A stretch of DNA of 64,000 nucleotides from a virus, in IMG/VR virus record IMGVR_UViG_3300046518_000226, positions 30,123 through 94,122 of that record; one strand, given 5' to 3'. This document shows positions 1 to 64,000 of the stretch, in pieces. How positions within the stretch are numbered: the first letter of the stretch is position 1; the number at the start of each line of letters is the position of its first letter. The notes under the pieces were generated by a model that saw only the letters and a list, made by a program, of their open reading frames with translations, was not told the origin of the DNA and did not search any database. Made by a program: the position numbers and the translations under genes.

Positions 1-25
1 ATAGCGTCACTTGGTTGTGGGCGGC

Positions 26-553
26 CTACGCCCAGCGATTGACGCGCTCGATCGTCTTCTTGGTCACCACGGTGCGCCGCTCGTGCTTGCCGCAGTGCGT
101 ACACTTGCGGGCGTTGGCGTTGATCTTCAGCCAGCTGTGCGAATGGTCGCCGTGAATGATGCAGCGACCCTGGCGCAGGTAGGCGCTCCAGAACCAGTCG
201 GTGATGTCGAGCCAGGCGCGGGTGTTGAATGCCGGGCCGAAGGCGAATGAGCCGTCGACGCGCTGCGTTCCCTTCCTGGTTACATGCTGCAGCTGGGCGC
301 CGTGGAACCACCCACTTTCCTCGACAGCCTCGCCGATCATGAGCCAGGCCCGCTGCTTTCGGTCGCCGGCCTTCAGGGCCTCAAGATCCGGCGTCAATGG
401 CGTGCCAGTGATGCTGTTCCAGGCGCTGATGTAGATGCGCTCCCGGCCTCGTTTCAGTGCGCGCTGGTACATCCGCCAGCTGAATTTGTCCGACTGCCCC
501 TTCACTGCCGGCTTGATGCTCTCGGCAAAGGCTTTGCGTTCTGATGGTGTCAC
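26..553 (-). CDS. Hypothetical phage protein with C-terminal CxxC motif
   Basis: 175-aa ORF, GTG start with AGGA RBS. Confidence 0.7.
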   Translation of the reverse strand: MTPSERKAFAESIKPAVKGQSDKFSWRMYQRALKRGRERIYISAWNSITGTPLTPDLEALKAGDRKQRAWLMIGEAVEESGWFHGAQLQHVTRKGTQRVDGSFAFGPAFNTRAWLDITDWFWSAYLRQGRCIIHGDHSHSWLKINANARKCTHCGKHERRTVVTKKTIERVNRWA

Positions 554-595
554 GTCCTTTCTCCAGCCGGGCGATGCCCGGCAGTCGGTTGATGG

Positions 596-2401
596 TTACG
601 CCGCGATCACTGCTTCTTTCGGCTCACTCATGTTCGCGCGTACCAGGGCCGCGGCCAGCGGTGGGCAGACGCTGTTACCGCACATCCGCACCTGAGCGGC
701 CTTGCTGAGCGGCTTGCCTGTGGCGGGGTTGATGAAGTTGTGGATGTAGTCAGCTGGGAAGCCCTGTGCGGCGTACAGCTCGTGCGGCTCCAGCATGCGC
801 ATGCCGATATCGACGATCTGGTAGGGCTCGCCGTGCACCATCACCAAGCCAAAGCGCGGCTTGGCGGTCACCGTGTGCAGCGGGTCGCTCAGATCCTGGC
901 CGTCAGCCGCGCTGCCGAAATATTTGATCAGGAAGGCGCGCACCTCGGCGAGGTGGTTGCCCTGAGCACTGATGGTCGCCGCTGGCTCGGTGACAGGCTG
1001 GCCGTCCTTGCAGGTGCCGCGCAGCTTGACCAGGTTGCTGGAGACCAATGCGGCCTTGCCGCCACCGCCGGCGGTGATCGCGCCCACTGGCTCGCCAGCT
1101 CCATGGCCCACGCTGTTGCCGAAGTCGCGCTGGATGTGTGCGGTGACCAGGCTGTGGTGGTCGACGCTGGTCACGGTGCCGATCGGCGCCTCCAGCTCGC
1201 TGCCAACCACGCCGGTGTAGTGCTTGGCGAGGAAGGCACCGACGAGGGCTGTATGGTTGCGAGCCAGCTGAGTGTTCGTCGGCTTCTCAAGGGATTTTGG
1301 CTCACCAGAGTAGGCAGGGCCGCCGGCGCCCACCAAGACCGGTGCGACCACGGCGAAGTGTCCGCCCTTCACCTGAGCGCATTGTGTGCGCAGCGGCGCA
1401 TTGCCGGGCATGTTGCGCTGGCTGCTGGAGTTGGCGTGCTCGGTGATGAACGGAGCCAGCGTCGGCACAACGATCCCGGTACCCAGCTTGCTGGTGATGG
1501 TCTGCAACGGGTCGCTGAGCGGCTGCCCGCGGAACTGGTCGTAGCCGTGGTTGACCTTCACCAGGAACGGTTCGTCGGCGTTCACCACGTAGCGCATGAT
1601 GCCGGCCGCGATGCGGCGCAGGGTGTTCTCGGCGAGCGGCTTCTTGCGTTCGAAGATCGACGGGCACGGGATCGACCAGTCGATGATGTCGGCCGCGGTG
1701 CGCCATGGCAGCTTGAGGCCGTCGATGACATCCTGGCTGCTCGGGTGACCATGGGTCGGCTCAGGCCAAACGATCGGCAAGCCGTCGCGGCGAGCGATCA
1801 GGAACAGGCGCTTGCGGATGGTTGGGGTGCCGTAGTCGCAGGCGCGCAGCTCGCGCCAATCAACCGTATACCCGAGGGTGCGCAGGGCGTTGCAGAACGA
1901 GCGGAAGGTACGCCCCTTGTTCTTCGGGCATGGGCGGTCGTCCTCGCCGATCGGCCCCCACGTGACGAACTCCTCGACATTCTCCAGCATGATCACGCGC
2001 GGCTTCACCAGGTCTGCCCAGCGCATGGCGACCCATGCGAGGCCGCGGATCTTCTTGCTGACCGGCTTGCCGCCCTTGGCCTTGCTGAAGTGCTTGCAGT
2101 CGGGGCTGAACCACGCCAAGCCGACCGGACGCCCGCCAGTCACAGCCACCGGATCGATATCCCAGACCGACTCGCAGTAGTGCTTCGTGTGCGGGTGGTT
2201 GATCTCGTGCATGCTGATGGCTTCAGGGTCGTGGTTGACCGCGATATCGACCGGGCGGCCAAGGCCATCCTCGATGCCGGTGCTGGCGCCGCCGCCACCT
2301 GCGAAGTTGTCGATGGCCAGTTCCTGGAAGTTGAACCCGGCCTGCGGGTGGATGCGGAACCGGTTGTTGTCATTTGCTGGGCTTTGAACCTTCACTTTCA
2401 T
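596..2401 (-). CDS. Orphan C5 DNA cytosine methyltransferase
   Basis: Motifs FAGGGG (I), SPDC (IV), ENV (VI), RKR (VIII), GNSV (X); long repetitive variable region; start taken at MKVKV. Confidence 0.92.
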   Translation of the reverse strand: MKVKVQSPANDNNRFRIHPQAGFNFQELAIDNFAGGGGASTGIEDGLGRPVDIAVNHDPEAISMHEINHPHTKHYCESVWDIDPVAVTGGRPVGLAWFSPDCKHFSKAKGGKPVSKKIRGLAWVAMRWADLVKPRVIMLENVEEFVTWGPIGEDDRPCPKNKGRTFRSFCNALRTLGYTVDWRELRACDYGTPTIRKRLFLIARRDGLPIVWPEPTHGHPSSQDVIDGLKLPWRTAADIIDWSIPCPSIFERKKPLAENTLRRIAAGIMRYVVNADEPFLVKVNHGYDQFRGQPLSDPLQTITSKLGTGIVVPTLAPFITEHANSSSQRNMPGNAPLRTQCAQVKGGHFAVVAPVLVGAGGPAYSGEPKSLEKPTNTQLARNHTALVGAFLAKHYTGVVGSELEAPIGTVTSVDHHSLVTAHIQRDFGNSVGHGAGEPVGAITAGGGGKAALVSSNLVKLRGTCKDGQPVTEPAATISAQGNHLAEVRAFLIKYFGSAADGQDLSDPLHTVTAKPRFGLVMVHGEPYQIVDIGMRMLEPHELYAAQGFPADYIHNFINPATGKPLSKAAQVRMCGNSVCPPLAAALVRANMSEPKEAVIAA

Positions 2402-2613
2402 TCCTGGGCAAAGCAATGCTCTGCTGTGAGTTGGCGGGTTTGCTTGGATTGGCTGAATAGTAATTCATCATATTTGATTATTGCAATAGTAATTACAGAT
2501 TTCCGCCGAGTGAATACATCGGCTGCGACGTGCTGACTCACCCCTGCAAATGACTCTATCCAGGCACGAAGCTTGGCAATAGGACGACGCGCCTATCGGT
2601 TTGGGAGCACGTT

Positions 2614-2898
2614 ATGGTTGTTCATCGGCGACCCGGGTGGACAACCCTGGAGCTTGAGGTTCTTGGACACGTCGCCGGCCAGGTGGCGGAGCGCGACATC
2701 ATTGGCGACCACGGCATCACCGAGGAAGGCGACCCTTGGTTCGTCCTTGAACAGCCGGACGGATCGGCTCTGGTGCACTTCGCCAAGATCGATGGCCGCT
2801 ATGTCAGCGCACCGTCACAGGCTGGGGCGTTCGACGCCAATGAGCGGCTGCTGCCGCTGATCCGGCGCTTTCTGGAGCGCAATAAAAAGCCCGCCTAA
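2614..2898 (+). CDS. Small hypothetical protein (GxTEEGDPWFV...VHFAKIDGxY motif)
   Basis: 94-aa ORF ending in a bidirectional terminator. Confidence 0.65.
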   Translation: MVVHRRPGWTTLELEVLGHVAGQVAERDIIGDHGITEEGDPWFVLEQPDGSALVHFAKIDGRYVSAPSQAGAFDANERLLPLIRRFLERNKKPA

Positions 2899-2908
2899 GC
2901 GGGCTTCT
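2884..2908. terminator. Bidirectional intrinsic terminator
   Basis: AAGCCCGC-CTAA-GCGGGCTT between convergent genes. Confidence 0.8.
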
Positions 2909-2921
2909 GAAGCGGGGGCGA

Positions 2922-3509
2922 TCAGAACAGCGTGCCGACGTAGGCGTTCGGATCATCATTCGCCGCGCCGCGCAGCATGGCGTTGATACCTGCGAACGTG
3001 GCGTCGATGAATTCCTGGCTTTCCGAGAAGCTGACGATGATCTGCGACCGGGTTTCGCCGTTGTTCAGGCGATTGATCCAGTACGGCATCACGCCCGCTT
3101 CAGGCTGGCGGCGCAGGGTGTTCACGTAGCAGGCAGTGATGAACTGCTCGTTGGTGAGACCAGCCGGGTAGAGCGCCAGATACTCGGGCGCGTTCATGAA
3201 CTGATCCGCCACCAGCGCCAGCGCAGGCCCACGGTTGTTACCGTTGGCTGCGAGGTAGTTGATGAAGTTGGTGACGTGGTAGTCCAGGCCGGTCGGGTCA
3301 GGCTTGCGGGTCAGCAGCGCCTGATACAGGCGGCACAGCGGCTTGACGTTGTTAACGCATTCGTTGCTCGAAAGCATATTTTCAACGGTCTGCTGATAGC
3401 CGTATTGCGACATATAGCTGTTGTACGCGACCAGCCCCAGCGGCTGTAACGGGGTGGTGCGGTTTACCGCAGCCCATGCTTTTTGAACCTGTGCGTCGTA
3501 TGCGCCCAT
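2922..3509 (-). CDS. DUF4214-type (S-layer anchor-like) protein, paralogue 1
   Basis: RLYQALLTRKPDPTGLDY and FITACYVNTLRRQPE..YWINRLNNGETR..FSESQEF repeats; GAGGTG RBS. Confidence 0.75.
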   Translation of the reverse strand: MGAYDAQVQKAWAAVNRTTPLQPLGLVAYNSYMSQYGYQQTVENMLSSNECVNNVKPLCRLYQALLTRKPDPTGLDYHVTNFINYLAANGNNRGPALALVADQFMNAPEYLALYPAGLTNEQFITACYVNTLRRQPEAGVMPYWINRLNNGETRSQIIVSFSESQEFIDATFAGINAMLRGAANDDPNAYVGTLF

Positions 3510-3539
3510 GAGGCACCTCAGTGTTGTGAATGAGGCGTC

Positions 3540-3553
3540 ATTGTCGCGTCACG
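3540..3553 (-). promoter_or_regulatory. CGTGAC-N2-SANNAT late promoter-like motif
   Basis: CGTGAC GC GACAAT on the minus strand. Confidence 0.65.
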
Positions 3554-3567
3554 TCTTCCCGGCGGGC

Positions 3568-3592
3568 AAAAGAAAGCCCGCCGAAGCGGGCT
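3568..3592 (-). terminator. Intrinsic terminator
   Basis: AGCCCGC-TTCG-GCGGGCT plus U-rich tail on the minus strand. Confidence 0.8.
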
Positions 3593-3608
3593 CCTACAGC
3601 AGGATGGA

Positions 3609-4202
3609 TTACAACAGGCCGCCAGTGTAGGCGTTTGGATTGTCGTTGAACGCCGCCAGCATCATGGCTTGGAGTGGTTCGGAGATACGGGCGCGGAACT
3701 CTGGGCTGTCGGAGACAAACGCCAGCACATCAGCACGGCGATACATGCCGCTGTCCAAGGCGTTCTGCCAGAAGGTGTTCTCATCGGCGGTCACAATGCG
3801 ACCCAGGCAGTCGGAGTACAGCTTGCTGATGAAAAAGGTGTTCGACATCGTGCTCGGATAGCGGTTCAGGTACTCCTGCGAGGTCGCCCAATAATTCTGG
3901 ACGAAATTGCCGAGGTTCGTGGTGGTGTAGCCGTTGGCGTCGCCACCTTCGCGGAGTTTCTGCACCCCGAAGTCGAAACCAGAGGGGTCGGGCTTGCGGC
4001 CGAATACGACCTGGTAGAGACGCGCGATCGGCAGAACTTCACGCTCCAGAGTAGGGCTGCGAAACAGTTGGTTCAGCAGGCGGTGGATACCATAGCCGGC
4101 GTTGAGCAGCACGCCGTAAGTGCTCTGCCAATCGGCTGGAGCGGTCGCAGTGCGGAAGTAGACCGAGAAGATCTTGGTCACGGATGGGCTGTAAGAAATC
4201 AT
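3609..4202 (-). CDS. DUF4214-type protein, paralogue 2
   Basis: RLYQVVFGRKPDPSGFDF, LYSDCLGR..FWQNAL..SDSPEF; C-terminus DNPNAYTGGLL resembles paralogue 1; ATG 4202 follows GAGGTG. Confidence 0.75.
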   Translation of the reverse strand: MISYSPSVTKIFSVYFRTATAPADWQSTYGVLLNAGYGIHRLLNQLFRSPTLEREVLPIARLYQVVFGRKPDPSGFDFGVQKLREGGDANGYTTTNLGNFVQNYWATSQEYLNRYPSTMSNTFFISKLYSDCLGRIVTADENTFWQNALDSGMYRRADVLAFVSDSPEFRARISEPLQAMMLAAFNDNPNAYTGGLL

Positions 4203-4228
4203 AGGCACCTCAGGTTGGTTGAGGCTTT

Positions 4229-4242
4229 ATGATGCTGTCACG
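4229..4242 (-). promoter_or_regulatory. Late promoter-like motif
   Basis: CGTGAC AG CATCAT on the minus strand. Confidence 0.65.
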
Positions 4243-4257
4243 CCAATTGTCGGGCAT

Positions 4258-4320
4258 AAAAAACCCGCCGATTTGAGCATCACTTACTCCGAGGAGGTTG
4301 AGAGGCTTGGCGGGTTTTTG
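4258..4320 (-). terminator. Large-loop terminator-like hairpin
   Basis: AAAAACCCGCC ... GGCGGGTTTTT. Confidence 0.55.
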
Positions 4321-4334
4321 TGGTGCTCGGGTGG

Positions 4335-4547
4335 CTAGCCTACAGCTGGCGGGCCTTGTTTGATCAGTCGTGCGGCGCCGAGAACGGCGGCGAGCAGGCC
4401 GTTCACGGCGGCGTAGGTGGATGGTTCGAGCTGAGCCTGGAAGGCTGGCAGAACTTGAGTCTGGATGAGCGCCAGCAGCGCGATCAGGGCAGCGAGCTGA
4501 ACGGAGTAGAGCTTGTAAGCGGTTTGCCAGCCTTCGATCAGGGTCAT
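4335..4547 (-). CDS. Small two-TM holin-like protein
   Basis: MTLIEGWQTAYKLYSVQL...AARLIKQ, 70 aa, two hydrophobic segments. Confidence 0.6.
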   Translation of the reverse strand: MTLIEGWQTAYKLYSVQLAALIALLALIQTQVLPAFQAQLEPSTYAAVNGLLAAVLGAARLIKQGPPAVG

Positions 4548-4894
4548 GTCGGGATCCGTGGTGGGTTGATGGGTTCCGCATGTGCGGGCTGGTAGCAGCT
4601 GTTCGCTACGTCGCTGGCGTTGGTTGGTACGGTGCAGATGGTGCTGTCGGTACTCACGGTCGGTCAGCACAAGCCCGTGGCGGCTCACTTTTCATCGTTC
4701 ATCTGCATCGCTGTGAGCCTTCCCTACATAGAGAACTTGAGGGAAAGGAAGGGCGGGAAGGCTCACAGCGTTACAGTCCGGTTACTCCGTCCGGAGCGCT
4801 TAAGGCGGCGGGTGCCGTGCGCAGCTGCCATTTGCCACCGAAGTGTTGCTGACAGGTTTTTAGTTTGCCACTACTTATACGATCAATGCAACAA

Positions 4895-5140
4895 CTATGC
4901 AGCCGCTGAAAGCTTCTTCGCTTGGCGATAGCTTCTCGTCTTTTCAGCCTCGCACGCCCGGCACCAGCTTCGATAATGCCCGAGCGAGGGGATCCAGCCG
5001 AAGCAGGTCTCATCGTGCGGCCACCACTCACCGCACTTCGGGCAGAGCTTTTCCCGGCCGTCGTCGGTGGTTCTCGTCGAGAGTTCGATCCAGTGTTGCG
5101 ACAGAAGGTTGCGGTTTCTTTTCTTGATTGCGAATTTCAT
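4895..5140 (-). CDS. Small Zn-binding protein (CxxC...CxxC)
   Basis: CPKCGEWW...SWCRAC; divergent from portal. Confidence 0.6.
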   Translation of the reverse strand: MKFAIKKRNRNLLSQHWIELSTRTTDDGREKLCPKCGEWWPHDETCFGWIPSLGHYRSWCRACEAEKTRSYRQAKKLSAAA

Positions 5141-5217
5141 TTCTATCTGTTTGTGACTGAATTTGCTGGATGATAGCTCAAATTTGTAAACCGCCTCAAG
5201 CAACCTCCTGAAATCGT

Positions 5218-5231
5218 CGTGACGCCATGAT
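5218..5231 (+). promoter_or_regulatory. Late promoter-like motif (portal, leaderless)
   Basis: CGTGAC GC CATGAT, 7 nt before ATG 5239. Confidence 0.7.
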
Positions 5232-5238
5232 TTCAGCC

Positions 5239-6867
5239 ATGACTGATATCGCGCTCGAAGTTGCCCACAACCCAAATGCTCCCAAAGATGAGCAGCAGGA
5301 CGCTATGCGCGTTGCAACGCAGGCGGCTGTTCCTTCGTCCGTGCCGGACATGCTGCCGCTCGTGAAGTACGTGGCCGAGCAATATGCGCAGCAGCAGGAG
5401 GAGAGCCAGTTCGCCAAGGCGTTCATGAAGCCGAACGTGATCCCGTTCCCGAGCCGCAGCGTCGAGGAAGGCAAGGCCGGCATGCAGTCGGTGTGGCTGG
5501 ACGATCAGCGCCTGAACATCCAGGGCGAGTGGTACGAGAAGCCTACGGCCTTCAGCTTCGACACGATGCGCACCATGGCGGATCAGACGCCTATCCTGGC
5601 CGCGGTGATGCTGACCCGTCAGCGCCAGGTGAAGCGCTTCTGCCGTGCTACTGAGGGCGGCAAAGGGCCTGGGTTCCAGATCAAGCTCAAGGATGGCACG
5701 GCCAAGGTCGGCGCCGAGGAGCAGAAGACCATTCAGCTCCTGCAAGGCTTCTTCACCAACTGCGGCTGGGAGAGCAAGCCTCGGCTGCGCCAGCGCCTAC
5801 GCCGGGACAACTTCTCGGGCTTCATGGCGAAACAGATTCGGGACACGCTGATCATGGACAGCGCGCCCATCGAGTTGGAATGGAAGCGCGATCGCAACAA
5901 GGGGATCGATGGCTTCTACTCGGTCGATGGATCGACCATCCGCCTTTGCAACGAGGTCGGCTACCAGGGCGACGACGAGATCTACGCCTTGCAGGTGCTG
6001 GAAGGCCGCATCCGCGCCGCCTACACCCATGACGACCTCATCTACGTGCCACGCAACCCGCGCTCCGACGTGCTGGCCGGCGGCTACGGCATGTCCGAGA
6101 CCGAGCTGCTGATCAAGGTGGTCACCGGCTTCCTGAACGCGTTCACGTACAACACCAAGTTCTTCGACTCGAACGCCATTCCGAAGGGGCTGCTGCACCT
6201 CAATGGCGACTACGACGAAGCCGATTTGAACTCGTTCCGTCGCCAGTGGAACGGCATGGTCAAGGGCATCAACAACGCCTGGACACTCCCGGTGATGGTG
6301 TCCAAAAACAGCGAGTCGAAGGTCAACTTCGAGCACTTCAATGCCGACGTGAACGATGTGATGTTCGGCAAGTGGATGACCTTCCTCACCTCGATCATCT
6401 GCGCCATCTACGGCATGGCTCCGGACGAGATCAACTTCGAGAGCTTCACCACCGGCACCAGCTCGCTGTCTGGCAACGACACCGAGGAAAAGCTGATCAA
6501 CTCCAAGGACAAGGGGTTGCGACCGCTGCTCGCGCACTACGAGGATCTGTTCAGCGACTACATCGTCGCCGAGTTCGGGGACAAGTATGTGTTCCGGTGG
6601 GCCGGCCTGGACGAGAAAGATCCGAAGCAGCTGTGGGACGAGGAAAAGACCCTCAGCACCTTCAACGAGGCCCGCGCCGATCGCGGGCAGGATCCGATCA
6701 AGCAGGTGTGGGCCGATGCGCCGCTCAACCCGAACCTGATCGGCCCATGGATGCAGGAGAACATGGGGCAGCAAGAGCCGGCGCCAGGCGACGACGCACC
6801 AGCCAAGAAGGACAAGGAAGACCTCGCCAAGTCGTTCGGCATGCCAGTTTTCAGGATTGAACCATAG
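5239..6867 (+). CDS. Portal protein
   Basis: RNPRSD..GYGMSETE, FF..NAIPKGLL, ICAIYGMAPDEINF, SKDKGLRPLL motifs of SPO1/K-type portals; first gene of head module. Confidence 0.92.
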   Translation: MTDIALEVAHNPNAPKDEQQDAMRVATQAAVPSSVPDMLPLVKYVAEQYAQQQEESQFAKAFMKPNVIPFPSRSVEEGKAGMQSVWLDDQRLNIQGEWYEKPTAFSFDTMRTMADQTPILAAVMLTRQRQVKRFCRATEGGKGPGFQIKLKDGTAKVGAEEQKTIQLLQGFFTNCGWESKPRLRQRLRRDNFSGFMAKQIRDTLIMDSAPIELEWKRDRNKGIDGFYSVDGSTIRLCNEVGYQGDDEIYALQVLEGRIRAAYTHDDLIYVPRNPRSDVLAGGYGMSETELLIKVVTGFLNAFTYNTKFFDSNAIPKGLLHLNGDYDEADLNSFRRQWNGMVKGINNAWTLPVMVSKNSESKVNFEHFNADVNDVMFGKWMTFLTSIICAIYGMAPDEINFESFTTGTSSLSGNDTEEKLINSKDKGLRPLLAHYEDLFSDYIVAEFGDKYVFRWAGLDEKDPKQLWDEEKTLSTFNEARADRGQDPIKQVWADAPLNPNLIGPWMQENMGQQEPAPGDDAPAKKDKEDLAKSFGMPVFRIEP

Positions 6868-6886
6868 GCGCTGCGCCGCGAGTAGT

Positions 6887-6901
6887 CGTGACGCCTATGA
6901 T
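6887..6901 (+). promoter_or_regulatory. Late promoter-like motif driving structured RNA 1
   Basis: CGTGAC GCC TATGAT (3-nt spacer variant). Confidence 0.65.
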
Positions 6902-6904
6902 AGC

Positions 6905-7150
6905 TCCATCAAGCCCACGTATTCCTTGAAGCCTGACAGGGCCGGTGGGGGCTAAGCCACCGGATACTTTTCACCTTGCATCGCTCAAGGTGCTGTCGCG
7001 GTAACGCGGCAAGCCAGGCGCAGCGGAGAAGCGCAGCCCTCTGCCCAAACGGTGCCACTCCTCGCCGAATGGGTTCGTCGCAAAGGGGGAAGTCCAGCTT
7101 GTAGGTCGGTGCCGCCCAACTCCCCACTGGGAGGCACCGACCGGGGCGAT
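6905..7150 (+). ncRNA. Putative structured RNA 1 (long leader or ncRNA)
   Basis: Stems 6942-48/6957-63, 6972-78/6986-92, 6994-7000/7005-11 (GTAA tetraloop), 7104-13/7133-42. Confidence 0.6.
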
Positions 7151-7177
7151 CTCTCCCACCAGAACCAGGAATCGTCC

Positions 7178-8329
7178 GTGTCCCTCATCCTCGACCTCAC
7201 GCCCGTCAGTCAGCACGCAACCGACGCGGCGCTCGAAATGCTGTTCAAGTCCACACACGACCATGACAAGGGCATCTGGAACCCGCACGAGTCCGTGCTG
7301 ATCCGGCGCCTCGTCGAGCTGTTCAGCGACCGCGGCCTCGATCGGCTTGAGCACGTGAAGCAGCAGATCGTCGCGTGGGAGAATGGCGACCACCACAAGC
7401 CCGGCGCCCCTATGCCGTCCAACGTGCCAGGCATGATGACGCGCTGGTCGGATGCCGAGCTGGGTCTGGTGCGCGTCTACCTGGAAGCCTTGCCGCCGGG
7501 CTCGTGGACAATCGACGACCACATGATGGCGGTCGACTACGTCGTTCAGCGCTACCTGCCAGCCGACGAGCTGCGCACCGAAGCGGAGTGGATGAGCACC
7601 CGAGCCAGCCTCATGGGCAAGGTGCAGGCCAATATGGAAGGCCAAGCCACACCGCAGCAGGCGGACAAGATCCTCGCTGCCCTGCCGTCCACCCGAGCCG
7701 AGGCGTCTCACCAGTTCAAGCTCAACCAGCAGCAGCAATCCGTCATGGCGTTCGGCAATGCCCGGGCAGCTGAGAACGTGCGCGCGCTGACCGAGGATGT
7801 GCGCCACCGGATGCGCGGCGCGGTCATGCAGCACCTGGAGCAGCAGCAGACGCTGCCGGCCGGCGTGCCAGGTGAAGCGCTCCAGTCCAAGCTGGTCGAT
7901 CAGTTCGGCACCCTGAACCGGGACTGGCGGCGCATCGCGGTGACCGAGGCCGGCGAGTGCCAGACGCAGGGTTTCATCGCCAGTCTGAAGCCTGGAACGA
8001 AGGTGCGCCGCGTCGAGATGTACGCGACTGCCTGCAACTTCTGCAAAAAGATCCACGGCAAGATCGCCACCGTCGTCTCTCCCGACAAACCCGACAAGGA
8101 CTGGGAGAACGAGATCTGGGTCGGCAAGAACAACATCGGCCGCTCGGCGTCGCCCCGCAAACGCGTTGGCGACACCCTGGTAGACCGCGACCCGGACGAG
8201 ATGTGGGCTCTCCCCGCCGGCCTGGCCCATCCGCACTGCCGCGGGCGGTGGGTGCTGGTGATCGAGGACGAGGCCGGTGATGATCCTGACTTCGCGGAAT
8301 GGCTGCGCGAGACGCTTGGCGGGGAATAG
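7178..8329 (+). CDS. Head morphogenesis protein (Mu gpF/SPP1 gp7-like)
   Basis: RDWRRIAVTE, ACNFC, HPHCRG motifs; GTG 7178 with AGGA RBS. Confidence 0.8.
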   Translation: MSLILDLTPVSQHATDAALEMLFKSTHDHDKGIWNPHESVLIRRLVELFSDRGLDRLEHVKQQIVAWENGDHHKPGAPMPSNVPGMMTRWSDAELGLVRVYLEALPPGSWTIDDHMMAVDYVVQRYLPADELRTEAEWMSTRASLMGKVQANMEGQATPQQADKILAALPSTRAEASHQFKLNQQQQSVMAFGNARAAENVRALTEDVRHRMRGAVMQHLEQQQTLPAGVPGEALQSKLVDQFGTLNRDWRRIAVTEAGECQTQGFIASLKPGTKVRRVEMYATACNFCKKIHGKIATVVSPDKPDKDWENEIWVGKNNIGRSASPRKRVGDTLVDRDPDEMWALPAGLAHPHCRGRWVLVIEDEAGDDPDFAEWLRETLGGE

Positions 8330-8367
8330 CTGCTATATTTGAGCAATCAACCCACTGAGTGCTCGCT

Positions 8368-8562
8368 ATGAAACTGCTAATCGCCTTCGCCCTGTCCTTC
8401 GTCACCCTCGCAGCTGCCGCTGACACCGGCAGCTGCTACACCATCGGCAGCCCCGATGCTCGCGCCTACTGCCTCGCTAAGGCCCGCCAAGACTCCAGCG
8501 TCTGCTACACCATCCAGAACCCTGACCTGCGCGCGATGTGTATGGCGGAGGTTCGCCGCTGA
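8368..8562 (+). CDS. Small exported Cys-rich repeat protein
   Basis: Signal peptide MKLLIAFALSFVTLAAAA; two CYTIxxPDxRAxCxA repeats. Confidence 0.8.
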   Translation: MKLLIAFALSFVTLAAAADTGSCYTIGSPDARAYCLAKARQDSSVCYTIQNPDLRAMCMAEVRR

Positions 8563-8563
8563 A

Positions 8564-8572
8564 TGATATGCT
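8564..8572 (+). promoter_or_regulatory. Extended -10 promoter candidate
   Basis: TG-A-TATGCT immediately upstream of RNA 2. Confidence 0.5.
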
Positions 8573-8577
8573 GACCT

Positions 8578-8942
8578 CAGCGGTTCACCCGTGGTGAGCG
8601 CGCGCAATGCGATAACGCCCACGGGCAGCTCTTGACGCTGGTGTCCAGCAATGGTGGTCGGGGTTTGCCAGCCTCGAAAAGACTGCCGGGTAGCCGTATA
8701 AGAGGCCGCTACCGATCTGTAAGTAAGCGTGCGGCGGATGGCTTAAAGATGCGCCACCCGATGAGGAGAATGGCTGCGGCCACTGTTCCGTGTAACTGGA
8801 GTCGGGATCTGAGTTCCCGGAAAGCCTGCCCGTTAGTCGGGGCGTGCACCAAAAGCCACAACGTAATGCAGTGGTGACGTGGCACGAGCCGCAGCAGAAG
8901 CGAGGATACCAGCCACGCAAAGCCGCCTACGGGCGGCTTTTT
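8578..8942 (+). ncRNA. Putative stand-alone structured RNA 2 (about 365 nt)
   Basis: Long-range helices 8637-46/8904-13 and 8773-80/8888-95, several internal hairpins, own promoter candidate and terminator, no credible ORF. Confidence 0.7.
8919..8942 (+). terminator. Intrinsic terminator
   Basis: AAAGCCGCC-TACG-GGCGGCTTTTT. Confidence 0.85.
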
Positions 8943-8970
8943 CATGCTCGCTGTTCCCTTCGCTCGCAGT

Positions 8971-8984
8971 CGTGACGGCACGAT
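8971..8984 (+). promoter_or_regulatory. Late promoter-like motif (protease, leaderless)
   Basis: CGTGAC GG CACGAT, 6 nt before ATG 8991. Confidence 0.7.
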
Positions 8985-8990
8985 GGCGAC

Positions 8991-9875
8991 ATGAACCAAG
9001 ACGAACAGCTGTTAGCTGATATCCCCGAATTCCTCAGCATCTCCGAGATGCTGAAAGCCACGCCTTCTGAGGAAGGTGGGGAACGCTTCATCTATCTGGA
9101 AGCCAGCAACGAGGGCGTCGACCAGCAGGGCGAACGCGTTCTTGCCAAGGCGCTGGAGGATAGCGCGAGCCACTTCCTCAAGTTCGGCAACATCGACCTC
9201 GACCACTTCACGATCATCGGCCAGCGCATGGGCTTGGCGAACCCGATGGCCTACGAAGTCGGCCGCCCTGTGGACGTGACAGTTCGCGGCGATCGCACCT
9301 TCGTCAAGGCGCAGCTCTACAAGGGCACAGGCGAACTCGCGAAGAACGCGAACATGGTCTGGGAGTCGATGACCCAGCTCAACCCGCCGGCGCGCTGGTA
9401 TCCGTCCGTGGGCGGCTCGGTGCTCGCCAAGAGCGTTCAGCTCGACCCGGCGACCAACGAGAAGGTCGGCTTGGTCACTAAGGTGCGGTGGACGAACATC
9501 GCCCTGAGCCGCACGCCGGTGAACCAGCACCTGCCAGCCGCGGGCACTGTGCCTCTGGCAACCTTCGCCAAGTCGCTCGGCGGTCTGGTGATGAGCAAGT
9601 CGCTCACCGCTGGCTACGGCTCGGACATGGCGAACCTGTCGGGCGGTGCGGCCATCCGCATGCAGTCGCTCGATGGTGTTCCGCAGTCTTACTACGAATT
9701 CCGCGACGAGATTTCTGGCGCGGTCAGCAGTCGTGAGGCCAATAATCAATCCCGAAACGGCTTGATCGCGTACTCAACGCAAAAATTCAATCTGTCGGCT
9801 GAAGAAGCTGCGGAATGGGTGGATCGCTTCCTGAGCGATTTGAAAAAACATCAATCTAACCGGAGCAATCCATGA
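8991..9875 (+). CDS. Prohead protease
   Basis: ASNEGVDQQGE, DLDH, SVGG, IALSRTPVN motifs; position before scaffold and capsid. Confidence 0.85.
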   Translation: MNQDEQLLADIPEFLSISEMLKATPSEEGGERFIYLEASNEGVDQQGERVLAKALEDSASHFLKFGNIDLDHFTIIGQRMGLANPMAYEVGRPVDVTVRGDRTFVKAQLYKGTGELAKNANMVWESMTQLNPPARWYPSVGGSVLAKSVQLDPATNEKVGLVTKVRWTNIALSRTPVNQHLPAAGTVPLATFAKSLGGLVMSKSLTAGYGSDMANLSGGAAIRMQSLDGVPQSYYEFRDEISGAVSSREANNQSRNGLIAYSTQKFNLSAEEAAEWVDRFLSDLKKHQSNRSNP

Positions 9876-10513
9876 GCAAATTTCAAGAATTGCTCGCTGC
9901 TATCGACACTGAAGCGGCAGAGCAAAGTGAACTCGCCAAGTCCATTCCCGCAGTCACCCCGGCTGACGACAAGGCTGTCGCTGCTGCGGCAGGCGATGAA
10001 GGCGCAGGCGATGCAGCTATCACCGACGCTGATAAAGCGAAAACCCAAGCCGAGCAGGATCTGGCCAAGTCCCTGAACCCTGAAGACAACGTCCAGGTGA
10101 TCGAGGTCGACGAGCTGATCAAGTCCATGGGCGACCTGAATCAGCGCTTCGACGAAAACGAAGGCCTGATGGCGAAGGCTCTCGGTGACACCCTGAACCT
10201 GGTCAAGAACCAGGGCGAGATGATCAAGTCGCAGAACGAGCTGATCAAATCGCTGACCAATCGTGTCGATGCTCTGGGCAGCCAAGGCGCTGGCCGCAAA
10301 GCATTGCTGGTTGCTACCGAGCGCGCCCAGCCTGGCGAACACCTGGCGAAGTCGCTGCCGCAGCCTGAGGCCGCCAAGCCTCAAGAAATTCTTGCCAAGT
10401 GCCTGAGTGCACAGAAGGACGGCAAGCTCACTGGTGCCGAGGTTGCTCGCGCCGAATCCCAACTGAACCATGGTTTGGCCGTAGATCCGGCAATCCTGGC
10501 TCGTATTTCCTAA
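9872..10513 (+). CDS. Scaffold-like protein
   Basis: Acidic, helical, many LxKS motifs; lies between protease and capsid. Confidence 0.7.
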   Translation: MSKFQELLAAIDTEAAEQSELAKSIPAVTPADDKAVAAAAGDEGAGDAAITDADKAKTQAEQDLAKSLNPEDNVQVIEVDELIKSMGDLNQRFDENEGLMAKALGDTLNLVKNQGEMIKSQNELIKSLTNRVDALGSQGAGRKALLVATERAQPGEHLAKSLPQPEAAKPQEILAKCLSAQKDGKLTGAEVARAESQLNHGLAVDPAILARIS

Positions 10514-10528
10514 GCCCCGGAGGCATTA

Positions 10529-11992
10529 ATGGACTTTCTCAACAACCCCAATACCTCCGGCGCATCCATTGCCGGGGACATGGGTCAGGAAGAACTGGTC
10601 GCACTGCAGAAGTCTCTGCAAGCTGGCTACGGTTCCGACATGAACGACCTGAGCGGCGGTTCCGCACTGCGTATCCAGTCGCTGGATACCACGCTGCAAG
10701 CAACCGTGCAGGACAACCAGCACTTCGCGCTGTTCAACGCCCTGCCGAAGCCCAAGGCTACCGCGGTGCTGGACGAATGGACTGAGCAGTCCGAAATCGG
10801 TGGCTTCCTGGGCGATAGCTTTAACGACCAGGATGGCGCCGCAGCTGAGACCGCCGGTCAGTACGACCGCCGCATCGGCCGCGTGAAGTACATGACCACC
10901 TACCGCAAAATCCCGATCGTTCTGCAAAGCCAGAACAACATCGCGGACGCGGTGTCGCTGGAAACCATCAACGGCTCGAAGCAGCTGCTGACTTCCATCG
11001 AGTTCAGCCTGTTCGAAGGTAACGACCTGGTCACCCCGAAATCGTTCGCCGGCATCCGCCAGCAGATCGAAAGCCTGGGCAGCGCCGACCACGTGATCGA
11101 CATGCGTGGCGAGTCGCTGATGAGCATCGACCCGATCGCCAAGGCTGCTGAAACCGTGTTCGGCTTCGGTAACTTCGGCAAGATCACCGACCTCTACCTG
11201 CCGCCGAGCGTTCAGACCGACCTGAACATGAACCTGGATCCTGCGTTCCGTGTCGCGCTGACCAACAGCCCGAACAGCATCGCACTGGGCACCGACGTGC
11301 GTGCGATCCAGACCTCCTACGGCGCGATCGCGACCAAGAACGACGTCTTCATCCGCGATGAGAAGATGCAGAAGCCGTTCGAGATCCGCAACTCGATCCA
11401 CGCCGCTGCCGCTGTCGCCAACGCCGCGTTCAAGCCTGCGAGCATGACCGCTGTTGCCGCTGCTAACGGCGGAGCCGACTCGTACTGGGAAAATGCCCAC
11501 GCTGGTGCCTTCGTGTACTTCGTGACCGGCATCAACCAGAACGGCGAGAGCCAGGTCACCGGCGCAACCGGCGGCGCTGCTACCGTCGCTGCTGGCGGCA
11601 AGGTCACCATCACCATCAAGGCGTCCGCTTCGGGCACCGAGACCGGTTATGTGATCTACCGCGGTCGCAAGGATGGCACCGACGCTCTGACCGACGTGCG
11701 TGAGATGACCCGCGTGCCGAAGAACACCGGCGGCGACACCGTGTACGTCGACCTGAACCGCGAGATCCCGGGCACCACCTGCTCCTACGCTCTGAACCTG
11801 TCGCCAAGCGACCACGCCATCGCATGGCGTCAGTACCTGCCGATGATGAAGATCCCGATGGCAGCGGTGAACAGCCCGATCATCCCTTGGCTGCAAATGA
11901 TCTGCGGTTACCTGCGGATCACCAAGCGCAACCAACACGTGGTGATCAAAAACATCGTGCCTCGCGGCGCGGCCTGGAAGCCTTTCGGCTGA
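10529..11992 (+). CDS. Major capsid protein (SPO1/A511/K-like)
   Basis: KSLQAGYG..GGSALRIQSLD N-terminus, strong GGAGG RBS, downstream terminator. Confidence 0.92.
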   Translation: MDFLNNPNTSGASIAGDMGQEELVALQKSLQAGYGSDMNDLSGGSALRIQSLDTTLQATVQDNQHFALFNALPKPKATAVLDEWTEQSEIGGFLGDSFNDQDGAAAETAGQYDRRIGRVKYMTTYRKIPIVLQSQNNIADAVSLETINGSKQLLTSIEFSLFEGNDLVTPKSFAGIRQQIESLGSADHVIDMRGESLMSIDPIAKAAETVFGFGNFGKITDLYLPPSVQTDLNMNLDPAFRVALTNSPNSIALGTDVRAIQTSYGAIATKNDVFIRDEKMQKPFEIRNSIHAAAAVANAAFKPASMTAVAAANGGADSYWENAHAGAFVYFVTGINQNGESQVTGATGGAATVAAGGKVTITIKASASGTETGYVIYRGRKDGTDALTDVREMTRVPKNTGGDTVYVDLNREIPGTTCSYALNLSPSDHAIAWRQYLPMMKIPMAAVNSPIIPWLQMICGYLRITKRNQHVVIKNIVPRGAAWKPFG

Positions 11993-11998
11993 TCAGTT

Positions 11999-12023
11999 GG
12001 GGGCGGCTTCGGTCGCCCCCTTT
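11999..12023 (+). terminator. Intrinsic terminator
   Basis: GGGGGCGGC-TTCG-GTCGCCCCC-TTT. Confidence 0.8.
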
Positions 12024-12044
12024 CACCGCTACCGAGGAAACGAC

Positions 12045-12554
12045 ATGCCTTTCATCATTCGTGAACACCCAACCCACCTCACGCCGATCAACGGCGTGGC
12101 GTTTGCCGTGCATGAAGCCGGCTCGATTTCTGCCGAGGTCGGCGACGAGCTGGCCGAGCTGTTCCTGTCGGTGCCGCTTTTCCGCCTGGCTGAAGACGAC
12201 GAGCTGCCTGAAGGCGTGAAGCCTACTCCAGCTCCGGTCGTTACTCCTCCGGTCGTCAAGGAGACCGCGGCGCAGAAGAAGGCTCGCGAGAAGGCCGAGC
12301 GCGAGAAGGCTGCACAGGAGCAGGCTGAGCAGGATGCTGCCGCGCAGGCCGCGATTGATGCCGCCAACAAGCCAGCGGAAGGCGACACCACCACCGAGCA
12401 GACTGGCGGTGAAGATGGTGAGCAAACTGGCGGCGAGCAGATCGATGGCGAAAAGCCTGAGGGCGATGCAGCCACCACCCAGAACAACCCTGAGACAGGC
12501 GCCAATGGCGACGGCGCCACTGCCGGCGACCCGCCTGCCGACGACGTCTTCTAA
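12045..12554 (+). CDS. Acidic low-complexity hypothetical (virion-associated)
   Basis: GAGGA RBS before ATG 12045. Confidence 0.75.
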   Translation: MPFIIREHPTHLTPINGVAFAVHEAGSISAEVGDELAELFLSVPLFRLAEDDELPEGVKPTPAPVVTPPVVKETAAQKKAREKAEREKAAQEQAEQDAAAQAAIDAANKPAEGDTTTEQTGGEDGEQTGGEQIDGEKPEGDAATTQNNPETGANGDGATAGDPPADDVF

Positions 12555-12563
12555 GGAGGCCAC

Positions 12564-12734
12564 ATGGCAACCCCGACCCCGACCAAAGAGCAGCTTGCTC
12601 ACCTGCTGAACAACATCAACATCGGCACCAACAAGGCGAAGCTCGGCGATCTGATCGTCCGACTGTTCGAGCGTGTTGAAGCGCTGGAATTGAATCAGGG
12701 GCCTCCGCCGCCGCCACCTGATGGCGGCATGTAA
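12564..12734 (+). CDS. 56-aa protein with poly-Pro tail (possible head decoration/fibre); not in ORF track
   Basis: AAGGAGG RBS; MATPTPTKEQLAHLLNN...GPPPPPPDGGM. Confidence 0.7.
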   Translation: MATPTPTKEQLAHLLNNINIGTNKAKLGDLIVRLFERVEALELNQGPPPPPPDGGM

Positions 12735-12763
12735 GACTGACCCTTGCCGAGTTTCGGCGTTCC

Positions 12764-12790
12764 AAAAGGCCGCCCTGTGCGGCCTTTCTT
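12764..12790 (+). terminator. Intrinsic terminator
   Basis: AAAGGCCGC-N5-GCGGCCTTT. Confidence 0.75.
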
Positions 12791-12803
12791 ATGAGTGACC
12801 CAC

Positions 12804-13895
12804 ATGACCACGATCGTTGCCGGAAGCCCGGCCAAATTCACGGTGACCGTCCAGCGCGATGGGAAGCCGCTTACGCTCGATGGCGATATTGCCATGCGGG
12901 TGTTCAGCATCGACGGCCGCCGGGAGCTGATCAGCACCACCGAAGTCGATCCCACCGCGGATGGCGCCGACTTCGCGAATGGCATCGTCTCGATCGCGCT
13001 CACCGGCGATCAGACCACCCAACTTCCTGCCGGCCAAGCGCTGCTGGTGCTGTCTGGCTCCTTCGGGCTCCACCGGTTCAAGCTGGTCGTCGAGCCGCTG
13101 TTTGAAGGGACGCGCAACTCTCTGTTCATCCGCGACCTGGTGGTCGACGAGATCCGCCAAGACCGCCTGATGTCGGCGGCGGCCGGCGTGCTGCAGGGCG
13201 TGTCCGTGTCGGATGGCTACATCTGGGACAAGATCCGCGCTGCCGAATCCGAGATGGCGCACACCCTGCGCGTGCCGCTGGTGCCGACGCACTTCTTCTC
13301 GATCCAGCCGACCGAGGAGCAGATTGCTGCGCTCGATGGCATGGCCTGGGCGATTGACCCGGCCTACGACTACTCGCCCGACATGTTCCAAGGCGACAAG
13401 TGGGGCTTCATGATCACCCGGCAGCGGCCGATCATCTCGATCACGCACCTGCGCTTCGCCTACCCGACCTCCGATCGCGGCTTCGTCGACATCCCGCTCG
13501 ACTGGATCCGCACCGACAACAAGTACGGCCACCTGCGCATCGTGCCCGCCTCGCCGGCCGTGTTCATGACTATGAGCGCCTTCATCATGACCGCGCTCAC
13601 CGGTGGTCGCTCGATCCCGTCCATGATGCAGCTTGAGTACACCGCCGGCCTGACTGACGTCGAAACGAACTTCCCCGAGCTGCTGGACGCCATCAAGAAA
13701 ATGGCGGTGCTCAAGATCGTCGGCGATGCGTTCCTGCCGCAGTCCGGCTCGATCAGCGGCGATGGCCTGTCGGAATCCATGTCCGTGGACATGACCAAGT
13801 ACCACGACGCCATCGACTACATCATCAACGGGCCGAAGGGCTCGAACGGCGGCCTGATGACCAAGATCCACGGCATCCGCATGCTGGTCATGTGA
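12804..13895 (+). CDS. Head-tail adaptor (neck) protein
   Basis: LEYTAG...SISGDGLSES pattern; position. Confidence 0.7.
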   Translation: MTTIVAGSPAKFTVTVQRDGKPLTLDGDIAMRVFSIDGRRELISTTEVDPTADGADFANGIVSIALTGDQTTQLPAGQALLVLSGSFGLHRFKLVVEPLFEGTRNSLFIRDLVVDEIRQDRLMSAAAGVLQGVSVSDGYIWDKIRAAESEMAHTLRVPLVPTHFFSIQPTEEQIAALDGMAWAIDPAYDYSPDMFQGDKWGFMITRQRPIISITHLRFAYPTSDRGFVDIPLDWIRTDNKYGHLRIVPASPAVFMTMSAFIMTALTGGRSIPSMMQLEYTAGLTDVETNFPELLDAIKKMAVLKIVGDAFLPQSGSISGDGLSESMSVDMTKYHDAIDYIINGPKGSNGGLMTKIHGIRMLVM

Positions 13896-13905
13896 GGGAG
13901 GCGCC

Positions 13906-14538
13906 ATGAGACTGAACCCCGGACACTTCAACCGCTTCCTCAACAACATCGGCCAGCAGTTCGTGTGGCGCCGGGCCTATGCGTGCTCGTGCGCGACACC
14001 GGAGAGTGGCGCCCCGTCTACCAAGTGCCCTCTCTGCCTCGGCAAGGGGCACATTTGGGTCAATCCCGTCCAGGCATCAGCGGCGGCGGCTGGGCAGAAG
14101 ACGCAGGTCGCTTGGGCGCAGATGGGGCTCTACGAGAAGGGCGATATGGTCATGACCGTGCCAGAGAACTCGCCGCTATGGGATGCTGGCCAGTTCGACC
14201 GCGTGACCATGCTGAACGCCACCGATCGCTTCTCGCAGCCGCTGAAACGTGGCGCTCCGACCGAGAAGCTGATGTTCACGGTGAAGCAGATCGATCGGGT
14301 GTTCTGGATCGGCCCAGACCAGACGCTGGTCGAGGGCGGCATTCCGACTGTGGATGCGAATGGCCGGCCGACCTGGAAGACGGGTGAGCCGCCGCCGGGC
14401 ATGTCCTACTCGATCAGCGGCACGCGCCTGTCGGAGTATTTCATCTATCAGGATCTGCCGCGGAACCGGAACATGCACGATGGGGCAAGGCTGCCGAAAC
14501 TGACCGTGCTGCGGCGCTGGGATCTGCTGGGGCGCTAG
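13906..14538 (+). CDS. Head closure/neck protein
   Basis: CSC...CPLCLGKG Zn motif typical of SPO1-like neck proteins. Confidence 0.65.
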   Translation: MRLNPGHFNRFLNNIGQQFVWRRAYACSCATPESGAPSTKCPLCLGKGHIWVNPVQASAAAAGQKTQVAWAQMGLYEKGDMVMTVPENSPLWDAGQFDRVTMLNATDRFSQPLKRGAPTEKLMFTVKQIDRVFWIGPDQTLVEGGIPTVDANGRPTWKTGEPPPGMSYSISGTRLSEYFIYQDLPRNRNMHDGARLPKLTVLRRWDLLGR

Positions 14539-15392
14539 GTCTTCTTCGCCAGCGTCCGGCGGATGGCTTCCTCGAAGGCCTTCGTGGCCTTCGGTTGCAT
14601 GGCCTCGACGGTCTTCTTGGCGATGTCCTGCCCGGGCTGCGCTGGGATCACCCAGCCCTGGGATCCCTCGATCATGATCCGGAACGTCAGGAAGGTGGAC
14701 GACTTCGCGCCGCCTGGCGTGCTGGTGTCGAACCGGTGCATGCCGGCCGCCCAGCCACGCACAGCCGGGCTGATGCCAGCGCCCTTCATTGCACCCTTCT
14801 TCAGCCGATCGCCCCACGCATAGTGGTTCTTGTTGACCATCTGCGCCTGCTTCGTCTTGGCATTTGACAGGTAGGGCGACTGGTTCGCAGACGGCGCCAT
14901 GCCCGAGGTGGGCGACAGCCTGGTCACCTCGCCGCTTGGGCGTTCGCTCTGGCTCACGATGGTGGACGCGTTCAGCTCGGACGCCATGTCGTAGATGCCG
15001 GCCTTCTCGAGCTTGCTCACGTTGTGGCGCAGCGGGATCACCAGGAAGCGGCGCCCGTCCTCAGTGCGGCGCACTTTCAGGCTGGTGCCGAGCATCTTCT
15101 TCAGGTCGCGAGCGGGCCGGCCGTTCTCGATCTCCAGGTCGTAGCGATAGTCGGACTCGACAACGGCAGTGAAGTCGCCGGTCATACTCCACTTGATCGT
15201 GGCCGCATAAGCATCCTTCTCGCCCGACCATAGCTTCGCCTGGTAGACGTTGGCCTGCCAGTTCGCCGCCGTCTGTTGAGCCACCGCGCGCACGGCCTGG
15301 TTAAGCAACGGAAAGACCTGCTTGTTGACGATACCTTGCAGGTCAAGCGTGCTGCCGAGATCAAAGCTGAATTTGATGTTTAAGTCTGCCAT
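14535..15392 (-). CDS. Neck/tail-completion-like protein, inverted relative to operon
   Basis: ENGRPARDLK, FLVIPLRH, FLTFRIM..GWVIP motifs; own promoter motif. Confidence 0.65.
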   Translation of the reverse strand: MADLNIKFSFDLGSTLDLQGIVNKQVFPLLNQAVRAVAQQTAANWQANVYQAKLWSGEKDAYAATIKWSMTGDFTAVVESDYRYDLEIENGRPARDLKKMLGTSLKVRRTEDGRRFLVIPLRHNVSKLEKAGIYDMASELNASTIVSQSERPSGEVTRLSPTSGMAPSANQSPYLSNAKTKQAQMVNKNHYAWGDRLKKGAMKGAGISPAVRGWAAGMHRFDTSTPGGAKSSTFLTFRIMIEGSQGWVIPAQPGQDIAKKTVEAMQPKATKAFEEAIRRTLAKKT

Positions 15393-15397
15393 GCCTT

Positions 15398-15411
15398 AGC
15401 GTCGCGTCACG
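15398..15411 (-). promoter_or_regulatory. Late promoter-like motif (leaderless)
   Basis: CGTGAC GC GACGCT, 5 nt before ATG 15392. Confidence 0.6.
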
Positions 15412-15431
15412 ATATGCGGCCGGCAATTCGT

Positions 15432-15445
15432 CGTGACGGCAGGAT
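15432..15445 (+). promoter_or_regulatory. Late promoter-like motif (leaderless)
   Basis: CGTGAC GG CAGGAT, 6 nt before ATG 15452. Confidence 0.7.
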
Positions 15446-15451
15446 AGCCGC

Positions 15452-16276
15452 ATGATTTCAATTATCCGGCCGCTCCCGATCGGCAACGCACTCAGACTGT
15501 TCATCGAGCCACCTTCCGGCGCGATCTACTGGCGCGTCCTGCGGAAAGGGTCTGACACCTTCACCGGCGTCGACGACACCAGTGCGCTGGTCGTCTTCGA
15601 GGGCGACTTGAAGTGCATCGTCGACACCGAGTCGCTGCCGAACGAGCAGATGGCGTTCTACAAGCCGTTCTACCGCATCGGCACCGCTTGGGTCGAAGGT
15701 GCGACCGCCCACGGCACGCCAGCGGCCTACTACCACGATCACAGCACCGACGTGGTCGCGTACCTGCGCGAGCGGATCGAGGCCGGCATGGCGATCGAGG
15801 TCGAGCGCCGCAACATCGTGACCGAGCTTGGCTACGTGCAGGTCTTCACTGCGCCGCCGTCCCTCGAACAGAACATCCAGTTCCCTCTCGTGACCGTGGA
15901 GCTGGATCACGAGGCGCCAGGCGAGCGCGGCATCGGCGAGGATGTCTACGGCGATGAGTTCGACGGCGAGGGCTGGGATGACTCCGAGGGCTGGCTGGCA
16001 GCGGTAAGCGTGAGCATCGTTGGCTGGTCGCTGAACAGCGATGAGCGGATCGAGATGCGCAAGGCCCTGCGCCGGATCCTCGTGGCGAACCTTGGCGTGT
16101 TCGACTCCAAGGGCATGCAGCAGATCAGCTTCAGCCTTTCGGACATCAACGCCGTAAACGGCGAGTTCGGCGCGCCGGTTTACCAGTGCTTGTGCAATTT
16201 TTCATGCATCGCGCCAGTCCGCGTAAGTGGTCGCGTGAATGCAATCGAAGATGTCGAAGTCACCGTCACCGGTTGA
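15452..16276 (+). CDS. Tail terminator-like protein
   Basis: FPLVTV and V-SIVGWS patterns; just upstream of sheath. Confidence 0.6.
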   Translation: MISIIRPLPIGNALRLFIEPPSGAIYWRVLRKGSDTFTGVDDTSALVVFEGDLKCIVDTESLPNEQMAFYKPFYRIGTAWVEGATAHGTPAAYYHDHSTDVVAYLRERIEAGMAIEVERRNIVTELGYVQVFTAPPSLEQNIQFPLVTVELDHEAPGERGIGEDVYGDEFDGEGWDDSEGWLAAVSVSIVGWSLNSDERIEMRKALRRILVANLGVFDSKGMQQISFSLSDINAVNGEFGAPVYQCLCNFSCIAPVRVSGRVNAIEDVEVTVTG

Positions 16277-16327
16277 CTTCAACGTAACCCGCCGTGCGGC
16301 GGAAATGGCTTCAACAAGGGAACAATC

Positions 16328-16636
16328 ATGGCAACTACCAAAAGCAAGACACCAGACGCAACAGAGGTTGCCGAGACTGCCTCCGCCGCGCCGGAAGTCG
16401 AGCAAGCTCAACTCACTATTCCTGCCGAGGACGATCCGATGGCATCCACTCCCGTACAGGCTGCGTTTCAGATCACCCTGCAGGAATTCATGCGGAAGCT
16501 GTCGCAGCGCGACAACCGCGTGGAGCTAATCAACGGCTTCAACTTCACCGAGAAGCGGGCGGGTCACGTCAAAGACTTCGAGTCCAACTTCCAGGCGCGG
16601 TTTGTCGCTTTCACTCAACTCGTCATCGAGGACTAA
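16328..16636 (+). CDS. Hypothetical virion-module protein
   Basis: 102-aa ORF with RBS. Confidence 0.7.
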   Translation: MATTKSKTPDATEVAETASAAPEVEQAQLTIPAEDDPMASTPVQAAFQITLQEFMRKLSQRDNRVELINGFNFTEKRAGHVKDFESNFQARFVAFTQLVIED

Positions 16637-16640
16637 CAGC

Positions 16641-18359
16641 ATGTCCTATTTCTTCAACGGTCGGGAGCACATCACCCCCGCCACCATGTCCAAGGTCGAC
16701 GACTCGGCAATGCTGAACGCCAGCCTTGGCGTCGGCAACTACGCTGCGTTCCTCGGCACGTCCACTGGGGGGCAGCCGAACACCCAGCTGTCCTTCAGCA
16801 GCCCGACCGAAGCCAAGGCTGTTCTGCGCAGCGGCCCGCTGTTGGACGCCATCGTTAAGGCGTTCGCGCCGAGCAACGACACCGGCGGCCCGTCCACCGT
16901 GTACGGCATCCGCGTGAACCCAGCACTTCGGGCTTCCCTGGTGCTGCTCGACGCTGCAAGTCAGCCGGCGATCAACCTGGCGTCGACCGACTACGGCCTC
17001 TGGACGAACCAGATCAAGACCAAGCTCGAAGCGGGCTCGGTTGCTGGTCTGAGCGCGACCACGCAGTATCAGAACGACTACTACACCAAGGACAACATCG
17101 CTCGCGATGCATTTTCGGTGCAGTACACCGGCGCTGAAGTTACGGCGACCATGAACGTCTCCGGCACCACCGTCGTGCTTCAGGCACCTTCCGGTACTAC
17201 CGTAGCCACCATCGACCTCACCACGTACACCACGTATGCGCAGGTCGTCGACTACATCAACACCGTGCCAAACTTCTCGGCGTCGATGGCGGACAGCGCG
17301 AACGATGATCTGACCGCGCTGAACGGTCTGGATTACGTGGTGTCTGCGGACGTCAAGACCTCCCCGATCGTCGTCACTGCGAACCTGCAAGCGCTGATCG
17401 ACTGGTACAACTCGACCGGCGAAGGCTTCGTGACCGCCACCCGAGCTGCCAACGCTGGCGCGGTACCGGTGCAGACCTCGTTCGTGTACCTCAGCGGCGG
17501 CAGCGATGGCGTAACCAGCACTCCCGAGTGGTCTGCTGCCTTCTCTACCCTGCAAACCGTCGACGCTCAGTGGATCTCGCCAGTCAGCTCGAACCCAGCG
17601 ATCTGGGCGATGGCTGATGCGCACGTCCAGTTCATGTCGAACGCCGGCCGCATGGAGCGCCGCGCGATCGTCGGGACTGCCGCTGGCACCAGTGACGCGG
17701 ATGCGATCATGTTCGCCAAGGCCCTGAACAGCGACCGCACCTCGCTCGTGCACATCGGGTACTACGACTACAACGCCGCCGGTAAGCTGCAACTGTTCCC
17801 GGCCACCTACATGGCCGCGCTGCTCACCGGCATGTTCTCCGGCGTGAGCCCCGGCACCGCGCTGAGCAACAAGACGATCAACGTCAGCGGCCTGGAGCGC
17901 AAGCTGCGCAACCCGACCGACACCGACGTCCTGATCACCGGTGGCATCCTCTGCATCGAGGACACCAAAAAGGGCTACAAGGTCGTTCAGTCGATCAGCA
18001 CCTGGCTCAAGGACACCAAGTTCAACAAGGTTGAACAGTCCTGCGGCGCGGCGACCGACTTCACTGCCCGAGCGCTGCGTGATGCTCTCGACGTGCTGCG
18101 CGGCGAGAAGAACAACCAGGTCAACCTGGCTCGCGCCTACAGCATCGCCGACACCTGCCTCAAGGCTCTGTCGGTGCCTGAGCCGTCCGGCCCGGGCGTG
18201 CTGGCCGGCAACAAAGAGAACCCTCCGTACAAGGGCCTCACCGTCACGGCGAACGGCGACGTTCTGGCAGTTGCTTGCCAGGCCTCTCCGGTCATCCCGA
18301 TCAACTACATCCCTGTGTCGATCTCCCTGAAGATCTTCACCGGCACTGCCTCGGCGTAA
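16641..18359 (+). CDS. Tail sheath protein
   Basis: About 572 aa; LSGGSDG, GQPNT, PVIPINYI motifs; precedes tube. Confidence 0.9.
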   Translation: MSYFFNGREHITPATMSKVDDSAMLNASLGVGNYAAFLGTSTGGQPNTQLSFSSPTEAKAVLRSGPLLDAIVKAFAPSNDTGGPSTVYGIRVNPALRASLVLLDAASQPAINLASTDYGLWTNQIKTKLEAGSVAGLSATTQYQNDYYTKDNIARDAFSVQYTGAEVTATMNVSGTTVVLQAPSGTTVATIDLTTYTTYAQVVDYINTVPNFSASMADSANDDLTALNGLDYVVSADVKTSPIVVTANLQALIDWYNSTGEGFVTATRAANAGAVPVQTSFVYLSGGSDGVTSTPEWSAAFSTLQTVDAQWISPVSSNPAIWAMADAHVQFMSNAGRMERRAIVGTAAGTSDADAIMFAKALNSDRTSLVHIGYYDYNAAGKLQLFPATYMAALLTGMFSGVSPGTALSNKTINVSGLERKLRNPTDTDVLITGGILCIEDTKKGYKVVQSISTWLKDTKFNKVEQSCGAATDFTARALRDALDVLRGEKNNQVNLARAYSIADTCLKALSVPEPSGPGVLAGNKENPPYKGLTVTANGDVLAVACQASPVIPINYIPVSISLKIFTGTASA

Positions 18360-18372
18360 GGAGGGGTAGACC

Positions 18373-18795
18373 ATGCAACAGAACCGCAAAGTCCGCAGTG
18401 GTAACCGGATCGTCATCACTTACGATGGCTTCCAGGTCGGCGTGATCCAGTCCGTCCGGATGAACGACGATTACTCGCCCGAGCCTGCTTCCGGCATCGG
18501 CGACATCCACGTTCAAGAGTACGTGCCGACCATGGCGCGTCACACGCTCACCGTTAGCCGGATGATCCTGGAGAACGACAAGATGCGTGAGCGCGGCATC
18601 TTCGCCGAGAATGGCGACGCTGTGCTCGAAGGCCTGGTGTTCGACATCGAGACCTACTCCAAGGACGATGGCGTGCTCCTGCGCAAGTACATCGGCTGCT
18701 CGTATGCCTCTGGCGACCTGGAAGTCTCCAAGCACGCGATCCTGATGGGCTCCGGCCAGTTCAACGCCCTCAACGTGAGTGGCACCGGCGCCTAA
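18373..18795 (+). CDS. Tail tube protein
   Basis: 140 aa after sheath; SGNRI..GIGDIHVQE. Confidence 0.85.
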   Translation: MQQNRKVRSGNRIVITYDGFQVGVIQSVRMNDDYSPEPASGIGDIHVQEYVPTMARHTLTVSRMILENDKMRERGIFAENGDAVLEGLVFDIETYSKDDGVLLRKYIGCSYASGDLEVSKHAILMGSGQFNALNVSGTGA

Positions 18796-18817
18796 TCACC
18801 GCCATCGCTGAAAGCAG

Positions 18818-18842
18818 AAAGGCCGCCCCGTGCGGCCTTTTT
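18818..18842 (+). terminator. Intrinsic terminator
   Basis: AAAGGCCGC-N5-GCGGCCTTTTT. Confidence 0.8.
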
Positions 18843-18844
18843 GT

Positions 18845-18858
18845 CGTGACCGGACAAT
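18845..18858 (+). promoter_or_regulatory. Late promoter-like motif
   Basis: CGTGAC CG GACAAT directly after terminator. Confidence 0.7.
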
Positions 18859-18897
18859 GTCCATGAAGATTTTTCCCCAACCTGATCAGGAGTTGTC

Positions 18898-19263
18898 ATG
18901 AGCCGCGCACCTGCTGCTACCGATTTTCACGTCGACGTCGATGGCGTCGGCCAGTTTGTTTTCGCCAAGCGCACGATGCGCGACGAGCTGCGCATTGCAG
19001 CCGAATATTCTCGCCTGACCGAGGGCGTCGAGACGCCGACCAACTTCCTCGCCACGGTCGCAGGCTGGATCTCCACCTTGAAGGCTCTGACCGTCGAAGC
19101 CCCGCACGGCTGGGATCTCGATGAGATGGATCCGTTCGATGATGAGACCCACGAGAAAATCCTGAAGGTTTACGCGTCGCTCCGCGTCAAGGAGGGCTCT
19201 TTTCGCAAAGGAAAGAACCCGCCAAGCGAAGGCAGCGGGCCGGGATCTGTCGAAGCGACTTAG
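18898..19263 (+). CDS. Tail assembly chaperone (short form)
   Basis: Between tube and tape measure; AGGAG RBS. Confidence 0.8.
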   Translation: MSRAPAATDFHVDVDGVGQFVFAKRTMRDELRIAAEYSRLTEGVETPTNFLATVAGWISTLKALTVEAPHGWDLDEMDPFDDETHEKILKVYASLRVKEGSFRKGKNPPSEGSGPGSVEAT

Positions 19264-19519
19264 CTTCTGGTTTCGCAATAAGTATCAGCTGTCACCGATT
19301 GATCCGCGCTTTCTGGATCTCACGCTTGAGCAGATCGAAACCGAGTATTGGGCGCACCACTACCTCGAAAACCCTGCGAAAGAAGAGATCGAGGACGACG
19401 ACTTCGATGAAGATGCTGAACTGGCTGAAATTGAAGCCAGGGCACTAGCCAAAGAACAAGCCCTTGCGGCCGAGCAAGGCCCTCCCGACCCGGGCGACTG
19501 GGAAGACATCGAGACCTGA
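19202..19519 (+). CDS. Tail assembly chaperone +1 frameshift extension; not in ORF track
   Basis: 105 sense codons with no ATG/GTG, entered at TTT CGC; FWFRNKYQLSPIDPRFLDLTLEQIE. Confidence 0.75.
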   Translation, partial: FAKERTRQAKAAGRDLSKRLSFWFRNKYQLSPIDPRFLDLTLEQIETEYWAHHYLENPAKEEIEDDDFDEDAELAEIEARALAKEQALAAEQGPPDPGDWEDIET

Positions 19520-19524
19520 CCTGA

Positions 19525-22305
19525 ATGAGCATCAAGATCCCCGTCAACGCTGAGCTGAACCAGCAGGACGTCCAGCAGCAGATCCAGCAGATGCAGGATG
19601 CCTTGAACAACCTCGGGCGGACTGCTCAGCAGGCGGGGAAGATCAAGTTCAATCCGGTCAACAGCGTCACTCTCGACTCCGTCAAGAAGATGCGAGCCGA
19701 GTTCGACGCCATGGTGCGGATGTCGCCCGGGCTGAAGCGTGCCCTTGAGGCTGGCGGTCAGGGCGGCAAGTCGTTCGATGAGGTTCGCTGGGGTAAGGTC
19801 TGGCTCGATGAGAACCAGCGCGCCGGGCATGCCGCCTCCATGCTCAAACGGCTGCGCCCGAGCGCTGTTGAGGAAGTCACTCATGCTCCGGCGCCGTCAG
19901 GAACCGGCGGTAGCGGTAGCGGCGGCGGTGGGCGCCGTCGCGGCGGTGGTGGTGGTGGTGGTGGCGATGATCGGACTCCTGGCACAGGCGGCAGCAGCTG
20001 GCGCAGGGCAGCCGCTGGTGGCGCTGCGGGCGTTGCCGGTGGGGTTGCCAGCCAAGTCGGCGGTATGGCCGGTGGCGTCGCCTCTGGCGCCCTCGCTGGC
20101 GGCCTTGCCGGTGGCCCTATCGGTGCGATCGTCGGCGGCCTGGCCGGCTCGCTGACAAGCCTGCTCGGCGTGATCGGGGATGCCCGTGATATCGCCATCA
20201 GCATGGACACGCTCAAGCGCACCTTGGGCGACACCAACGTCTCGTTCAACGACCTGCAGGGCAAGACGCGCAGCCTCGCCGATGAATTCAGCCTGAGCGA
20301 CACAGAGGCGGTCGCGCTGACCAAGCGCTACGCTAACCTCTCCGGCTCCGACAAGAACCTCGGAGGCCTGCGCGACGAGGTCGGTGTCGGTGTCGGCTTC
20401 TCCCGCTCGTTCGGCCTCGCCCCGTCCGCCGGCGTGGACTTCTTCGGTCAGATGAAGGGCATGGGGATTACCCAGAATGCCGACGACAACAAGCGCCTGG
20501 CGCTGCTGATCGGCGAGAGCGTTGCCAAGGCCGGCGACCTGCCTCGCATGGCGGACGTGCTGGCTGGGCTCAGCCGCTACATGGAGAGCGCTGCCCGCAC
20601 CAGCCTGACCAGCCCGAACTCGGCCGCTTGGCTGTCGCGGTTCGCAGGGCTGGAGAAATCCGGCATGGCGGGCATGGATCCGACTACCGCAGCCAGCATC
20701 ATCGGCAGCATCGACGGCTCGATCCGCCAAGGTGGCATCACCGAGGCCGGCAAGAACTTCATGAACTCCACGCTCCAGAAGGATCAGGGGCTCAACACGA
20801 TCCAGGCAGCCATCCAGCTGGAGGGTGGCGCGTTCGGTACCGGCCGCTCCACGTTCGGGGCCGACTCCCCAATGTCGCGCTTTTACTCGCGCTTTGGCGG
20901 CGGGTCGCCGCTGAGTTCGTGGACTTCGGACGAGACCAACGTCAGCGTCCTTCAGAAGAAGCTGATTAAGCAGTATGAGGGCCGGCCGCCGGAGCTGATG
21001 CTGGACGCGTTCAAGAACACGTTCGGCACCAGCTACGGGCAGGCGGCCACATGGATGTCGACCGATCCGAAGCAGAACGACGCCATGCTCAAGCGCATGC
21101 AGCGGCTGGGCATCAACTGGAAGGATGTCAACGCGACCGGCGTTTCGCAGCTGAGCGAGATCGAGTCGAACAGCTCGCTGTCTGAGGCTCAGAAGGATGC
21201 GATGGTCAAGGACACCGCGTCCAAGAATCAGGAAGACACGATCGGCTCTGAGGCCAGGAAGGCATCAATCGACGGCGCGAACGCCATGGTGCGGATCGCC
21301 GAGCAGGGTCTGCCGATGCTCAGCTCGATCCAGGCTGGCGTGCTCAAGCTCGCCGGCATCGACCCGATGAGCCCGCAGAAAGAGCAGGCGAAGTCGGAAC
21401 ACCAAAAGCGCATGGACGCGGTCGACAATGGCCCGCTCGCCGCCGAGTACGGCAAGGCCGTGAAAAACTATAAGGAGATCACCCCGCTGGTGAAGCAGAT
21501 CACCGGGCTGGGGCTCACCGACGAGCAGCAGCAGGCGAAGGACTGGGTCGATAGCGCTGGCGCGGATCTGACCGCCGCGCGCAAGGCTGAGGACGCCCGA
21601 TACAAAGGCGAGAAGGCCAAGCTCGAAGCGGCTAGCTCCGCCATGCTGAACCCAACCGTCACGCCGTCGACCAGCAGCACTCCCGCATCTCCAGCCGATG
21701 CTGCCGCTCCTTCGCCAGGCCCGGCGGCATCGCCAAGCCAAGCAACACCGGGGCAGGCCTCTGGCGGTTCCAGAGTGTCTGGCGCCACGCCGGAGCTGCT
21801 GGCCCGGGCGGCTGAGTCTGATCGCAAGGCCGGCCTCCCTGAAGGCACCACGGCGGCGCTGATGATGCAGGAAAGCTCGTTCAACTCCGGCGCCGTGAGC
21901 AGCGCGGGTGCGCGCGGACTGCACCAGATGATGCCGAAGAACGTCGACACGTTCTCCCGGCGCGTCGGCCGCCAGCTCGACCCGACCAACACCGAAGACT
22001 CGTTCTACATGTACGACGAGCTGATGAAGGAGCGCAAAGCCAAGTACGGCGGCAACACCGAGAAGATGCTGCGCAGCTATCATGGCGGATACGACGAGAG
22101 CAAATGGGGCGCGGTCAACGAGGATTACGTTCCCGCGATCGAGCGCCGCAAACGAGAACTGGCTGCATCCGGCCAAACAACTGCGTCGATGCAGCACAAC
22201 GTCAACGTTGATGTCACAATGCGCGACCAGTCGGGCAATAAAGTCAACGACGCCACCATCAACACCACGGTCGGCAAGCCTACCGTCAGCGGTACTAACC
22301 CATGA
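19525..22305 (+). CDS. Tape measure protein with C-terminal lytic transglycosylase
   Basis: 926 aa, Gly/Ala-rich; QESSFN..SSAGARGLHQMMP, SYHGG SLT motifs. Confidence 0.9.
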   Translation: MSIKIPVNAELNQQDVQQQIQQMQDALNNLGRTAQQAGKIKFNPVNSVTLDSVKKMRAEFDAMVRMSPGLKRALEAGGQGGKSFDEVRWGKVWLDENQRAGHAASMLKRLRPSAVEEVTHAPAPSGTGGSGSGGGGRRRGGGGGGGGDDRTPGTGGSSWRRAAAGGAAGVAGGVASQVGGMAGGVASGALAGGLAGGPIGAIVGGLAGSLTSLLGVIGDARDIAISMDTLKRTLGDTNVSFNDLQGKTRSLADEFSLSDTEAVALTKRYANLSGSDKNLGGLRDEVGVGVGFSRSFGLAPSAGVDFFGQMKGMGITQNADDNKRLALLIGESVAKAGDLPRMADVLAGLSRYMESAARTSLTSPNSAAWLSRFAGLEKSGMAGMDPTTAASIIGSIDGSIRQGGITEAGKNFMNSTLQKDQGLNTIQAAIQLEGGAFGTGRSTFGADSPMSRFYSRFGGGSPLSSWTSDETNVSVLQKKLIKQYEGRPPELMLDAFKNTFGTSYGQAATWMSTDPKQNDAMLKRMQRLGINWKDVNATGVSQLSEIESNSSLSEAQKDAMVKDTASKNQEDTIGSEARKASIDGANAMVRIAEQGLPMLSSIQAGVLKLAGIDPMSPQKEQAKSEHQKRMDAVDNGPLAAEYGKAVKNYKEITPLVKQITGLGLTDEQQQAKDWVDSAGADLTAARKAEDARYKGEKAKLEAASSAMLNPTVTPSTSSTPASPADAAAPSPGPAASPSQATPGQASGGSRVSGATPELLARAAESDRKAGLPEGTTAALMMQESSFNSGAVSSAGARGLHQMMPKNVDTFSRRVGRQLDPTNTEDSFYMYDELMKERKAKYGGNTEKMLRSYHGGYDESKWGAVNEDYVPAIERRKRELAASGQTTASMQHNVNVDVTMRDQSGNKVNDATINTTVGKPTVSGTNP

Positions 22306-23801
22306 AAATGAAAGTCTACCAGCCTCGGTTTCAGGTGCGCCTGATCAAGACCGTCAACCGCAAGACCGTCGACGGCTCCACTCCGACATCCGCTCGCTTC
22401 CAGGGCGCGGATGGCTCGATCGACCTGCATCGGTGGCTTGGCGACCGCGCGGCGATCAACACCATGAAAAGCATCAAGGAGCCCGCCGGCGGCTTCTCGA
22501 TCACTATCCCAGACCTGCCCACCGACACCGGCGGCCTGGAGACGCTGTACGGCATCATCGAGCCGATGGATCTGATCGAGATCCGGGCTCAGCACTCACC
22601 GTCCAGGTGGAACGAGAACCAGCTGCCGGTCATCATGCGTGGCTTCGTCTCCGGTGTTAGCCGGAACGAGGACATGTCCCCTGATGGGAAGCCGAACAGG
22701 ACGGTCACCATCCACGGGCAGGACTACGGGAAAATCTGGCAGATCATCCAGATTTTCTATGGCCCTTCCTACATTTTCGGTCAGGACATTCTCTCGGCGT
22801 TCAAGCTCATGGATAAGTTCGGCGCCGGCTTCAGCAATGCGCTGACCAACGTCGAGTTCCTGAAGGTCGCTGTCGAGCAGATCATCAACCCGTTCCTGAA
22901 GAAGCTTCTGCCCGAGGGGAGCGGCTTCCCCCTGCTCACGCTCAACGCTGACCAAATCGTCGAGGGGGCCGTGGGTATCGCCGGCATCCAGTCCGTCGAG
23001 GGCACGATCTACCAGCTGCTGCGCAACTACCTCGATGTCGGTGCCTTCAACGAGCTGTTCATCAACGAGGACGATGACGGCGTGTATTGCATGTACCGCC
23101 AGAACCCGGCGCTCGACCTGAACGGGCATCCGATCGACCAGAAGGTCACCGCGAGCCCGTCCACCAGCTACATGGGCAGCCAGGACGCCACCCGGCTCAA
23201 CCTGTTCGATATCCCCGATGAGGACGTGCAGTCGCTCAACGTGACCCGCTCCGATGATGGCGTGGGCAACTTCTTCTGGGTCTCGGCGCCGGCCTTCAGC
23301 CTGAACAGCGACACCTTGCAGCGCCAGATGGGCTACAGCGGCGAGGATCGCAAAACCGTGGATCTGTCGGAGTACCCGAACAGCTCGGCCGCGCTCTACG
23401 GCACTCGCCTGATGTGGCTCAACACCACCCTCGGCGGCCCGAACGTGAAGAACGTGAAGTCCGGCCTAACCGAGCAGGAGCACGATAAGCGCGACACCGA
23501 CATTTTCGACTGGCTGAAAGTCCGGCGCGAATTCCTTGTCGCCCAGAACAAGGACAACAGCATCCTTGAGCGAGGCACCATGCGAATCAAGGGTAACGAG
23601 AAGATCCGCGCGGGCAACTACGTCAGGTTACGGCGCGGAACATTTGAGGCGATCTACTACGTCGTGTCGGTGTCGCACCAGATCCTGCCGTTTCGCGGCT
23701 TCTACACCACCCTGATACTCGAGCGCGGACTTGGCTTTGCCAACCGCATCAAAATGGCGGGCGGCGTGGATTCGCCGTACCTGAGTGAGCTTGTACAATG
23801 A
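22302..23801 (+). CDS. Baseplate hub-like protein
   Basis: Position; GQDYGK and [18 protein letters not shown] motifs. Confidence 0.7.
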
Positions 23802-24577
23802 GTTCGACGTCGAAAAGGGCGCGCGTGGTTGCCCTGCATCCTGAAGACCACTCCTGCGACCTGGTTATGCTCAGCGACGGCTCGCGGCTGTCTGGCGTCC
23901 AGATCATGTCCAGTTCTGCCAGCACGAACACCGGCCTGAACGACCTGGCTGCACCGACTCCCGCACCAGGTGGCGATAAGTGGAACGCCAGCCTGAAGAC
24001 CGGGCGCGATATCGTTGCGATCGTGGATTGGTGCGAGAACAACCCCTATGTGGTGGGCTTCCTGTTCCCGCAAATCTGCCAGATGACGTTCAAGGATCCC
24101 AACCGGAAGATTGATCGGCACGCCTCGGACTTCTACCAAACCATCGACGGCAAGGGTAACGTCGAGTGGTCTCACCCGAGCGGCACCTATCTGCGCATTG
24201 GCACATCGCCTGAGCACGAGGATCTGACCGGCAAGGACTTCGACAAGAAGTGGGCAATCAAGAACAACACCGGCACCGCGCCGCATGTGCACCTGACGGT
24301 GGCCAGTGCCGGATCGGTTGTCGCCACGCTCGACATTGCACCGTCCGGAGCCATCACGGTCACCGGCGCCACTCTCGCAGCCACGCTGACTGGCGCGGCA
24401 ACCCTCGTCGCGCCTGGTGGAGTCACGGTGGACACGCCGGACGCGCACTTCACCGGCAACATCAAGGCTGATGGCGACATCACCGACAAGGTGCGCAGCA
24501 TGCAGGGCGACCGTGATATCTACAACGTCCACACCAACCCGAACGCCGGGGCGAGCGCACCGCCACAGCAGATGTAA
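23798..24577 (+). CDS. Baseplate spike (gpV/gp45-like)
   Basis: OB-fold-like N-terminus, beta-helix, C-terminal YNVHT. Confidence 0.75.
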
Positions 24578-24583
24578 GAACGT

Positions 24584-24597
24584 CGTGACGCCACCAT
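24584..24597 (+). promoter_or_regulatory. Late promoter-like motif (leaderless)
   Basis: CGTGAC GC CACCAT, 6 nt before ATG 24604. Confidence 0.7.
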
Positions 24598-24603
24598 GGC
24601 GTC

Positions 24604-25755
24604 ATGGACTTAACTACGCCCGCCACTCAGAAAGCAGAGGATTGTCCCATCACCTTCGTGATGGACGACGAGTCTGCCGGCACGAACGAAGAAATGACCC
24701 TCCTGATTCGTCCGGAGGAGCTTTCTATCGGCTTCCCGAGCCGCATGTCGGTCAACCAGACGCTGGGCGGCGCGTGGGCTGATAGCTTCGGCGAAGGCCT
24801 TGAGGAGGGCACCTACGCGGGCACCCTTGGCTGGCGCGCTACCAGCAATGACAGCGGCGGGATCGAGCGCCTGGCGAACCTGAAGAACTTCGCCTACTCG
24901 GACTGGCATGCCCGTCGTGCCGCCGCGGTGGCGAAGGGCGACGACCCGGCCATGGTCAAACTGATCCTGGTCGACACCCTGAACAACTACTCCCGGGTGA
25001 TCGCGCCGCGGGTGTTCGAGCTGAAGCGCAGCAAGAGCCGGCCGCTTCTGGCTCAGTATCGCTTCAACTTCGTCATGCTGTCCCGCGACGTGACCGGTAA
25101 GGATCTTCTGTCCGACACGGCCTTCGGCGGTTTCCTCGGCACGATCGGTTCGTGGATCGACAGTTTCACCATGTCGATCAACAACATCACCAACAGGGTC
25201 AAAGAGGCCTACCGCTGGATCGACCGGACGATCATCGCACCGGTGAAGGCCTTCGTGGCGAAAACCCAGAAGCTGCTCGGGGCCGTCCGCAACTTCGTCA
25301 CGGCCGGCGTCGGCATCATCCGCCAGGTGGGCAGCGTCGCGCAGCTGGCGACCGCTGCGGCAATGAACATCTTCCGAGCCGCGGCGCTGGTGATCAACAT
25401 CCCGAACATCGCCAAGGCGGCGATCATGAACGTCGTGCGCGAGTTCACGAACCTGTTCTGCCTGCTGCGCAACGCGAAGTCGGCCCTCGGCTACGAGGAT
25501 TACTCCGACCTCTACGGCGCCTCGAACTGCTCGTCTACGTCCGGCGGCCGGTCGATCTCCGTCTACTCCGGGTCGAACACGAACACCTTCTCCGCGGTGA
25601 CACAGACCCCAGCCTCCCCGGTCGTGGTCACTCAGAATGCCTCCATTGGCCTGAGGAACCTCGCGAGCGCTGACCTGGTGACCACGACGCTCACGCCCAC
25701 CACGATTGGCGCCAACCTCAGCGCGGTGAACTCCGGCATGTCGGTGATCGCATGA
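24604..25755 (+). CDS. Baseplate/tube-initiator-like protein
   Basis: IRPEEL, QTLGGAWADSFG, RSKSRPLLAQY. Confidence 0.6.
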   Translation: MDLTTPATQKAEDCPITFVMDDESAGTNEEMTLLIRPEELSIGFPSRMSVNQTLGGAWADSFGEGLEEGTYAGTLGWRATSNDSGGIERLANLKNFAYSDWHARRAAAVAKGDDPAMVKLILVDTLNNYSRVIAPRVFELKRSKSRPLLAQYRFNFVMLSRDVTGKDLLSDTAFGGFLGTIGSWIDSFTMSINNITNRVKEAYRWIDRTIIAPVKAFVAKTQKLLGAVRNFVTAGVGIIRQVGSVAQLATAAAMNIFRAAALVINIPNIAKAAIMNVVREFTNLFCLLRNAKSALGYEDYSDLYGASNCSSTSGGRSISVYSGSNTNTFSAVTQTPASPVVVTQNASIGLRNLASADLVTTTLTPTTIGANLSAVNSGMSVIA

Positions 25756-26375
25756 CGGACTTCACCAAGCAGATTTCCGGCTACCGGTTCGCCAGAACGC
25801 ACCACGGCGACACGCTCCAGACGATCGCCTTCCGCGAGCTGGGCGATGCCAACGAATGGGCGAGGCTGCTCTGGCTCAATGACCTGGTGCCGCCGTTCAT
25901 CACGGATGATGAAGCGCTGGCCGGCGATCGGGTGCTGCTGACCGGTCAGCAGATCAAGATCCCGTCAACGGTCGCCGAGTCGTCGGAGGGCGACAGCGAA
26001 GCCACCAACGTCTTGCTGACGGATTGCCAGCTGCGCAACGGCAGGCTGACCGTCGATCCTGAAACTGGCGACTTCGCGGTCGTGTCGGGACGCGAGAATC
26101 TGAAGCAGGCGATCAACCATCGGATCCGAACCGACCCGGGCGAGCTGATCTACCACCCTGAATACGGGTGCAAGATCCAGCGCCGCAAAGGCAGCAAGAA
26201 CACCGCAGTCGCGGTGCTCATCGGGCGCATGGATGTCCAGGATGCCCTCGAACAGGAACCACGCCTCAGACGCATCAACAAGATCACCACCACCGGCAGC
26301 GGCGATGTCCTCTCTGCACAAGCGGATGTCACACCGATTTCAGGCGACTCAATACAAGTCGATGCGAGCGTATAA
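25752..26375 (+). CDS. LysM-like plus gp25-like baseplate wedge protein
   Basis: GDTLQTIA..LGDANEW; NLKQAI..TDPGELIYHPEYG. Confidence 0.8.
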   Translation: MTDFTKQISGYRFARTHHGDTLQTIAFRELGDANEWARLLWLNDLVPPFITDDEALAGDRVLLTGQQIKIPSTVAESSEGDSEATNVLLTDCQLRNGRLTVDPETGDFAVVSGRENLKQAINHRIRTDPGELIYHPEYGCKIQRRKGSKNTAVAVLIGRMDVQDALEQEPRLRRINKITTTGSGDVLSAQADVTPISGDSIQVDASV

Positions 26376-27491
26376 ATGGCTTTTCAGGTAAAGGATTTCG
26401 TCTCGATCACCGCATCCATGATCAACTGGATGAAGGCGAGCACCAAGAAGATCAGCGACTACAACATCGGGTCGGTCGTCCGCACGATGGTCGAGGCCGT
26501 CGCGTCTGAGATCGACGAGCTGTACCAGCAGTTCTTCATTGGCGTGAAGGAGGCGATCCCGGTCGCGGTCTACAACAGCTTCAGCTTCGACAAGCTGCCA
26601 GCCATCAACGCGGCCGGGTTGATCCGTGTCGAGCTGACGCCGTCCGATGACCTGAGCGTGATCCAGGCGGGAACCACCTTCGCGGCAGCCGGCCTCGCGT
26701 CCACCTACACCTCGCTGCAGGACACGACCGTTCCGGCAGGAGCCTCGTTCATCGACATCACTGTGCGCGCTGACGTGACCGGCACGGCAGGCAACGTTGC
26801 TGCCGGGCAGAACTTCACGCTGACGCCCTCGCCGCCGGCGTTCGTCAGCGCCTCCAACCTGAACGCCTTTTCCAGCGGGCAGGACATTGAGACCGATGAG
26901 GAGCGCAAGCTGCGGTTTGCCGCCTACATCGACTCGATCAGCCGGGCCACGAACTCTGCGCTGCGCTATGGCTTGCGCACTGCGACCCTCACCGATGCGG
27001 ACGGCAACATCATCGAGCGCGTCTCGGCGGCCGTCACTATCGAGCCCTATCTCACCAACCCACTCCAGCCGATCGCGTTGGTGGAGTGCTACATCCACAA
27101 CGGCATCGGCGGCACCTCGATCGCGCTGGTGGCGCGGGCTCAGCAGATCATCGAGGGCTACTATCAGGACAACGGCGTCGCCGTGCCTGGTTACAAGGCC
27201 TCTGGGATCAAGACGCCGGTCTACGCCGCCGAGGAGGTCATCCAGGCCGTCGTGGGTACGCTGATCGCCGACGATGGATACGACCAGCCAACGCTGGCAG
27301 CCGAGGCTGAGAGGGTTGTCTTCGCCTATCTGCAAGGTCTGGATATCGGGCAACCGGCCGTAATGGCGGAGATCATCTATCTCGTGAAGGACATCGAGGG
27401 CGTCTACGACTTCGTGCCCACGACGCCGTCCAGCAACGTCACGGTGACGGCCAAGCAGAAGCTCATGCCTGGGAGCATTTCTATCACATGA
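26376..27491 (+). CDS. Baseplate J-like protein
   Basis: GTAGNV, GQDIETDEERKLRF. Confidence 0.9.
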   Translation: MAFQVKDFVSITASMINWMKASTKKISDYNIGSVVRTMVEAVASEIDELYQQFFIGVKEAIPVAVYNSFSFDKLPAINAAGLIRVELTPSDDLSVIQAGTTFAAAGLASTYTSLQDTTVPAGASFIDITVRADVTGTAGNVAAGQNFTLTPSPPAFVSASNLNAFSSGQDIETDEERKLRFAAYIDSISRATNSALRYGLRTATLTDADGNIIERVSAAVTIEPYLTNPLQPIALVECYIHNGIGGTSIALVARAQQIIEGYYQDNGVAVPGYKASGIKTPVYAAEEVIQAVVGTLIADDGYDQPTLAAEAERVVFAYLQGLDIGQPAVMAEIIYLVKDIEGVYDFVPTTPSSNVTVTAKQKLMPGSISIT

Positions 27492-28585
27492 AACTGACCC
27501 AGAAGCTTCTCGGCCTGCTGCACCGCGTCTTCGATCCTGACCCGGAGCAATTTCTTGCGCTGCGGATCCAGTACGATGGCGGCCTCACGTGGGATGTCAC
27601 CGATGGCGTGCTGACGACCAAGGTTGTCGGCGGCCCCGGCTCCGATCTGACCGTCGACCTCCTGAGCCTCACCCTCAGGCAGCTGATCTCCTTCATCGCT
27701 GCCCAGCCTGGCTATTCCATCCCGGGCGCAGCAAGCGGTAATGTGCTGTCCCTGTCCGCCCGGGTGCTGATCGACTCCTCGGGCGATATCGCTCTGTCGA
27801 ATGGCGATCACCTCTACGCCTACACCAGCCTGACATGGGCGTTCCTGGAGCCTGCCGCCGTCGAGCTGAAGGCCGCCAAGGCGCAGATCCCGCAGGCAAT
27901 CCGGCAGATGAGCATCCTCACCGCAGAGGATGCCTGGATCGACGAGCTGGGTGAGTTCTATGGCGTCAAGCGGCAGCAGGGCGAGAACGACGCCAGCTAC
28001 GGCCCGCGCATCATCGCCGAAGTAGTTCGGCCGCGGGCAAACAACGTCGCCATGGAAGCGGCGATCAGCTACTACACTGGGCAGAAGACCAAGGTCACCG
28101 ACGTCGTCGAGTACGGCGATGCCGTGCCGACCTACAATTCCATTCTCCGCCACGACTCCGCCCATACCTATTCGACCGAGTATTATTTGCGCTACGGGCT
28201 GTTCGACGTGGAGTATGGCTACGATCTTCTGAGCGGCGATGACCAGCAGGAATTTGCCGATCGCGTTCGCTTGATCATCGAGCGGCTGCGGGCTGCCGGT
28301 ACCCATCTGCGCGCGCTGTCGCTGAAGGCCGGTTCAATCCGTGACACGCTCACCCCGCCAACGGACGGAGCGGTAAACTGGATCGTCCGACCAGGCCTCA
28401 TTGATCAGTTCGCGGGAGCGAGCGATGACCTAGCAGGTCGGCTGGCGCTCTCCACCTTTACCGACGCGCTCACCCAGCCGGAGGATTCAACCGTTCTGAC
28501 AATCAACTTCGGCTACACCTACAACTCCCAGCGCTTCCGGAACAGCAAGATCAACTATCAGGGCGGCCTGACGGTCAATGAGTAG
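27488..28585 (+). CDS. Baseplate wedge (gpI-like) protein
   Basis: WIDELGEFYGVKR..ENDASY, RAAGT. Confidence 0.7.
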   Translation: MKLTQKLLGLLHRVFDPDPEQFLALRIQYDGGLTWDVTDGVLTTKVVGGPGSDLTVDLLSLTLRQLISFIAAQPGYSIPGAASGNVLSLSARVLIDSSGDIALSNGDHLYAYTSLTWAFLEPAAVELKAAKAQIPQAIRQMSILTAEDAWIDELGEFYGVKRQQGENDASYGPRIIAEVVRPRANNVAMEAAISYYTGQKTKVTDVVEYGDAVPTYNSILRHDSAHTYSTEYYLRYGLFDVEYGYDLLSGDDQQEFADRVRLIIERLRAAGTHLRALSLKAGSIRDTLTPPTDGAVNWIVRPGLIDQFAGASDDLAGRLALSTFTDALTQPEDSTVLTINFGYTYNSQRFRNSKINYQGGLTVNE

Positions 28586-28598
28586 GTCTGCCGTGCGT

Positions 28599-28612
28599 CG
28601 TGACACCACTAT
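28599..28612 (+). promoter_or_regulatory. Late promoter-like motif
   Basis: CGTGAC AC CACTAT. Confidence 0.65.
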
Positions 28613-28641
28613 CGTGGCTACGACATACGCGCAGGCCTTTT

Positions 28642-29091
28642 ATGACCACTCTCATCGACAACTTCGAAGGCAAGCCGACCGGCCACTTCTCGCTCGACAT
28701 CTTTGTCGCGGGTGTGCTGGTCGAGCATTTTGAAGAACGCAACCTGATCGTCGACAACTCGAAGCAGATCCACGCTAAGCTGCTCGGCGGCGCATTCACC
28801 GGGCAGAACATTGCCCAGATCGGGTTCGGCACGAACGGCACGGCTCCGGCCGGCGGCAACACGGCGCTCACTGGCGCCTACACGAAAGCCGTCGACGCGA
28901 CCTCCTACCCGGCGACCAACCAGGTGCAGTTCAACTTCAGCCTATCGGCATCCGAGAACAACGGGATGGCGATCATGGAATTCGGGCTCTTTACGGCAGG
29001 CGGCGCGCTCTACGCCCGCAAAGTCCGCAGTGCAGCTCTCAATAAAGATACCGACGTCTCGCTGAGCGGGTCGTGGATCATCTCCTTCTAA
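28642..29091 (+). CDS. Tail fibre attachment/baseplate protein
   Basis: NLIVD, IGFGT, IMEFGLF, W-ISF. Confidence 0.7.
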   Translation: MTTLIDNFEGKPTGHFSLDIFVAGVLVEHFEERNLIVDNSKQIHAKLLGGAFTGQNIAQIGFGTNGTAPAGGNTALTGAYTKAVDATSYPATNQVQFNFSLSASENNGMAIMEFGLFTAGGALYARKVRSAALNKDTDVSLSGSWIISF

Positions 29092-29100
29092 GGTAATCCC

Positions 29101-30663
29101 ATGGCAAATCAGCCGGAAGTTGTCCAGTACGATGCTGGTATTTATCAGATCGAGATCGTTGACCCCGTCGACGGTGGTGTCGGCTCGAAGACCAACGCAC
29201 CACTGCTGGGGCTTGCGAACCGTACCGCCTGGCTGAAAAAGCACGTCGACGACCTCGAAAGCGGCGCGCTCGTGCCCGAAGGCTTGGCGCCGAAGAACTC
29301 CCCGCAGCTGACTGGCTCGCCGACCGCGCCTACGCAGGCTGTTGGCGACACCAGCACCAAGCTGGCGAACGATGAGTTCGTCAATCGGGCAGTGAACGGC
29401 GTCGCGACCGTGAACGTAGCAGGCGGTGTAAACGTCACGCTTACCCAGGCGCAGTACGGCTTCCCGATCATTCTTCTGACCGGTGCCATTACAGCGAACA
29501 TCGCTGTTGTGTTCCCCAGCCAAGCGGGCAAGTGGCTGGTCGTGAACGCGACCACAGGCGCTTTCACTATCACCTGCAAGACGGCAGCTGGAGGCGGCAC
29601 CGTTGTTACTTCGGGTAGAAGCAGCAAAGTCTGGTGCGACGGAAGCAACATTCAGCTTCAGCAGACCGACTTCATCAGCCCTGCACTGCTCGGCACACCA
29701 ACCACTCCGACCGCTGCGCCTGGCACAAACACCGAGCAGGTCGCCAGCACCGCGTTCGTTCAGGCTGGCCTGGCAGGGAAGCAGAACGGGCTCGGCTTCA
29801 CCCCGGTTCAGCAGGGTACTGGCGTCGGGCAGTTGGCCAACACCGTCAAGATTGGCTGGAGTGCGGCCGGAAAGCTGAAGGCAACTGTTGATTCAAGCGA
29901 CCAGGGCAATTTGGCCCTTGAGGCATCGCCAGCCTTTACTGGCACCCCGACTGCACCAACAGCTGCGCGTTTCGCCACTGGTGGGCAGCTGGTGAACGTG
30001 GACGCGATGAAGGCTCGGGGTCACGAGTTCAGCACTTATAACGTGCTGACCAGCAGCGCCACACTTACCAGTGCGCACGTTGGCGCCATGAACGCCATCA
30101 ACAACTCGGGTGGGCAAACCTTTTACTTGCCACCGGCGAACTCGGTGTCTCAAGGCGCCTCGATCACCATCTACAACGTCTCTGGTCAAACCACGTCGTG
30201 CGCGATTTCACGCCAGGGTGCTGACACTCTGTGGGGCCTCTTTGTTGGCAACCAGACCAGCGGGCATGCCGCAATCACTATCCGCGGCGGCGACTCCGTC
30301 ACGTTCACATCCATCGGCGCCACGGTTTGGGTTGTCAGCTCCGGCCAAATGGCGAGCTTCATCGACAGCACATTCGCCTACCAGCGGTCCCTGGGCGCGA
30401 ATGGATGGCAGAAGCTGCCAGGCGGCACAATTATTCAGTGGGGCGGTGGCCTTTCCGGCAACGATGGGCAGGTGTGGATCAACTTCCCTACCGCGTTCCC
30501 GAACGCCTGCCTGGGATTCATTTGCAGTCCGCGGTGGAACAGTCCGGCTTATTCACTCACTTGCGGCGTCAACCAGCGAAGTAATTCGCAGGCTTTGGTT
30601 TACTCGAACTACAACGCAGCCCCAATTTCAATTGGTTTCGATTGGATGGCTACCGGCTACTAA
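29101..30663 (+). CDS. Tail fibre protein
   Basis: LANRTAWLK, SPxLTGxPTAPT repeats, NGWQKLPGGTIIQWG C-terminal domain. Confidence 0.9.
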   Translation: MANQPEVVQYDAGIYQIEIVDPVDGGVGSKTNAPLLGLANRTAWLKKHVDDLESGALVPEGLAPKNSPQLTGSPTAPTQAVGDTSTKLANDEFVNRAVNGVATVNVAGGVNVTLTQAQYGFPIILLTGAITANIAVVFPSQAGKWLVVNATTGAFTITCKTAAGGGTVVTSGRSSKVWCDGSNIQLQQTDFISPALLGTPTTPTAAPGTNTEQVASTAFVQAGLAGKQNGLGFTPVQQGTGVGQLANTVKIGWSAAGKLKATVDSSDQGNLALEASPAFTGTPTAPTAARFATGGQLVNVDAMKARGHEFSTYNVLTSSATLTSAHVGAMNAINNSGGQTFYLPPANSVSQGASITIYNVSGQTTSCAISRQGADTLWGLFVGNQTSGHAAITIRGGDSVTFTSIGATVWVVSSGQMASFIDSTFAYQRSLGANGWQKLPGGTIIQWGGGLSGNDGQVWINFPTAFPNACLGFICSPRWNSPAYSLTCGVNQRSNSQALVYSNYNAAPISIGFDWMATGY

Positions 30664-30675
30664 GGGGTTTAGAAA

Positions 30676-31095
30676 ATGTTCTATTCAGCTTCAACACCCG
30701 GCTTTTATAGCCGCGAGATCCATGGCGACAATATGCCAGATGACGCCGTTGAGATCACCGACGAACTCTATGCTGAGCTGTTCGAGGGCCAGTCAGCTGG
30801 CAAGCACATCGTGGCCGACAAGAAGGGACGCCCGATTTTGGTCGATCCTCCTCCACCATCAGCGGAAACCTTGGCGTTGATCGAGCGCGCCTGGCGCGAT
30901 GCGGAGCTGACTGCCACGGACGGCATCGTGGCGCGCCACCGGGATGAGATCGAGGTGAAGGCCAGTACCACGCTCACGGCCAAGCAGTATGTCCAGCTGC
31001 AAGGCTACCGGCAGGCGTTGCGGAGCTGGACAGAGGCTGAGGCTTTCCCGGCGAAGGAGTCCCGCCCAGAGGCTCCCGAGTGGCTTAATACTTAA
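30676..31095 (+). CDS. Tail fibre assembly chaperone
   Basis: MFYSAST.GFY, ERAWRD..L..TD, YRQALR.W, RP.APEWL. Confidence 0.85.
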   Translation: MFYSASTPGFYSREIHGDNMPDDAVEITDELYAELFEGQSAGKHIVADKKGRPILVDPPPPSAETLALIERAWRDAELTATDGIVARHRDEIEVKASTTLTAKQYVQLQGYRQALRSWTEAEAFPAKESRPEAPEWLNT

Positions 31096-31108
31096 TTAAA
31101 CCGCTCGT

Positions 31109-31122
31109 CGTGAGCAGACAAT
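31109..31122 (+). promoter_or_regulatory. Late promoter-like motif (variant)
   Basis: CGTGAG CA GACAAT. Confidence 0.55.
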
Positions 31123-31163
31123 AGTGTTGCCGCAATTTTGCAGCGACACTATTGGAATTCCTC

Positions 31164-31736
31164 ATGTCCGTAGACATCACAGTTGACATTGTTTACTTCA
31201 CCACCGGTGGCAAAATCGAGAAGCTGACTGACGGCACCGTCTCGGTTCAAACCACCTCGCCGGTCGGCCCTGGCGCCGAGTTCCTGCTTCGTCCGGATGG
31301 CCGGATCACAGTCGGCGCGAATACCCTCGCGACCCAAGCCTACGTCGACAGCAAGGTCGGCACCGGTGGCGGCACCACTCCTACTGACCCCGGCACCCCG
31401 GCTCCGGTAGCGTGGGTTTTCCCATCTCCGCTGAACGGCTGGGGCAGCCACCCGGTGACCACCAGTGAGCCGCGCGACCGTGTTAGCTACCGCAAGGTCG
31501 GAAACACGCTTGAGTTCAACGGCGACCTGATGAGCACTGGCGTCACCGCGCCGGGTACTCTGATGTTCACCCTGCCGTCCGGCAATCGACCAGCCACTGG
31601 CGTGAAGACGCTGCTCGTGGCCGCCAACGGTGAAGCCGGCGTGATCAAGGTCTACCCGAACGGCAACGTGATCTACGCGGCCGGCCCGGTTGGTGGCTAC
31701 GTCTCGCTCAATGGCGTCTCGTTCCCGCTGGATTGA
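31164..31736 (+). CDS. Short fibre/receptor-binding-like protein
   Basis: ATQAYVD, Pro/Gly linker, LNGW..YRKVG..FTLPSGNRP..SLNGVSF head domain. Confidence 0.65.
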   Translation: MSVDITVDIVYFTTGGKIEKLTDGTVSVQTTSPVGPGAEFLLRPDGRITVGANTLATQAYVDSKVGTGGGTTPTDPGTPAPVAWVFPSPLNGWGSHPVTTSEPRDRVSYRKVGNTLEFNGDLMSTGVTAPGTLMFTLPSGNRPATGVKTLLVAANGEAGVIKVYPNGNVIYAAGPVGGYVSLNGVSFPLD

Positions 31737-31799
31737 TCCACCTCGCGCCACGGATGGCGCTCCTACCACCCGTCAGGCCCGGCATGGGCGCCATGTCGT

Positions 31800-31813
31800 C
31801 GTGACATCAACCT
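31800..31813 (+). promoter_or_regulatory. Late promoter-like motif (lysis cassette)
   Basis: CGTGAC AT CAACCT. Confidence 0.6.
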
Positions 31814-31844
31814 CCGCTTAGTCACTCAACAAAGCGGACGCCCC

Positions 31845-32153
31845 ATGACTTCCTTCAAACGTACCAAAGCACTCGCCGACAAGTCGGCCTGGATGCTGAT
31901 GATCCCCTCGATCATCGCCCTCTGCTTCATCGATATGTCGATGCTCAAGACGCTGCTGCAGTGGCTCGTGTTCGCGCCTGTGCTAGCCGGCGTGGCGGTG
32001 ATCGTCAGCCGCATCGTGTTTCCGCAGATCCACCTGTCCACGCTGGTGGAGCAGACCGAGGAGGGCAATACCGCCGCAGGCATCCTCGCGAGCGCGCTGG
32101 TGCTGTTCGTCGCGCTGATCGTCCTCGCCCTTGTGATGTGGGCGAAAGCCTGA
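31845..32153 (+). CDS. Holin-like membrane protein (3 TM)
   Basis: Hydrophobic; directly upstream of endolysin. Confidence 0.65.
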   Translation: MTSFKRTKALADKSAWMLMIPSIIALCFIDMSMLKTLLQWLVFAPVLAGVAVIVSRIVFPQIHLSTLVEQTEEGNTAAGILASALVLFVALIVLALVMWAKA

Positions 32154-32860
32154 TGAAGCGGCTCCTGCTCACTCTGATGGCGCAGGTCGTGCTGTCCGCG
32201 CCGGCCGCCGCTGTCGACGCCGTTCCGGCTCGTGCGACCCAGTATCTGCCAACCCTGGTAGGCGCTCAGCGCTCGATCTGGCCGGACGCGCCGATGCCGT
32301 CGTTCCTGGCGGCGCAGGTTGAGCAGGAGTCCTGCATCTCGCTGAAGCACTCCAAGTGCTGGAACCCGACCGCGCAGCTGAAGACCTCCCGCGAGTGGGG
32401 GCGTGGCCTCGGCCAGGTCACCACCGCCTATCGTGCCGATGGATCGGTGCGGTTCGACAAACAGGAGGAGCTGCGCCAGCAGTTCGCCTCCCTGAGCGGG
32501 TGGACGACTGCCAAGTGGGCTGACCCGACCTACCAGCTCACCGCCATCGTCGAGATGGACAAGTCGATCTACCGCCGCCAGCGCGACGCCGCCACCGACC
32601 GCGACCGCCTCTCCTTCACGCTGTCCGCCTACAACGGCGGCGAAGGTGGCGTGCTCCAAGACCGGCGCCTGTGTGCCAACACCAAGGGCTGCGACCCGTC
32701 CCGCTGGGCTGGGCACGTTGAGCGCACCAGTCTGAAAAGCAGAGTCGCCAAGAAGGGCTACGGCCAGTCCTTCTTCCATATCAACCGGGAGTACGTCACC
32801 AACGTTCTGGATGTACGTCGGCCCAAATACGAACCTTATTTCAGGGCTGGGCCTAAATGA
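32153..32860 (+). CDS. Endolysin, lytic transglycosylase with signal peptide
   Basis: AAQVEQES, GLGQ, SAYNGG, NREYV; N-terminal signal ending AAA. Confidence 0.85.
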   Translation: MKRLLLTLMAQVVLSAPAAAVDAVPARATQYLPTLVGAQRSIWPDAPMPSFLAAQVEQESCISLKHSKCWNPTAQLKTSREWGRGLGQVTTAYRADGSVRFDKQEELRQQFASLSGWTTAKWADPTYQLTAIVEMDKSIYRRQRDAATDRDRLSFTLSAYNGGEGGVLQDRRLCANTKGCDPSRWAGHVERTSLKSRVAKKGYGQSFFHINREYVTNVLDVRRPKYEPYFRAGPK

Positions 32861-33081
32861 CTATTGAGCGCGCTGAGTTCAAAGAACTCGAAGACACCGT
32901 TCAGACGACTGATCGCAATGTCATCCGCTTGCAGGAGCAGATGTCAACCATGCAAAAGAAGATCGACGACCTTGTGTCTCGGGCTGAATTTGCACCCGTC
33001 AAACTGATTGCCTACGGGTTAGCCACAGCAGTTGGCTCATCGGTTATCATGGCAATTTTAGCCAAGGTAATCATCAAATGA
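32857..33081 (+). CDS. Coiled-coil plus C-terminal TM protein (holin/antiholin-like)
   Basis: 74 aa within lysis cassette. Confidence 0.6.
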   Translation: MTIERAEFKELEDTVQTTDRNVIRLQEQMSTMQKKIDDLVSRAEFAPVKLIAYGLATAVGSSVIMAILAKVIIK

Positions 33082-33536
33082 ATATTCAGCTGGGTGTGCG
33101 AGACCGGGCCATTATTGGCGCGGGTCTCTACCTCGGGTTTCTATTCGTTTCAATCATCGTCCTCGGGTGGCTGATCCTGATCGGCGGAAACCCTCTCAAG
33201 GTGAACAACCTCGGTGTGGTCAGTGCAACTGGGTACCCGAACGAGAAATTCCACGTCGGTGACATCGCCGGGATCAAGAGGCAGGTTTGCTCCGAGCAAA
33301 CGCTAGCGGTCGAATTCTTCCCGGGCCTGCGGGACTCCCGCGGCTTCTTGTTCCCGCTCCCGGGCGGCATGGTCGAGGTCGCCAGCGGCTGCCACGACAC
33401 GGTCTACGGCTTCATCGTCCCGGATCTGCCGCCCGGTGAATACACCTACGTCAACGCCATCAAATTCCAGAACAACCTGGTGGGGCGCGACGAGGCAGCA
33501 ACCTTCCCGCCCATTCGAGTCAGGATCATGCGATGA
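33078..33536 (+). CDS. Membrane-anchored periplasmic protein (antiholin-like?)
   Basis: N-terminal TM, two Cys. Confidence 0.55.
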   Translation: MNIQLGVRDRAIIGAGLYLGFLFVSIIVLGWLILIGGNPLKVNNLGVVSATGYPNEKFHVGDIAGIKRQVCSEQTLAVEFFPGLRDSRGFLFPLPGGMVEVASGCHDTVYGFIVPDLPPGEYTYVNAIKFQNNLVGRDEAATFPPIRVRIMR

Positions 33537-33958
33537 GCCTTGTGACCGATATCGCGCTTGGCACGGCCAAGCAGTCTCTCTTGCCGTGGTTCATCCTCGC
33601 CGGCGTGCTCGCCCTCGGCTCGGCCGGCGCAGCTGGCATGTATGGCGGCTACGAGATCGCCAATGCGCGCTATGCCAAGGAGCGTGCGGCACTCCAGGAC
33701 GCTCAGCTCGAAGCGCTTAACGCGAAGAACGAAGCCCTGGCCCAGGCCAACAAGCGCGGCGACGACGTGGCGATCAACTTCCTTGCTGCGCTGAAGGACA
33801 TCAGGGTCGTCAACACCACCATCACCAACGAGGTGCGCAAGGAGACTGAGAAGCTGGTCTACACCGACTGCAAGCTCCCCGACAGCGGCGCCGACCTGCT
33901 CAAGAAGAACGTGGACGCAGTGAACTTGCGCCTGCTCGGAAAGGGGAAAGCGAAGTGA
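33533..33958 (+). CDS. i-spanin (Rz-like)
   Basis: N-terminal TM, coiled coil, C-terminal Cys. Confidence 0.75.
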   Translation: MSLVTDIALGTAKQSLLPWFILAGVLALGSAGAAGMYGGYEIANARYAKERAALQDAQLEALNAKNEALAQANKRGDDVAINFLAALKDIRVVNTTITNEVRKETEKLVYTDCKLPDSGADLLKKNVDAVNLRLLGKGKAK

Positions 33959-34209
33959 GAATTTTGGCACTGGCCATCGCCCTGATGCTGGGCGGGTGTG
34001 GTACGACCTACCAGGTGCGCGTCGACGCGGATCGAGCCCAGGTAGACCCAGCGGTGTCGGAGGTCTGCGACATTGTCCCTGAGGCGCCGCCACGTAAATC
34101 GTCGTTTGGCACCGTCTACGAGTTCGGCAACAAGATGGTGCTGCTGTATGGCGAGTGCGCGATCCGAGACCGCGCGAAGTACGATTGGATCAAGAGCCAG
34201 GGCCACTAG
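33955..34209 (+). CDS. o-spanin lipoprotein (Rz1-like)
   Basis: Lipobox LGGC; YGECAIR. Confidence 0.75.
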   Translation: MRILALAIALMLGGCGTTYQVRVDADRAQVDPAVSEVCDIVPEAPPRKSSFGTVYEFGNKMVLLYGECAIRDRAKYDWIKSQGH

Positions 34210-34439
34210 CGCCTGACGTGCCGCGCCTTCTGCTCATCGGCCGTCTGGCAGCTGGTGCACAGCTTGCAGCCCCACTGGCGGCGCTCCGCTGGCATATCCA
34301 GCCCGCAATCATCGTTCGAGCAAAATTCAGGCCCGTAGCCGGCATCACCCGGGGCGTATTCCACCGCCGGGGGCCGTAGGGCGTTGTTGGCTTCCTGCTG
34401 CCGCAGGTCGAGCGCCTGCGCAAAATCTTCCGGTGTCAT
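34206..34439 (-). CDS. TraR/DksA C4 zinc-finger protein
   Basis: ED.AQ N-terminus; C...CG..MP.ERR..GC.LC..CQ. Confidence 0.8.
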   Translation of the reverse strand: MTPEDFAQALDLRQQEANNALRPPAVEYAPGDAGYGPEFCSNDDCGLDMPAERRQWGCKLCTSCQTADEQKARHVRR

Positions 34440-34490
34440 GGTTCGTTGCTCATAAAAATGAGCGCCGGGGGATCCGGCGCTCTCAGGTGG

Positions 34491-34504
34491 ATTTTGGTGT
34501 CACG
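34491..34504 (-). promoter_or_regulatory. Late promoter-like motif (traR-like gene)
   Basis: CGTGAC AC CAAAAT. Confidence 0.6.
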
Positions 34505-34509
34505 TCAGC

Positions 34510-35820
34510 TCAGGCAGCCAGCTTGAACGCAATCAGCTTCGGGTCGGTCAGCATCTCGTCGAGCCAGTCCGACCACTTCGCCATCGCTGCACGCATCTGC
34601 GGGAGGTAGTCGGCCCGATCGTAGTTCTTCGAGCCCGTGTCGCTCTTGGCGTGCTGCTGGATCAGGTCGCGAGTGAAGCGGTCGACGCCGGCGTCATGGG
34701 AGCGGGACTTCCACGTGCGCCGCAGGTCGCGGGTCTGGAAGTGATCCATGCTCACCTCAGGGCTGTTCAGCCAGCGGCCGATCGCTTGGTTGATGCTGCG
34801 ATGCGCCATCAAGCCGCCGACACCGACGAACTGCCCCTCATTGTTGGTGCGGGCTGGGAACAGCGGGCCGTCGCCATGCTCAAGGATCAGGTCGCGCAGG
34901 ATCGGCAGCACCTGCCGTGGCAGTGGGATCGTGTGGGGCAGCTTGCGGCCCTTGGTCTTGTGCGCAGGCATCTTCCAGAGCGCGGCATCGAGGTCGATAT
35001 CGGCGCCGTCGATCCGTAGCGTCTCCTGAACGCGCTGGCCGCATCCGATCAGCAAACGGATGCAGGCGGCCACCTCAGGCGAGAAATGCGCTGCGCCGGG
35101 CTCAGCGGCGGCCCACAGCTTGCGCAGCTCGGCCTTGTCGAGGTTCCGGTCGCGAGTTTTGATCGCGCCGGAATCCTTCGCCACGACGGCTGCGGGGTTG
35201 AGCTGGATGCCCCAGTCCTGCCGAGCCTCGGCGGTGTAGTCGTTCGCCGACCGCATCGCCCACGTGTAGGCCGAGGCGATGTAGCTGCGGGCCTTGTCGG
35301 CGGCGCCTCGGTACCCGGCGATGTAGAACTGCGACACGTAGTTCACCACGTCGATCGGAGCCACGTCGCAGGCTTTGCGATCGCGGCCGAGGGCGTCGGC
35401 GGCGTTGTTCTTCGCCAGCAGCAGGACGCGGTTCACTTCCTCGGCGCTAGCCCGGTTCTTGGCCCGCATGCTCGCCACGTAGCCCTCGAACATCATCCCC
35501 ACGGTTGCGGTTTTCGGGGCCTCCTTCGCGGCCGGCTGAGGCTTCTTGTCTGCGGCCGGGTCGCCACCCTCGGCAACCTCGGCGAACTTCTTGCGCGCCA
35601 GCTCGCGGGCCTTCTCGGGCGGCATGTCGCTGCAGCGGGCGAGCGTCAGTTTCCGCTGGGTCTTGCTGGCGTCGTTGGTGCGGTACCGGATGATGTACGT
35701 CTTCCGGCCGCTGTACTGAACGCGAACGCCGAAGCCCTCGACCTCGCTGTCCCAGAGCCACGTGTCACCCTTTGCAGGGGCCTTCGTATTATCCACAAGC
35801 GTCTTCGTTAGCTTCGGCAT
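34510..35820 (-). CDS. int: Tyrosine integrase with arm-binding N-terminal domain
   Basis: WDSEVEGFGVRV..SGRK; catalytic GQR, KTK, RDLRRT (HxxR variant), QH, NYD. Confidence 0.95.
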   Translation of the reverse strand: MPKLTKTLVDNTKAPAKGDTWLWDSEVEGFGVRVQYSGRKTYIIRYRTNDASKTQRKLTLARCSDMPPEKARELARKKFAEVAEGGDPAADKKPQPAAKEAPKTATVGMMFEGYVASMRAKNRASAEEVNRVLLLAKNNAADALGRDRKACDVAPIDVVNYVSQFYIAGYRGAADKARSYIASAYTWAMRSANDYTAEARQDWGIQLNPAAVVAKDSGAIKTRDRNLDKAELRKLWAAAEPGAAHFSPEVAACIRLLIGCGQRVQETLRIDGADIDLDAALWKMPAHKTKGRKLPHTIPLPRQVLPILRDLILEHGDGPLFPARTNNEGQFVGVGGLMAHRSINQAIGRWLNSPEVSMDHFQTRDLRRTWKSRSHDAGVDRFTRDLIQQHAKSDTGSKNYDRADYLPQMRAAMAKWSDWLDEMLTDPKLIAFKLAA

Positions 35821-35888
35821 ATTGGCGCACTCATCGTCGAGGAGCGCCAGGCTGGAGGGCCAGTCTGGTACTCAGTTGCGGCCAGCGA

Positions 35889-36325
35889 TTTCGGGCGCAG
35901 GTCGGGCGCAGAAATCCGTGGTCGGCAGTGATTTTAGGGGGTCAACAGTGCACGCGTCTCGCGGCTAAGCCGTTGATGCGATGATCATAATTGATCAATC
36001 GGGACTTTGCGAGAACTTTAGCGAAAAGACTACGAATCTGGGGGTCAGAGGTTCGAATCCTTTCGGGCGCGCCAGTTTTACTCCCTAAAATCCCTTACAA
36101 ACCAATGCGTTGCACAGCGCGACTCGCGCTGTCAATCGGGCGCGCTTCGGGCGCAGTAAGCGTTTCGGGCGCAGGTCGGGCGCAAGTCACAGCGGGACGT
36201 AGGGGGAATGGCCGGATCTCGGCAGACACTCCCGTGACGTTTCAGGCTGTTGCATTTTTGCACTGGGGCCGGTTCTGCGCCCGAAGTTGCGCCCGAAATT
36301 CGGCTTCGGGCGCAGGTCGGGCGCG
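35889..36325. repeat. Integrase arm-type repeats (TCGGGCGC pairs) around attP
   Basis: Pairs at 35889-910, 36136-54, 36163-84, 36276-98 (inverted), 36304-25. Confidence 0.8.
36027..36074 (+). other. attP core: 3' half of tRNA-Arg(ACG)
   Basis: AGA-CTACGAA-TCT anticodon arm, AGAGG-TTCGAAT-CCTTT T-arm, CGGGCGC-G-CCA; 5' half absent; next to int. Confidence 0.88.
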
Positions 36326-36329
36326 AGGT

Positions 36330-37115
36330 TCAGGCCTTCCGGCGGAGCCTTGGCGGGATGGCCTGCGGGATCGGTGGTTCAGCCATGCCAGCCATCGCCG
36401 CGTCGCAGTCCTTGGCGAACTTCTCCGCCAGATTGCGGATGTGGGTGATGCCCGCGTAGGTGCCGAGCACCCCGGTCTTCAGCACGTAGGCGATGGCCTC
36501 GCCGATCTCCCGGCTGTTGATGTAGCGGCTGGGCTCCAGGCCGACGAAGTCGGTGATCTCCTTCAGCTGCTCGATCGAGCGCCGGGCCTCACTGGTCAGA
36601 GCCTCGACCTCGCGCTTCACGGAGTCCCGATCCATGCTCCGCAGGCGGTCGACCTCAATCCGAACTGCCGCGTTGACCTCCTCCGCGTCGACCGCGCCGG
36701 CCCGGCGGACGAGGGCTGCCATGAAGTCCTTGGTCACCGGCTGGGCTTCCAGCTTCGGCGCCGCCACCACCTGGCGGATCGTCCCGCCCGGCTTCACCTC
36801 GTAGTGGCCCCACGTCGGCGGCAGCTCCCCGGGCTTGATCACGCCATCAGGGCAGATGATCCACCAGCGGTCGCAGTAGCGCTGGACGGGCGCCGACTTG
36901 GTCGGATCCTTCAGCTCGCGCAGCCAGTCCGATCGGCTGACCTTGATCTCGAACCCGTGCAGCTCCAGGCCGCGCGACGGGTAGAGGTTCATGGCAACCG
37001 CGTCAGCCCAGCGGGAGTGCCGGGCACCAGTGGCGTCGGCCACCTCGAAGAACAGCGACCACTCGGGTGCGACAAAACGCGCACGCAGAGCGGCCTTCAC
37101 GTCGGCTGTCTTCAT
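36330..37115 (-). CDS. PD-(D/E)XK nuclease-fold protein (MmcB-like)
   Basis: EV...ADAVAM...GFEIKVSRSDWLREL. Confidence 0.7.
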   Translation of the reverse strand: MKTADVKAALRARFVAPEWSLFFEVADATGARHSRWADAVAMNLYPSRGLELHGFEIKVSRSDWLRELKDPTKSAPVQRYCDRWWIICPDGVIKPGELPPTWGHYEVKPGGTIRQVVAAPKLEAQPVTKDFMAALVRRAGAVDAEEVNAAVRIEVDRLRSMDRDSVKREVEALTSEARRSIEQLKEITDFVGLEPSRYINSREIGEAIAYVLKTGVLGTYAGITHIRNLAEKFAKDCDAAMAGMAEPPIPQAIPPRLRRKA

Positions 37116-38227
37116 ACGACCACCGTGACGCGCTCGGCGGCTCGGGTGATGCCGGTGTAGAGGTGCTTGCGCGCATCCGCACGGAACACGGACGACTCAT
37201 CGAACAGCACCAGGTTGTCCCACTGGCTACCCTGGCTCTTGTGAACGGTCAGGGCGTAGCCGTAGGTGAATTGGTCGACGCGCTTCAGGAGGCCCCAGTC
37301 CAGCTCCTTCTCGGTGCCATTGAAGAACTCTTGCGGCACCGTCACGTCGACGTGCGCCAGATGCGGCTCATCGATCGACTTGACCACCATCTCCATCTTG
37401 CCGCTGGCGTAGATGACCTCGACCGTCTCCCAGAGGCCGCCGTTGAGCAGGCCCTTGTCCTTGTTGTTTTTCAGACACACCAGTCGCTCGCCTGGCACTG
37501 GGTGGACATCGGCATGCAGGCCTGATTTGCCCTGGATTGCGCGGTACCGCGCGTTGAAGGTCTGCCGCGTCTTGTTCATGCCGCACAGCAGCTGGTCGGC
37601 GCTGACCACCAGCTCGCGCATCTCATCCTTCTCGATGCCGTTGCGGCGGATCACGCGGCTGTCGCCATAGGTGCCAAGCTGCAGGCCGCGGCCTTCGCGC
37701 ACGTCCATGCTCATGCGGATGATCGGGTTGTCCGCGGCTTGGCGGTGCACCTCGGTCAGCATCACGTCGGGCGTGGCATTGATGAAGAAGCCCTCGCCCT
37801 TCACCGGCGGCAGCTGCGCTGGATCGCCAAGGACGAGCACCTTGGTGCCGTAGCTCAGCAGGTCGGTGCCCAGCTGGCCGTCGACCATCGACACCTCGTC
37901 AATGATCAGCAGGGCCGCCTCGGCTGCCGGGCTCTCAGGGTTCAGCTGGAACACGGTTCTGCCGTTGCCCAGGTCGATCGGCTTGTAGATCAGACCGTGG
38001 ATGGTGGACGCACCGTGGCATCCCTTCTTGCGCAGCACCAACGCGGCCTTGCCCGTGAAACAGGCGTAGTGAACCTTGCCGCGCACGTTCTTCGCCATCT
38101 CTTTGGCGAGCGTGGTCTTGCCGGTGCCTGCGAAGCCGAACAGACGGTAGACCTGTTGGCCGTTTGGATCACGCAGCCATGCTGCCACCGCCTTGAGGGC
38201 GGCTTCCTGCTGGGGGCTCCAGCTCAT
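37112..38227 (-). CDS. SF1 helicase (Dda/RecD-like)
   Basis: GFAGTGKTT, IIDEVSM, GDPAQLPPV, YALTVHKSQGS, YTGITRA. Confidence 0.92.
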   Translation of the reverse strand: MSWSPQQEAALKAVAAWLRDPNGQQVYRLFGFAGTGKTTLAKEMAKNVRGKVHYACFTGKAALVLRKKGCHGASTIHGLIYKPIDLGNGRTVFQLNPESPAAEAALLIIDEVSMVDGQLGTDLLSYGTKVLVLGDPAQLPPVKGEGFFINATPDVMLTEVHRQAADNPIIRMSMDVREGRGLQLGTYGDSRVIRRNGIEKDEMRELVVSADQLLCGMNKTRQTFNARYRAIQGKSGLHADVHPVPGERLVCLKNNKDKGLLNGGLWETVEVIYASGKMEMVVKSIDEPHLAHVDVTVPQEFFNGTEKELDWGLLKRVDQFTYGYALTVHKSQGSQWDNLVLFDESSVFRADARKHLYTGITRAAERVTVVV

Positions 38228-38302
38228 ACAATTCCCTAGCGGCGACGCGCGCCGCTGTGGTTGATGGGTGGTGTTGGGGCGTCGCCTCAGAGAGGCTTGG
38301 CG

Positions 38303-38824
38303 TCACGACGCCGGGCTGGCTTCCAACGGCAGCAGCGGTGTCGTGTACGGCAGGAACAGCGGGTGCTTCGGGTCGCCGCCATCGGTGGTGCCGAAGTGCA
38401 GCACCGGCTTGCCGCTGCGATGCAACCAGGCCAGCAGCTGGTCGAGGTGTTCCCGTAGGTGCTTCGGCACCTTGTCGCGACCGCCCCAGCAAGGCACCAG
38501 CACGTCGGCCTCGGCGATGATCTGGTTCAGGTGCGTGAAGTGCTGCGGGCCTTGCGGGAACGGCACCTTGCCGATCACCTTCACGTCAGTGGCTCGGTAG
38601 CTGAACACATTGCCGACGATGAAGCGGTTACCGCCGTTGCGCTGCGTGAAGCCGATCCACTTGCGCACGGTCGGGTCATCGAGCATGGCGTCCGCGGTCG
38701 ACGGGTTGATCCCGAAGTAGGCGAACACCTTGCTGTCTTCGTCGAACTCGGCTGGGATCAGCCCTTCGCAGTCGCGATCGAGTCGGTAGCGGTACAGGCC
38801 GCACTCGCTGATCACGGCGCTCAT
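38303..38824 (-). CDS. DUF1643-family protein
   Basis: YRYRL, NPSTADA..DDPT, GNVFSYRAT, WG, PKHPL. Confidence 0.85.
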   Translation of the reverse strand: MSAVISECGLYRYRLDRDCEGLIPAEFDEDSKVFAYFGINPSTADAMLDDPTVRKWIGFTQRNGGNRFIVGNVFSYRATDVKVIGKVPFPQGPQHFTHLNQIIAEADVLVPCWGGRDKVPKHLREHLDQLLAWLHRSGKPVLHFGTTDGGDPKHPLFLPYTTPLLPLEASPAS

Positions 38825-40218
38825 GGCTTCGCCGCCATCGCTGGATCCTTCAGAGTGTAGGCCACAATGCGCGAGCGACCCATCGCCGGCTCGGTGCGCC
38901 AGTCCCAATTGCGGGCGATGCCCGGCCGAACCTCGCTCACACCCTCCAGGCGCACCCAGACCATGGCGTCAAGGTCATCGACCGGGCACAGTTCGCCAGT
39001 CCACTCGACCCAGTCCCTGTCAGCCGGCTTGAGGCGGTAGGCTACGACCTCGGTGTGACGGAAGCTGTCCGACTTCGGAGCCCAGTTCACACCGCTGACG
39101 GTGGAGGTTTCTCTGCCATCCTTGAAGCGCACAGCAGCCACGTTCTTTGGGATTCTGCCGCATGCGTCTGCATCCCACTTGATCCAGTCGTCGGCCACCG
39201 CTGAGTAATGCTCGCCGTCGTTCCCGTTTTGCCCGACCACGTCCATGCGGGCTTCTTCGGCCTCGGTGTACAGCTCGGCTGGCTTGGCTGCCTCAGCCCG
39301 ATCCAGACGCTCGATCTCAGCCAGGATCAGAGCGCCGGCCTTCACCAGGTTGCGGCGGTGATCCGCGGTCTTCCAGTGCTCCAAGTCCCAAGGAAAAAGG
39401 TCTGTCGCAGCGAGATTGAGCGATTCGCCGTAGCGATTGGTGGTGCTCTCGATGGCATAGGCGCCGGCGGCCTGCGCCAACTCGCCAGACGTGTAGCAGT
39501 CGTCCCGCTCTGGCTTGTGGCCCTCGACCGAAGCCTGGCGCCGGCGCTCGCTGATCACGTCGAGCCACGCCTGCGGCTCGGTGGATGTCGCCATGATCTG
39601 ATTGCAGGCGGCGACGCCGATTTCCTTGGCGGATTCGAGCAGGCCCTGCAGACGCTCGACCTCGGCATCTGCCGCACGCTCGCCCTGCTCAGCGCCGCGG
39701 AGGCGGCCGATCAGCTCCGGCAGGGCGTTGACCGCCTCGACCGCAAGCCAGGCGTCGCGCTTGAATGAGAAGGAGGCCCAGGAATCCTCTTTGACTGGAA
39801 GCGCGAGGACGTTGATCGGCTCGATTCGTGTGCAGATACCACCCATGCTCTGGCGCGTCTCAGACCACGCTCCAGGCTTGTGTTCAGCGTCGCGGATGCG
39901 TGCTTCGAGGCGAACCAAAACGTCTGGGTCGGTGATGCCTTCGTAGATGTTGGACGTGGGCTCTGTTTTCCCACCCTCTAGCTCCAGCGTATATTCGCGG
40001 AGCTTCTTTTCCAGCTCTGGATCGTGTGCGCCTTGAATGGTGATAATTTCCCGCTCACTGAAATCGGTGTTCAGTAGCGTGGCGGTAACATTGCCCATAG
40101 CGGTGGCCCCATCGGAGGCCTGATCGCTGATCCAGTTGCTGGCAATGTCGCGAATTTTGTGAAGCGATTGTTTGATCGAAAGCACCTTCCTTCCCCCTCG
40201 CCGCTCTATACGGCTCAT
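38821..40218 (-). CDS. Mosaic multi-domain phage protein
   Basis: Ead/Ea22-like segment, DV..ERRRQ..EG..RRNLVKAGALILAEIERLDR domain, two W..W..IVAY repeats. Confidence 0.7.
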   Translation of the reverse strand: MSRIERRGGRKVLSIKQSLHKIRDIASNWISDQASDGATAMGNVTATLLNTDFSEREIITIQGAHDPELEKKLREYTLELEGGKTEPTSNIYEGITDPDVLVRLEARIRDAEHKPGAWSETRQSMGGICTRIEPINVLALPVKEDSWASFSFKRDAWLAVEAVNALPELIGRLRGAEQGERAADAEVERLQGLLESAKEIGVAACNQIMATSTEPQAWLDVISERRRQASVEGHKPERDDCYTSGELAQAAGAYAIESTTNRYGESLNLAATDLFPWDLEHWKTADHRRNLVKAGALILAEIERLDRAEAAKPAELYTEAEEARMDVVGQNGNDGEHYSAVADDWIKWDADACGRIPKNVAAVRFKDGRETSTVSGVNWAPKSDSFRHTEVVAYRLKPADRDWVEWTGELCPVDDLDAMVWVRLEGVSEVRPGIARNWDWRTEPAMGRSRIVAYTLKDPAMAAKP

Positions 40219-40255
40219 GCAATTGAAGGCGGGGCACGTGGCCCCGCCAGTCAGA

Positions 40256-40528
40256 TCAGTTGATCGCGTCTTTCAGAACCTTGCCGGCGAAGAACTTCGG
40301 CACGACTTTGGCTTCGATCTCGATCGGTTCACCGGTGGCAGGATTGCGGCCGGTGCGGGCCTTCTTCTGGACTGCTTTGAGCTTGCCCAGGCCAGGTAGT
40401 GGTACTTCGGCACCCTTGCGCAGAAGGGCGAAAGTTTCGGTTGCCAGTGCATCGAGAACACGGCCCACGGTGGCCTGCGATTCATTGGTGCGGATGGCGA
40501 TATCGGCGATCAGTGCATGTTTGCTCAT
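40256..40528 (-). CDS. HU-like DNA-binding protein
   Basis: LPGLGKL, ARTGRNPATGE, PKF.AGK.LKDAIN. Confidence 0.92.
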   Translation of the reverse strand: MSKHALIADIAIRTNESQATVGRVLDALATETFALLRKGAEVPLPGLGKLKAVQKKARTGRNPATGEPIEIEAKVVPKFFAGKVLKDAIN

Positions 40529-40561
40529 AAGTCTCCCAGTTAGCGGCTTTGCCGCGATCAG

Positions 40562-40780
40562 TTACGCTGCTTGATATTCGCTGGTGCCACCAACGGTGCG
40601 CGAGTTTTCCCAGCTGACTACATCTTCGATTTTGTACATAATCCGGCCGCCAATCTTGACGTACCTCGGGCCATTCGACTGTGACCTCCAGTTCGCCATG
40701 GTGCGAACGCTGATGCGGCCTTCCCAGCGTTCAACGAGTTCCTTCGGGGTGAAAAATCGCTTCCCTGCGACTTGGGTCAA
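40562..40780 (-). CDS. Excisionase-like HTH protein
   Basis: TPKEL..RW...TMANWR..GPRYVKIGGRIMY. Confidence 0.8.
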   Translation of the reverse strand: MTQVAGKRFFTPKELVERWEGRISVRTMANWRSQSNGPRYVKIGGRIMYKIEDVVSWENSRTVGGTSEYQAA

Positions 40781-41910
40781 AACACGTCATCCTCTTGCGG
40801 AGCCAGGTCGCCGTTAGGAGCCGGATCTGGCGTTGGGTCAGGAGTAGCATCGGGGGTTGGCTCAGGCTCAACGGCCTTCGCCTGCTCTACGGTGTCCGCA
40901 GCATTAGAAGCTTCAGACCCGGACTTTTCTTGCTCAACCTTAGCCGTGTCTACAGCGGTGGCGGCTCCCGCATCTTTCACCGAATTGCTCTCCTTTTGCA
41001 CAGGAGTGCTCTTGGGTTCATTCTTTGCCGCGGTCGGGCCATTGCGTTTGGCGGTGGCTTCCTTCGCCGTGGCGGTCACGGTGGCGGCAGCTGCGGTGGC
41101 GGCTTGGTCACCGTCCTTCTCATCACCGAAGTGGTCTGCGATCTTGTCGCCGCCCTTGATGGCGTTGAAGACCGCGGTCAGGTCAACAATATCGTCGCCA
41201 TTGATCTCGCTCAGCGGCTTGCCCATGTGCTTCTTCAGCAGCTCGGCGGTAACGCCCAGCCGGGCGAAGGCATCCGTCATTTTATCGATGCGCTGCTTGA
41301 GCGACACACCGTTGCCGCCGGACAATGTTGCACGGCAGCGAGCCGACGCGGCCTCAACGAACGACTTTGGCACCAGGGCAAGGATGGCGCCGCGCATCTG
41401 CTTGGAAGCGACGTTGGCGATCTTGTCGTCGATATCCTTGCTGTCGCGCAGCTTCTGCGGGCCGTTTTTGGTATCGCGGTAGTGGTCGACGGTGATCTGG
41501 CGGATGCGGCGGTTGTTCTTCTGCTTGTCCCACGCATAGACCTCCACCTCGGACTTGCCGTCGCCGCGGGACAGCTCACGGTGACCCCACTCCATGTGGC
41601 CGTAGGCACTGGCGCACGCCTCGGCGAGACGAATGCTCGGGCCGGTGATGGTGCTGCCGCCGCGGGGCACGGCGTAGAACGCGACGCTGGCGAACTCGAA
41701 AACATCGCACTCGTCCATCAGCTCGGCACGGGCAGCTGCAACGTCCCGAGGGAACATCTGGGCGACCTGGATCTGGCCGCGCGCTTCAGCAATGGCACGT
41801 TCCGACTCGATCGACACGGCGCCAGCGTTGACACTGGCAGGCAGCCCCGGGCGTCCCGCAGCCAGTTGCTGACCCTGCTGGGCTGTTTGAGCTACAAGTT
41901 CTTGTGACAT
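40777..41910 (-). CDS. Putative ssDNA-annealing/recombination protein
   Basis: FPRD, GPSIRLAE motif; acidic tail; beside RecE-like nuclease. Confidence 0.55.
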   Translation of the reverse strand: MSQELVAQTAQQGQQLAAGRPGLPASVNAGAVSIESERAIAEARGQIQVAQMFPRDVAAARAELMDECDVFEFASVAFYAVPRGGSTITGPSIRLAEACASAYGHMEWGHRELSRGDGKSEVEVYAWDKQKNNRRIRQITVDHYRDTKNGPQKLRDSKDIDDKIANVASKQMRGAILALVPKSFVEAASARCRATLSGGNGVSLKQRIDKMTDAFARLGVTAELLKKHMGKPLSEINGDDIVDLTAVFNAIKGGDKIADHFGDEKDGDQAATAAAATVTATAKEATAKRNGPTAAKNEPKSTPVQKESNSVKDAGAATAVDTAKVEQEKSGSEASNAADTVEQAKAVEPEPTPDATPDPTPDPAPNGDLAPQEDDVF

Positions 41911-41949
41911 GTTTTCACCTTCAAGTATTGGGTCGTTGATTGTAAATGA

Positions 41950-43302
41950 TTATTCAGGCTGTGCGGTAGTCTGCACGTTGAATTCTTCACCATTCACGGT
42001 GGTGACGAACAATTGCAGGCCGGAGGCGAGCACCTGATCGCGGAATGCTTCGAACGCCTCAGGGTCAAGGCATTCCAGTCGATCCACGCAGCAGATGCCC
42101 AGCTCACCGGCACGCAGCTTGGCGATCTCAACCGCGATCTCGACCTGCTGGGCGGTGTTGAGGCGGTCGAACACCACGCCATTGCGGAAGATCTCGCCGT
42201 CGCGAACCTCGACGCCCGGGATCGGCAGCGATTGCAGCAGTTCGAGCTTGTAGGCGTCGATATCTTCGAGGGCCTTGGTCTGGGCCGCAGCATCGGCTGT
42301 CAGGTCTTCCAGCTCCTGCTCCATCTGCTTGACCGTCTCCAGCGCCTGCTCGCGCTTGGCATGGGCGCTGCGGTTGGTGCGGATCGACTCCAGCGCCTGG
42401 TTCAGGGGGGTGACAGTCTCGGTGTGCTTCTGGATGGTCTTCTCGCGCTGAATGCCGGCCTTGCGCTCAGTCTCGGCAAAGGCGGCGTTCAAGGCCTCGA
42501 CTTCGGCGAGAGCGGCAGCCTTCAGGGCGTCGATGTCTTCCTGCAGCTTGGCCCGGCGCGCATCGATCGTCTTCTGGTTCTCAGTGCGAATGCCGTCGAG
42601 CTTGTCACGGACGCGGTTCAGCTCGGCATCTTTGGCGGTAGTGGCCGCTTCGACCTGAGCGCGCAGCTCGTCTTCGCTGCCTTCAACGCCGCCAGGCACC
42701 TCCGGCATCGCCAGACGCAGCTGGTTGATGGTTGCGTCCTTCTCCTTGACCGCGCGGTTCGTGCCGGTGCGGTCGTCGTAGACTTGCTTGCGAATGGTAT
42801 CGATCACGGCGAGGCCGTGGGTGCTGTCGTCGATCACCACCGGGATCTTGCTGAGGTCTTCGAGGCGAGCCGCGTCGACCTTGATCGGCATGGCTTCGAG
42901 CAGCACCTTGACGCGATCCTTCTTCGGCGCTGTCAGGAACTCCACCGGGTTGACGCTCAGGCCGTCGATCAGCGTGCGGAACACCTCGGCTGGCTTGGTG
43001 ACCTTCTTGCCGTCCGCATCGGTTACGTCGGTCTTGCTGTTGGTCGCGGTGACGCGCTTCTTGATCTCGGCGCCGTCGTCCAGCACCAGCACGATCTCGC
43101 CCTTGTCAGAGCCCTTGCGCAGCAGGGTGGCGTCATGGCCAGTGCCGGTCGCTGCCTTGATGGCTTCCAGCACGCTGGTTTTGCCGGTGCCGTTCTTGCC
43201 GCGGATCTCGTTGAAGCCATCGGGGCTGAATTCCAGCTCGTCGATGCCGAGGATGTTGCTGATCTTGAGGTGACTGATGTGCAAACGGTTGTCGTTAGTC
43301 AT
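41950..43302 (-). CDS. SMC/SbcC-like coiled-coil ATPase
   Basis: GKNGTGKTS Walker A, coiled coil, CCVDRLE..D Walker B. Confidence 0.85.
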   Translation of the reverse strand: MTNDNRLHISHLKISNILGIDELEFSPDGFNEIRGKNGTGKTSVLEAIKAATGTGHDATLLRKGSDKGEIVLVLDDGAEIKKRVTATNSKTDVTDADGKKVTKPAEVFRTLIDGLSVNPVEFLTAPKKDRVKVLLEAMPIKVDAARLEDLSKIPVVIDDSTHGLAVIDTIRKQVYDDRTGTNRAVKEKDATINQLRLAMPEVPGGVEGSEDELRAQVEAATTAKDAELNRVRDKLDGIRTENQKTIDARRAKLQEDIDALKAAALAEVEALNAAFAETERKAGIQREKTIQKHTETVTPLNQALESIRTNRSAHAKREQALETVKQMEQELEDLTADAAAQTKALEDIDAYKLELLQSLPIPGVEVRDGEIFRNGVVFDRLNTAQQVEIAVEIAKLRAGELGICCVDRLECLDPEAFEAFRDQVLASGLQLFVTTVNGEEFNVQTTAQPE

Positions 43303-43326
43303 GCCTTTTCTTCCTGGTAAATGAGT

Positions 43327-44331
43327 TTATTGGGCTTCTTGCATGTCGCGGAAAGCGTAGTGCGGGATTTTCGCGTAAATGGTTTTGCCGCCGTCGACGC
43401 CGGGCCAGTGGTTCTTCGCCATGGCGTTGCTCAGCCGGGCGAGGTCGCGCTGGTAGATCAGGCGGCCGAGCTGAATGTCGTCTTCCTTGAGGATGTGCAC
43501 GGCGACGTCGTGCGGCCGGTTCTTCTGAACTGCGATGAAGCAGAACACCTCCGGAGCATCGTCGCCATAAAGGTAGCGGAGGATGTCCAAGTACCATGCA
43601 GCCTGAACGTGATATCGACGCTTGTGGATGGTGATTCCGAACCCGACCTCGCTCACATCTTCGGTCGTTTTCAGGTCGGGAATGACCAGCCCGTTGGCGC
43701 TGATGGCGTCAGTACGGCATTTGCGTAGGTGCGTGGTCTGGACGACCTTGCCGGTCTCATGGTCGATGTATTCGAACGGCATCTCGGCGTAGAAGGATTG
43801 CTCCGTGTACGCGCCTTCCAGCAGCCCGCTGGCTGTGTGATGGCCTTTCACGGCCTTGAGCATGCCGAGCATGTTCTTATAGTCCCGGGCGGGGATCGCG
43901 ATCTTGCCCGCCATGCTGGCTTCGTGATCCTGCTTCAGCAGCATCATGATCTGGTTGCGTGGGTAGTTGGCCTCCTCAATCAATCGGCGCGCCAACTCGA
44001 CCTTAGTGCCGTTGGTCATCAGCATCTGCTCTGAGAGCACACGCTTCATATCGTCAGCGGTGTCGAGCGCGTTCGGAAACGCCGATCGGTCGAAGTCGAC
44101 AGCATAGGTGTGCTCGAACGTGCCGGGCTCCAAGATGATCTTGTGCGTGCCATCGCCAACTGCAAAGCAGTGCTTTTCTTCGCGCGGCTCACGATCTGGA
44201 TTTACATACTGATCCCAGTATTCAAGCGCGCTGATAGAAACCGCGTCCAGCTTGCTTTTACTGATGCCAGGCCCTGCGTGGTACTCGTCGTTGGTCTGTT
44301 CGACCAGCCCGAGCAAAGGGGCTTCGCTCAC
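43327..44331 (-). CDS. RecE/Exonuclease VIII-like (DUF3799) nuclease
   Basis: YHAGPGISKSKLD, KCRTD, DLKTT, YHVQAAWY; GTG start with GAGG. Confidence 0.88.
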   Translation of the reverse strand: MSEAPLLGLVEQTNDEYHAGPGISKSKLDAVSISALEYWDQYVNPDREPREEKHCFAVGDGTHKIILEPGTFEHTYAVDFDRSAFPNALDTADDMKRVLSEQMLMTNGTKVELARRLIEEANYPRNQIMMLLKQDHEASMAGKIAIPARDYKNMLGMLKAVKGHHTASGLLEGAYTEQSFYAEMPFEYIDHETGKVVQTTHLRKCRTDAISANGLVIPDLKTTEDVSEVGFGITIHKRRYHVQAAWYLDILRYLYGDDAPEVFCFIAVQKNRPHDVAVHILKEDDIQLGRLIYQRDLARLSNAMAKNHWPGVDGGKTIYAKIPHYAFRDMQEAQ

Positions 44332-44367
44332 TTTTCGTGCCTCGGTGGTGGGTGATGGGCTAAGAAT

Positions 44368-44385
44368 ACGCTCATATTTGAGCAA
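44368..44385. promoter_or_regulatory. Operator-like palindrome
   Basis: ACGCTCATATTTGAGCAA in divergent control region. Confidence 0.6.
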
Positions 44386-44511
44386 CGCGCAAGCAAATGC
44401 ACCCGAAGTTCACGCGATATAACCAATTGACGCGATATATACTCGGAATCCCTTCCACGCCGATGATCAAATAAGATAAACTCACTCGACAATTACTTGA
44501 GTGAGGCACCT

Positions 44512-44766
44512 ATGAGCGACATCGAAACGACCGGGCAGGCGGATGGCAGCCCGAAGAATTTCCAGCAGCTTTTCTATGCGCATCTGAACGATCTGGAGCA
44601 CCGCGCTCACGCGGTTGGCCTAACCCTCACGGATCTGTGCCGCGAGTCGAAAGTGGCTCGTGCAACACCGGATCGCTGGCGGAAGAATTTGCCTAAGACG
44701 ATCCAGAACGTGTGCGACCTGGAAGCCGTCGTTCTGAAGGCTGAGCGAGCGAAGCAGGCGCAATAA
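44512..44766 (+). CDS. Cro-like HTH regulator
   Basis: GLTLTDLCRESKVARATPDRW; first gene of divergent operon. Confidence 0.7.
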   Translation: MSDIETTGQADGSPKNFQQLFYAHLNDLEHRAHAVGLTLTDLCRESKVARATPDRWRKNLPKTIQNVCDLEAVVLKAERAKQAQ

Positions 44767-44816
44767 CCCTTCCTTATAGGGTTTCGACAAAACCATTACT
44801 TCCGGACTTATGCCCG

Positions 44817-46454
44817 ATGAAGATAATCCCGCGTGACTATCAGCAGCAGCTGATGGATAAAGTGCGGCTTGCGTTCAGAGCTGGATTACGCAGCCCGCTT
44901 GTTGTTGCAGCAACAGGGGCAGGCAAGACCGTCGTGTTCAGCGCTATTGCTGATAGCGCGGCTGCGCGCGGCAATGAGGTGCTGATCCTCGCTCACCGCG
45001 ACACCCTTATTAAGCAGGCCAGCAACAAGCTGACCGACAACGGCGTGAAGCACGGCATCATCATGGCCGGCTTCACCCAGGCCTTACATCACAAGGTGCA
45101 GGTGGGATCCGTGCAGACGGTCGCACGCCGGCTCAAGAAGATCCGCTGGAAGCCGAAGCTGATCATCATCGACGAGGCGCACCTTTCGGCCGCCAAGACC
45201 TACCGCGACATCCTCGCAGCCTTTCCCGATGCGCTGGTGCTCGGCTTCACGGGTTCGCCCTGCCGGCTGGACAACAAGCCCCTCGGCAAGCAGTCGGGTG
45301 GCATCTACGACGAGCTGATCCAGGCCATCTCCATCAAGCAGCTGATCGCCCGGGGCTTCCTCGTGCAGCCGACCGTGTTCGGCGCCGCTGAGGCCTTGGA
45401 TCTGTCTGGCATCAAAAAGAGCATGGGCGACTACGCGACCGCCGAGCTGGCAGCGGTGGTGGACAAGCCGAAGATCACTGGCGACGCCGTCGAGCAGTAC
45501 CTGAAGATCTGTCCGGATGTGCCGGCCGTGGCCTGGTGCATCACCGTCGAGCACGCCCAGCACGTGGCGGACGCCTTTAACGCCAATGGCATCGCCGCCG
45601 TGATGCTCTGCGGAGAGCACGACACCGCCTATCGCGACAAGGTGCTGAAGCAGCTGGAGACCGGGGAGGTCAAGGTCGTCACGTTCGTGGGGATCCTGAT
45701 CGAGGGCGTCGACCAGCCGGCGATCGGCGCCATCATCCTCCTGCGCCCGACCATGTCCCTCGCCAGCTACCTTCAGGTGATTGGCCGGGGCCTGCGCCCG
45801 TACACCAACGCCGCAGGCATCAAGAAGGAGTGCTGCTACGTCCTCGACCACGCCGACCTGTGGAAGCGCCACGGCTTCGCCGACGAGGAGCGCGAGTGGG
45901 AGCTGAACGGGGAGGTCAAGAAGCCTGGCAAGAAGAAGGAACGCGAGGCTGCGGTCGACCTGATCCAGTGCCGCGGCTGCTTCGCGGTGTTTTCTCCGGA
46001 GCAGGCCGCCGAGGCTGGGCAGAAGGTCGATCTCGGCGGAACCCCGCGCGGCCCGTGCTGCCCGAACTGCGGCAAGGCGATCGAGGTGAAAACCCGCAAG
46101 CTTGAGCACGTCGACGGCGAGCTGGTGCAGATCACGCCGGAGATGCGTGCCGAAGCGCAGAAGGAATCCCGCCGTGAGCAGGGCAGCGCGCAGACCCTCG
46201 AAGACCTGAAGGCCTACGGCGCCAAGATGGGCCGCTCACCGCAGTGGGCCGACCACGTCTGGAACGCACGCCAGCGCAAGCGAGCGCCGAAGAAGCTGCC
46301 GCCACCGCCGCAGATCGATTTGCCTCCGGTGCCGACTGAAATCGAACTGAACAGCATGACCCTGGACGAGCTGGAGAAAGTTCGCCTTGCCCAAGGTTGG
46401 CCGCTCTCATGGCCAGTCGAATATTACAATGGCGTGCACGGTAGCGCGTCGTGA
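44817..46454 (+). CDS. SF2 DEAH helicase with C-terminal Zn ribbon
   Basis: ATGAGKT, IDEAH, TGSP, EGVD, QVIGRGLR. Confidence 0.93.
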   Translation: MKIIPRDYQQQLMDKVRLAFRAGLRSPLVVAATGAGKTVVFSAIADSAAARGNEVLILAHRDTLIKQASNKLTDNGVKHGIIMAGFTQALHHKVQVGSVQTVARRLKKIRWKPKLIIIDEAHLSAAKTYRDILAAFPDALVLGFTGSPCRLDNKPLGKQSGGIYDELIQAISIKQLIARGFLVQPTVFGAAEALDLSGIKKSMGDYATAELAAVVDKPKITGDAVEQYLKICPDVPAVAWCITVEHAQHVADAFNANGIAAVMLCGEHDTAYRDKVLKQLETGEVKVVTFVGILIEGVDQPAIGAIILLRPTMSLASYLQVIGRGLRPYTNAAGIKKECCYVLDHADLWKRHGFADEEREWELNGEVKKPGKKKEREAAVDLIQCRGCFAVFSPEQAAEAGQKVDLGGTPRGPCCPNCGKAIEVKTRKLEHVDGELVQITPEMRAEAQKESRREQGSAQTLEDLKAYGAKMGRSPQWADHVWNARQRKRAPKKLPPPPQIDLPPVPTEIELNSMTLDELEKVRLAQGWPLSWPVEYYNGVHGSAS

Positions 46455-46511
46455 ATTGAAGATGAACCCTTACGCAATTCGGCGTGAGGCAATGCAACCG
46501 AGGAAGTAGTT

Positions 46512-46994
46512 ATGGCTCGTGGAGTAAATAAAGTAATCCTGGTGGGTACGTGCGGGCAGGATCCCGAGGTTCGTTACCTGCCCAACGGTAACGCCGTGGC
46601 CAACCTGAGTCTGGCGACCAGTGAGCAGTGGAACGACAAGCAGACCGGCCAGAAGGTCGAGAAGACCGAGTGGCACCGGGTGTCGCTGTTCGGCAAGGTC
46701 GCCGAGATCGCCGCCCAGTACCTGCGCAAGGGGTCGCAGGTCTACATCGAAGGCAAGCTCCAGACCCGCGAGTGGGAGAAGGACGGCATCAAGCGGTACA
46801 CCACCGAGATCGTCGTCGACATGCAGGGCACCATGCAGCTGCTGGGCGGAAAGCCAGACAACGCCGGCGGCCAGAGTCGTGACGGCAACAATCAGCAATC
46901 GCGTCCTGCACCTCAGCAACAGCGCCAGGCAGCTCCGCAGCAGTCCGCACCGCAGCCGCAACCGAACAACTTCGACGATGACATTCCGTTCTGA
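46512..46994 (+). CDS. ssb: Single-stranded DNA-binding protein
   Basis: [12 protein letters not shown]...FDDDIPF. Confidence 0.97.
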
Positions 46995-47016
46995 CACAAC
47001 TACTTAGGGGAAAGGA

Positions 47017-47463
47017 ATGGCTTCCGAAAGCAATGTCCAGAAAACGATCCTGAAGGGCCTCGGCATGGTGTCGAGGCTGTTCCGGCTCAACAGCGGCAAA
47101 GCGTGGCTATCCAATCTCGGGCCGGCCGGGGTCGTTACCCTGGCCGATGGCTCGAAGCTGATCAAAGCTCCGCGCTCGATCGCGCTGGGCCTCACGCTCA
47201 CCAATGGTGATCCGGTCGTTGGGCAGAGCGACCTCGGCGGGTGGACTAAAATAACCATTACGCCTGAGATGGTTGGCAAGGACGTCGCTGTCTACACCGC
47301 CATCGAGACCAAGCGCTCGAAGGGCGGCAAGATCTCCAGCGACCAGAAGAACTTTGTCGCGCAGGTGTCGGCGCAGGGCGGAATTGCGGGGTTTGCCAAC
47401 AGTCTCGAAACTGCTCGTAAAATAATTGAGGACTGGGCCAACAAAATCGGGGCTAAGCTGTAG
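47017..47463 (+). CDS. VRR-NUC-like nuclease
   Basis: E..VQ, GQSDL, AIETK..GG..S.DQ..F. Confidence 0.8.
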   Translation: MASESNVQKTILKGLGMVSRLFRLNSGKAWLSNLGPAGVVTLADGSKLIKAPRSIALGLTLTNGDPVVGQSDLGGWTKITITPEMVGKDVAVYTAIETKRSKGGKISSDQKNFVAQVSAQGGIAGFANSLETARKIIEDWANKIGAKL

Positions 47464-47542
47464 TATCATTGCAGCACCATTTCAGCATCAAAGCATTTCC
47501 ATGAATTCAAACTGCGGGGTACGAGCCGCAGCAATGGGTTAC

Positions 47543-47600
47543 GGGCTAGAAGCAGGTTAGCTACCTTGCTTTGAAAAGCGTCTTCTGCGGGCGCCTGCCC
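47543..47600 (+). ncRNA. Small three-stem junction upstream of primase
   Basis: GGGC/GCCC closing AGCAGG..CCTTGCT and GCG..CGC with GAAAA linker. Confidence 0.35.
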
Positions 47601-47650
47601 ATTTTTCTTTCGCAGATCGGACGGAGCAGGGTCAGAAATGAATAATCAAA

Positions 47651-50542
47651 ATGGCGGGCACCTTTATGAGTGACCACGCCGTAATTCAGCAGTTCCTTTC
47701 CGCAATGGCGGAGCAAGATATAGTTCCTGGCGACAATCTGAATTTCGACGGCACTCTCGAGCGTTTTTACGTCGAGGGCGACCGCAAAGGCAGCCGTAAC
47801 GGCTGGTGCATCCTCCACATCGACAAAAGCCCTGCCGGGCAGTTCGGCTGCAACAAGCGGCACGGCGACCATAAATTCTCGTGGCGTGCCGAGCGCGACA
47901 CCACGCCGATGTCAGCTGCTGATCGCAAGCGGCAGCAGGAGGAGTGGGATCGCAAGAAGGCCGCGACGGCTGAGGCTGCACGCAAGCGTCATGCTGAGGC
48001 CGCCGCCCGCGCCCAGGCAATCTGGGCTGCCGCGAAGCCTGCGACCGACGACCATCCTTACCTTGTCCGCAAGGGCGTGAAGGCTCACGGCCTGCGCGTC
48101 GGCCCGTGGGAGTTCATCAACGGTGAGACCGGCGAGGTCTTCACGCTCACGAACAATGCCCTGCTGGTGCCGATCTGCGATAAGACGCGCACCGTTCACA
48201 GCCTGCAGGGCATCTTCCCCGACAAGATCCTCGGCAAAGGCGATGGCGCCCGGGACAAGGACTATCTGAAGAACGGGGCCAAGATCGGCTTGTTTCACGC
48301 GATCGGCCGTCCCCAGATGGTCGACGACTGCCCCGTGTTCATCATCTGCGAGGGCTACGCGACCGGCGCCAGCATCCACGAGGCTACCGGCCACCTGGTG
48401 CTGGTCACCTTCGACACCTCGAACCTGCTGGCCGTGGCGGATGCCATCCGTGAAGCGAAGCCAGACGCCATCATCGTCATGGCGGCCGACAACGACCAAG
48501 GCACCACTAAGCCAGTGGCGAACCCGGGCATCCACTTCGCCACGAAGGCCGCGGCCTCGGTTGGCGGGCTGATCGCTGTGCCGCCGTTCGCATGGGAGGA
48601 CGGCGAGGTCGATGCAGAGGGCAAATGGCACGGGCCTACCGACTTCAACGACCTTGCAGCGCTCCGCGGGGCGGATGCCGTGGCAGCGGTGATCAACACC
48701 GTCATCGCCGAGAACCGCGTTGCCAAGGATGTCGACGAGGCCGTCGATGGCGTGATGCCGTGGGATGATGCGCCGCCCGCGCACCACATGGAGGAGCTGC
48801 CGCCGCACGACTACGCCGATCAGCCTTCGGAACCAGCGATTGCAGATCCGAAGCCAACCGCCGCCCCGAGCACTCCGAAGCCGCCAGCCGACGAGTTTGA
48901 TGAGGAGCTGGTGAACAACGCCCACTTCACCATCCTCGGCTACGATGGCTCGACCTACTACATCTTCCAGCACGAGAAGCGGCAGGTGATGGCGCTCACG
49001 AAAGGCGACATCAGCGACACCGGCCTGATCGAGATCGCCGACCTGTACTGGTGGGAGATGAATTTCAGCAATGGGAAGGGCGGCATCGAGAAGAAGGCCG
49101 TTGCCCAGTGGCTGTTCCGGACGGCGAACGCCCGGGGCATCTACGACCCGGCGCGGATCCGCGGGCGTGGCGCCTGGAAGGACAAGAACCGGCACGTCTA
49201 CCACCACGGCAGCTACCTGACCGTCGACGGCGTGCAGACCGAGATCACCAACATCAAATCGGCACACGTCTATCCGATGGCCCGGCAGCTGCCGACGCCA
49301 CACGAGAACCCGCTGACCGATGAGGAGGGCGGCCACCTGGTGGACGTCGCCAGTCTGGTGCGCTGGAGCATGCCGGGCAGTGCCGCACTGATGGCTGGCT
49401 TTGCCATGCTGTCGCCGATCTGCGGCGCCCTGAACTGGCGCCCGCACATCTGGATCACCGGCCCGGCCGGCTCCGGCAAATCGACCGTGCAGAACAAGTT
49501 CTGCGCCGGCCTGACCAAGGGCATTGCCGTCTACGCTCAGGGCAACAGCACTGAGGCGGGCATCCGCCAGAAGCTGAAGGCTGACGCCTTGCCGGTGCTG
49601 ATCGATGAGGCCGAGAGCAACAACGAGCGCGACAAGCAGCGGATCGAGAACATCATGTCCCTGATCCGCCAGACCTCCTCGGAGAGCCAGGCGGAGACGC
49701 TGAAGGGCACCGTGTCAGGCGAGAGCCAGCACTACCAGATCCGCTCGATGTTCTGCCTGGCGTCGATCAACGTGAACCTGCCGACCAAGGCCGATATCGA
49801 CCGCCTGACGAAGCTGTCTATCAAGGCGCCGAAGGACGCTGGCGAGGATCGCTGGCCGGAGCTGGAGGCCGAGCTGAACAAGATCGACCTCGATGAGACC
49901 ATCTCCGCTCGCCTGCTTGCGCGTGCGCTCAACCTGATGCCGGTGATCCTGGACAGCATCGACGTGTTCCGCAAGGCGGCAGCGAAGCACTTCGGCAGCC
50001 AGCGTGACGGCGACCAGTTCGGCACGCTGCTGGCGGGCTGCTGGTGCCTGATGAAAAGCTACGTGCCTGCGGAGTATGAGGCGGTGGCGCTCATCAACGC
50101 CTACAAGTGGGACGAGCACACCGAGGATCAGGATCAGGACGATTCCGGCAAGGCGCTGGAGGCCCTGCTAGGTGCCAAGATCCGCATGGGCGGCGGTCGC
50201 AGCGACCTGACCATTTACGAGCTGGTGCGCGAGTCGACCACGTCGTTCCGGACTGGCGCGACCGCGATCGAGATCGCCGAGGCCGAGGACACGCTGCGCC
50301 GCCACGGCATCATCGTGGACACGACCGCCAACAAGCTGCTGTTCGGCACCAGCGTTTCGAACCTGAAGGATCTGGTGGCGAAGATGTCGGCCATCACCGA
50401 CCTGCGCGGACAGCTGCTGCGCATCCCCGGCGCCGATCGAGTGGCATCCAAGAGCTTCAACGGCTCGAAGTCGAAGTGTGTCTCCATTCCGCTGGCGCCG
50501 ATCCTTGGCGACGCGAAGGAAGTCGACGACGAACCATTCTGA
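47651..50542 (+). CDS. Primase-helicase (TOPRIM plus P-loop; P4 alpha-like); start may be 47666
   Basis: HPYL..KG, ICEGYATG, AADND, DFND, GPAGSGKS, LIDEAE. Confidence 0.9.
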   Translation: MAGTFMSDHAVIQQFLSAMAEQDIVPGDNLNFDGTLERFYVEGDRKGSRNGWCILHIDKSPAGQFGCNKRHGDHKFSWRAERDTTPMSAADRKRQQEEWDRKKAATAEAARKRHAEAAARAQAIWAAAKPATDDHPYLVRKGVKAHGLRVGPWEFINGETGEVFTLTNNALLVPICDKTRTVHSLQGIFPDKILGKGDGARDKDYLKNGAKIGLFHAIGRPQMVDDCPVFIICEGYATGASIHEATGHLVLVTFDTSNLLAVADAIREAKPDAIIVMAADNDQGTTKPVANPGIHFATKAAASVGGLIAVPPFAWEDGEVDAEGKWHGPTDFNDLAALRGADAVAAVINTVIAENRVAKDVDEAVDGVMPWDDAPPAHHMEELPPHDYADQPSEPAIADPKPTAAPSTPKPPADEFDEELVNNAHFTILGYDGSTYYIFQHEKRQVMALTKGDISDTGLIEIADLYWWEMNFSNGKGGIEKKAVAQWLFRTANARGIYDPARIRGRGAWKDKNRHVYHHGSYLTVDGVQTEITNIKSAHVYPMARQLPTPHENPLTDEEGGHLVDVASLVRWSMPGSAALMAGFAMLSPICGALNWRPHIWITGPAGSGKSTVQNKFCAGLTKGIAVYAQGNSTEAGIRQKLKADALPVLIDEAESNNERDKQRIENIMSLIRQTSSESQAETLKGTVSGESQHYQIRSMFCLASINVNLPTKADIDRLTKLSIKAPKDAGEDRWPELEAELNKIDLDETISARLLARALNLMPVILDSIDVFRKAAAKHFGSQRDGDQFGTLLAGCWCLMKSYVPAEYEAVALINAYKWDEHTEDQDQDDSGKALEALLGAKIRMGGGRSDLTIYELVRESTTSFRTGATAIEIAEAEDTLRRHGIIVDTTANKLLFGTSVSNLKDLVAKMSAITDLRGQLLRIPGADRVASKSFNGSKSKCVSIPLAPILGDAKEVDDEPF

Positions 50543-50560
50543 CCATCGGCCAGATACGAC

Positions 50561-50585
50561 AAAGCCCGCAGATGCGGGCTTTTTT
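50561..50585. terminator. Bidirectional terminator
   Basis: AAAGCCCGC-AGAT-GCGGGCTTTTTT. Confidence 0.85.
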
Positions 50586-50598
50586 GTTGCTGGTGTGA

Positions 50599-50775
50599 TC
50601 AGTCCGGCGGCAGCTGCTTCACCATACCGAAGTCGGCCCAAAGAGCCTCCCTGGTGGGGCAGCATGCGCATTCGCGGATCTTCATGCTGATGTAATAGAC
50701 CCAGACGTGCTTGCCGGTGCAGACCGGGCCGCTCGGTCGCCATTCCCAGATGTCCTGCTCGGGTTGCGTTTGCAT
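50599..50775 (-). CDS. 58-aa hypothetical; not in ORF track
   Basis: GGAG RBS; MQTQPEQDIWEW... Confidence 0.55.
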   Translation of the reverse strand: MQTQPEQDIWEWRPSGPVCTGKHVWVYYISMKIRECACCPTREALWADFGMVKQLPPD

Positions 50776-50829
50776 ATCGTGCTCCCATGAAAAAGCCCGG
50801 CCAGGCCGGGCGTGGTGGTGGGTATTATG

Positions 50830-51123
50830 TCAGGCCCAGACTTCCCATGCGAAGTCCGTTGCGGTTGGGTTTTCCTTCAGCGCCTTCTTCAGCTCCTCGA
50901 TGGCGAACTCGGCAGCAGCGCCATAGCGCATCGCCGGGGTGTTGATCGTCACGTTCACGAACTGGCGCGTTTCGTCACCTGGTACGATCGGCAGATCCAC
51001 GATGAGGCGCACCTGCCAGCGCCTGCTGGAGTTCGTGTAGGTGCGGGGGCCGACGATGGCCGGCATCCCCTTCTTGAAGTGCTTGCTGTGCCTGTAGATG
51101 GCAATCTTACGGAGCTTGCTCAT
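50830..51123 (-). CDS. Hypothetical
   Basis: ATGA-coupled in operon. Confidence 0.7.
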   Translation of the reverse strand: MSKLRKIAIYRHSKHFKKGMPAIVGPRTYTNSSRRWQVRLIVDLPIVPGDETRQFVNVTINTPAMRYGAAAEFAIEELKKALKENPTATDFAWEVWA

Positions 51124-51311
51124 GCTGCCTCACTGATCGGTTGTGCGGCTGTCTGGACATCCATGCAGGCCTGCCAGGCTTCCCAGCGGATCTGGACGGC
51201 GTGGTTCGAGTACCGGCCGCGCCCGTTGATGTGCAGCCGGGTTGCCTTGGCCTGCACGTCGACGCTGAATTTCCGACAGAACCACTGTTCGAACTGTTCG
51301 CGAGCGGTCAT
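51120..51311 (-). CDS. Hypothetical (REQFEQW...WEAWQA family)
   Basis: Common small phage motif. Confidence 0.75.
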   Translation of the reverse strand: MTAREQFEQWFCRKFSVDVQAKATRLHINGRGRYSNHAVQIRWEAWQACMDVQTAAQPISEAA

Positions 51312-51646
51312 TCAGCACCACTGGTCGCATCGGCTTTCAGCTTGGCCGCTCTGTCCTCTACGGAAATTGCGTACTGTAGAGTTCGCCAGGTTATGCCCAT
51401 CTCCCGCTCGACCTGCTTCCAGCTCACGCCAGCTTTGCGAAGCGCTCTGGCCTTCAGCAGATTCTCTGGGGATGTTTTGCAGTTGGATCCGCTGAGGCGT
51501 TGGTATCCGGCTTTGTCTACCCAATGTTTGAGCCAGTCTTTCTTGACCCTCAGCTTTTTGCCAATCTCCGGCCAGGTGTAGCCCTCTTTCTTCAGCTCGA
51601 TCGCCTTGGCGGCAATCTCAGCTGACTTCCTCGGCCCGAACTTCAC
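51308..51646 (-). CDS. Tandem HTH protein
   Basis: GYTWPEIGKKL and GVSWKQVEREMG. Confidence 0.7.
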   Translation of the reverse strand: MKFGPRKSAEIAAKAIELKKEGYTWPEIGKKLRVKKDWLKHWVDKAGYQRLSGSNCKTSPENLLKARALRKAGVSWKQVEREMGITWRTLQYAISVEDRAAKLKADATSGAE

Positions 51647-52134
51647 ACATCACGCTCCTTGCCGGTCGTGCCGGTCTTCACCCGGTTATCGCAGGTTGCT
51701 CGCACGCCTGGAGTGTCACCGCCGCACTCGCAGTTGAGCCAGTCCTTGCAGAAGCCATTCGAGGCAGCCGAGGCAGCCGGCGCAATGATGGCGTCAAGCC
51801 GTGCGTGCAACGCCGGGTTTTTATGCATGAACAGCTCACGCTTGCAGATGCCAAGCAATTCGACCAGCTCCGCATTCTGCTGCTCGGCGGCGGCAAGGCA
51901 GGTGGTCATGTCGCTATTCGACTCGACCATGTCCTCAATCACCACGTCTTTGCGGGCTACCTCCTCCCGCAGCCCCGCCAGTTCAGCCTCGGCTGCATCC
52001 AGCGCCTTCGCATCGACGAACTGAGCCTGCGCGAGCGCTCCAGTGGCGAAGCGCAGCTGCACGGTGTTGTAGCGAGGCACAGCGCCCTTGCAGGTGCACG
52101 GATCCCGGCCTTGCCGGCAGTCGCAGAAACTCAC
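51643..52134 (-). CDS. Hypothetical coiled-coil, Cys-rich ends
   Basis: CDCRQGRDPCTC; GTGA coupling. Confidence 0.65.
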   Translation of the reverse strand: MSFCDCRQGRDPCTCKGAVPRYNTVQLRFATGALAQAQFVDAKALDAAEAELAGLREEVARKDVVIEDMVESNSDMTTCLAAAEQQNAELVELLGICKRELFMHKNPALHARLDAIIAPAASAASNGFCKDWLNCECGGDTPGVRATCDNRVKTGTTGKERDV

Positions 52135-52463
52135 GATGGCACCGCCGAGGCCTTCAGTGCAGCCAGCGCCCAAGCGTACAGGCCGGAGCCATCGACAGGA
52201 CGGATGGTGCGGGCAGTGCCGACCAGATAGCTTTGCAGCTCGGCCGCTTCGGCGCTATCGCGCTTGCGCTGAGCGACGGCGATCGGGCATTCCGGCTTGA
52301 CCGGTGCTGCCTTCACCATCTTGGCGAAGTCCAGACCGACAGCGATCCGCCGGCGGGCCTGCGCGAGACAATCCTGATCCTCGACCTTACCGGCGAAGGC
52401 TGCTTCGATCATTTCCGGTGTCGCCGGTACCGGCACGAGCACCCATTTGGTTTCGTTATTCAC
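52131..52463 (-). CDS. Hypothetical (WVLVPVPATPEM motif)
   Basis: AGGA RBS. Confidence 0.7.
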   Translation of the reverse strand: MNNETKWVLVPVPATPEMIEAAFAGKVEDQDCLAQARRRIAVGLDFAKMVKAAPVKPECPIAVAQRKRDSAEAAELQSYLVGTARTIRPVDGSGLYAWALAALKASAVPS

Positions 52464-52473
52464 GTTCCTTTCC

Positions 52474-52599
52474 TCAGTGAGTTTTGATGTACGCGATTGC
52501 CACGATGACGATCAGAGCGGCAATGCACGACCAAGCGCAGACCAGCTCGCCACGGGTAATGTCCAGTTCTTCCAGGTGGGCAAATTTAGACTTGCGCAT
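52474..52599 (-). CDS. 41-aa single-TM protein; not in ORF track
   Basis: GGAG RBS; first gene after operator 52644. Confidence 0.5.
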   Translation of the reverse strand: MRKSKFAHLEELDITRGELVCAWSCIAALIVIVAIAYIKTH

Positions 52600-52643
52600 C
52601 AAGTGCACTCCGGTGCTTTTATGATGCCCAAATAATAACGCCG

Positions 52644-52661
52644 TTGCTCAAATAAGAGCAA
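52644..52661. promoter_or_regulatory. Operator-like palindrome
   Basis: TTGCTCAAATAAGAGCAA inside a longer inverted repeat 52639-52666. Confidence 0.65.
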
Positions 52662-52691
52662 CGGCGCAATTAGAACTGATTGGAATAAGAC

Positions 52692-52883
52692 TTAGGCTTT
52701 CTCGCAAATTACCTTCTTGAACTGGGCAGGGATAATCAGGTTGCCAGCTTCGTCACTTTCCATGACCCGGGCCACCTTGTTGCAGTCGGGCACGGTCATG
52801 CTGGCTGGCATCGGCAGGCGCTGGGTCTCAGTGCAATCGGTCAGGGCGGCACTGGCGCAGATGGAGATAACGAGGGTGATCAT
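52692..52883 (-). CDS. Small Cys-containing hypothetical
   Basis: ATGA-coupled. Confidence 0.6.
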   Translation of the reverse strand: MITLVISICASAALTDCTETQRLPMPASMTVPDCNKVARVMESDEAGNLIIPAQFKKVICEKA

Positions 52884-53512
52884 GGTCGGTTGTCCTGGCC
52901 GCAGTTGCGGCAGTCGTGTTGGAAGCGTTGGCGATCGGAAATGAACCGGCCGCAGCCGGTGCAGTTGAAGACCATCTCGCGTGGTGGCTTCGGCTTGATC
53001 AGCTTGATGCCGGTGCCGCGTAGAGCCTGCTTGAGGTCGACGTCCTGGCGGTGCACGAGGCGCCTGCGAATGGTGTCGATGTAGTCGGCCGACCAGAGCT
53101 TGCGGGTGCCGGCCGCGATGCCGTCTGCGAACTGCTCACGCGCCTGCTCGATCGAGATGTTGGCGGCACGCCCGAGGTCTTCGGTCACTTGCCCGCGGTT
53201 GAAGCCGATCCAGTAGACATCATTGCCGTTCCAGTCGCCTGGCACGTGCACGTAGACGCGGCAGCCCGGGGTCAGCATGGCGTCGCTGGCGTGCTCATCC
53301 ATCAGCTGGTGATCAACGCCCCAGTGCGCCCGGGCGTCGATATAGTCCTTCGGCCAGGGGATATCGGTGTCGCGATGGCTGGTAGCCTGCTCCTGGGTGA
53401 ACAGCTCAGACGCGTCCAGATCGGTCACGTAGCCGCGGCGGTCTTTGCCCCAGAACTGCAAGCCGTCGCCAACGTGGCTGCGGCTGTCCTGCAGGTAGAA
53501 TTGGCGGCTCAT
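52880..53512 (-). CDS. Hypothetical with internal repeat and C-terminal Zn ribbon
   Basis: FYLQDSRS.VG..W..Y; CTGCGRF..C..CG. Confidence 0.8.
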   Translation of the reverse strand: MSRQFYLQDSRSHVGDGLQFWGKDRRGYVTDLDASELFTQEQATSHRDTDIPWPKDYIDARAHWGVDHQLMDEHASDAMLTPGCRVYVHVPGDWNGNDVYWIGFNRGQVTEDLGRAANISIEQAREQFADGIAAGTRKLWSADYIDTIRRRLVHRQDVDLKQALRGTGIKLIKPKPPREMVFNCTGCGRFISDRQRFQHDCRNCGQDNRP

Positions 53513-54237
53513 GGCGCCACCTCCAGCACCAGGTCGCCCATCGACGCTGGCCGAACGGTGTTGAAGCCGGCCTCGACCGACGCGAGCTGGTCGATCCAGT
53601 GGCGCTCGCGGTGGGTGATGTAGGCCGCACGGTCAGCGCAGCCCGCCGGATACGCGATCACCTCCAGCACGGAGAACTCCCAGTCGGTGATCACCGTGGC
53701 GGTCAGAGCTGCGTGGAACTTGCACGCGCTCGGATTGCTGAGGTGCTGCCACCAGCGGAGCGTGAATGGCTGCGTGGTCTGGCCGACGTAGGACATACCG
53801 GTGGACTTCTGGCGCACCTGGTAGATGACGGGCGGTGACCGGCCTTCGCTCGCCAAGCGGAATTCTGAAAGGTCGCGGAAGCGCGCGGCCTCCTTACATG
53901 CCTCGGTGCAATAGTCGTGGCTTTTGGTTTCGGTGTAATGGTCGTTGTACTTGTCGATCAGTTTGAACACCGTGCCGCACTCCTTGCACGGCGTGTCCTG
54001 GAAGCGCTTCAGCAGGTAGGTGTCGTGTTCGCCCAGCTCCTGAATGTGTAGGAGATAATCGTGCGCTTCTATGTCCTTGAGCCGAACGCTCATCGGAAAC
54101 TTGCGCTCGTACAGTTCTTCGACGAGCGCCCGAGCCTCCTTGCGCGATTCAGCCTCAACCTTGCCGCTGAACACTGGCGGCCAGGCCCACCCATTTTCCG
54201 GACTACGGCCCTTGATTTGGTAGTACCAGCTGGTCAT
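53509..54237 (-). CDS. GIY-YIG nuclease-domain protein
   Basis: VIYQV...YVGQT..R..QH...E..WI..GFN. Confidence 0.8.
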   Translation of the reverse strand: MTSWYYQIKGRSPENGWAWPPVFSGKVEAESRKEARALVEELYERKFPMSVRLKDIEAHDYLLHIQELGEHDTYLLKRFQDTPCKECGTVFKLIDKYNDHYTETKSHDYCTEACKEAARFRDLSEFRLASEGRSPPVIYQVRQKSTGMSYVGQTTQPFTLRWWQHLSNPSACKFHAALTATVITDWEFSVLEVIAYPAGCADRAAYITHRERHWIDQLASVEAGFNTVRPASMGDLVLEVAP

Positions 54238-54962
54238 GCCGCAGCCCCCTCTACTGGGGTCGCCAGCTCCTTCATCGCCATGATGGCGTTGGCGGCGTGG
54301 CGCACGTAGAACAGACGCGCCATCAGCTGCGGGCACGGCTTGCTGATCTGCGTTTCCCAGAGGTCGCTGCCGCCGATCAGTTCTTCGTGCTGCTGGAGGA
54401 AATCGTAGGCCAGCACCACTTCGCTGTCGCGACCTTCGGCGAAGGTCTCGACCTCATCGATCACATCGGCCAGATCGCTGAATGGCAGGCGGTCATCATC
54501 CGCTGCGTCCTTCTCGCGCAACCATTCGACCAGCAGCTCAGCCTGCTCCAGCGTGGCGCCCGTGTCTGGGATCGTCGAGATCCATTCGGGGATCTCGTCA
54601 GCGCTAAATTCCTCATCGATCCGGGCAACGATGCAGCTGCAAACCGTGTCGCGGATGCTGTCGAAGTCGATCACTTGCCGCTTGATGTCGCTATCCAGTT
54701 TTTCGTGCAGGTAGCCGTCGCTCTGATGGCGCAGGAAGTTGATGCCGTAGAGGGAGCCGACGTTGAACACGAGCGGGCCGATGTCGCCCATCATGCTCAT
54801 GCCGAAGCGGGTTACGCAGATGTCGAAGCCGTAGCAGCTGGTGCCTGGCTGTGCGCAGCGCCACACCTCGACGCCGTTTTCGTTCACCAGCTGGGTGTAT
54901 TGGTGCTTTGCCATATCCTCTGCCACCCGGGCAGTCAGGGCTTTGCGTTCTTCTTCTTTCAC
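54234..54962 (-). CDS. Hypothetical phage protein
   Basis: YGFD..GDIG..F..YLHEKL. Confidence 0.75.
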   Translation of the reverse strand: MKEEERKALTARVAEDMAKHQYTQLVNENGVEVWRCAQPGTSCYGFDICVTRFGMSMMGDIGPLVFNVGSLYGINFLRHQSDGYLHEKLDSDIKRQVIDFDSIRDTVCSCIVARIDEEFSADEIPEWISTIPDTGATLEQAELLVEWLREKDAADDDRLPFSDLADVIDEVETFAEGRDSEVVLAYDFLQQHEELIGGSDLWETQISKPCPQLMARLFYVRHAANAIMAMKELATPVEGAAA

Positions 54963-55000
54963 TTCCTTTCCCTAGCGCCCCAGCGGGGCGCAGCAGTTGA

Positions 55001-55540
55001 TCAATATCCGCGCAGTTTCTTCTGGGCGCGTTCTTCGGCGAGGTACTTGTAGAGCGCGGCCTTGTAACTGGCCTTGGCGTCTGGCTTGTTCGACATCCAC
55101 TCGCCAGCGACCTCGACATATTCGCAAGGAATGAGAACACTATGGATGCTGCGCCGTCCGCTGGCGTATGAACTGCTTCGCGGATAGCGAACCATGCGGA
55201 ATTCGATCCCCAGTCTTTCGGTGCAGGGGCGTTCCTGGAACTGCGGATTGTTGATGCCTAGCCATTCCTCGAAGCTGAGGCCGCAATCATCGTTATTGAA
55301 CTTGTCATAGTTGCTGCGCCGTGGCCGCTTCGGCAGCTTGTCCGCCATCTCGCCGTACACGATGCCATCGGTGGGGTGGTAGTTGCCGACGCGCACCTTC
55401 TTGTCATCATCCAGGGCGACGCCGATGTAGTGGCCCCGGTCTTCGAGGATGATGCCGGGCTTGCCGTAGGCGATGACTTTGCGGCCGATGCAGGCCGGAA
55501 CCCCGTAATGCTGGCGCACATAGGCGCATCCTGTGCTCAC
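55001..55540 (-). CDS. Hypothetical phage protein
   Basis: YVRQHYGVPACIGR..YHPT. Confidence 0.75.
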   Translation of the reverse strand: MSTGCAYVRQHYGVPACIGRKVIAYGKPGIILEDRGHYIGVALDDDKKVRVGNYHPTDGIVYGEMADKLPKRPRRSNYDKFNNDDCGLSFEEWLGINNPQFQERPCTERLGIEFRMVRYPRSSSYASGRRSIHSVLIPCEYVEVAGEWMSNKPDAKASYKAALYKYLAEERAQKKLRGY

Positions 55541-56157
55541 GCTGCCACCTCCGCTTCGATGGCGGCATCGATCTCCTCGGACTCTTTCTCGATCTCCCAG
55601 CGCTTCACCTCAGTCCAGCCGGCTGGGGCTTCCCACAACAGGGCGTCGAGGTCTCGGTCAAAGCACTTGCCGGCAGCTTTCTCGGCCTTGTAGGCGGACA
55701 GCTTCTCCGGATCGACATCCTTCCACGGGACGCTGATGAACCAGATGTTGCGCGGCGCCCCGTAGCCCCACATGGTCGGCGCATACCAGCGGCCGGCGTC
55801 GGTCAGCATCGGCAGCCCGGGTTCAAGGCCGGCCAGGCGAATGGCGTGCTCGATCGGCGCGGGAGTGGGCAGCGTTTTGATCTCAGCCCAGATGGCTTTG
55901 CCCGCCGGGGTGTTCTTGCGGGGAACCCAAAGACGCGTCTTCTTATCCAGGCGATAGACGTCTTTGTCCGGTGAATCGGTAAAGGAGAAACCTGCGAACG
56001 CACCGTTGTGGTCGTAGTTGTTCGATCTGGTTGCGCCATACTTCACCGCCAGCTCAGCGTAGAGCTTGCCGGCCGCGATGCGCAGCTCGAACAGGCGGTC
56101 GATTTCAGCGACAACAGGGCCTTCGGTGAGGCGGAAATAACGCTTATATACGGACAT
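55537..56157 (-). CDS. Hypothetical phage protein
   Basis: 206-aa ORF, coupled. Confidence 0.75.
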   Translation of the reverse strand: MSVYKRYFRLTEGPVVAEIDRLFELRIAAGKLYAELAVKYGATRSNNYDHNGAFAGFSFTDSPDKDVYRLDKKTRLWVPRKNTPAGKAIWAEIKTLPTPAPIEHAIRLAGLEPGLPMLTDAGRWYAPTMWGYGAPRNIWFISVPWKDVDPEKLSAYKAEKAAGKCFDRDLDALLWEAPAGWTEVKRWEIEKESEEIDAAIEAEVAA

Positions 56158-56172
56158 AGTCGTGGCCTTGGG

Positions 56173-56319
56173 TCAGTTTAGGTGGTAGCCGCCGCAGATC
56201 TTGCAGCGCTTCGGTCTCAGGGTGACGCGGTCGCGCCGGTAGATGGCTTGGCAAGCAGCCTCGGCACTCTCCGCACTGGCGAAGCGCTTGCGAGGGTGAC
56301 ACGCGTGGCGTTCTGGCAT
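56173..56319 (-). CDS. 48-aa Zn-ribbon-like protein; not in ORF track
   Basis: KRF...CKICGGYHL. Confidence 0.6.
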   Translation of the reverse strand: MPERHACHPRKRFASAESAEAACQAIYRRDRVTLRPKRCKICGGYHLN

Positions 56320-56324
56320 GGCGA

Positions 56325-56657
56325 TCAGCTCCCGTAGGTGGCGACGATCAGGTACACGTCGGCGTCGCGGCTAAACTCGCGTCGCAAGGTCTTGATGAAC
56401 TGATCATGGCAGTCGTCCATCAGGATGGTGACCGGGCCTTCCGCCGCCGGCTTGGAACGGCTGAACAGGCGCCGCCATCCAGTGGTGGGCACAGGCTTGA
56501 GCTTTGCCTTGACCGCTTGGCGCAGACCCATCGGAGTGGATTCGCCGCTTGCGTAGATGACAGGTCGACCACTCGCGGCAAGCGCGTCATTGATCAGGCG
56601 CAATACGTGAGACTTGCCGCATGCCATGTCACCGGTGAGCTTGGTTACTTTGAGCAT
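56325..56657 (-). CDS. Small P-loop-like protein
   Basis: GDMACGKS; ILMDD. Confidence 0.6.
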   Translation of the reverse strand: MLKVTKLTGDMACGKSHVLRLINDALAASGRPVIYASGESTPMGLRQAVKAKLKPVPTTGWRRLFSRSKPAAEGPVTILMDDCHDQFIKTLRREFSRDADVYLIVATYGS

Positions 56658-56710
56658 GTCCTTTCCTCTTGAGGGGTGCCCTGCAACCGGCAGGGCGGCG
56701 GGGTAGTCAG

Positions 56711-57289
56711 TTAAGCAGCCACGCGCTGCGGGAGGTTCTGGCGGGCGTAGCGGCTGATCAGCAGCCAGGTGATCAGGATCCCGCCGCCGATCGCGACAGC
56801 CACGATCAGCAGCACCAGTGCGACTTTCTGGTCGTCCTTGTCGCCCTTGAACAGGTCGCCGACCTTGCTGAACGCGTCCGGCACGTTGCTGGCGGCGCTG
56901 TACAGGTTGTGGGCAGACGCGAAGGTGTTCCAGGCGGCAGTGCCGATGTTCGCCATGCTGCGCTCGCGCCACGCTTGGATCAGCGAGTGAACGGTGATGA
57001 TCAGGCCGGTGCCGATGGCAGGGAAGATCACCAGCAGGTACCAGAGGCTACCGGCCGCCTCGGCGTACTGCTTCGGGAGGTGCCCAGTGGCGTAGCCAGT
57101 GAACACCAGCACCAGCATGATCACCGAGCTGAAGCCTACAGCGGCTTGAACCGCGCCGCACCAAGCGAGCACGCGCATAAAGCCACCGGCGAACTTGCTC
57201 TCGTACCACATCGAGCCGACTACGCGGCAGTTCCACCAGCTGATGACCAGGTTGAGCGCCAGCAGGCCGACGATGATGAGTGAAGTCAC
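56711..57289 (-). CDS. Multi-TM membrane protein
   Basis: Four hydrophobic segments. Confidence 0.75.
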   Translation of the reverse strand: MTSLIIVGLLALNLVISWWNCRVVGSMWYESKFAGGFMRVLAWCGAVQAAVGFSSVIMLVLVFTGYATGHLPKQYAEAAGSLWYLLVIFPAIGTGLIITVHSLIQAWRERSMANIGTAAWNTFASAHNLYSAASNVPDAFSKVGDLFKGDKDDQKVALVLLIVAVAIGGGILITWLLISRYARQNLPQRVAA

Positions 57290-57339
57290 ATTCCAATCCT
57301 CTTGGGAGGTGGGTGCCCAGCCGAAGCCGGGCGGGTTGG

Positions 57340-58020
57340 TTAGAAGAAGCCTGCCGCTGCGGCTTCGGCCTTGATCCAGTCGGCCAGCTTGCGGTGGCCG
57401 GTCACGTTCGGGTGCAGCTGGGTGCCGGTGGCCACTTCGTTGACATCGTAGTAGGCAGCGCCCGCACTGGTGCCCATCACCGTGTTTTCGCGGTGTGCGA
57501 AGAAGCAGACGGTCGGCTCGTCGTTGCAGGCCAAGAACATGAAGTAGCGGTAGGTGTTCAGGGTGTTACCCTGCGCATTCGCTGTGTCTTCACCGGCTCG
57601 CCAGATCGGATCAAGTACAAGGACTTTCTTGCCGTCAGCTTTGGCCCTCGCAATGATGGCTTTGATGCTGTTGGAAGTGTCGCCCCAGTTGAGCGCACGA
57701 CCGTAGTCGTTCGTACCGGCCTGCACGATGATGCCGTTATAGGCGCCGAAGTAGCCGGAAATCTGCTTGATTGCGTTCAGGGTAGTGGCGTTGTTGAACC
57801 CGGTTTGATCGGTGACGCCCAGCGCTGCACCAGGACTGGCGATGCTCTTAAAGATCACGTCGCGCTCGGCGCCGACCAGGTTCAAGGCCAACTGACTGGC
57901 AGTGCCCTGCGGTACAGCGGAGAGGATGCTGTCGCCGATGACAATCCACGTCTGCGATGCCTGGGCGTTTGCAGTGAGCAAGCCCATTGCGCAGATGAAG
58001 CCAAGGATGAGTTTTTTCAC
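57340..58020 (-). CDS. Exported SGNH/GDSL hydrolase
   Basis: Signal peptide ..ANAQA; GDS, G, GTND, LHP blocks. Confidence 0.88.
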   Translation of the reverse strand: MKKLILGFICAMGLLTANAQASQTWIVIGDSILSAVPQGTASQLALNLVGAERDVIFKSIASPGAALGVTDQTGFNNATTLNAIKQISGYFGAYNGIIVQAGTNDYGRALNWGDTSNSIKAIIARAKADGKKVLVLDPIWRAGEDTANAQGNTLNTYRYFMFLACNDEPTVCFFAHRENTVMGTSAGAAYYDVNEVATGTQLHPNVTGHRKLADWIKAEAAAAGFF

Positions 58021-58191
58021 GTTGTGTTGCCTCGTTAAGTGCGCAGAACGCGCGGGTTTTCGGGCGCTGGATGCGCCCTTTATTTTCAGCAAGGCCCGGA
58101 CTACTGGCCGGACTACTGGAGTTTGATTTCTGATGTCACGACAACTTCGGGGCGCCTCAGAACTCAGCTCGATGCGGCTGCCCCGGTACCG

Positions 58192-58220
58192 ACAAACCCC
58201 GCACTCGGCGGGGTTTGTTT
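58192..58220. terminator. Intrinsic terminator
   Basis: ACAAACCCCGC-ACTCG-GCGGGGTTTGT. Confidence 0.75.
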
Positions 58221-58233
58221 GAATCATGGTCGC

Positions 58234-58401
58234 TTAGCGAAGTCGGGCTACCTGAGCGCGGGCATCGGCGTTGCTGAGTTGGCGAATTTTCAGATGCTGA
58301 GCCTGAAATGGGGAGACAGGGGTGGCATGCAGAACGCGGGCCTTGCTGTACTTGTCGATCAGTTTTGCAGCGGTTGGCAGCTTCGGCTGTGGGTGCGACA
58401 T
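58234..58401 (-). CDS. 55-aa basic protein; not in ORF track
   Basis: AGAGG RBS; MSHPQPKLPTAAKLIDKY...; lies between operator and terminator. Confidence 0.65.
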   Translation of the reverse strand: MSHPQPKLPTAAKLIDKYSKARVLHATPVSPFQAQHLKIRQLSNADARAQVARLR

Positions 58402-58452
58402 GGGCGTTTCCTCTTGGTGATTTGTGTTGTTGATGGCGCAATTGTGCGCCCG

Positions 58453-58470
58453 TTACTCAAATCAGAGCAA
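58453..58470. promoter_or_regulatory. Operator-like palindrome
   Basis: TTACTCAAATCAGAGCAA. Confidence 0.65.
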
Positions 58471-58496
58471 TAGGCGCGTTAGATCATTGTGGAATA

Positions 58497-59024
58497 TTAA
58501 AACGGAAGTCCGCCGTTCAGCACGCATATCGATCCCGAAGGATCTCGCCCGGTGCCCTCGCAGTTCCAGCAGTCTGGCTCGTGGCACTTGCGGTCGGCGT
58601 CAGCGACGGGCTCGGCGATTTCCTTCCAGGGCCGCAGGGCAACCGGTGATCCAGCCTTGATCGAGGCATCCATGTCGATGCCGGCCGCTGCTGCTCGGCG
58701 CCGTGCCTTGTTGCCGTTGCCTGGCGTGAAGTCGGGGATGTCGTCGGTGGCTTCGTGTTCCGCGAGGCGAGCTTTAAGAGCGCGGATCTCCGCCCGAGCC
58801 TCATCCGCCGCCTCGGCCTCGACGCTGGCACCCTGACGGTAGCCGTCGAGCAGATTGAGGATCGCCAGCATCATCTGCGGACTGGCCACCTTCGAATAGG
58901 CGGTCTGAGCTGCGGTCAGCCCGAAGGCCGGATCCCACTCCGGCAGGTCGGCGATCGACTCTGCGCAAAGGCGACGCAGTTCGGCCTCGGTTGTCTCCGT
59001 CACCATCTTGAATGGCTGGTTCAA
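58497..59024 (-). CDS. Ead/Ea22-like protein
   Basis: ELRRL..ASPQMMLAILNLLD. Confidence 0.65.
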   Translation of the reverse strand: MNQPFKMVTETTEAELRRLCAESIADLPEWDPAFGLTAAQTAYSKVASPQMMLAILNLLDGYRQGASVEAEAADEARAEIRALKARLAEHEATDDIPDFTPGNGNKARRRAAAAGIDMDASIKAGSPVALRPWKEIAEPVADADRKCHEPDCWNCEGTGRDPSGSICVLNGGLPF

Positions 59025-59473
59025 TTTTTCAGCACCTCATCGGGGTCAAGGTTGAAGCGGCGACAGAGTGCAGTGGCGACGCCGGATCCCGTGCAGAACG
59101 TGTCGCGCACCAGTGACCAGCGCTGCAGGGTGTTGCGCCGGCTGCCGCTGATGCCGCGCATCACACTGGCGATCAGGTCGTGCTCGCGGATGTCGCAGCC
59201 GGAGAGGCGAAGCGTGCGGCCCTCCTCGTTCAGGACGCGCACCTGCTCCTTCAGAGCGTCGCGCTCAGCCTCGCCAGCCAGCAGGGCCTCGGTCAGCTGC
59301 GAGTTGGTGGCGCGCTCCGCATCGAGGTCGGCCAGCGTTTGGGTCTGGTCTTTGAGCTGCCGCCTCAGGTCGGAGGCGATCGCCTCGTTGGACGCGGCCA
59401 GCGTGCGCAGCGCCATGAACTGGCGGCGCAGGCCTTCGTAGGTTTCGTGCGGGGTGGTGTCGGCGATGGTCAT
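59021..59473 (-). CDS. Hypothetical coiled-coil protein
   Basis: RWSLV...GS..A..LCRRFNLDPDE. Confidence 0.7.
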   Translation of the reverse strand: MTIADTTPHETYEGLRRQFMALRTLAASNEAIASDLRRQLKDQTQTLADLDAERATNSQLTEALLAGEAERDALKEQVRVLNEEGRTLRLSGCDIREHDLIASVMRGISGSRRNTLQRWSLVRDTFCTGSGVATALCRRFNLDPDEVLKN

Positions 59474-60075
59474 GACTGCACCGCCGGCGCTAGGCTCTCG
59501 CGCAGCAGACGCACCCACTCATTGCGGCCGTTCGTGCGCTCGACCTCCTCGGCGTTCGCGGTCTTGTGGTGTTCGATGTTCTTGATGGCCCTGGCCTTTT
59601 GTTCATCAAGCCAGTCGATCCCACTCAGCCGAACGGTCGGCTCATCGTAGTGGGTGTACCCGCAGTCGAATTTGATGCTCTCCTCGATCTGCTTGATCAT
59701 GAACTCCTTCAGGCCGTCGTGCTCCTTGCTCGGTGCTATCCAGACGCGCACCTGGTCGAGCATGTCGGCGTACTTGGCGCGCAGGTCTTGCATTTCCTGC
59801 TTACGATCGAGGCGAGACTGCTCGTCGCTCTCATATTGCTCGTCCGCGCGTTGCTGGCACTGTTCGGGCGTCAGCGCTTCCAGTTCAGCCAGACGACTAC
59901 GTGCTTCGGCGAGCCGTTTCAGGTTGTAGTCGCTGGGTTCGAAACGCTCAGGAATCGGTGCGCTGGCTGGGTCGTCGCGCATCATGATCAGGGCGCCGAA
60001 CGCGCGAGCGCAGTTCCAGGTGAATTCCTCGAAGCTGATGCCGTCTTTGATCGCGGCTGTGTATCCGGTTGGCAT
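59470..60075 (-). CDS. Hypothetical phage protein (MPTGYT family)
   Basis: MPTGYT..F...CARAFGA. Confidence 0.8.
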   Translation of the reverse strand: MPTGYTAAIKDGISFEEFTWNCARAFGALIMMRDDPASAPIPERFEPSDYNLKRLAEARSRLAELEALTPEQCQQRADEQYESDEQSRLDRKQEMQDLRAKYADMLDQVRVWIAPSKEHDGLKEFMIKQIEESIKFDCGYTHYDEPTVRLSGIDWLDEQKARAIKNIEHHKTANAEEVERTNGRNEWVRLLRESLAPAVQS

Positions 60076-60118
60076 ATCCTTTCTCCAGGCCGACTGGCCG
60101 GTTTGGTGTTGGTGGGGG

Positions 60119-60625
60119 TTACGATTTCTGTGCCGCGGCGAGTTCGGCCGGAACGCTGACCACGTCACCGAAGTGGCTTTTCACGATGGCGCGGCAGGCA
60201 GCGATGAGCGGCGTTTCGCCCTCGCCACGACCGACGCCGCCTGGGAAGCCTTCGATTTTCGGCGGCAGCGTGCGTACTCGAGCGCTCACCGTAGCGTGCC
60301 AGCTCTCGTAAGTTTGCCAGATCCCGCTAATCCTGCCGGACTTCTCGTCAAGGTACGCCCGGTGCACATCATGCGGCGGTTCGAGGTAGACCTGGTTGGT
60401 GGCGATCAGCGGGCCGCCAATCTCCCAGTCCTCGTCCGGACGGTAGGAGCCGTGATCGTCTGTCCAGATATTGAAGAACGATCCGTCCTCGCGGAAGCAC
60501 CAGGTCAGCTCATCGCTCAGCCCTTCTGCCGTAGCGACGGCGTAGCAAAGTGCGGCGCCGCTCAGCTCGGCAGTTGCCACCTCGACCATGGGCGTGTCCG
60601 CGGTCAGTCTGATGTATGGGTTCAT
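60119..60625 (-). CDS. NinX/DUF2591-like protein
   Basis: LSGAAL..AVA, DW..GGPLI, GETPLIAACRAIV. Confidence 0.8.
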   Translation of the reverse strand: MNPYIRLTADTPMVEVATAELSGAALCYAVATAEGLSDELTWCFREDGSFFNIWTDDHGSYRPDEDWEIGGPLIATNQVYLEPPHDVHRAYLDEKSGRISGIWQTYESWHATVSARVRTLPPKIEGFPGGVGRGEGETPLIAACRAIVKSHFGDVVSVPAELAAAQKS

Positions 60626-60666
60626 TCCTTTCTCCAGGCCCCGCAGGGCCGGTCATGGGTTGGTGG

Positions 60667-61065
60667 TCATTTGCTCGGGGCGCGCGGCTCAATGAACATC
60701 GAGTGCTCACCGGCGGTAGCGTAAGCCGGGATTTTCAGCGCGTGCGAGTCCAGCGCGATATGGGTGCCGTCGCGGTACGGGGTATCGATGCTGTTGGACT
60801 CCGGCCAGACCAGCTGGGGGTTGCCGTGGCTGCGAACAGTGCAGCCCAATTCTTTCTCCAGCACATCACGCACTTTCTCGCCGTTTTCGTCTTCGCGGCG
60901 GATATCCCAATTTCCGAGCGGGATAACGATCAGGTAGCGGCAGGCCTGGGTGCCGACCGGATAACCTTCTGGTGGTGGTGCATCAGCGGGATCCCAGCGC
61001 AGCTCAAGACGCGGAACTGGCAGCTCGGTTGATTTCAGCAGCGGTGGGCGGGTTTTGGCGTTCAT
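60667..61065 (-). CDS. Hypothetical
   Basis: LPVPRLELRW; AAGG RBS. Confidence 0.7.
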   Translation of the reverse strand: MNAKTRPPLLKSTELPVPRLELRWDPADAPPPEGYPVGTQACRYLIVIPLGNWDIRREDENGEKVRDVLEKELGCTVRSHGNPQLVWPESNSIDTPYRDGTHIALDSHALKIPAYATAGEHSMFIEPRAPSK

Positions 61066-61096
61066 CCTTTCTGGCCTCCAGGCCGGTGGGTGGTGA

Positions 61097-61657
61097 TTAA
61101 AGGTCGGCGACGCCGAGACGCAGGCAGTTGCCGGCCACGTCGAGAACGATCGCGTCAGGCTTGTCACTCGCGGCGATCGAGGCGCGACGCTGGTCGCTGG
61201 TCAGCTGCGGCATGCCGGTAGTGAAGCGAGGCGTCAGCGCGCAAGAGACCTGGCTGAAGAACTTCGTCCGGCTGGCGGTCGGGGCGGCGATGATGACCGC
61301 GTCGACTTCAGGCCAGCGGGCATCCATCAGCACGGTCACCGTCACCAGCACCAGCATCTCGCCCTTGCGGAAGCGCTCGGTGTCCGCTTCACGCACGGCA
61401 TGGTTATGGCTGCCCAGCACCGTGGTGGCGGGGATGCCGGCGGCGATGAAGCGGGCGGCCGTGTGTTCGGCATGCTCCACGGTGTTGCAGAAGACGATGG
61501 CCTTCTTGCCTTCGCAGAGCTGGCGGTAGCGCTCGACGATCAGGCCGTCGATGCCGCTCGGCCCGTCAAACGTGATTTCCGGGCAGAAGAAGCGCGGCGC
61601 GCAGATGCGGCCTTCCTCGACCATTTTGGCGAGCGTGATAGTGGCAGGGTTGTTCAT
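61097..61657 (-). CDS. Stand-alone degenerate helicase C-terminal (RecA2) domain
   Basis: KAIVFCNTVEHAEH..F..G; motifs V and VI degenerate; GAGGAG RBS. Confidence 0.75.
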   Translation of the reverse strand: MNNPATITLAKMVEEGRICAPRFFCPEITFDGPSGIDGLIVERYRQLCEGKKAIVFCNTVEHAEHTAARFIAAGIPATTVLGSHNHAVREADTERFRKGEMLVLVTVTVLMDARWPEVDAVIIAAPTASRTKFFSQVSCALTPRFTTGMPQLTSDQRRASIAASDKPDAIVLDVAGNCLRLGVADL

Positions 61658-61836
61658 TGCGGCTCCTCGATGCGCACAATCTGGCGCGTGACGGTGATGG
61701 TGCTGCCATCGCCGAACCGGTAGCAGTCGCGATCGGCGCGGTGATCCCGGGTCATGCCGCTGCATTGCTTCTGAGCAGCGCGGCGGACGCGGTTGGCGGT
61801 GTGGTTCACGGCGGTGATGTCGGCGGCGATGGTCAT
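61654..61836 (-). CDS. Hypothetical
   Basis: Coupled ORF; YRFGDGS. Confidence 0.6.
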   Translation of the reverse strand: MTIAADITAVNHTANRVRRAAQKQCSGMTRDHRADRDCYRFGDGSTITVTRQIVRIEEPQ

Positions 61837-62954
61837 TAGCGCGGCACCATCCAGGTGGTGACCGGCGGCAAACCCTTGGCCGTGCGGTAGCTGTTATAGA
61901 TGCCGAGCTGTTCGGCATTGGCCTCGACAGCGGATCCGGTCTTGTTCTCGATCGTGAAGTCGCTGCCTTCGATCTTCTGACCGGTGAGCGGGTTTTCGAG
62001 GAAGGCATGCAGCGTGCGCGGCAGGCGTTTGATGCGGCCGACCATCTGCATATAGAGGCCGATCGAGCGCATCGGCCCGTCGACGCGGCGGCAGAAGTGG
62101 CGCTTGCCATTGGTGAGCGCGATCAGATGGCCCGATGGCCCGCGGTACTCGGTGGCCCGGGTGATCGGCTCGTAGTTGGTGCGCAGCAGGCCGGCGGACA
62201 TGTACGGGGCCAGCAGCTGATCCAGCTCATCGGTGGTGATGGTCATGATCGCGCCGCGAGCCAGGGCATCGAAGCGTTTCGCGGCCGACTGGATGATCGC
62301 TTCCTTCGCGACATACATCTTGAACGAGGCGCGGGCCGATGCACGAGCGGCGCGGGCCGGGCGATTGATGCGCTGGATGGTTCCCAGCTTCAGCGGCTTG
62401 GCGAAACCAGCGCAGGGCGGGCTGTCGGTCATGAAAATCGGGGCTGGCCTGCTGCGAGGGATATCGAGCACGTCGAAGCCTTGAGCGGCAGCGATAGCCA
62501 GTGGCCCCCAGCCCTCGAAGTCGTGCGGCACAAAACTGCTGTCGCCGTTGCCGGTGATGAAGCCGGACACGTCAGGCGGGTTGATGCCATCGGTGAGCAC
62601 GCCGGTGTTCACGCGGTACAGCGGGGCCTTGCCTTCATTGTGTGGGTTGACCAGCCAGACCTCAGCCTCGATCGCCTCAAGCGTCGCCTTGATCAAACCC
62701 ATCTGAACGTCGTGCAGCTCGTCGACGATGATCAGGTCGGTGCTGGAATCAGCGGCGCGGCGCAGCCAAGCGTGCGGGGTGACAAAGGTCGCATCCGGCA
62801 ACGACTGGCGCCAGTTGGCGTCCGCAACGACCATGTGCGGAACGATGACGGTGATGCGGCGCTCGGTGCCCTTGATGGCGTCCAGTGCGGCCGGGGCGAC
62901 CAGAAGCTTGCGGATGCCCGAGCCAGTTGCTGCGAAAAGGGATTTGCTGATCAT
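61836..62954 (-). CDS. Mosaic degenerate SF2 helicase-like protein
   Basis: AATGSGIR, IIVDELH, VLTDGINPPDV, YMQMVGRIKR. Confidence 0.6.
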   Translation of the reverse strand: MISKSLFAATGSGIRKLLVAPAALDAIKGTERRITVIVPHMVVADANWRQSLPDATFVTPHAWLRRAADSSTDLIIVDELHDVQMGLIKATLEAIEAEVWLVNPHNEGKAPLYRVNTGVLTDGINPPDVSGFITGNGDSSFVPHDFEGWGPLAIAAAQGFDVLDIPRSRPAPIFMTDSPPCAGFAKPLKLGTIQRINRPARAARASARASFKMYVAKEAIIQSAAKRFDALARGAIMTITTDELDQLLAPYMSAGLLRTNYEPITRATEYRGPSGHLIALTNGKRHFCRRVDGPMRSIGLYMQMVGRIKRLPRTLHAFLENPLTGQKIEGSDFTIENKTGSAVEANAEQLGIYNSYRTAKGLPPVTTWMVPR

Positions 62955-63023
62955 GGTGATGCTCCATGCGGGTTTCGGTACCGGCGAAGCCCCAGTTAAG
63001 GGGCGGTGGCGGTAGGTGATCGG

Positions 63024-63317
63024 TTAGCGTTGCGGCTTGGCAGCGGTGGCGATGTCGAAGCTGCGTGCGAGGTCTCGCTTCAGCGCTTCAATGGTGTCGT
63101 CGCTCAGGCCGTCGCGGATCACTACAGGCTGGATGATCTCCCGACCGCCCAGCGCAGACAGCTGTACCAGCACGCCGGAGGCCATCAGGTGCTTGGTGCT
63201 CGCCTTTGCCACTTCATGGGAGGCGTAGGTGTAGGCGTGTGCCAGCTGGCCTTTCAGCTCCATGTTCTGGCGCACCAGCTCTGCGTATGTAGGTTTCTTT
63301 GCTCGTTTCTGAGTCAT
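63024..63317 (-). CDS. Hypothetical, first gene of early operon
   Basis: GAGGG RBS. Confidence 0.75.
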   Translation of the reverse strand: MTQKRAKKPTYAELVRQNMELKGQLAHAYTYASHEVAKASTKHLMASGVLVQLSALGGREIIQPVVIRDGLSDDTIEALKRDLARSFDIATAAKPQR

Positions 63318-63382
63318 GGCGCTTCCCTCTCGGTCGGTTGCTGTCGAGCGTTTCTCGCTCTGTTGGGCCTATTGTGCCTGCA

Positions 63383-63400
63383 TTACTCAAATTTGAGCAA
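63383..63400. promoter_or_regulatory. Operator-like palindrome
   Basis: TTACTCAAATTTGAGCAA. Confidence 0.7.
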
Positions 63401-63689
63401 TGGCCCAGCAATAATAGTTTGTTCTAAGGGTATACCGCCGACTGAATGATTTCGGCATATGCCTGCTGACCTGAGCGCGCCTTCTATATAGCTGCCCGCC
63501 ATTTCGCTCAGCCGCCCACCGCTCACCTGGTGTCCGCCGCCAGCTGTTACCGACCACGCCGACCGCTCGCGCACGCTCGACCAGCTCGCCAATGGGTCGG
63601 CTGCCTCATCATCCCGGGTTGCCTGAAGCCCGTCGCAGACGTGCCGCAACGCGGTGACCAAGGGGTGTTTGAGGGGGCGGCGAGCGATC

Positions 63690-63975
63690 CCGTTACCGTT
63701 ACCCCTCTAAAAGGTAACCATGCGCAGATATGCATAAGCGCGCAGCATCTACGGGCGCTGCAAGGCCGAGTAACCGCCTCCGGTTACCGCGCCGGTTACC
63801 TTTGCGGGGTAACGACGAATTGCCTTGCAAATCAATGACTTAGCATTTTCGGTTACGGCCGGGTTCTGCTCAGATTTGAGCATCAGCCCAGCAATTACAG
63901 GCGGAATCCGGGTGCGGGTTACCCTGCGGTAACCGGTAACCAGAAAACAGGGACACAATATTAATAAAAGAATAG
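63690..63975. repeat. Origin- or pac-like iteron cluster with IHF site
   Basis: 11 GTTAC/GTAAC copies in 63692-63940; AATCAATGACTTA at 63830-42; operator copy at 63866-83; AT-rich tract. Confidence 0.6.
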
Positions 63976-64000
63976 ATACCCCCTCCCACCCCCTCCCGTT

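Follow-up and report, generated by a model that had tools for sequence, protein, structure and literature searches.

Orphan structured RNAs carried by phages are already known, and new structured RNA classes of the size described here usually prove to be ribozymes, ligand sensors or the cores of RNA-protein machines. The pRNA of phage phi29 is built of two domains (~120 and 50 nt), is essential for packaging and is universal within its phage group. DicF and IsrK are examples of small RNAs encoded by phages or prophages, and moron-type sRNAs present short single-stranded seeds and simple hairpin structures, while ROOL and GOLLD are often found beside tRNA genes. ROOL and GOLLD are reported in a cryo-EM preprint to form RNA-only complexes (10.1101/2024.12.08.627333), and the prophage Pas sRNAs of E. 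coli provide a moron-type example (10.64898/2026.05.13.724894).

The RNA gene described here lies on the + strand of a 64,000-nt stretch of DNA, hereafter the window, which is part of a 94,122-bp IMG/VR virus record and belongs to a ~94-kb Pseudomonas-type phage. Among cultured phages, the nearest relative is Pseudomonas phage Touem01, a myovirus of P. syringae with a genome of 91.6 kb. Touem01 is predicted to be temperate and encodes an integrase and a ParA-like protein (PMC11256456). Judging from the comparison of homologous sequences, we consider, with a probability of roughly 0.6, that the window carries a self-contained ~364-nt ncRNA gene, a tandem of two modules (A and B) that is horizontally exchanged as a moron and acts in trans through its fold. 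Like ROOL and GOLLD, it is an orphan, highly structured, phage-carried RNA with variable peripheral arms and no associated protein gene, but the Rfam models of those RNAs do not match it, its modules are much smaller (~190 nt each), and it occurs in Pseudomonas-type high-GC phages and in a modular form, as A, B or A+B. With the moron-type sRNAs of phages and prophages it shares the promoter-RNA-terminator cassette between phage genes, present or absent in relatives and horizontally exchanged, whereas conservation in it concerns multi-helix junctions and structured loops. The likeness to the pRNA of phi29 lies in a two-domain structured phage RNA whose gene stands, in the window and several relatives, beside portal, protease or terminase genes; nevertheless, L002, a close relative, does not have the RNA, whose position varies among phages, so that it is accessory, unlike pRNA, and the pRNA family, where the Rfam library holds it, gave no match on the stretch at E<=10. 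Modules A and B match none of the orphan phage RNAs already known, and their occurrence as A, B and A+B is unusual.

The gene (8564-8942) reads as a stand-alone unit composed of an extended -10, an RNA of ~364 nt and an intrinsic terminator (Table 1). The original prediction had placed an extended -10 at the 5' end, a strong terminator at the 3' end and a separate promoter from which the next gene restarts, and all these signals were recovered. Transcription is expected to start at about position 8579, ~7 nt past TGGTAAGAT. The TGnTAnnnT motif is depleted in the 64,000-nt window (14 sites versus 28.5 expected), and a -10-like TAnnnT hexamer precedes every family member at the same position, with the TGn extension present in Touem01, L013, L026, L061, L052 and L069. 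The terminator was identified from the sequence and from its conservation in relatives, a simple terminator scan having missed it; it is kept at this locus in Touem01, L013 and also L002, which lacks the RNA, and the late-type promoter motif behind it is kept in L013, L066, L053, L067 and L070. The small ORF upstream, without a Pfam match, is conserved in Touem01, L002, L013 and L067. Since no terminator lies between this ORF and the RNA, the latter could also arise as the 3' UTR of the upstream mRNA.

Table 1. Features of the RNA gene and its surroundings in the window
Feature	Positions	Strand	Description
Upstream context ORF	8359-8562	+	67 aa, Cys-rich, signal-peptide-like start; own extended -10 at 8331-8339
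Extended -10 TGATATGCT	8564-8572	+	Read from the sequence; directly 3' of the stop codon of the small ORF
Module A	8575-8726	+	~150-190 nt in the family; model R1, 130 bits, E 6e-39
5' domain	8588-8625	+	P1 8588-94/8619-25 around hairpin P1a 8601-04/8608-11, CAA loop
Most conserved block UUGACGCUGGUGUCCAGCAA	8632-8651	+	Holds hairpin P2 8637-41/8645-49, UGU loop
P3 and P3a	8654-8686	+	P3 8654-58/8682-86 around P3a 8660-63/8672-75, conserved 8-nt loop UUUGCCAG
P4 hairpin	8689-8713	+	6 bp, C.C mismatch, G-C and U.G pairs, 7-nt loop AUAAGAG
Module B	8727-8918	+	~180-190 nt in the family; model R2, 171 bits
P5.0 closing helix	8727-31 and 8733 with 8913-18	+	Closes module B
P5a-P5b-P6 arm	8734-8791	+	P5a 8734-38/8787-91, P5b 8739-43/8778-82, bulge 8744-50, P6 8751-55/8772-77
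P7 hairpin (CGGGA/TCCCG)	8802-8820	+	100% of cells paired; 2 pairs changed on both sides
P8 and variable arm	8836-8892	+	Foot 8836 and 8838-39 with 8890-92; includes the GCCAC/GTGGC hairpin
Purine-rich joiner	8893-8912	+	ARN-like; CCAG 8909-12 is the candidate pseudoknot partner of CUGG 8796-99
Intrinsic terminator	8920-8942	+	8-bp G+C-rich stem 8920-27/8932-39, UACG loop, U-run to 8942
Late-type promoter motif TCGTGAC-GG-CACGAT and ATG of next gene	8970-8993	+	Motif 8970-8984, ATG 8991, six bases apart
Downstream gene	8991-9875	+	Homologue annotated as head maturation protease in Bordetella phage PHB04

Nineteen copies of the gene were recovered by three pattern scans and the two covariance models R1 and R2, which find one copy per genome, and besides the window and Touem01 the modules were found in about 17 other phage contigs. 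Module A stands alone in nine copies (L013, L021, L022, L023, L026, L027, L066, L055 and L053) and module B in four (L067, L069, L070 and L071), while A is followed by B in the six others (the window, Touem01, L060, L068, L061 and L052). Just two of ~50,700 isolate phage records carry the RNA, those of Touem01 and Streptomyces phage SF3 (NC_028952, our L027, with module A only). The window's own locus occurs in four states: without RNA (L002), with A (L013), with B (L067) and with A+B (the window and Touem01). In L002 the neighbouring protein is 89% identical to that of the window and the RNA insert is absent, with the terminator and the late promoter retained; a 60-nt spacer of this genome was considered as a relic of module B, and local alignment backed only the terminator. 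At another locus, unrelated to the first and preceding an MptE-like gene, A is present in L022, B in L071 and A+B in L060 and L068. Further copies have a head-completion gene on one side and an MptE-like gene on the other, precede an HK97-gp10-like gene, or point towards the end of the large terminase gene terL. By its own promoter and terminator, and by its presence or absence among close relatives, the gene is an accessory (moron) cassette.

The RNA is common to otherwise unrelated phages, with carrier genomes ranging from 53 to 69% GC. Exchange of the cassette among such phages would explain why the RNA is almost the sole DNA that they have in common: unrelated carriers show little or no nucleotide similarity beyond it, and within it they are 88-95% identical over ~115 nt. 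No protein common to all carriers was found when the ORFs of at least 60 aa of the window's genome were compared by BLASTP with five other carrier genomes; the RNA has no conserved partner protein. Loci retrieved through the neighbouring protein, including the Burkholderiales genomes L011 and L012 as well as metagenomes, contained the RNA only in L013. This metagenome contig carries just the 5' half, module A, at the window's site and revealed the invariant block, and the productive search patterns came after it. Exact patterns taken from block E of module B, the P4 flank or the P4 loop alone had no match in viral contigs, and one exact pattern had none in metagenome contigs. The RNA was not matched in plasmids either, and a sample of 400 Gammaproteobacteria genomes gave matches to the terminator hairpin alone, the RNA not being found in those searched. 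Stenotrophomonas phages, Moby among them, gave a 24-nt match that falls within a CDS of the opposite strand and was set aside as chance.

The variety of sites bears on the main rival explanation, in which the RNA is a cis-acting leader, that is, a riboswitch-like sensor, an attenuator or a processive-antitermination element controlling read-through or translation of what lies downstream. The copies end in two ways. Fourteen of the 19 have their own terminator, several with another one upstream, and the remaining five (L026, L069, L060, L068 and L071) lack it and run into an ORF. Such a mixture of terminators after some copies and a ribosome-binding site and ORF directly after others is typical of riboswitch platforms, and in L060, L068 and L071 the 3' arm of P5.0 contains the GUG that putatively starts the MptE-like ORF, an arrangement with a cis-regulatory look. 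Likewise, the terminator of L022 directly precedes an AGGAGG and a start codon, and part of the family has the string GCUCUUGAC, which we take to resemble boxA, followed by a hairpin. This string is, however, missing in L013, L021, L023 and L026, and no consistent antiterminator pairing could be found by eye in the terminator-bearing copies. The genes downstream show no relationship with one another (they encode a homologue of a protease, MptE-like and HK97-gp10-like proteins and proteins of unknown type), and the window, L027, L021 and L066 have a separate promoter behind the terminator. Moreover, the L023 copy converges on terL and has no gene downstream of it, and those of L061 and L052 form islands with tRNA genes that are antisense to the genes around them. 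We therefore regard a leader function as rather unlikely.

The structure of module A was derived from 13 sequences, in which 98.5% of the cells are paired and 16 of 30 pairs have changed on both sides, a level reached in 0 of 500 shuffles; across the 10 sequences of module B, 95.9% of cells pair, with double-sided changes in 13 of 39 pairs. Compensatory changes maintain pairing in at least nine helices of the two modules, and all these covariation counts rest on 19 copies, several from related lineages, so that common descent inflates them. When the module A structure is slid by 1-3 columns, only 25-54% of the cells remain paired. The U.G pairs of P4, P5b and P7 are invariant and would be A.C on the other strand, which identifies the + strand as the folded one. 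In the 5' domain of module A, whose length varies among members, P1 takes the form CCCA/UGGG in Touem01 and CCCG/CGGG in L022, and three of the four P1a pairs have changed on both sides. P3 and P3a are paired in 100% of cells, with double-sided changes in 3/5 and 3/4 pairs, respectively, around a P3a loop of consensus YUGNCCAR; most members have in addition a variable arm, P3b, which is absent from the window. P4, likewise paired in 100% of cells, has changed on both sides in four of its eight pairs while keeping its U.G pair in 13/13 sequences, and its loop has the family consensus AUAAGAK (UAAGA-type).

The block at 8632-8651 is identical in 8/8 sequences of alignment A3, which elsewhere are ~69% identical, and its hairpin P2 shows a single G-C to C-G swap, in L055; the block is remodelled in L060. 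A conserved string of 20 nt within a unit with its own promoter and terminator, like those of prophage sRNAs, invites the reading of a classical base-pairing sRNA, which would use this block or a conserved loop as its seed and bind Hfq at the U-tail and at the purine-rich joiner of module B, whose sequence is indeed ARN-like. Nevertheless, the block is largely sequestered in P2 and missing altogether from L061 and L052, the genome of the phage itself offers no complementary site of at least 14 nt, and the conserved multi-helix junctions, bulges and non-canonical pairs far exceed what a seed would need. A seed-based mode of action seems to us unlikely.

In module B, the closing helix P5.0 is found as GCGUG/CACGC, CACGUG/CACGUG, AUGGUG/CACCAU, GUCGUG/CACGAC and GGGUG/CACCC. 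The P5a/P5b/P6 arm pairs in 98-100% of cells, three of the five P5a pairs have changed on both sides, and one P6 pair (columns 33/52) is U-A in six sequences and C-G in four. The conserved 7-nt bulge of this arm reads UAAAGAU in the window and UAAWRAU in the family. At the foot of P8, three base pairs are invariant and the next three (8843-45/8884-86) have all changed on both sides, and the arm beyond is lineage-specific in sequence and length. GNRA and UNCG loops occur in the variable arms.

These models settle which of the helices originally proposed belong to the family. The hairpins CCCGTGG/CCACGGG, CGGGGTT/AGCCTCG, GGTAGC/GCTACC and CGGGA/TCCCG are all kept with compensatory changes in homologues and coincide with P1, P3a, P4 and P7, the first of them at the true coordinates listed for P1 in Table 1. 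The 10-bp helix 8637-46/8904-13, which had been thought to close a domain of ~275 nt, does exist in the window and in its MFE fold, but it is not a family feature, since its arms span A and B although each module occurs alone, L061 and L052 lack its 5' arm and Touem01 has a G.A mismatch within it; this 5' arm is instead the invariant local hairpin GCUGG-UGU-CCAGC of module A. Inside that domain, the remaining proposed pairings compete with P5a, P5b, P6 and P8. Against 95.9% for the structure adopted here, in the same 10 homologues, the nested helix GCTGCGGC/GCCGCAGC is paired in 72.5% of cells, CGGATGGC/GCCACCCG in 65%, the CACTG/CAGTG pseudoknot in 52% and the GCCAC/GTGGC hairpin in 48%, and P5.0, P5a/P5b/P6 and P8 take their place. 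The single RNA of ~365 nt with one large domain, a nested 8-bp helix and a pseudoknot thus gives way to two separable modules.

The suggestion that the RNA belongs to no known class was borne out. At gathering thresholds, Rfam 15, whose 4227 models include, where the library has them, tmRNA, RNase P, 6S, C4, pRNA, ROOL, GOLLD, HEARO, Y RNA, riboswitches and ribozymes, has no family on 8564-8942, the sole match in the window being abiF at 4263-4314, away from the RNA gene; in a permissive search of 8300-9100 the best matches were junk (E 0.57-9), Rfam left the RNA itself unmatched in eight homologous loci, and ARAGORN detected no tRNA or tmRNA gene in the window. Searching the literature in full text with the conserved strings returned nothing relevant, one unrelated paper being matched. 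A cobalamin riboswitch (RF00174) aligned weakly over its full length at 8754-8931, with 12.6 bits against a gathering threshold of 31.5 and E 1.1, and the strings GCCACUG, CAGGAG, GGGAAGGC and GCGCAGGUAAGG of module B resemble what we take to be boxes of that riboswitch; it was rejected, as the order of the boxes differs, three other long forms (L052, L061 and L060) gave nothing at E<=5 and the downstream genes are not related to cobalamin. A DGR template repeat was discarded too, as it needs an adenine-variable second copy (VR) and the 94-kb genome holds no second copy longer than 19 nt. The string CACUGUUCCGUGUA is presumably similar to a type I-F CRISPR repeat, a candidate case of repeat mimicry.

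The RNA might also be catalytic, as a new ribozyme class, or assemble with itself into an RNA-only particle, as a homo-oligomer similar to ROOL and GOLLD. Each module measures ~190 nt and combines a conserved junction with loops and bulges of the UAA...GA type, GNRA or UNCG loops occur in the variable arms, and the gene adjoins tRNA genes in some phages and has no partner protein gene. We consider such a role quite improbable, given that no known ribozyme model matches, that there is no evidence of a cleavage site and that ROOL and GOLLD far exceed the modules in size.

Hardly credible at all is the view that the locus is no functional RNA but a small protein gene, a chance structure or a site acting at the DNA level (a pac site, an origin or an operator), for although one ORF is open in the window, another is annotated in Touem01, GCTGG-TGT-CCAGC is a DNA palindrome and the MFE z-score is weak, the two ORFs are unconserved and broken by indels, and the compensated helices, the strand-specific G.U pairs and the poor pairing of slid structures speak for a folded RNA. 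The window ORF (8632-8877), offered at the outset as the coding alternative, has 81 codons and a TTG start, and the CDS annotated in Touem01 (Touem01_00054) encodes 54 aa inside module B; they are in different frames and no ORF is common to both sequences. The stretch is 71% identical to that of Touem01, blocks of 20-34 identical bases alternating with variable stretches, and the indels of this alignment (1, 2, 6, 8, 10 and 19 nt) break the frame between blocks of 100% identity. On this comparison the RNA gene is non-coding, and the CDS annotated inside its Touem01 copy is probably spurious. The MFE of the stretch is unremarkable, with z-scores of -1.3 for the + strand and -1.65 for the - strand, so that folding energy alone proves nothing.

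The self-contained, trans-acting RNA that we favor would operate as follows. Inserted, as it appears to be, between late operons of a ~94-kb Pseudomonas-type phage, and preceded by a putative sigma-70-type extended -10, it would rely on the host RNA polymerase for its transcription, without need of the phage's late programme, and may also be made in lysogens. Module A comprises the variable 5' hairpin domain, P2 within the block identical in most members, the P3/P3a junction and P4, and module B a multi-helix junction closed by P5.0 with the P5a-P5b-P6 arm, P7, P8 with its variable arm and purine-rich joiners. The modules are predicted to fold independently, and since either one alone is a complete RNA gene in other phages, each may carry its own function. 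The conserved junctions and bulges, the C.C mismatch, the fixed G.U pairs and the UAA...GA-type loops point to recognition through the fold and not through a linear seed. The RNA would thus act in trans via its three-dimensional structure by engaging a conserved protein or RNA of the host, for which it would serve as decoy, sponge or scaffold, and it is probably not the leader of a particular gene; that the target is a conserved host factor is suggested by the lack of a phage partner protein.

The original prediction of an undescribed structured, independently transcribed phage ncRNA agrees well with the missing Rfam match, the strong covariation and the lack of a conserved ORF. A bolder proposal, which we advance only tentatively, is that A and B represent two new classes of complex-folded phage RNAs that work without any phage protein, as host-factor decoys, a new ribozyme or a self-assembling RNA, and that travel as plug-in cassettes; as decoys they might engage, for example, an immune sensor, a nuclease, or a tRNA- or RNA-binding protein. 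If host defence or host RNA metabolism is targeted, the RNA would join the few RNA-only counter-measures known from phages. Modules A and B already constitute two well-supported candidate Rfam families, and the cultured carriers Touem01 (A+B) and SF3 (A only) make their function directly testable.

Some positions of module B may form contacts beyond the secondary structure. CUGG 8796-99 may pair with CCAG 8909-12 in the joiner; this candidate pseudoknot is paired in 89.7% of cells and includes one compensated pair, in L069, which lends it weak support. Separately, U8775 and A8893 covary, being U-A in four sequences, A-U in three and A.A in three, a pattern that could reflect a tertiary pair or be the sign of an alternative conformer.

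In module B, the 3' part of the RNA gene, a bulged base of helix P6 was found to covary with the base immediately 3' of helix P8. Across the ten sequences of the module B alignment (A7), these positions appeared as U-A in four, A-U in three and A.A in the remaining three. This covariation could reflect a tertiary pair or, alternatively, the trace of an alternative helix, namely the long-range pairing 8773-80/8888-95 put forward in the original prediction.

Two other features overlap module B. Touem01_00054, annotated as a hypothetical protein in the P. syringae phage Touem01, lies entirely within the module and, since its reading frame is not kept in the window, probably represents a spurious gene call. 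Likewise, the string TGGTATCCT is identical to the -10 element that L061 and L052, two contigs carrying both modules, use to drive their copies of the gene; as it is not kept in Touem01, its occurrence on the minus strand is probably due to chance.

Features within and around the RNA gene and its homologues
Feature	Location	Remarks
Covarying pair	window 8775/8893	A7 columns 54/176
Touem01_00054	L001:3192-3356	Touem01
TGGTATCCT	window 8903-8911 (- strand)	
67-aa ORF	window 8359-8562	signal-peptide-like start; two repeats CYTI..(P)D.RA.C.A
Extended -10 of 67-aa ORF	window 8331-8339	
TCGTGA(C/T)-N2-(C/G)AnnAT	window 8970-8993	
tRNA genes adjoining RNA gene	L052:6594-6750; L061:5800-5872; L060:3902-4078	same strand as RNA gene
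Module A copy	NC_028952, 53460-53655	Streptomyces phage SF3 (L027 / L035)
abiF RNA (RF03085)	window 4263-4314 (- strand)	
abiF-like match	L031:1466-1503	

Upstream, the 67-aa ORF possesses an extended -10 of its own, gave no match in a Pfam search and is kept in Touem01, L013, L067 and L002, the latter a relative without the RNA. It looks like a second accessory gene adjoining the RNA gene. Downstream, the motif TCGTGA(C/T)-N2-(C/G)AnnAT is located 6-8 nt ahead of the start codon (ATG) of the following gene and is kept in related contigs harbouring either module A (L013, L066, L053) or module B (L067, L070) alone, a conservation consistent with a phage-specific late promoter whose mRNAs would be leaderless or near-leaderless. 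In L061 and L052, the tRNA and RNA genes constitute an island antisense to every flanking ORF.

The module A copy of SF3 lies among many annotated genes apparently called on the wrong strand. SF3 has 69% GC and Streptomyces flavovirens as its recorded host, and its copy is 91-95% identical to those from contigs of 53-57% GC. This leaves two readings: the RNA passes between hosts that are very distant from one another, or the host assigned to SF3 merits a check.

Throughout the window, abiF RNA was the sole Rfam match at gathering level, its 48.7 bits exceeding the cut-off of 37. In L031, a match resembling abiF, weak at 25.6 bits, also follows directly after the module A gene.
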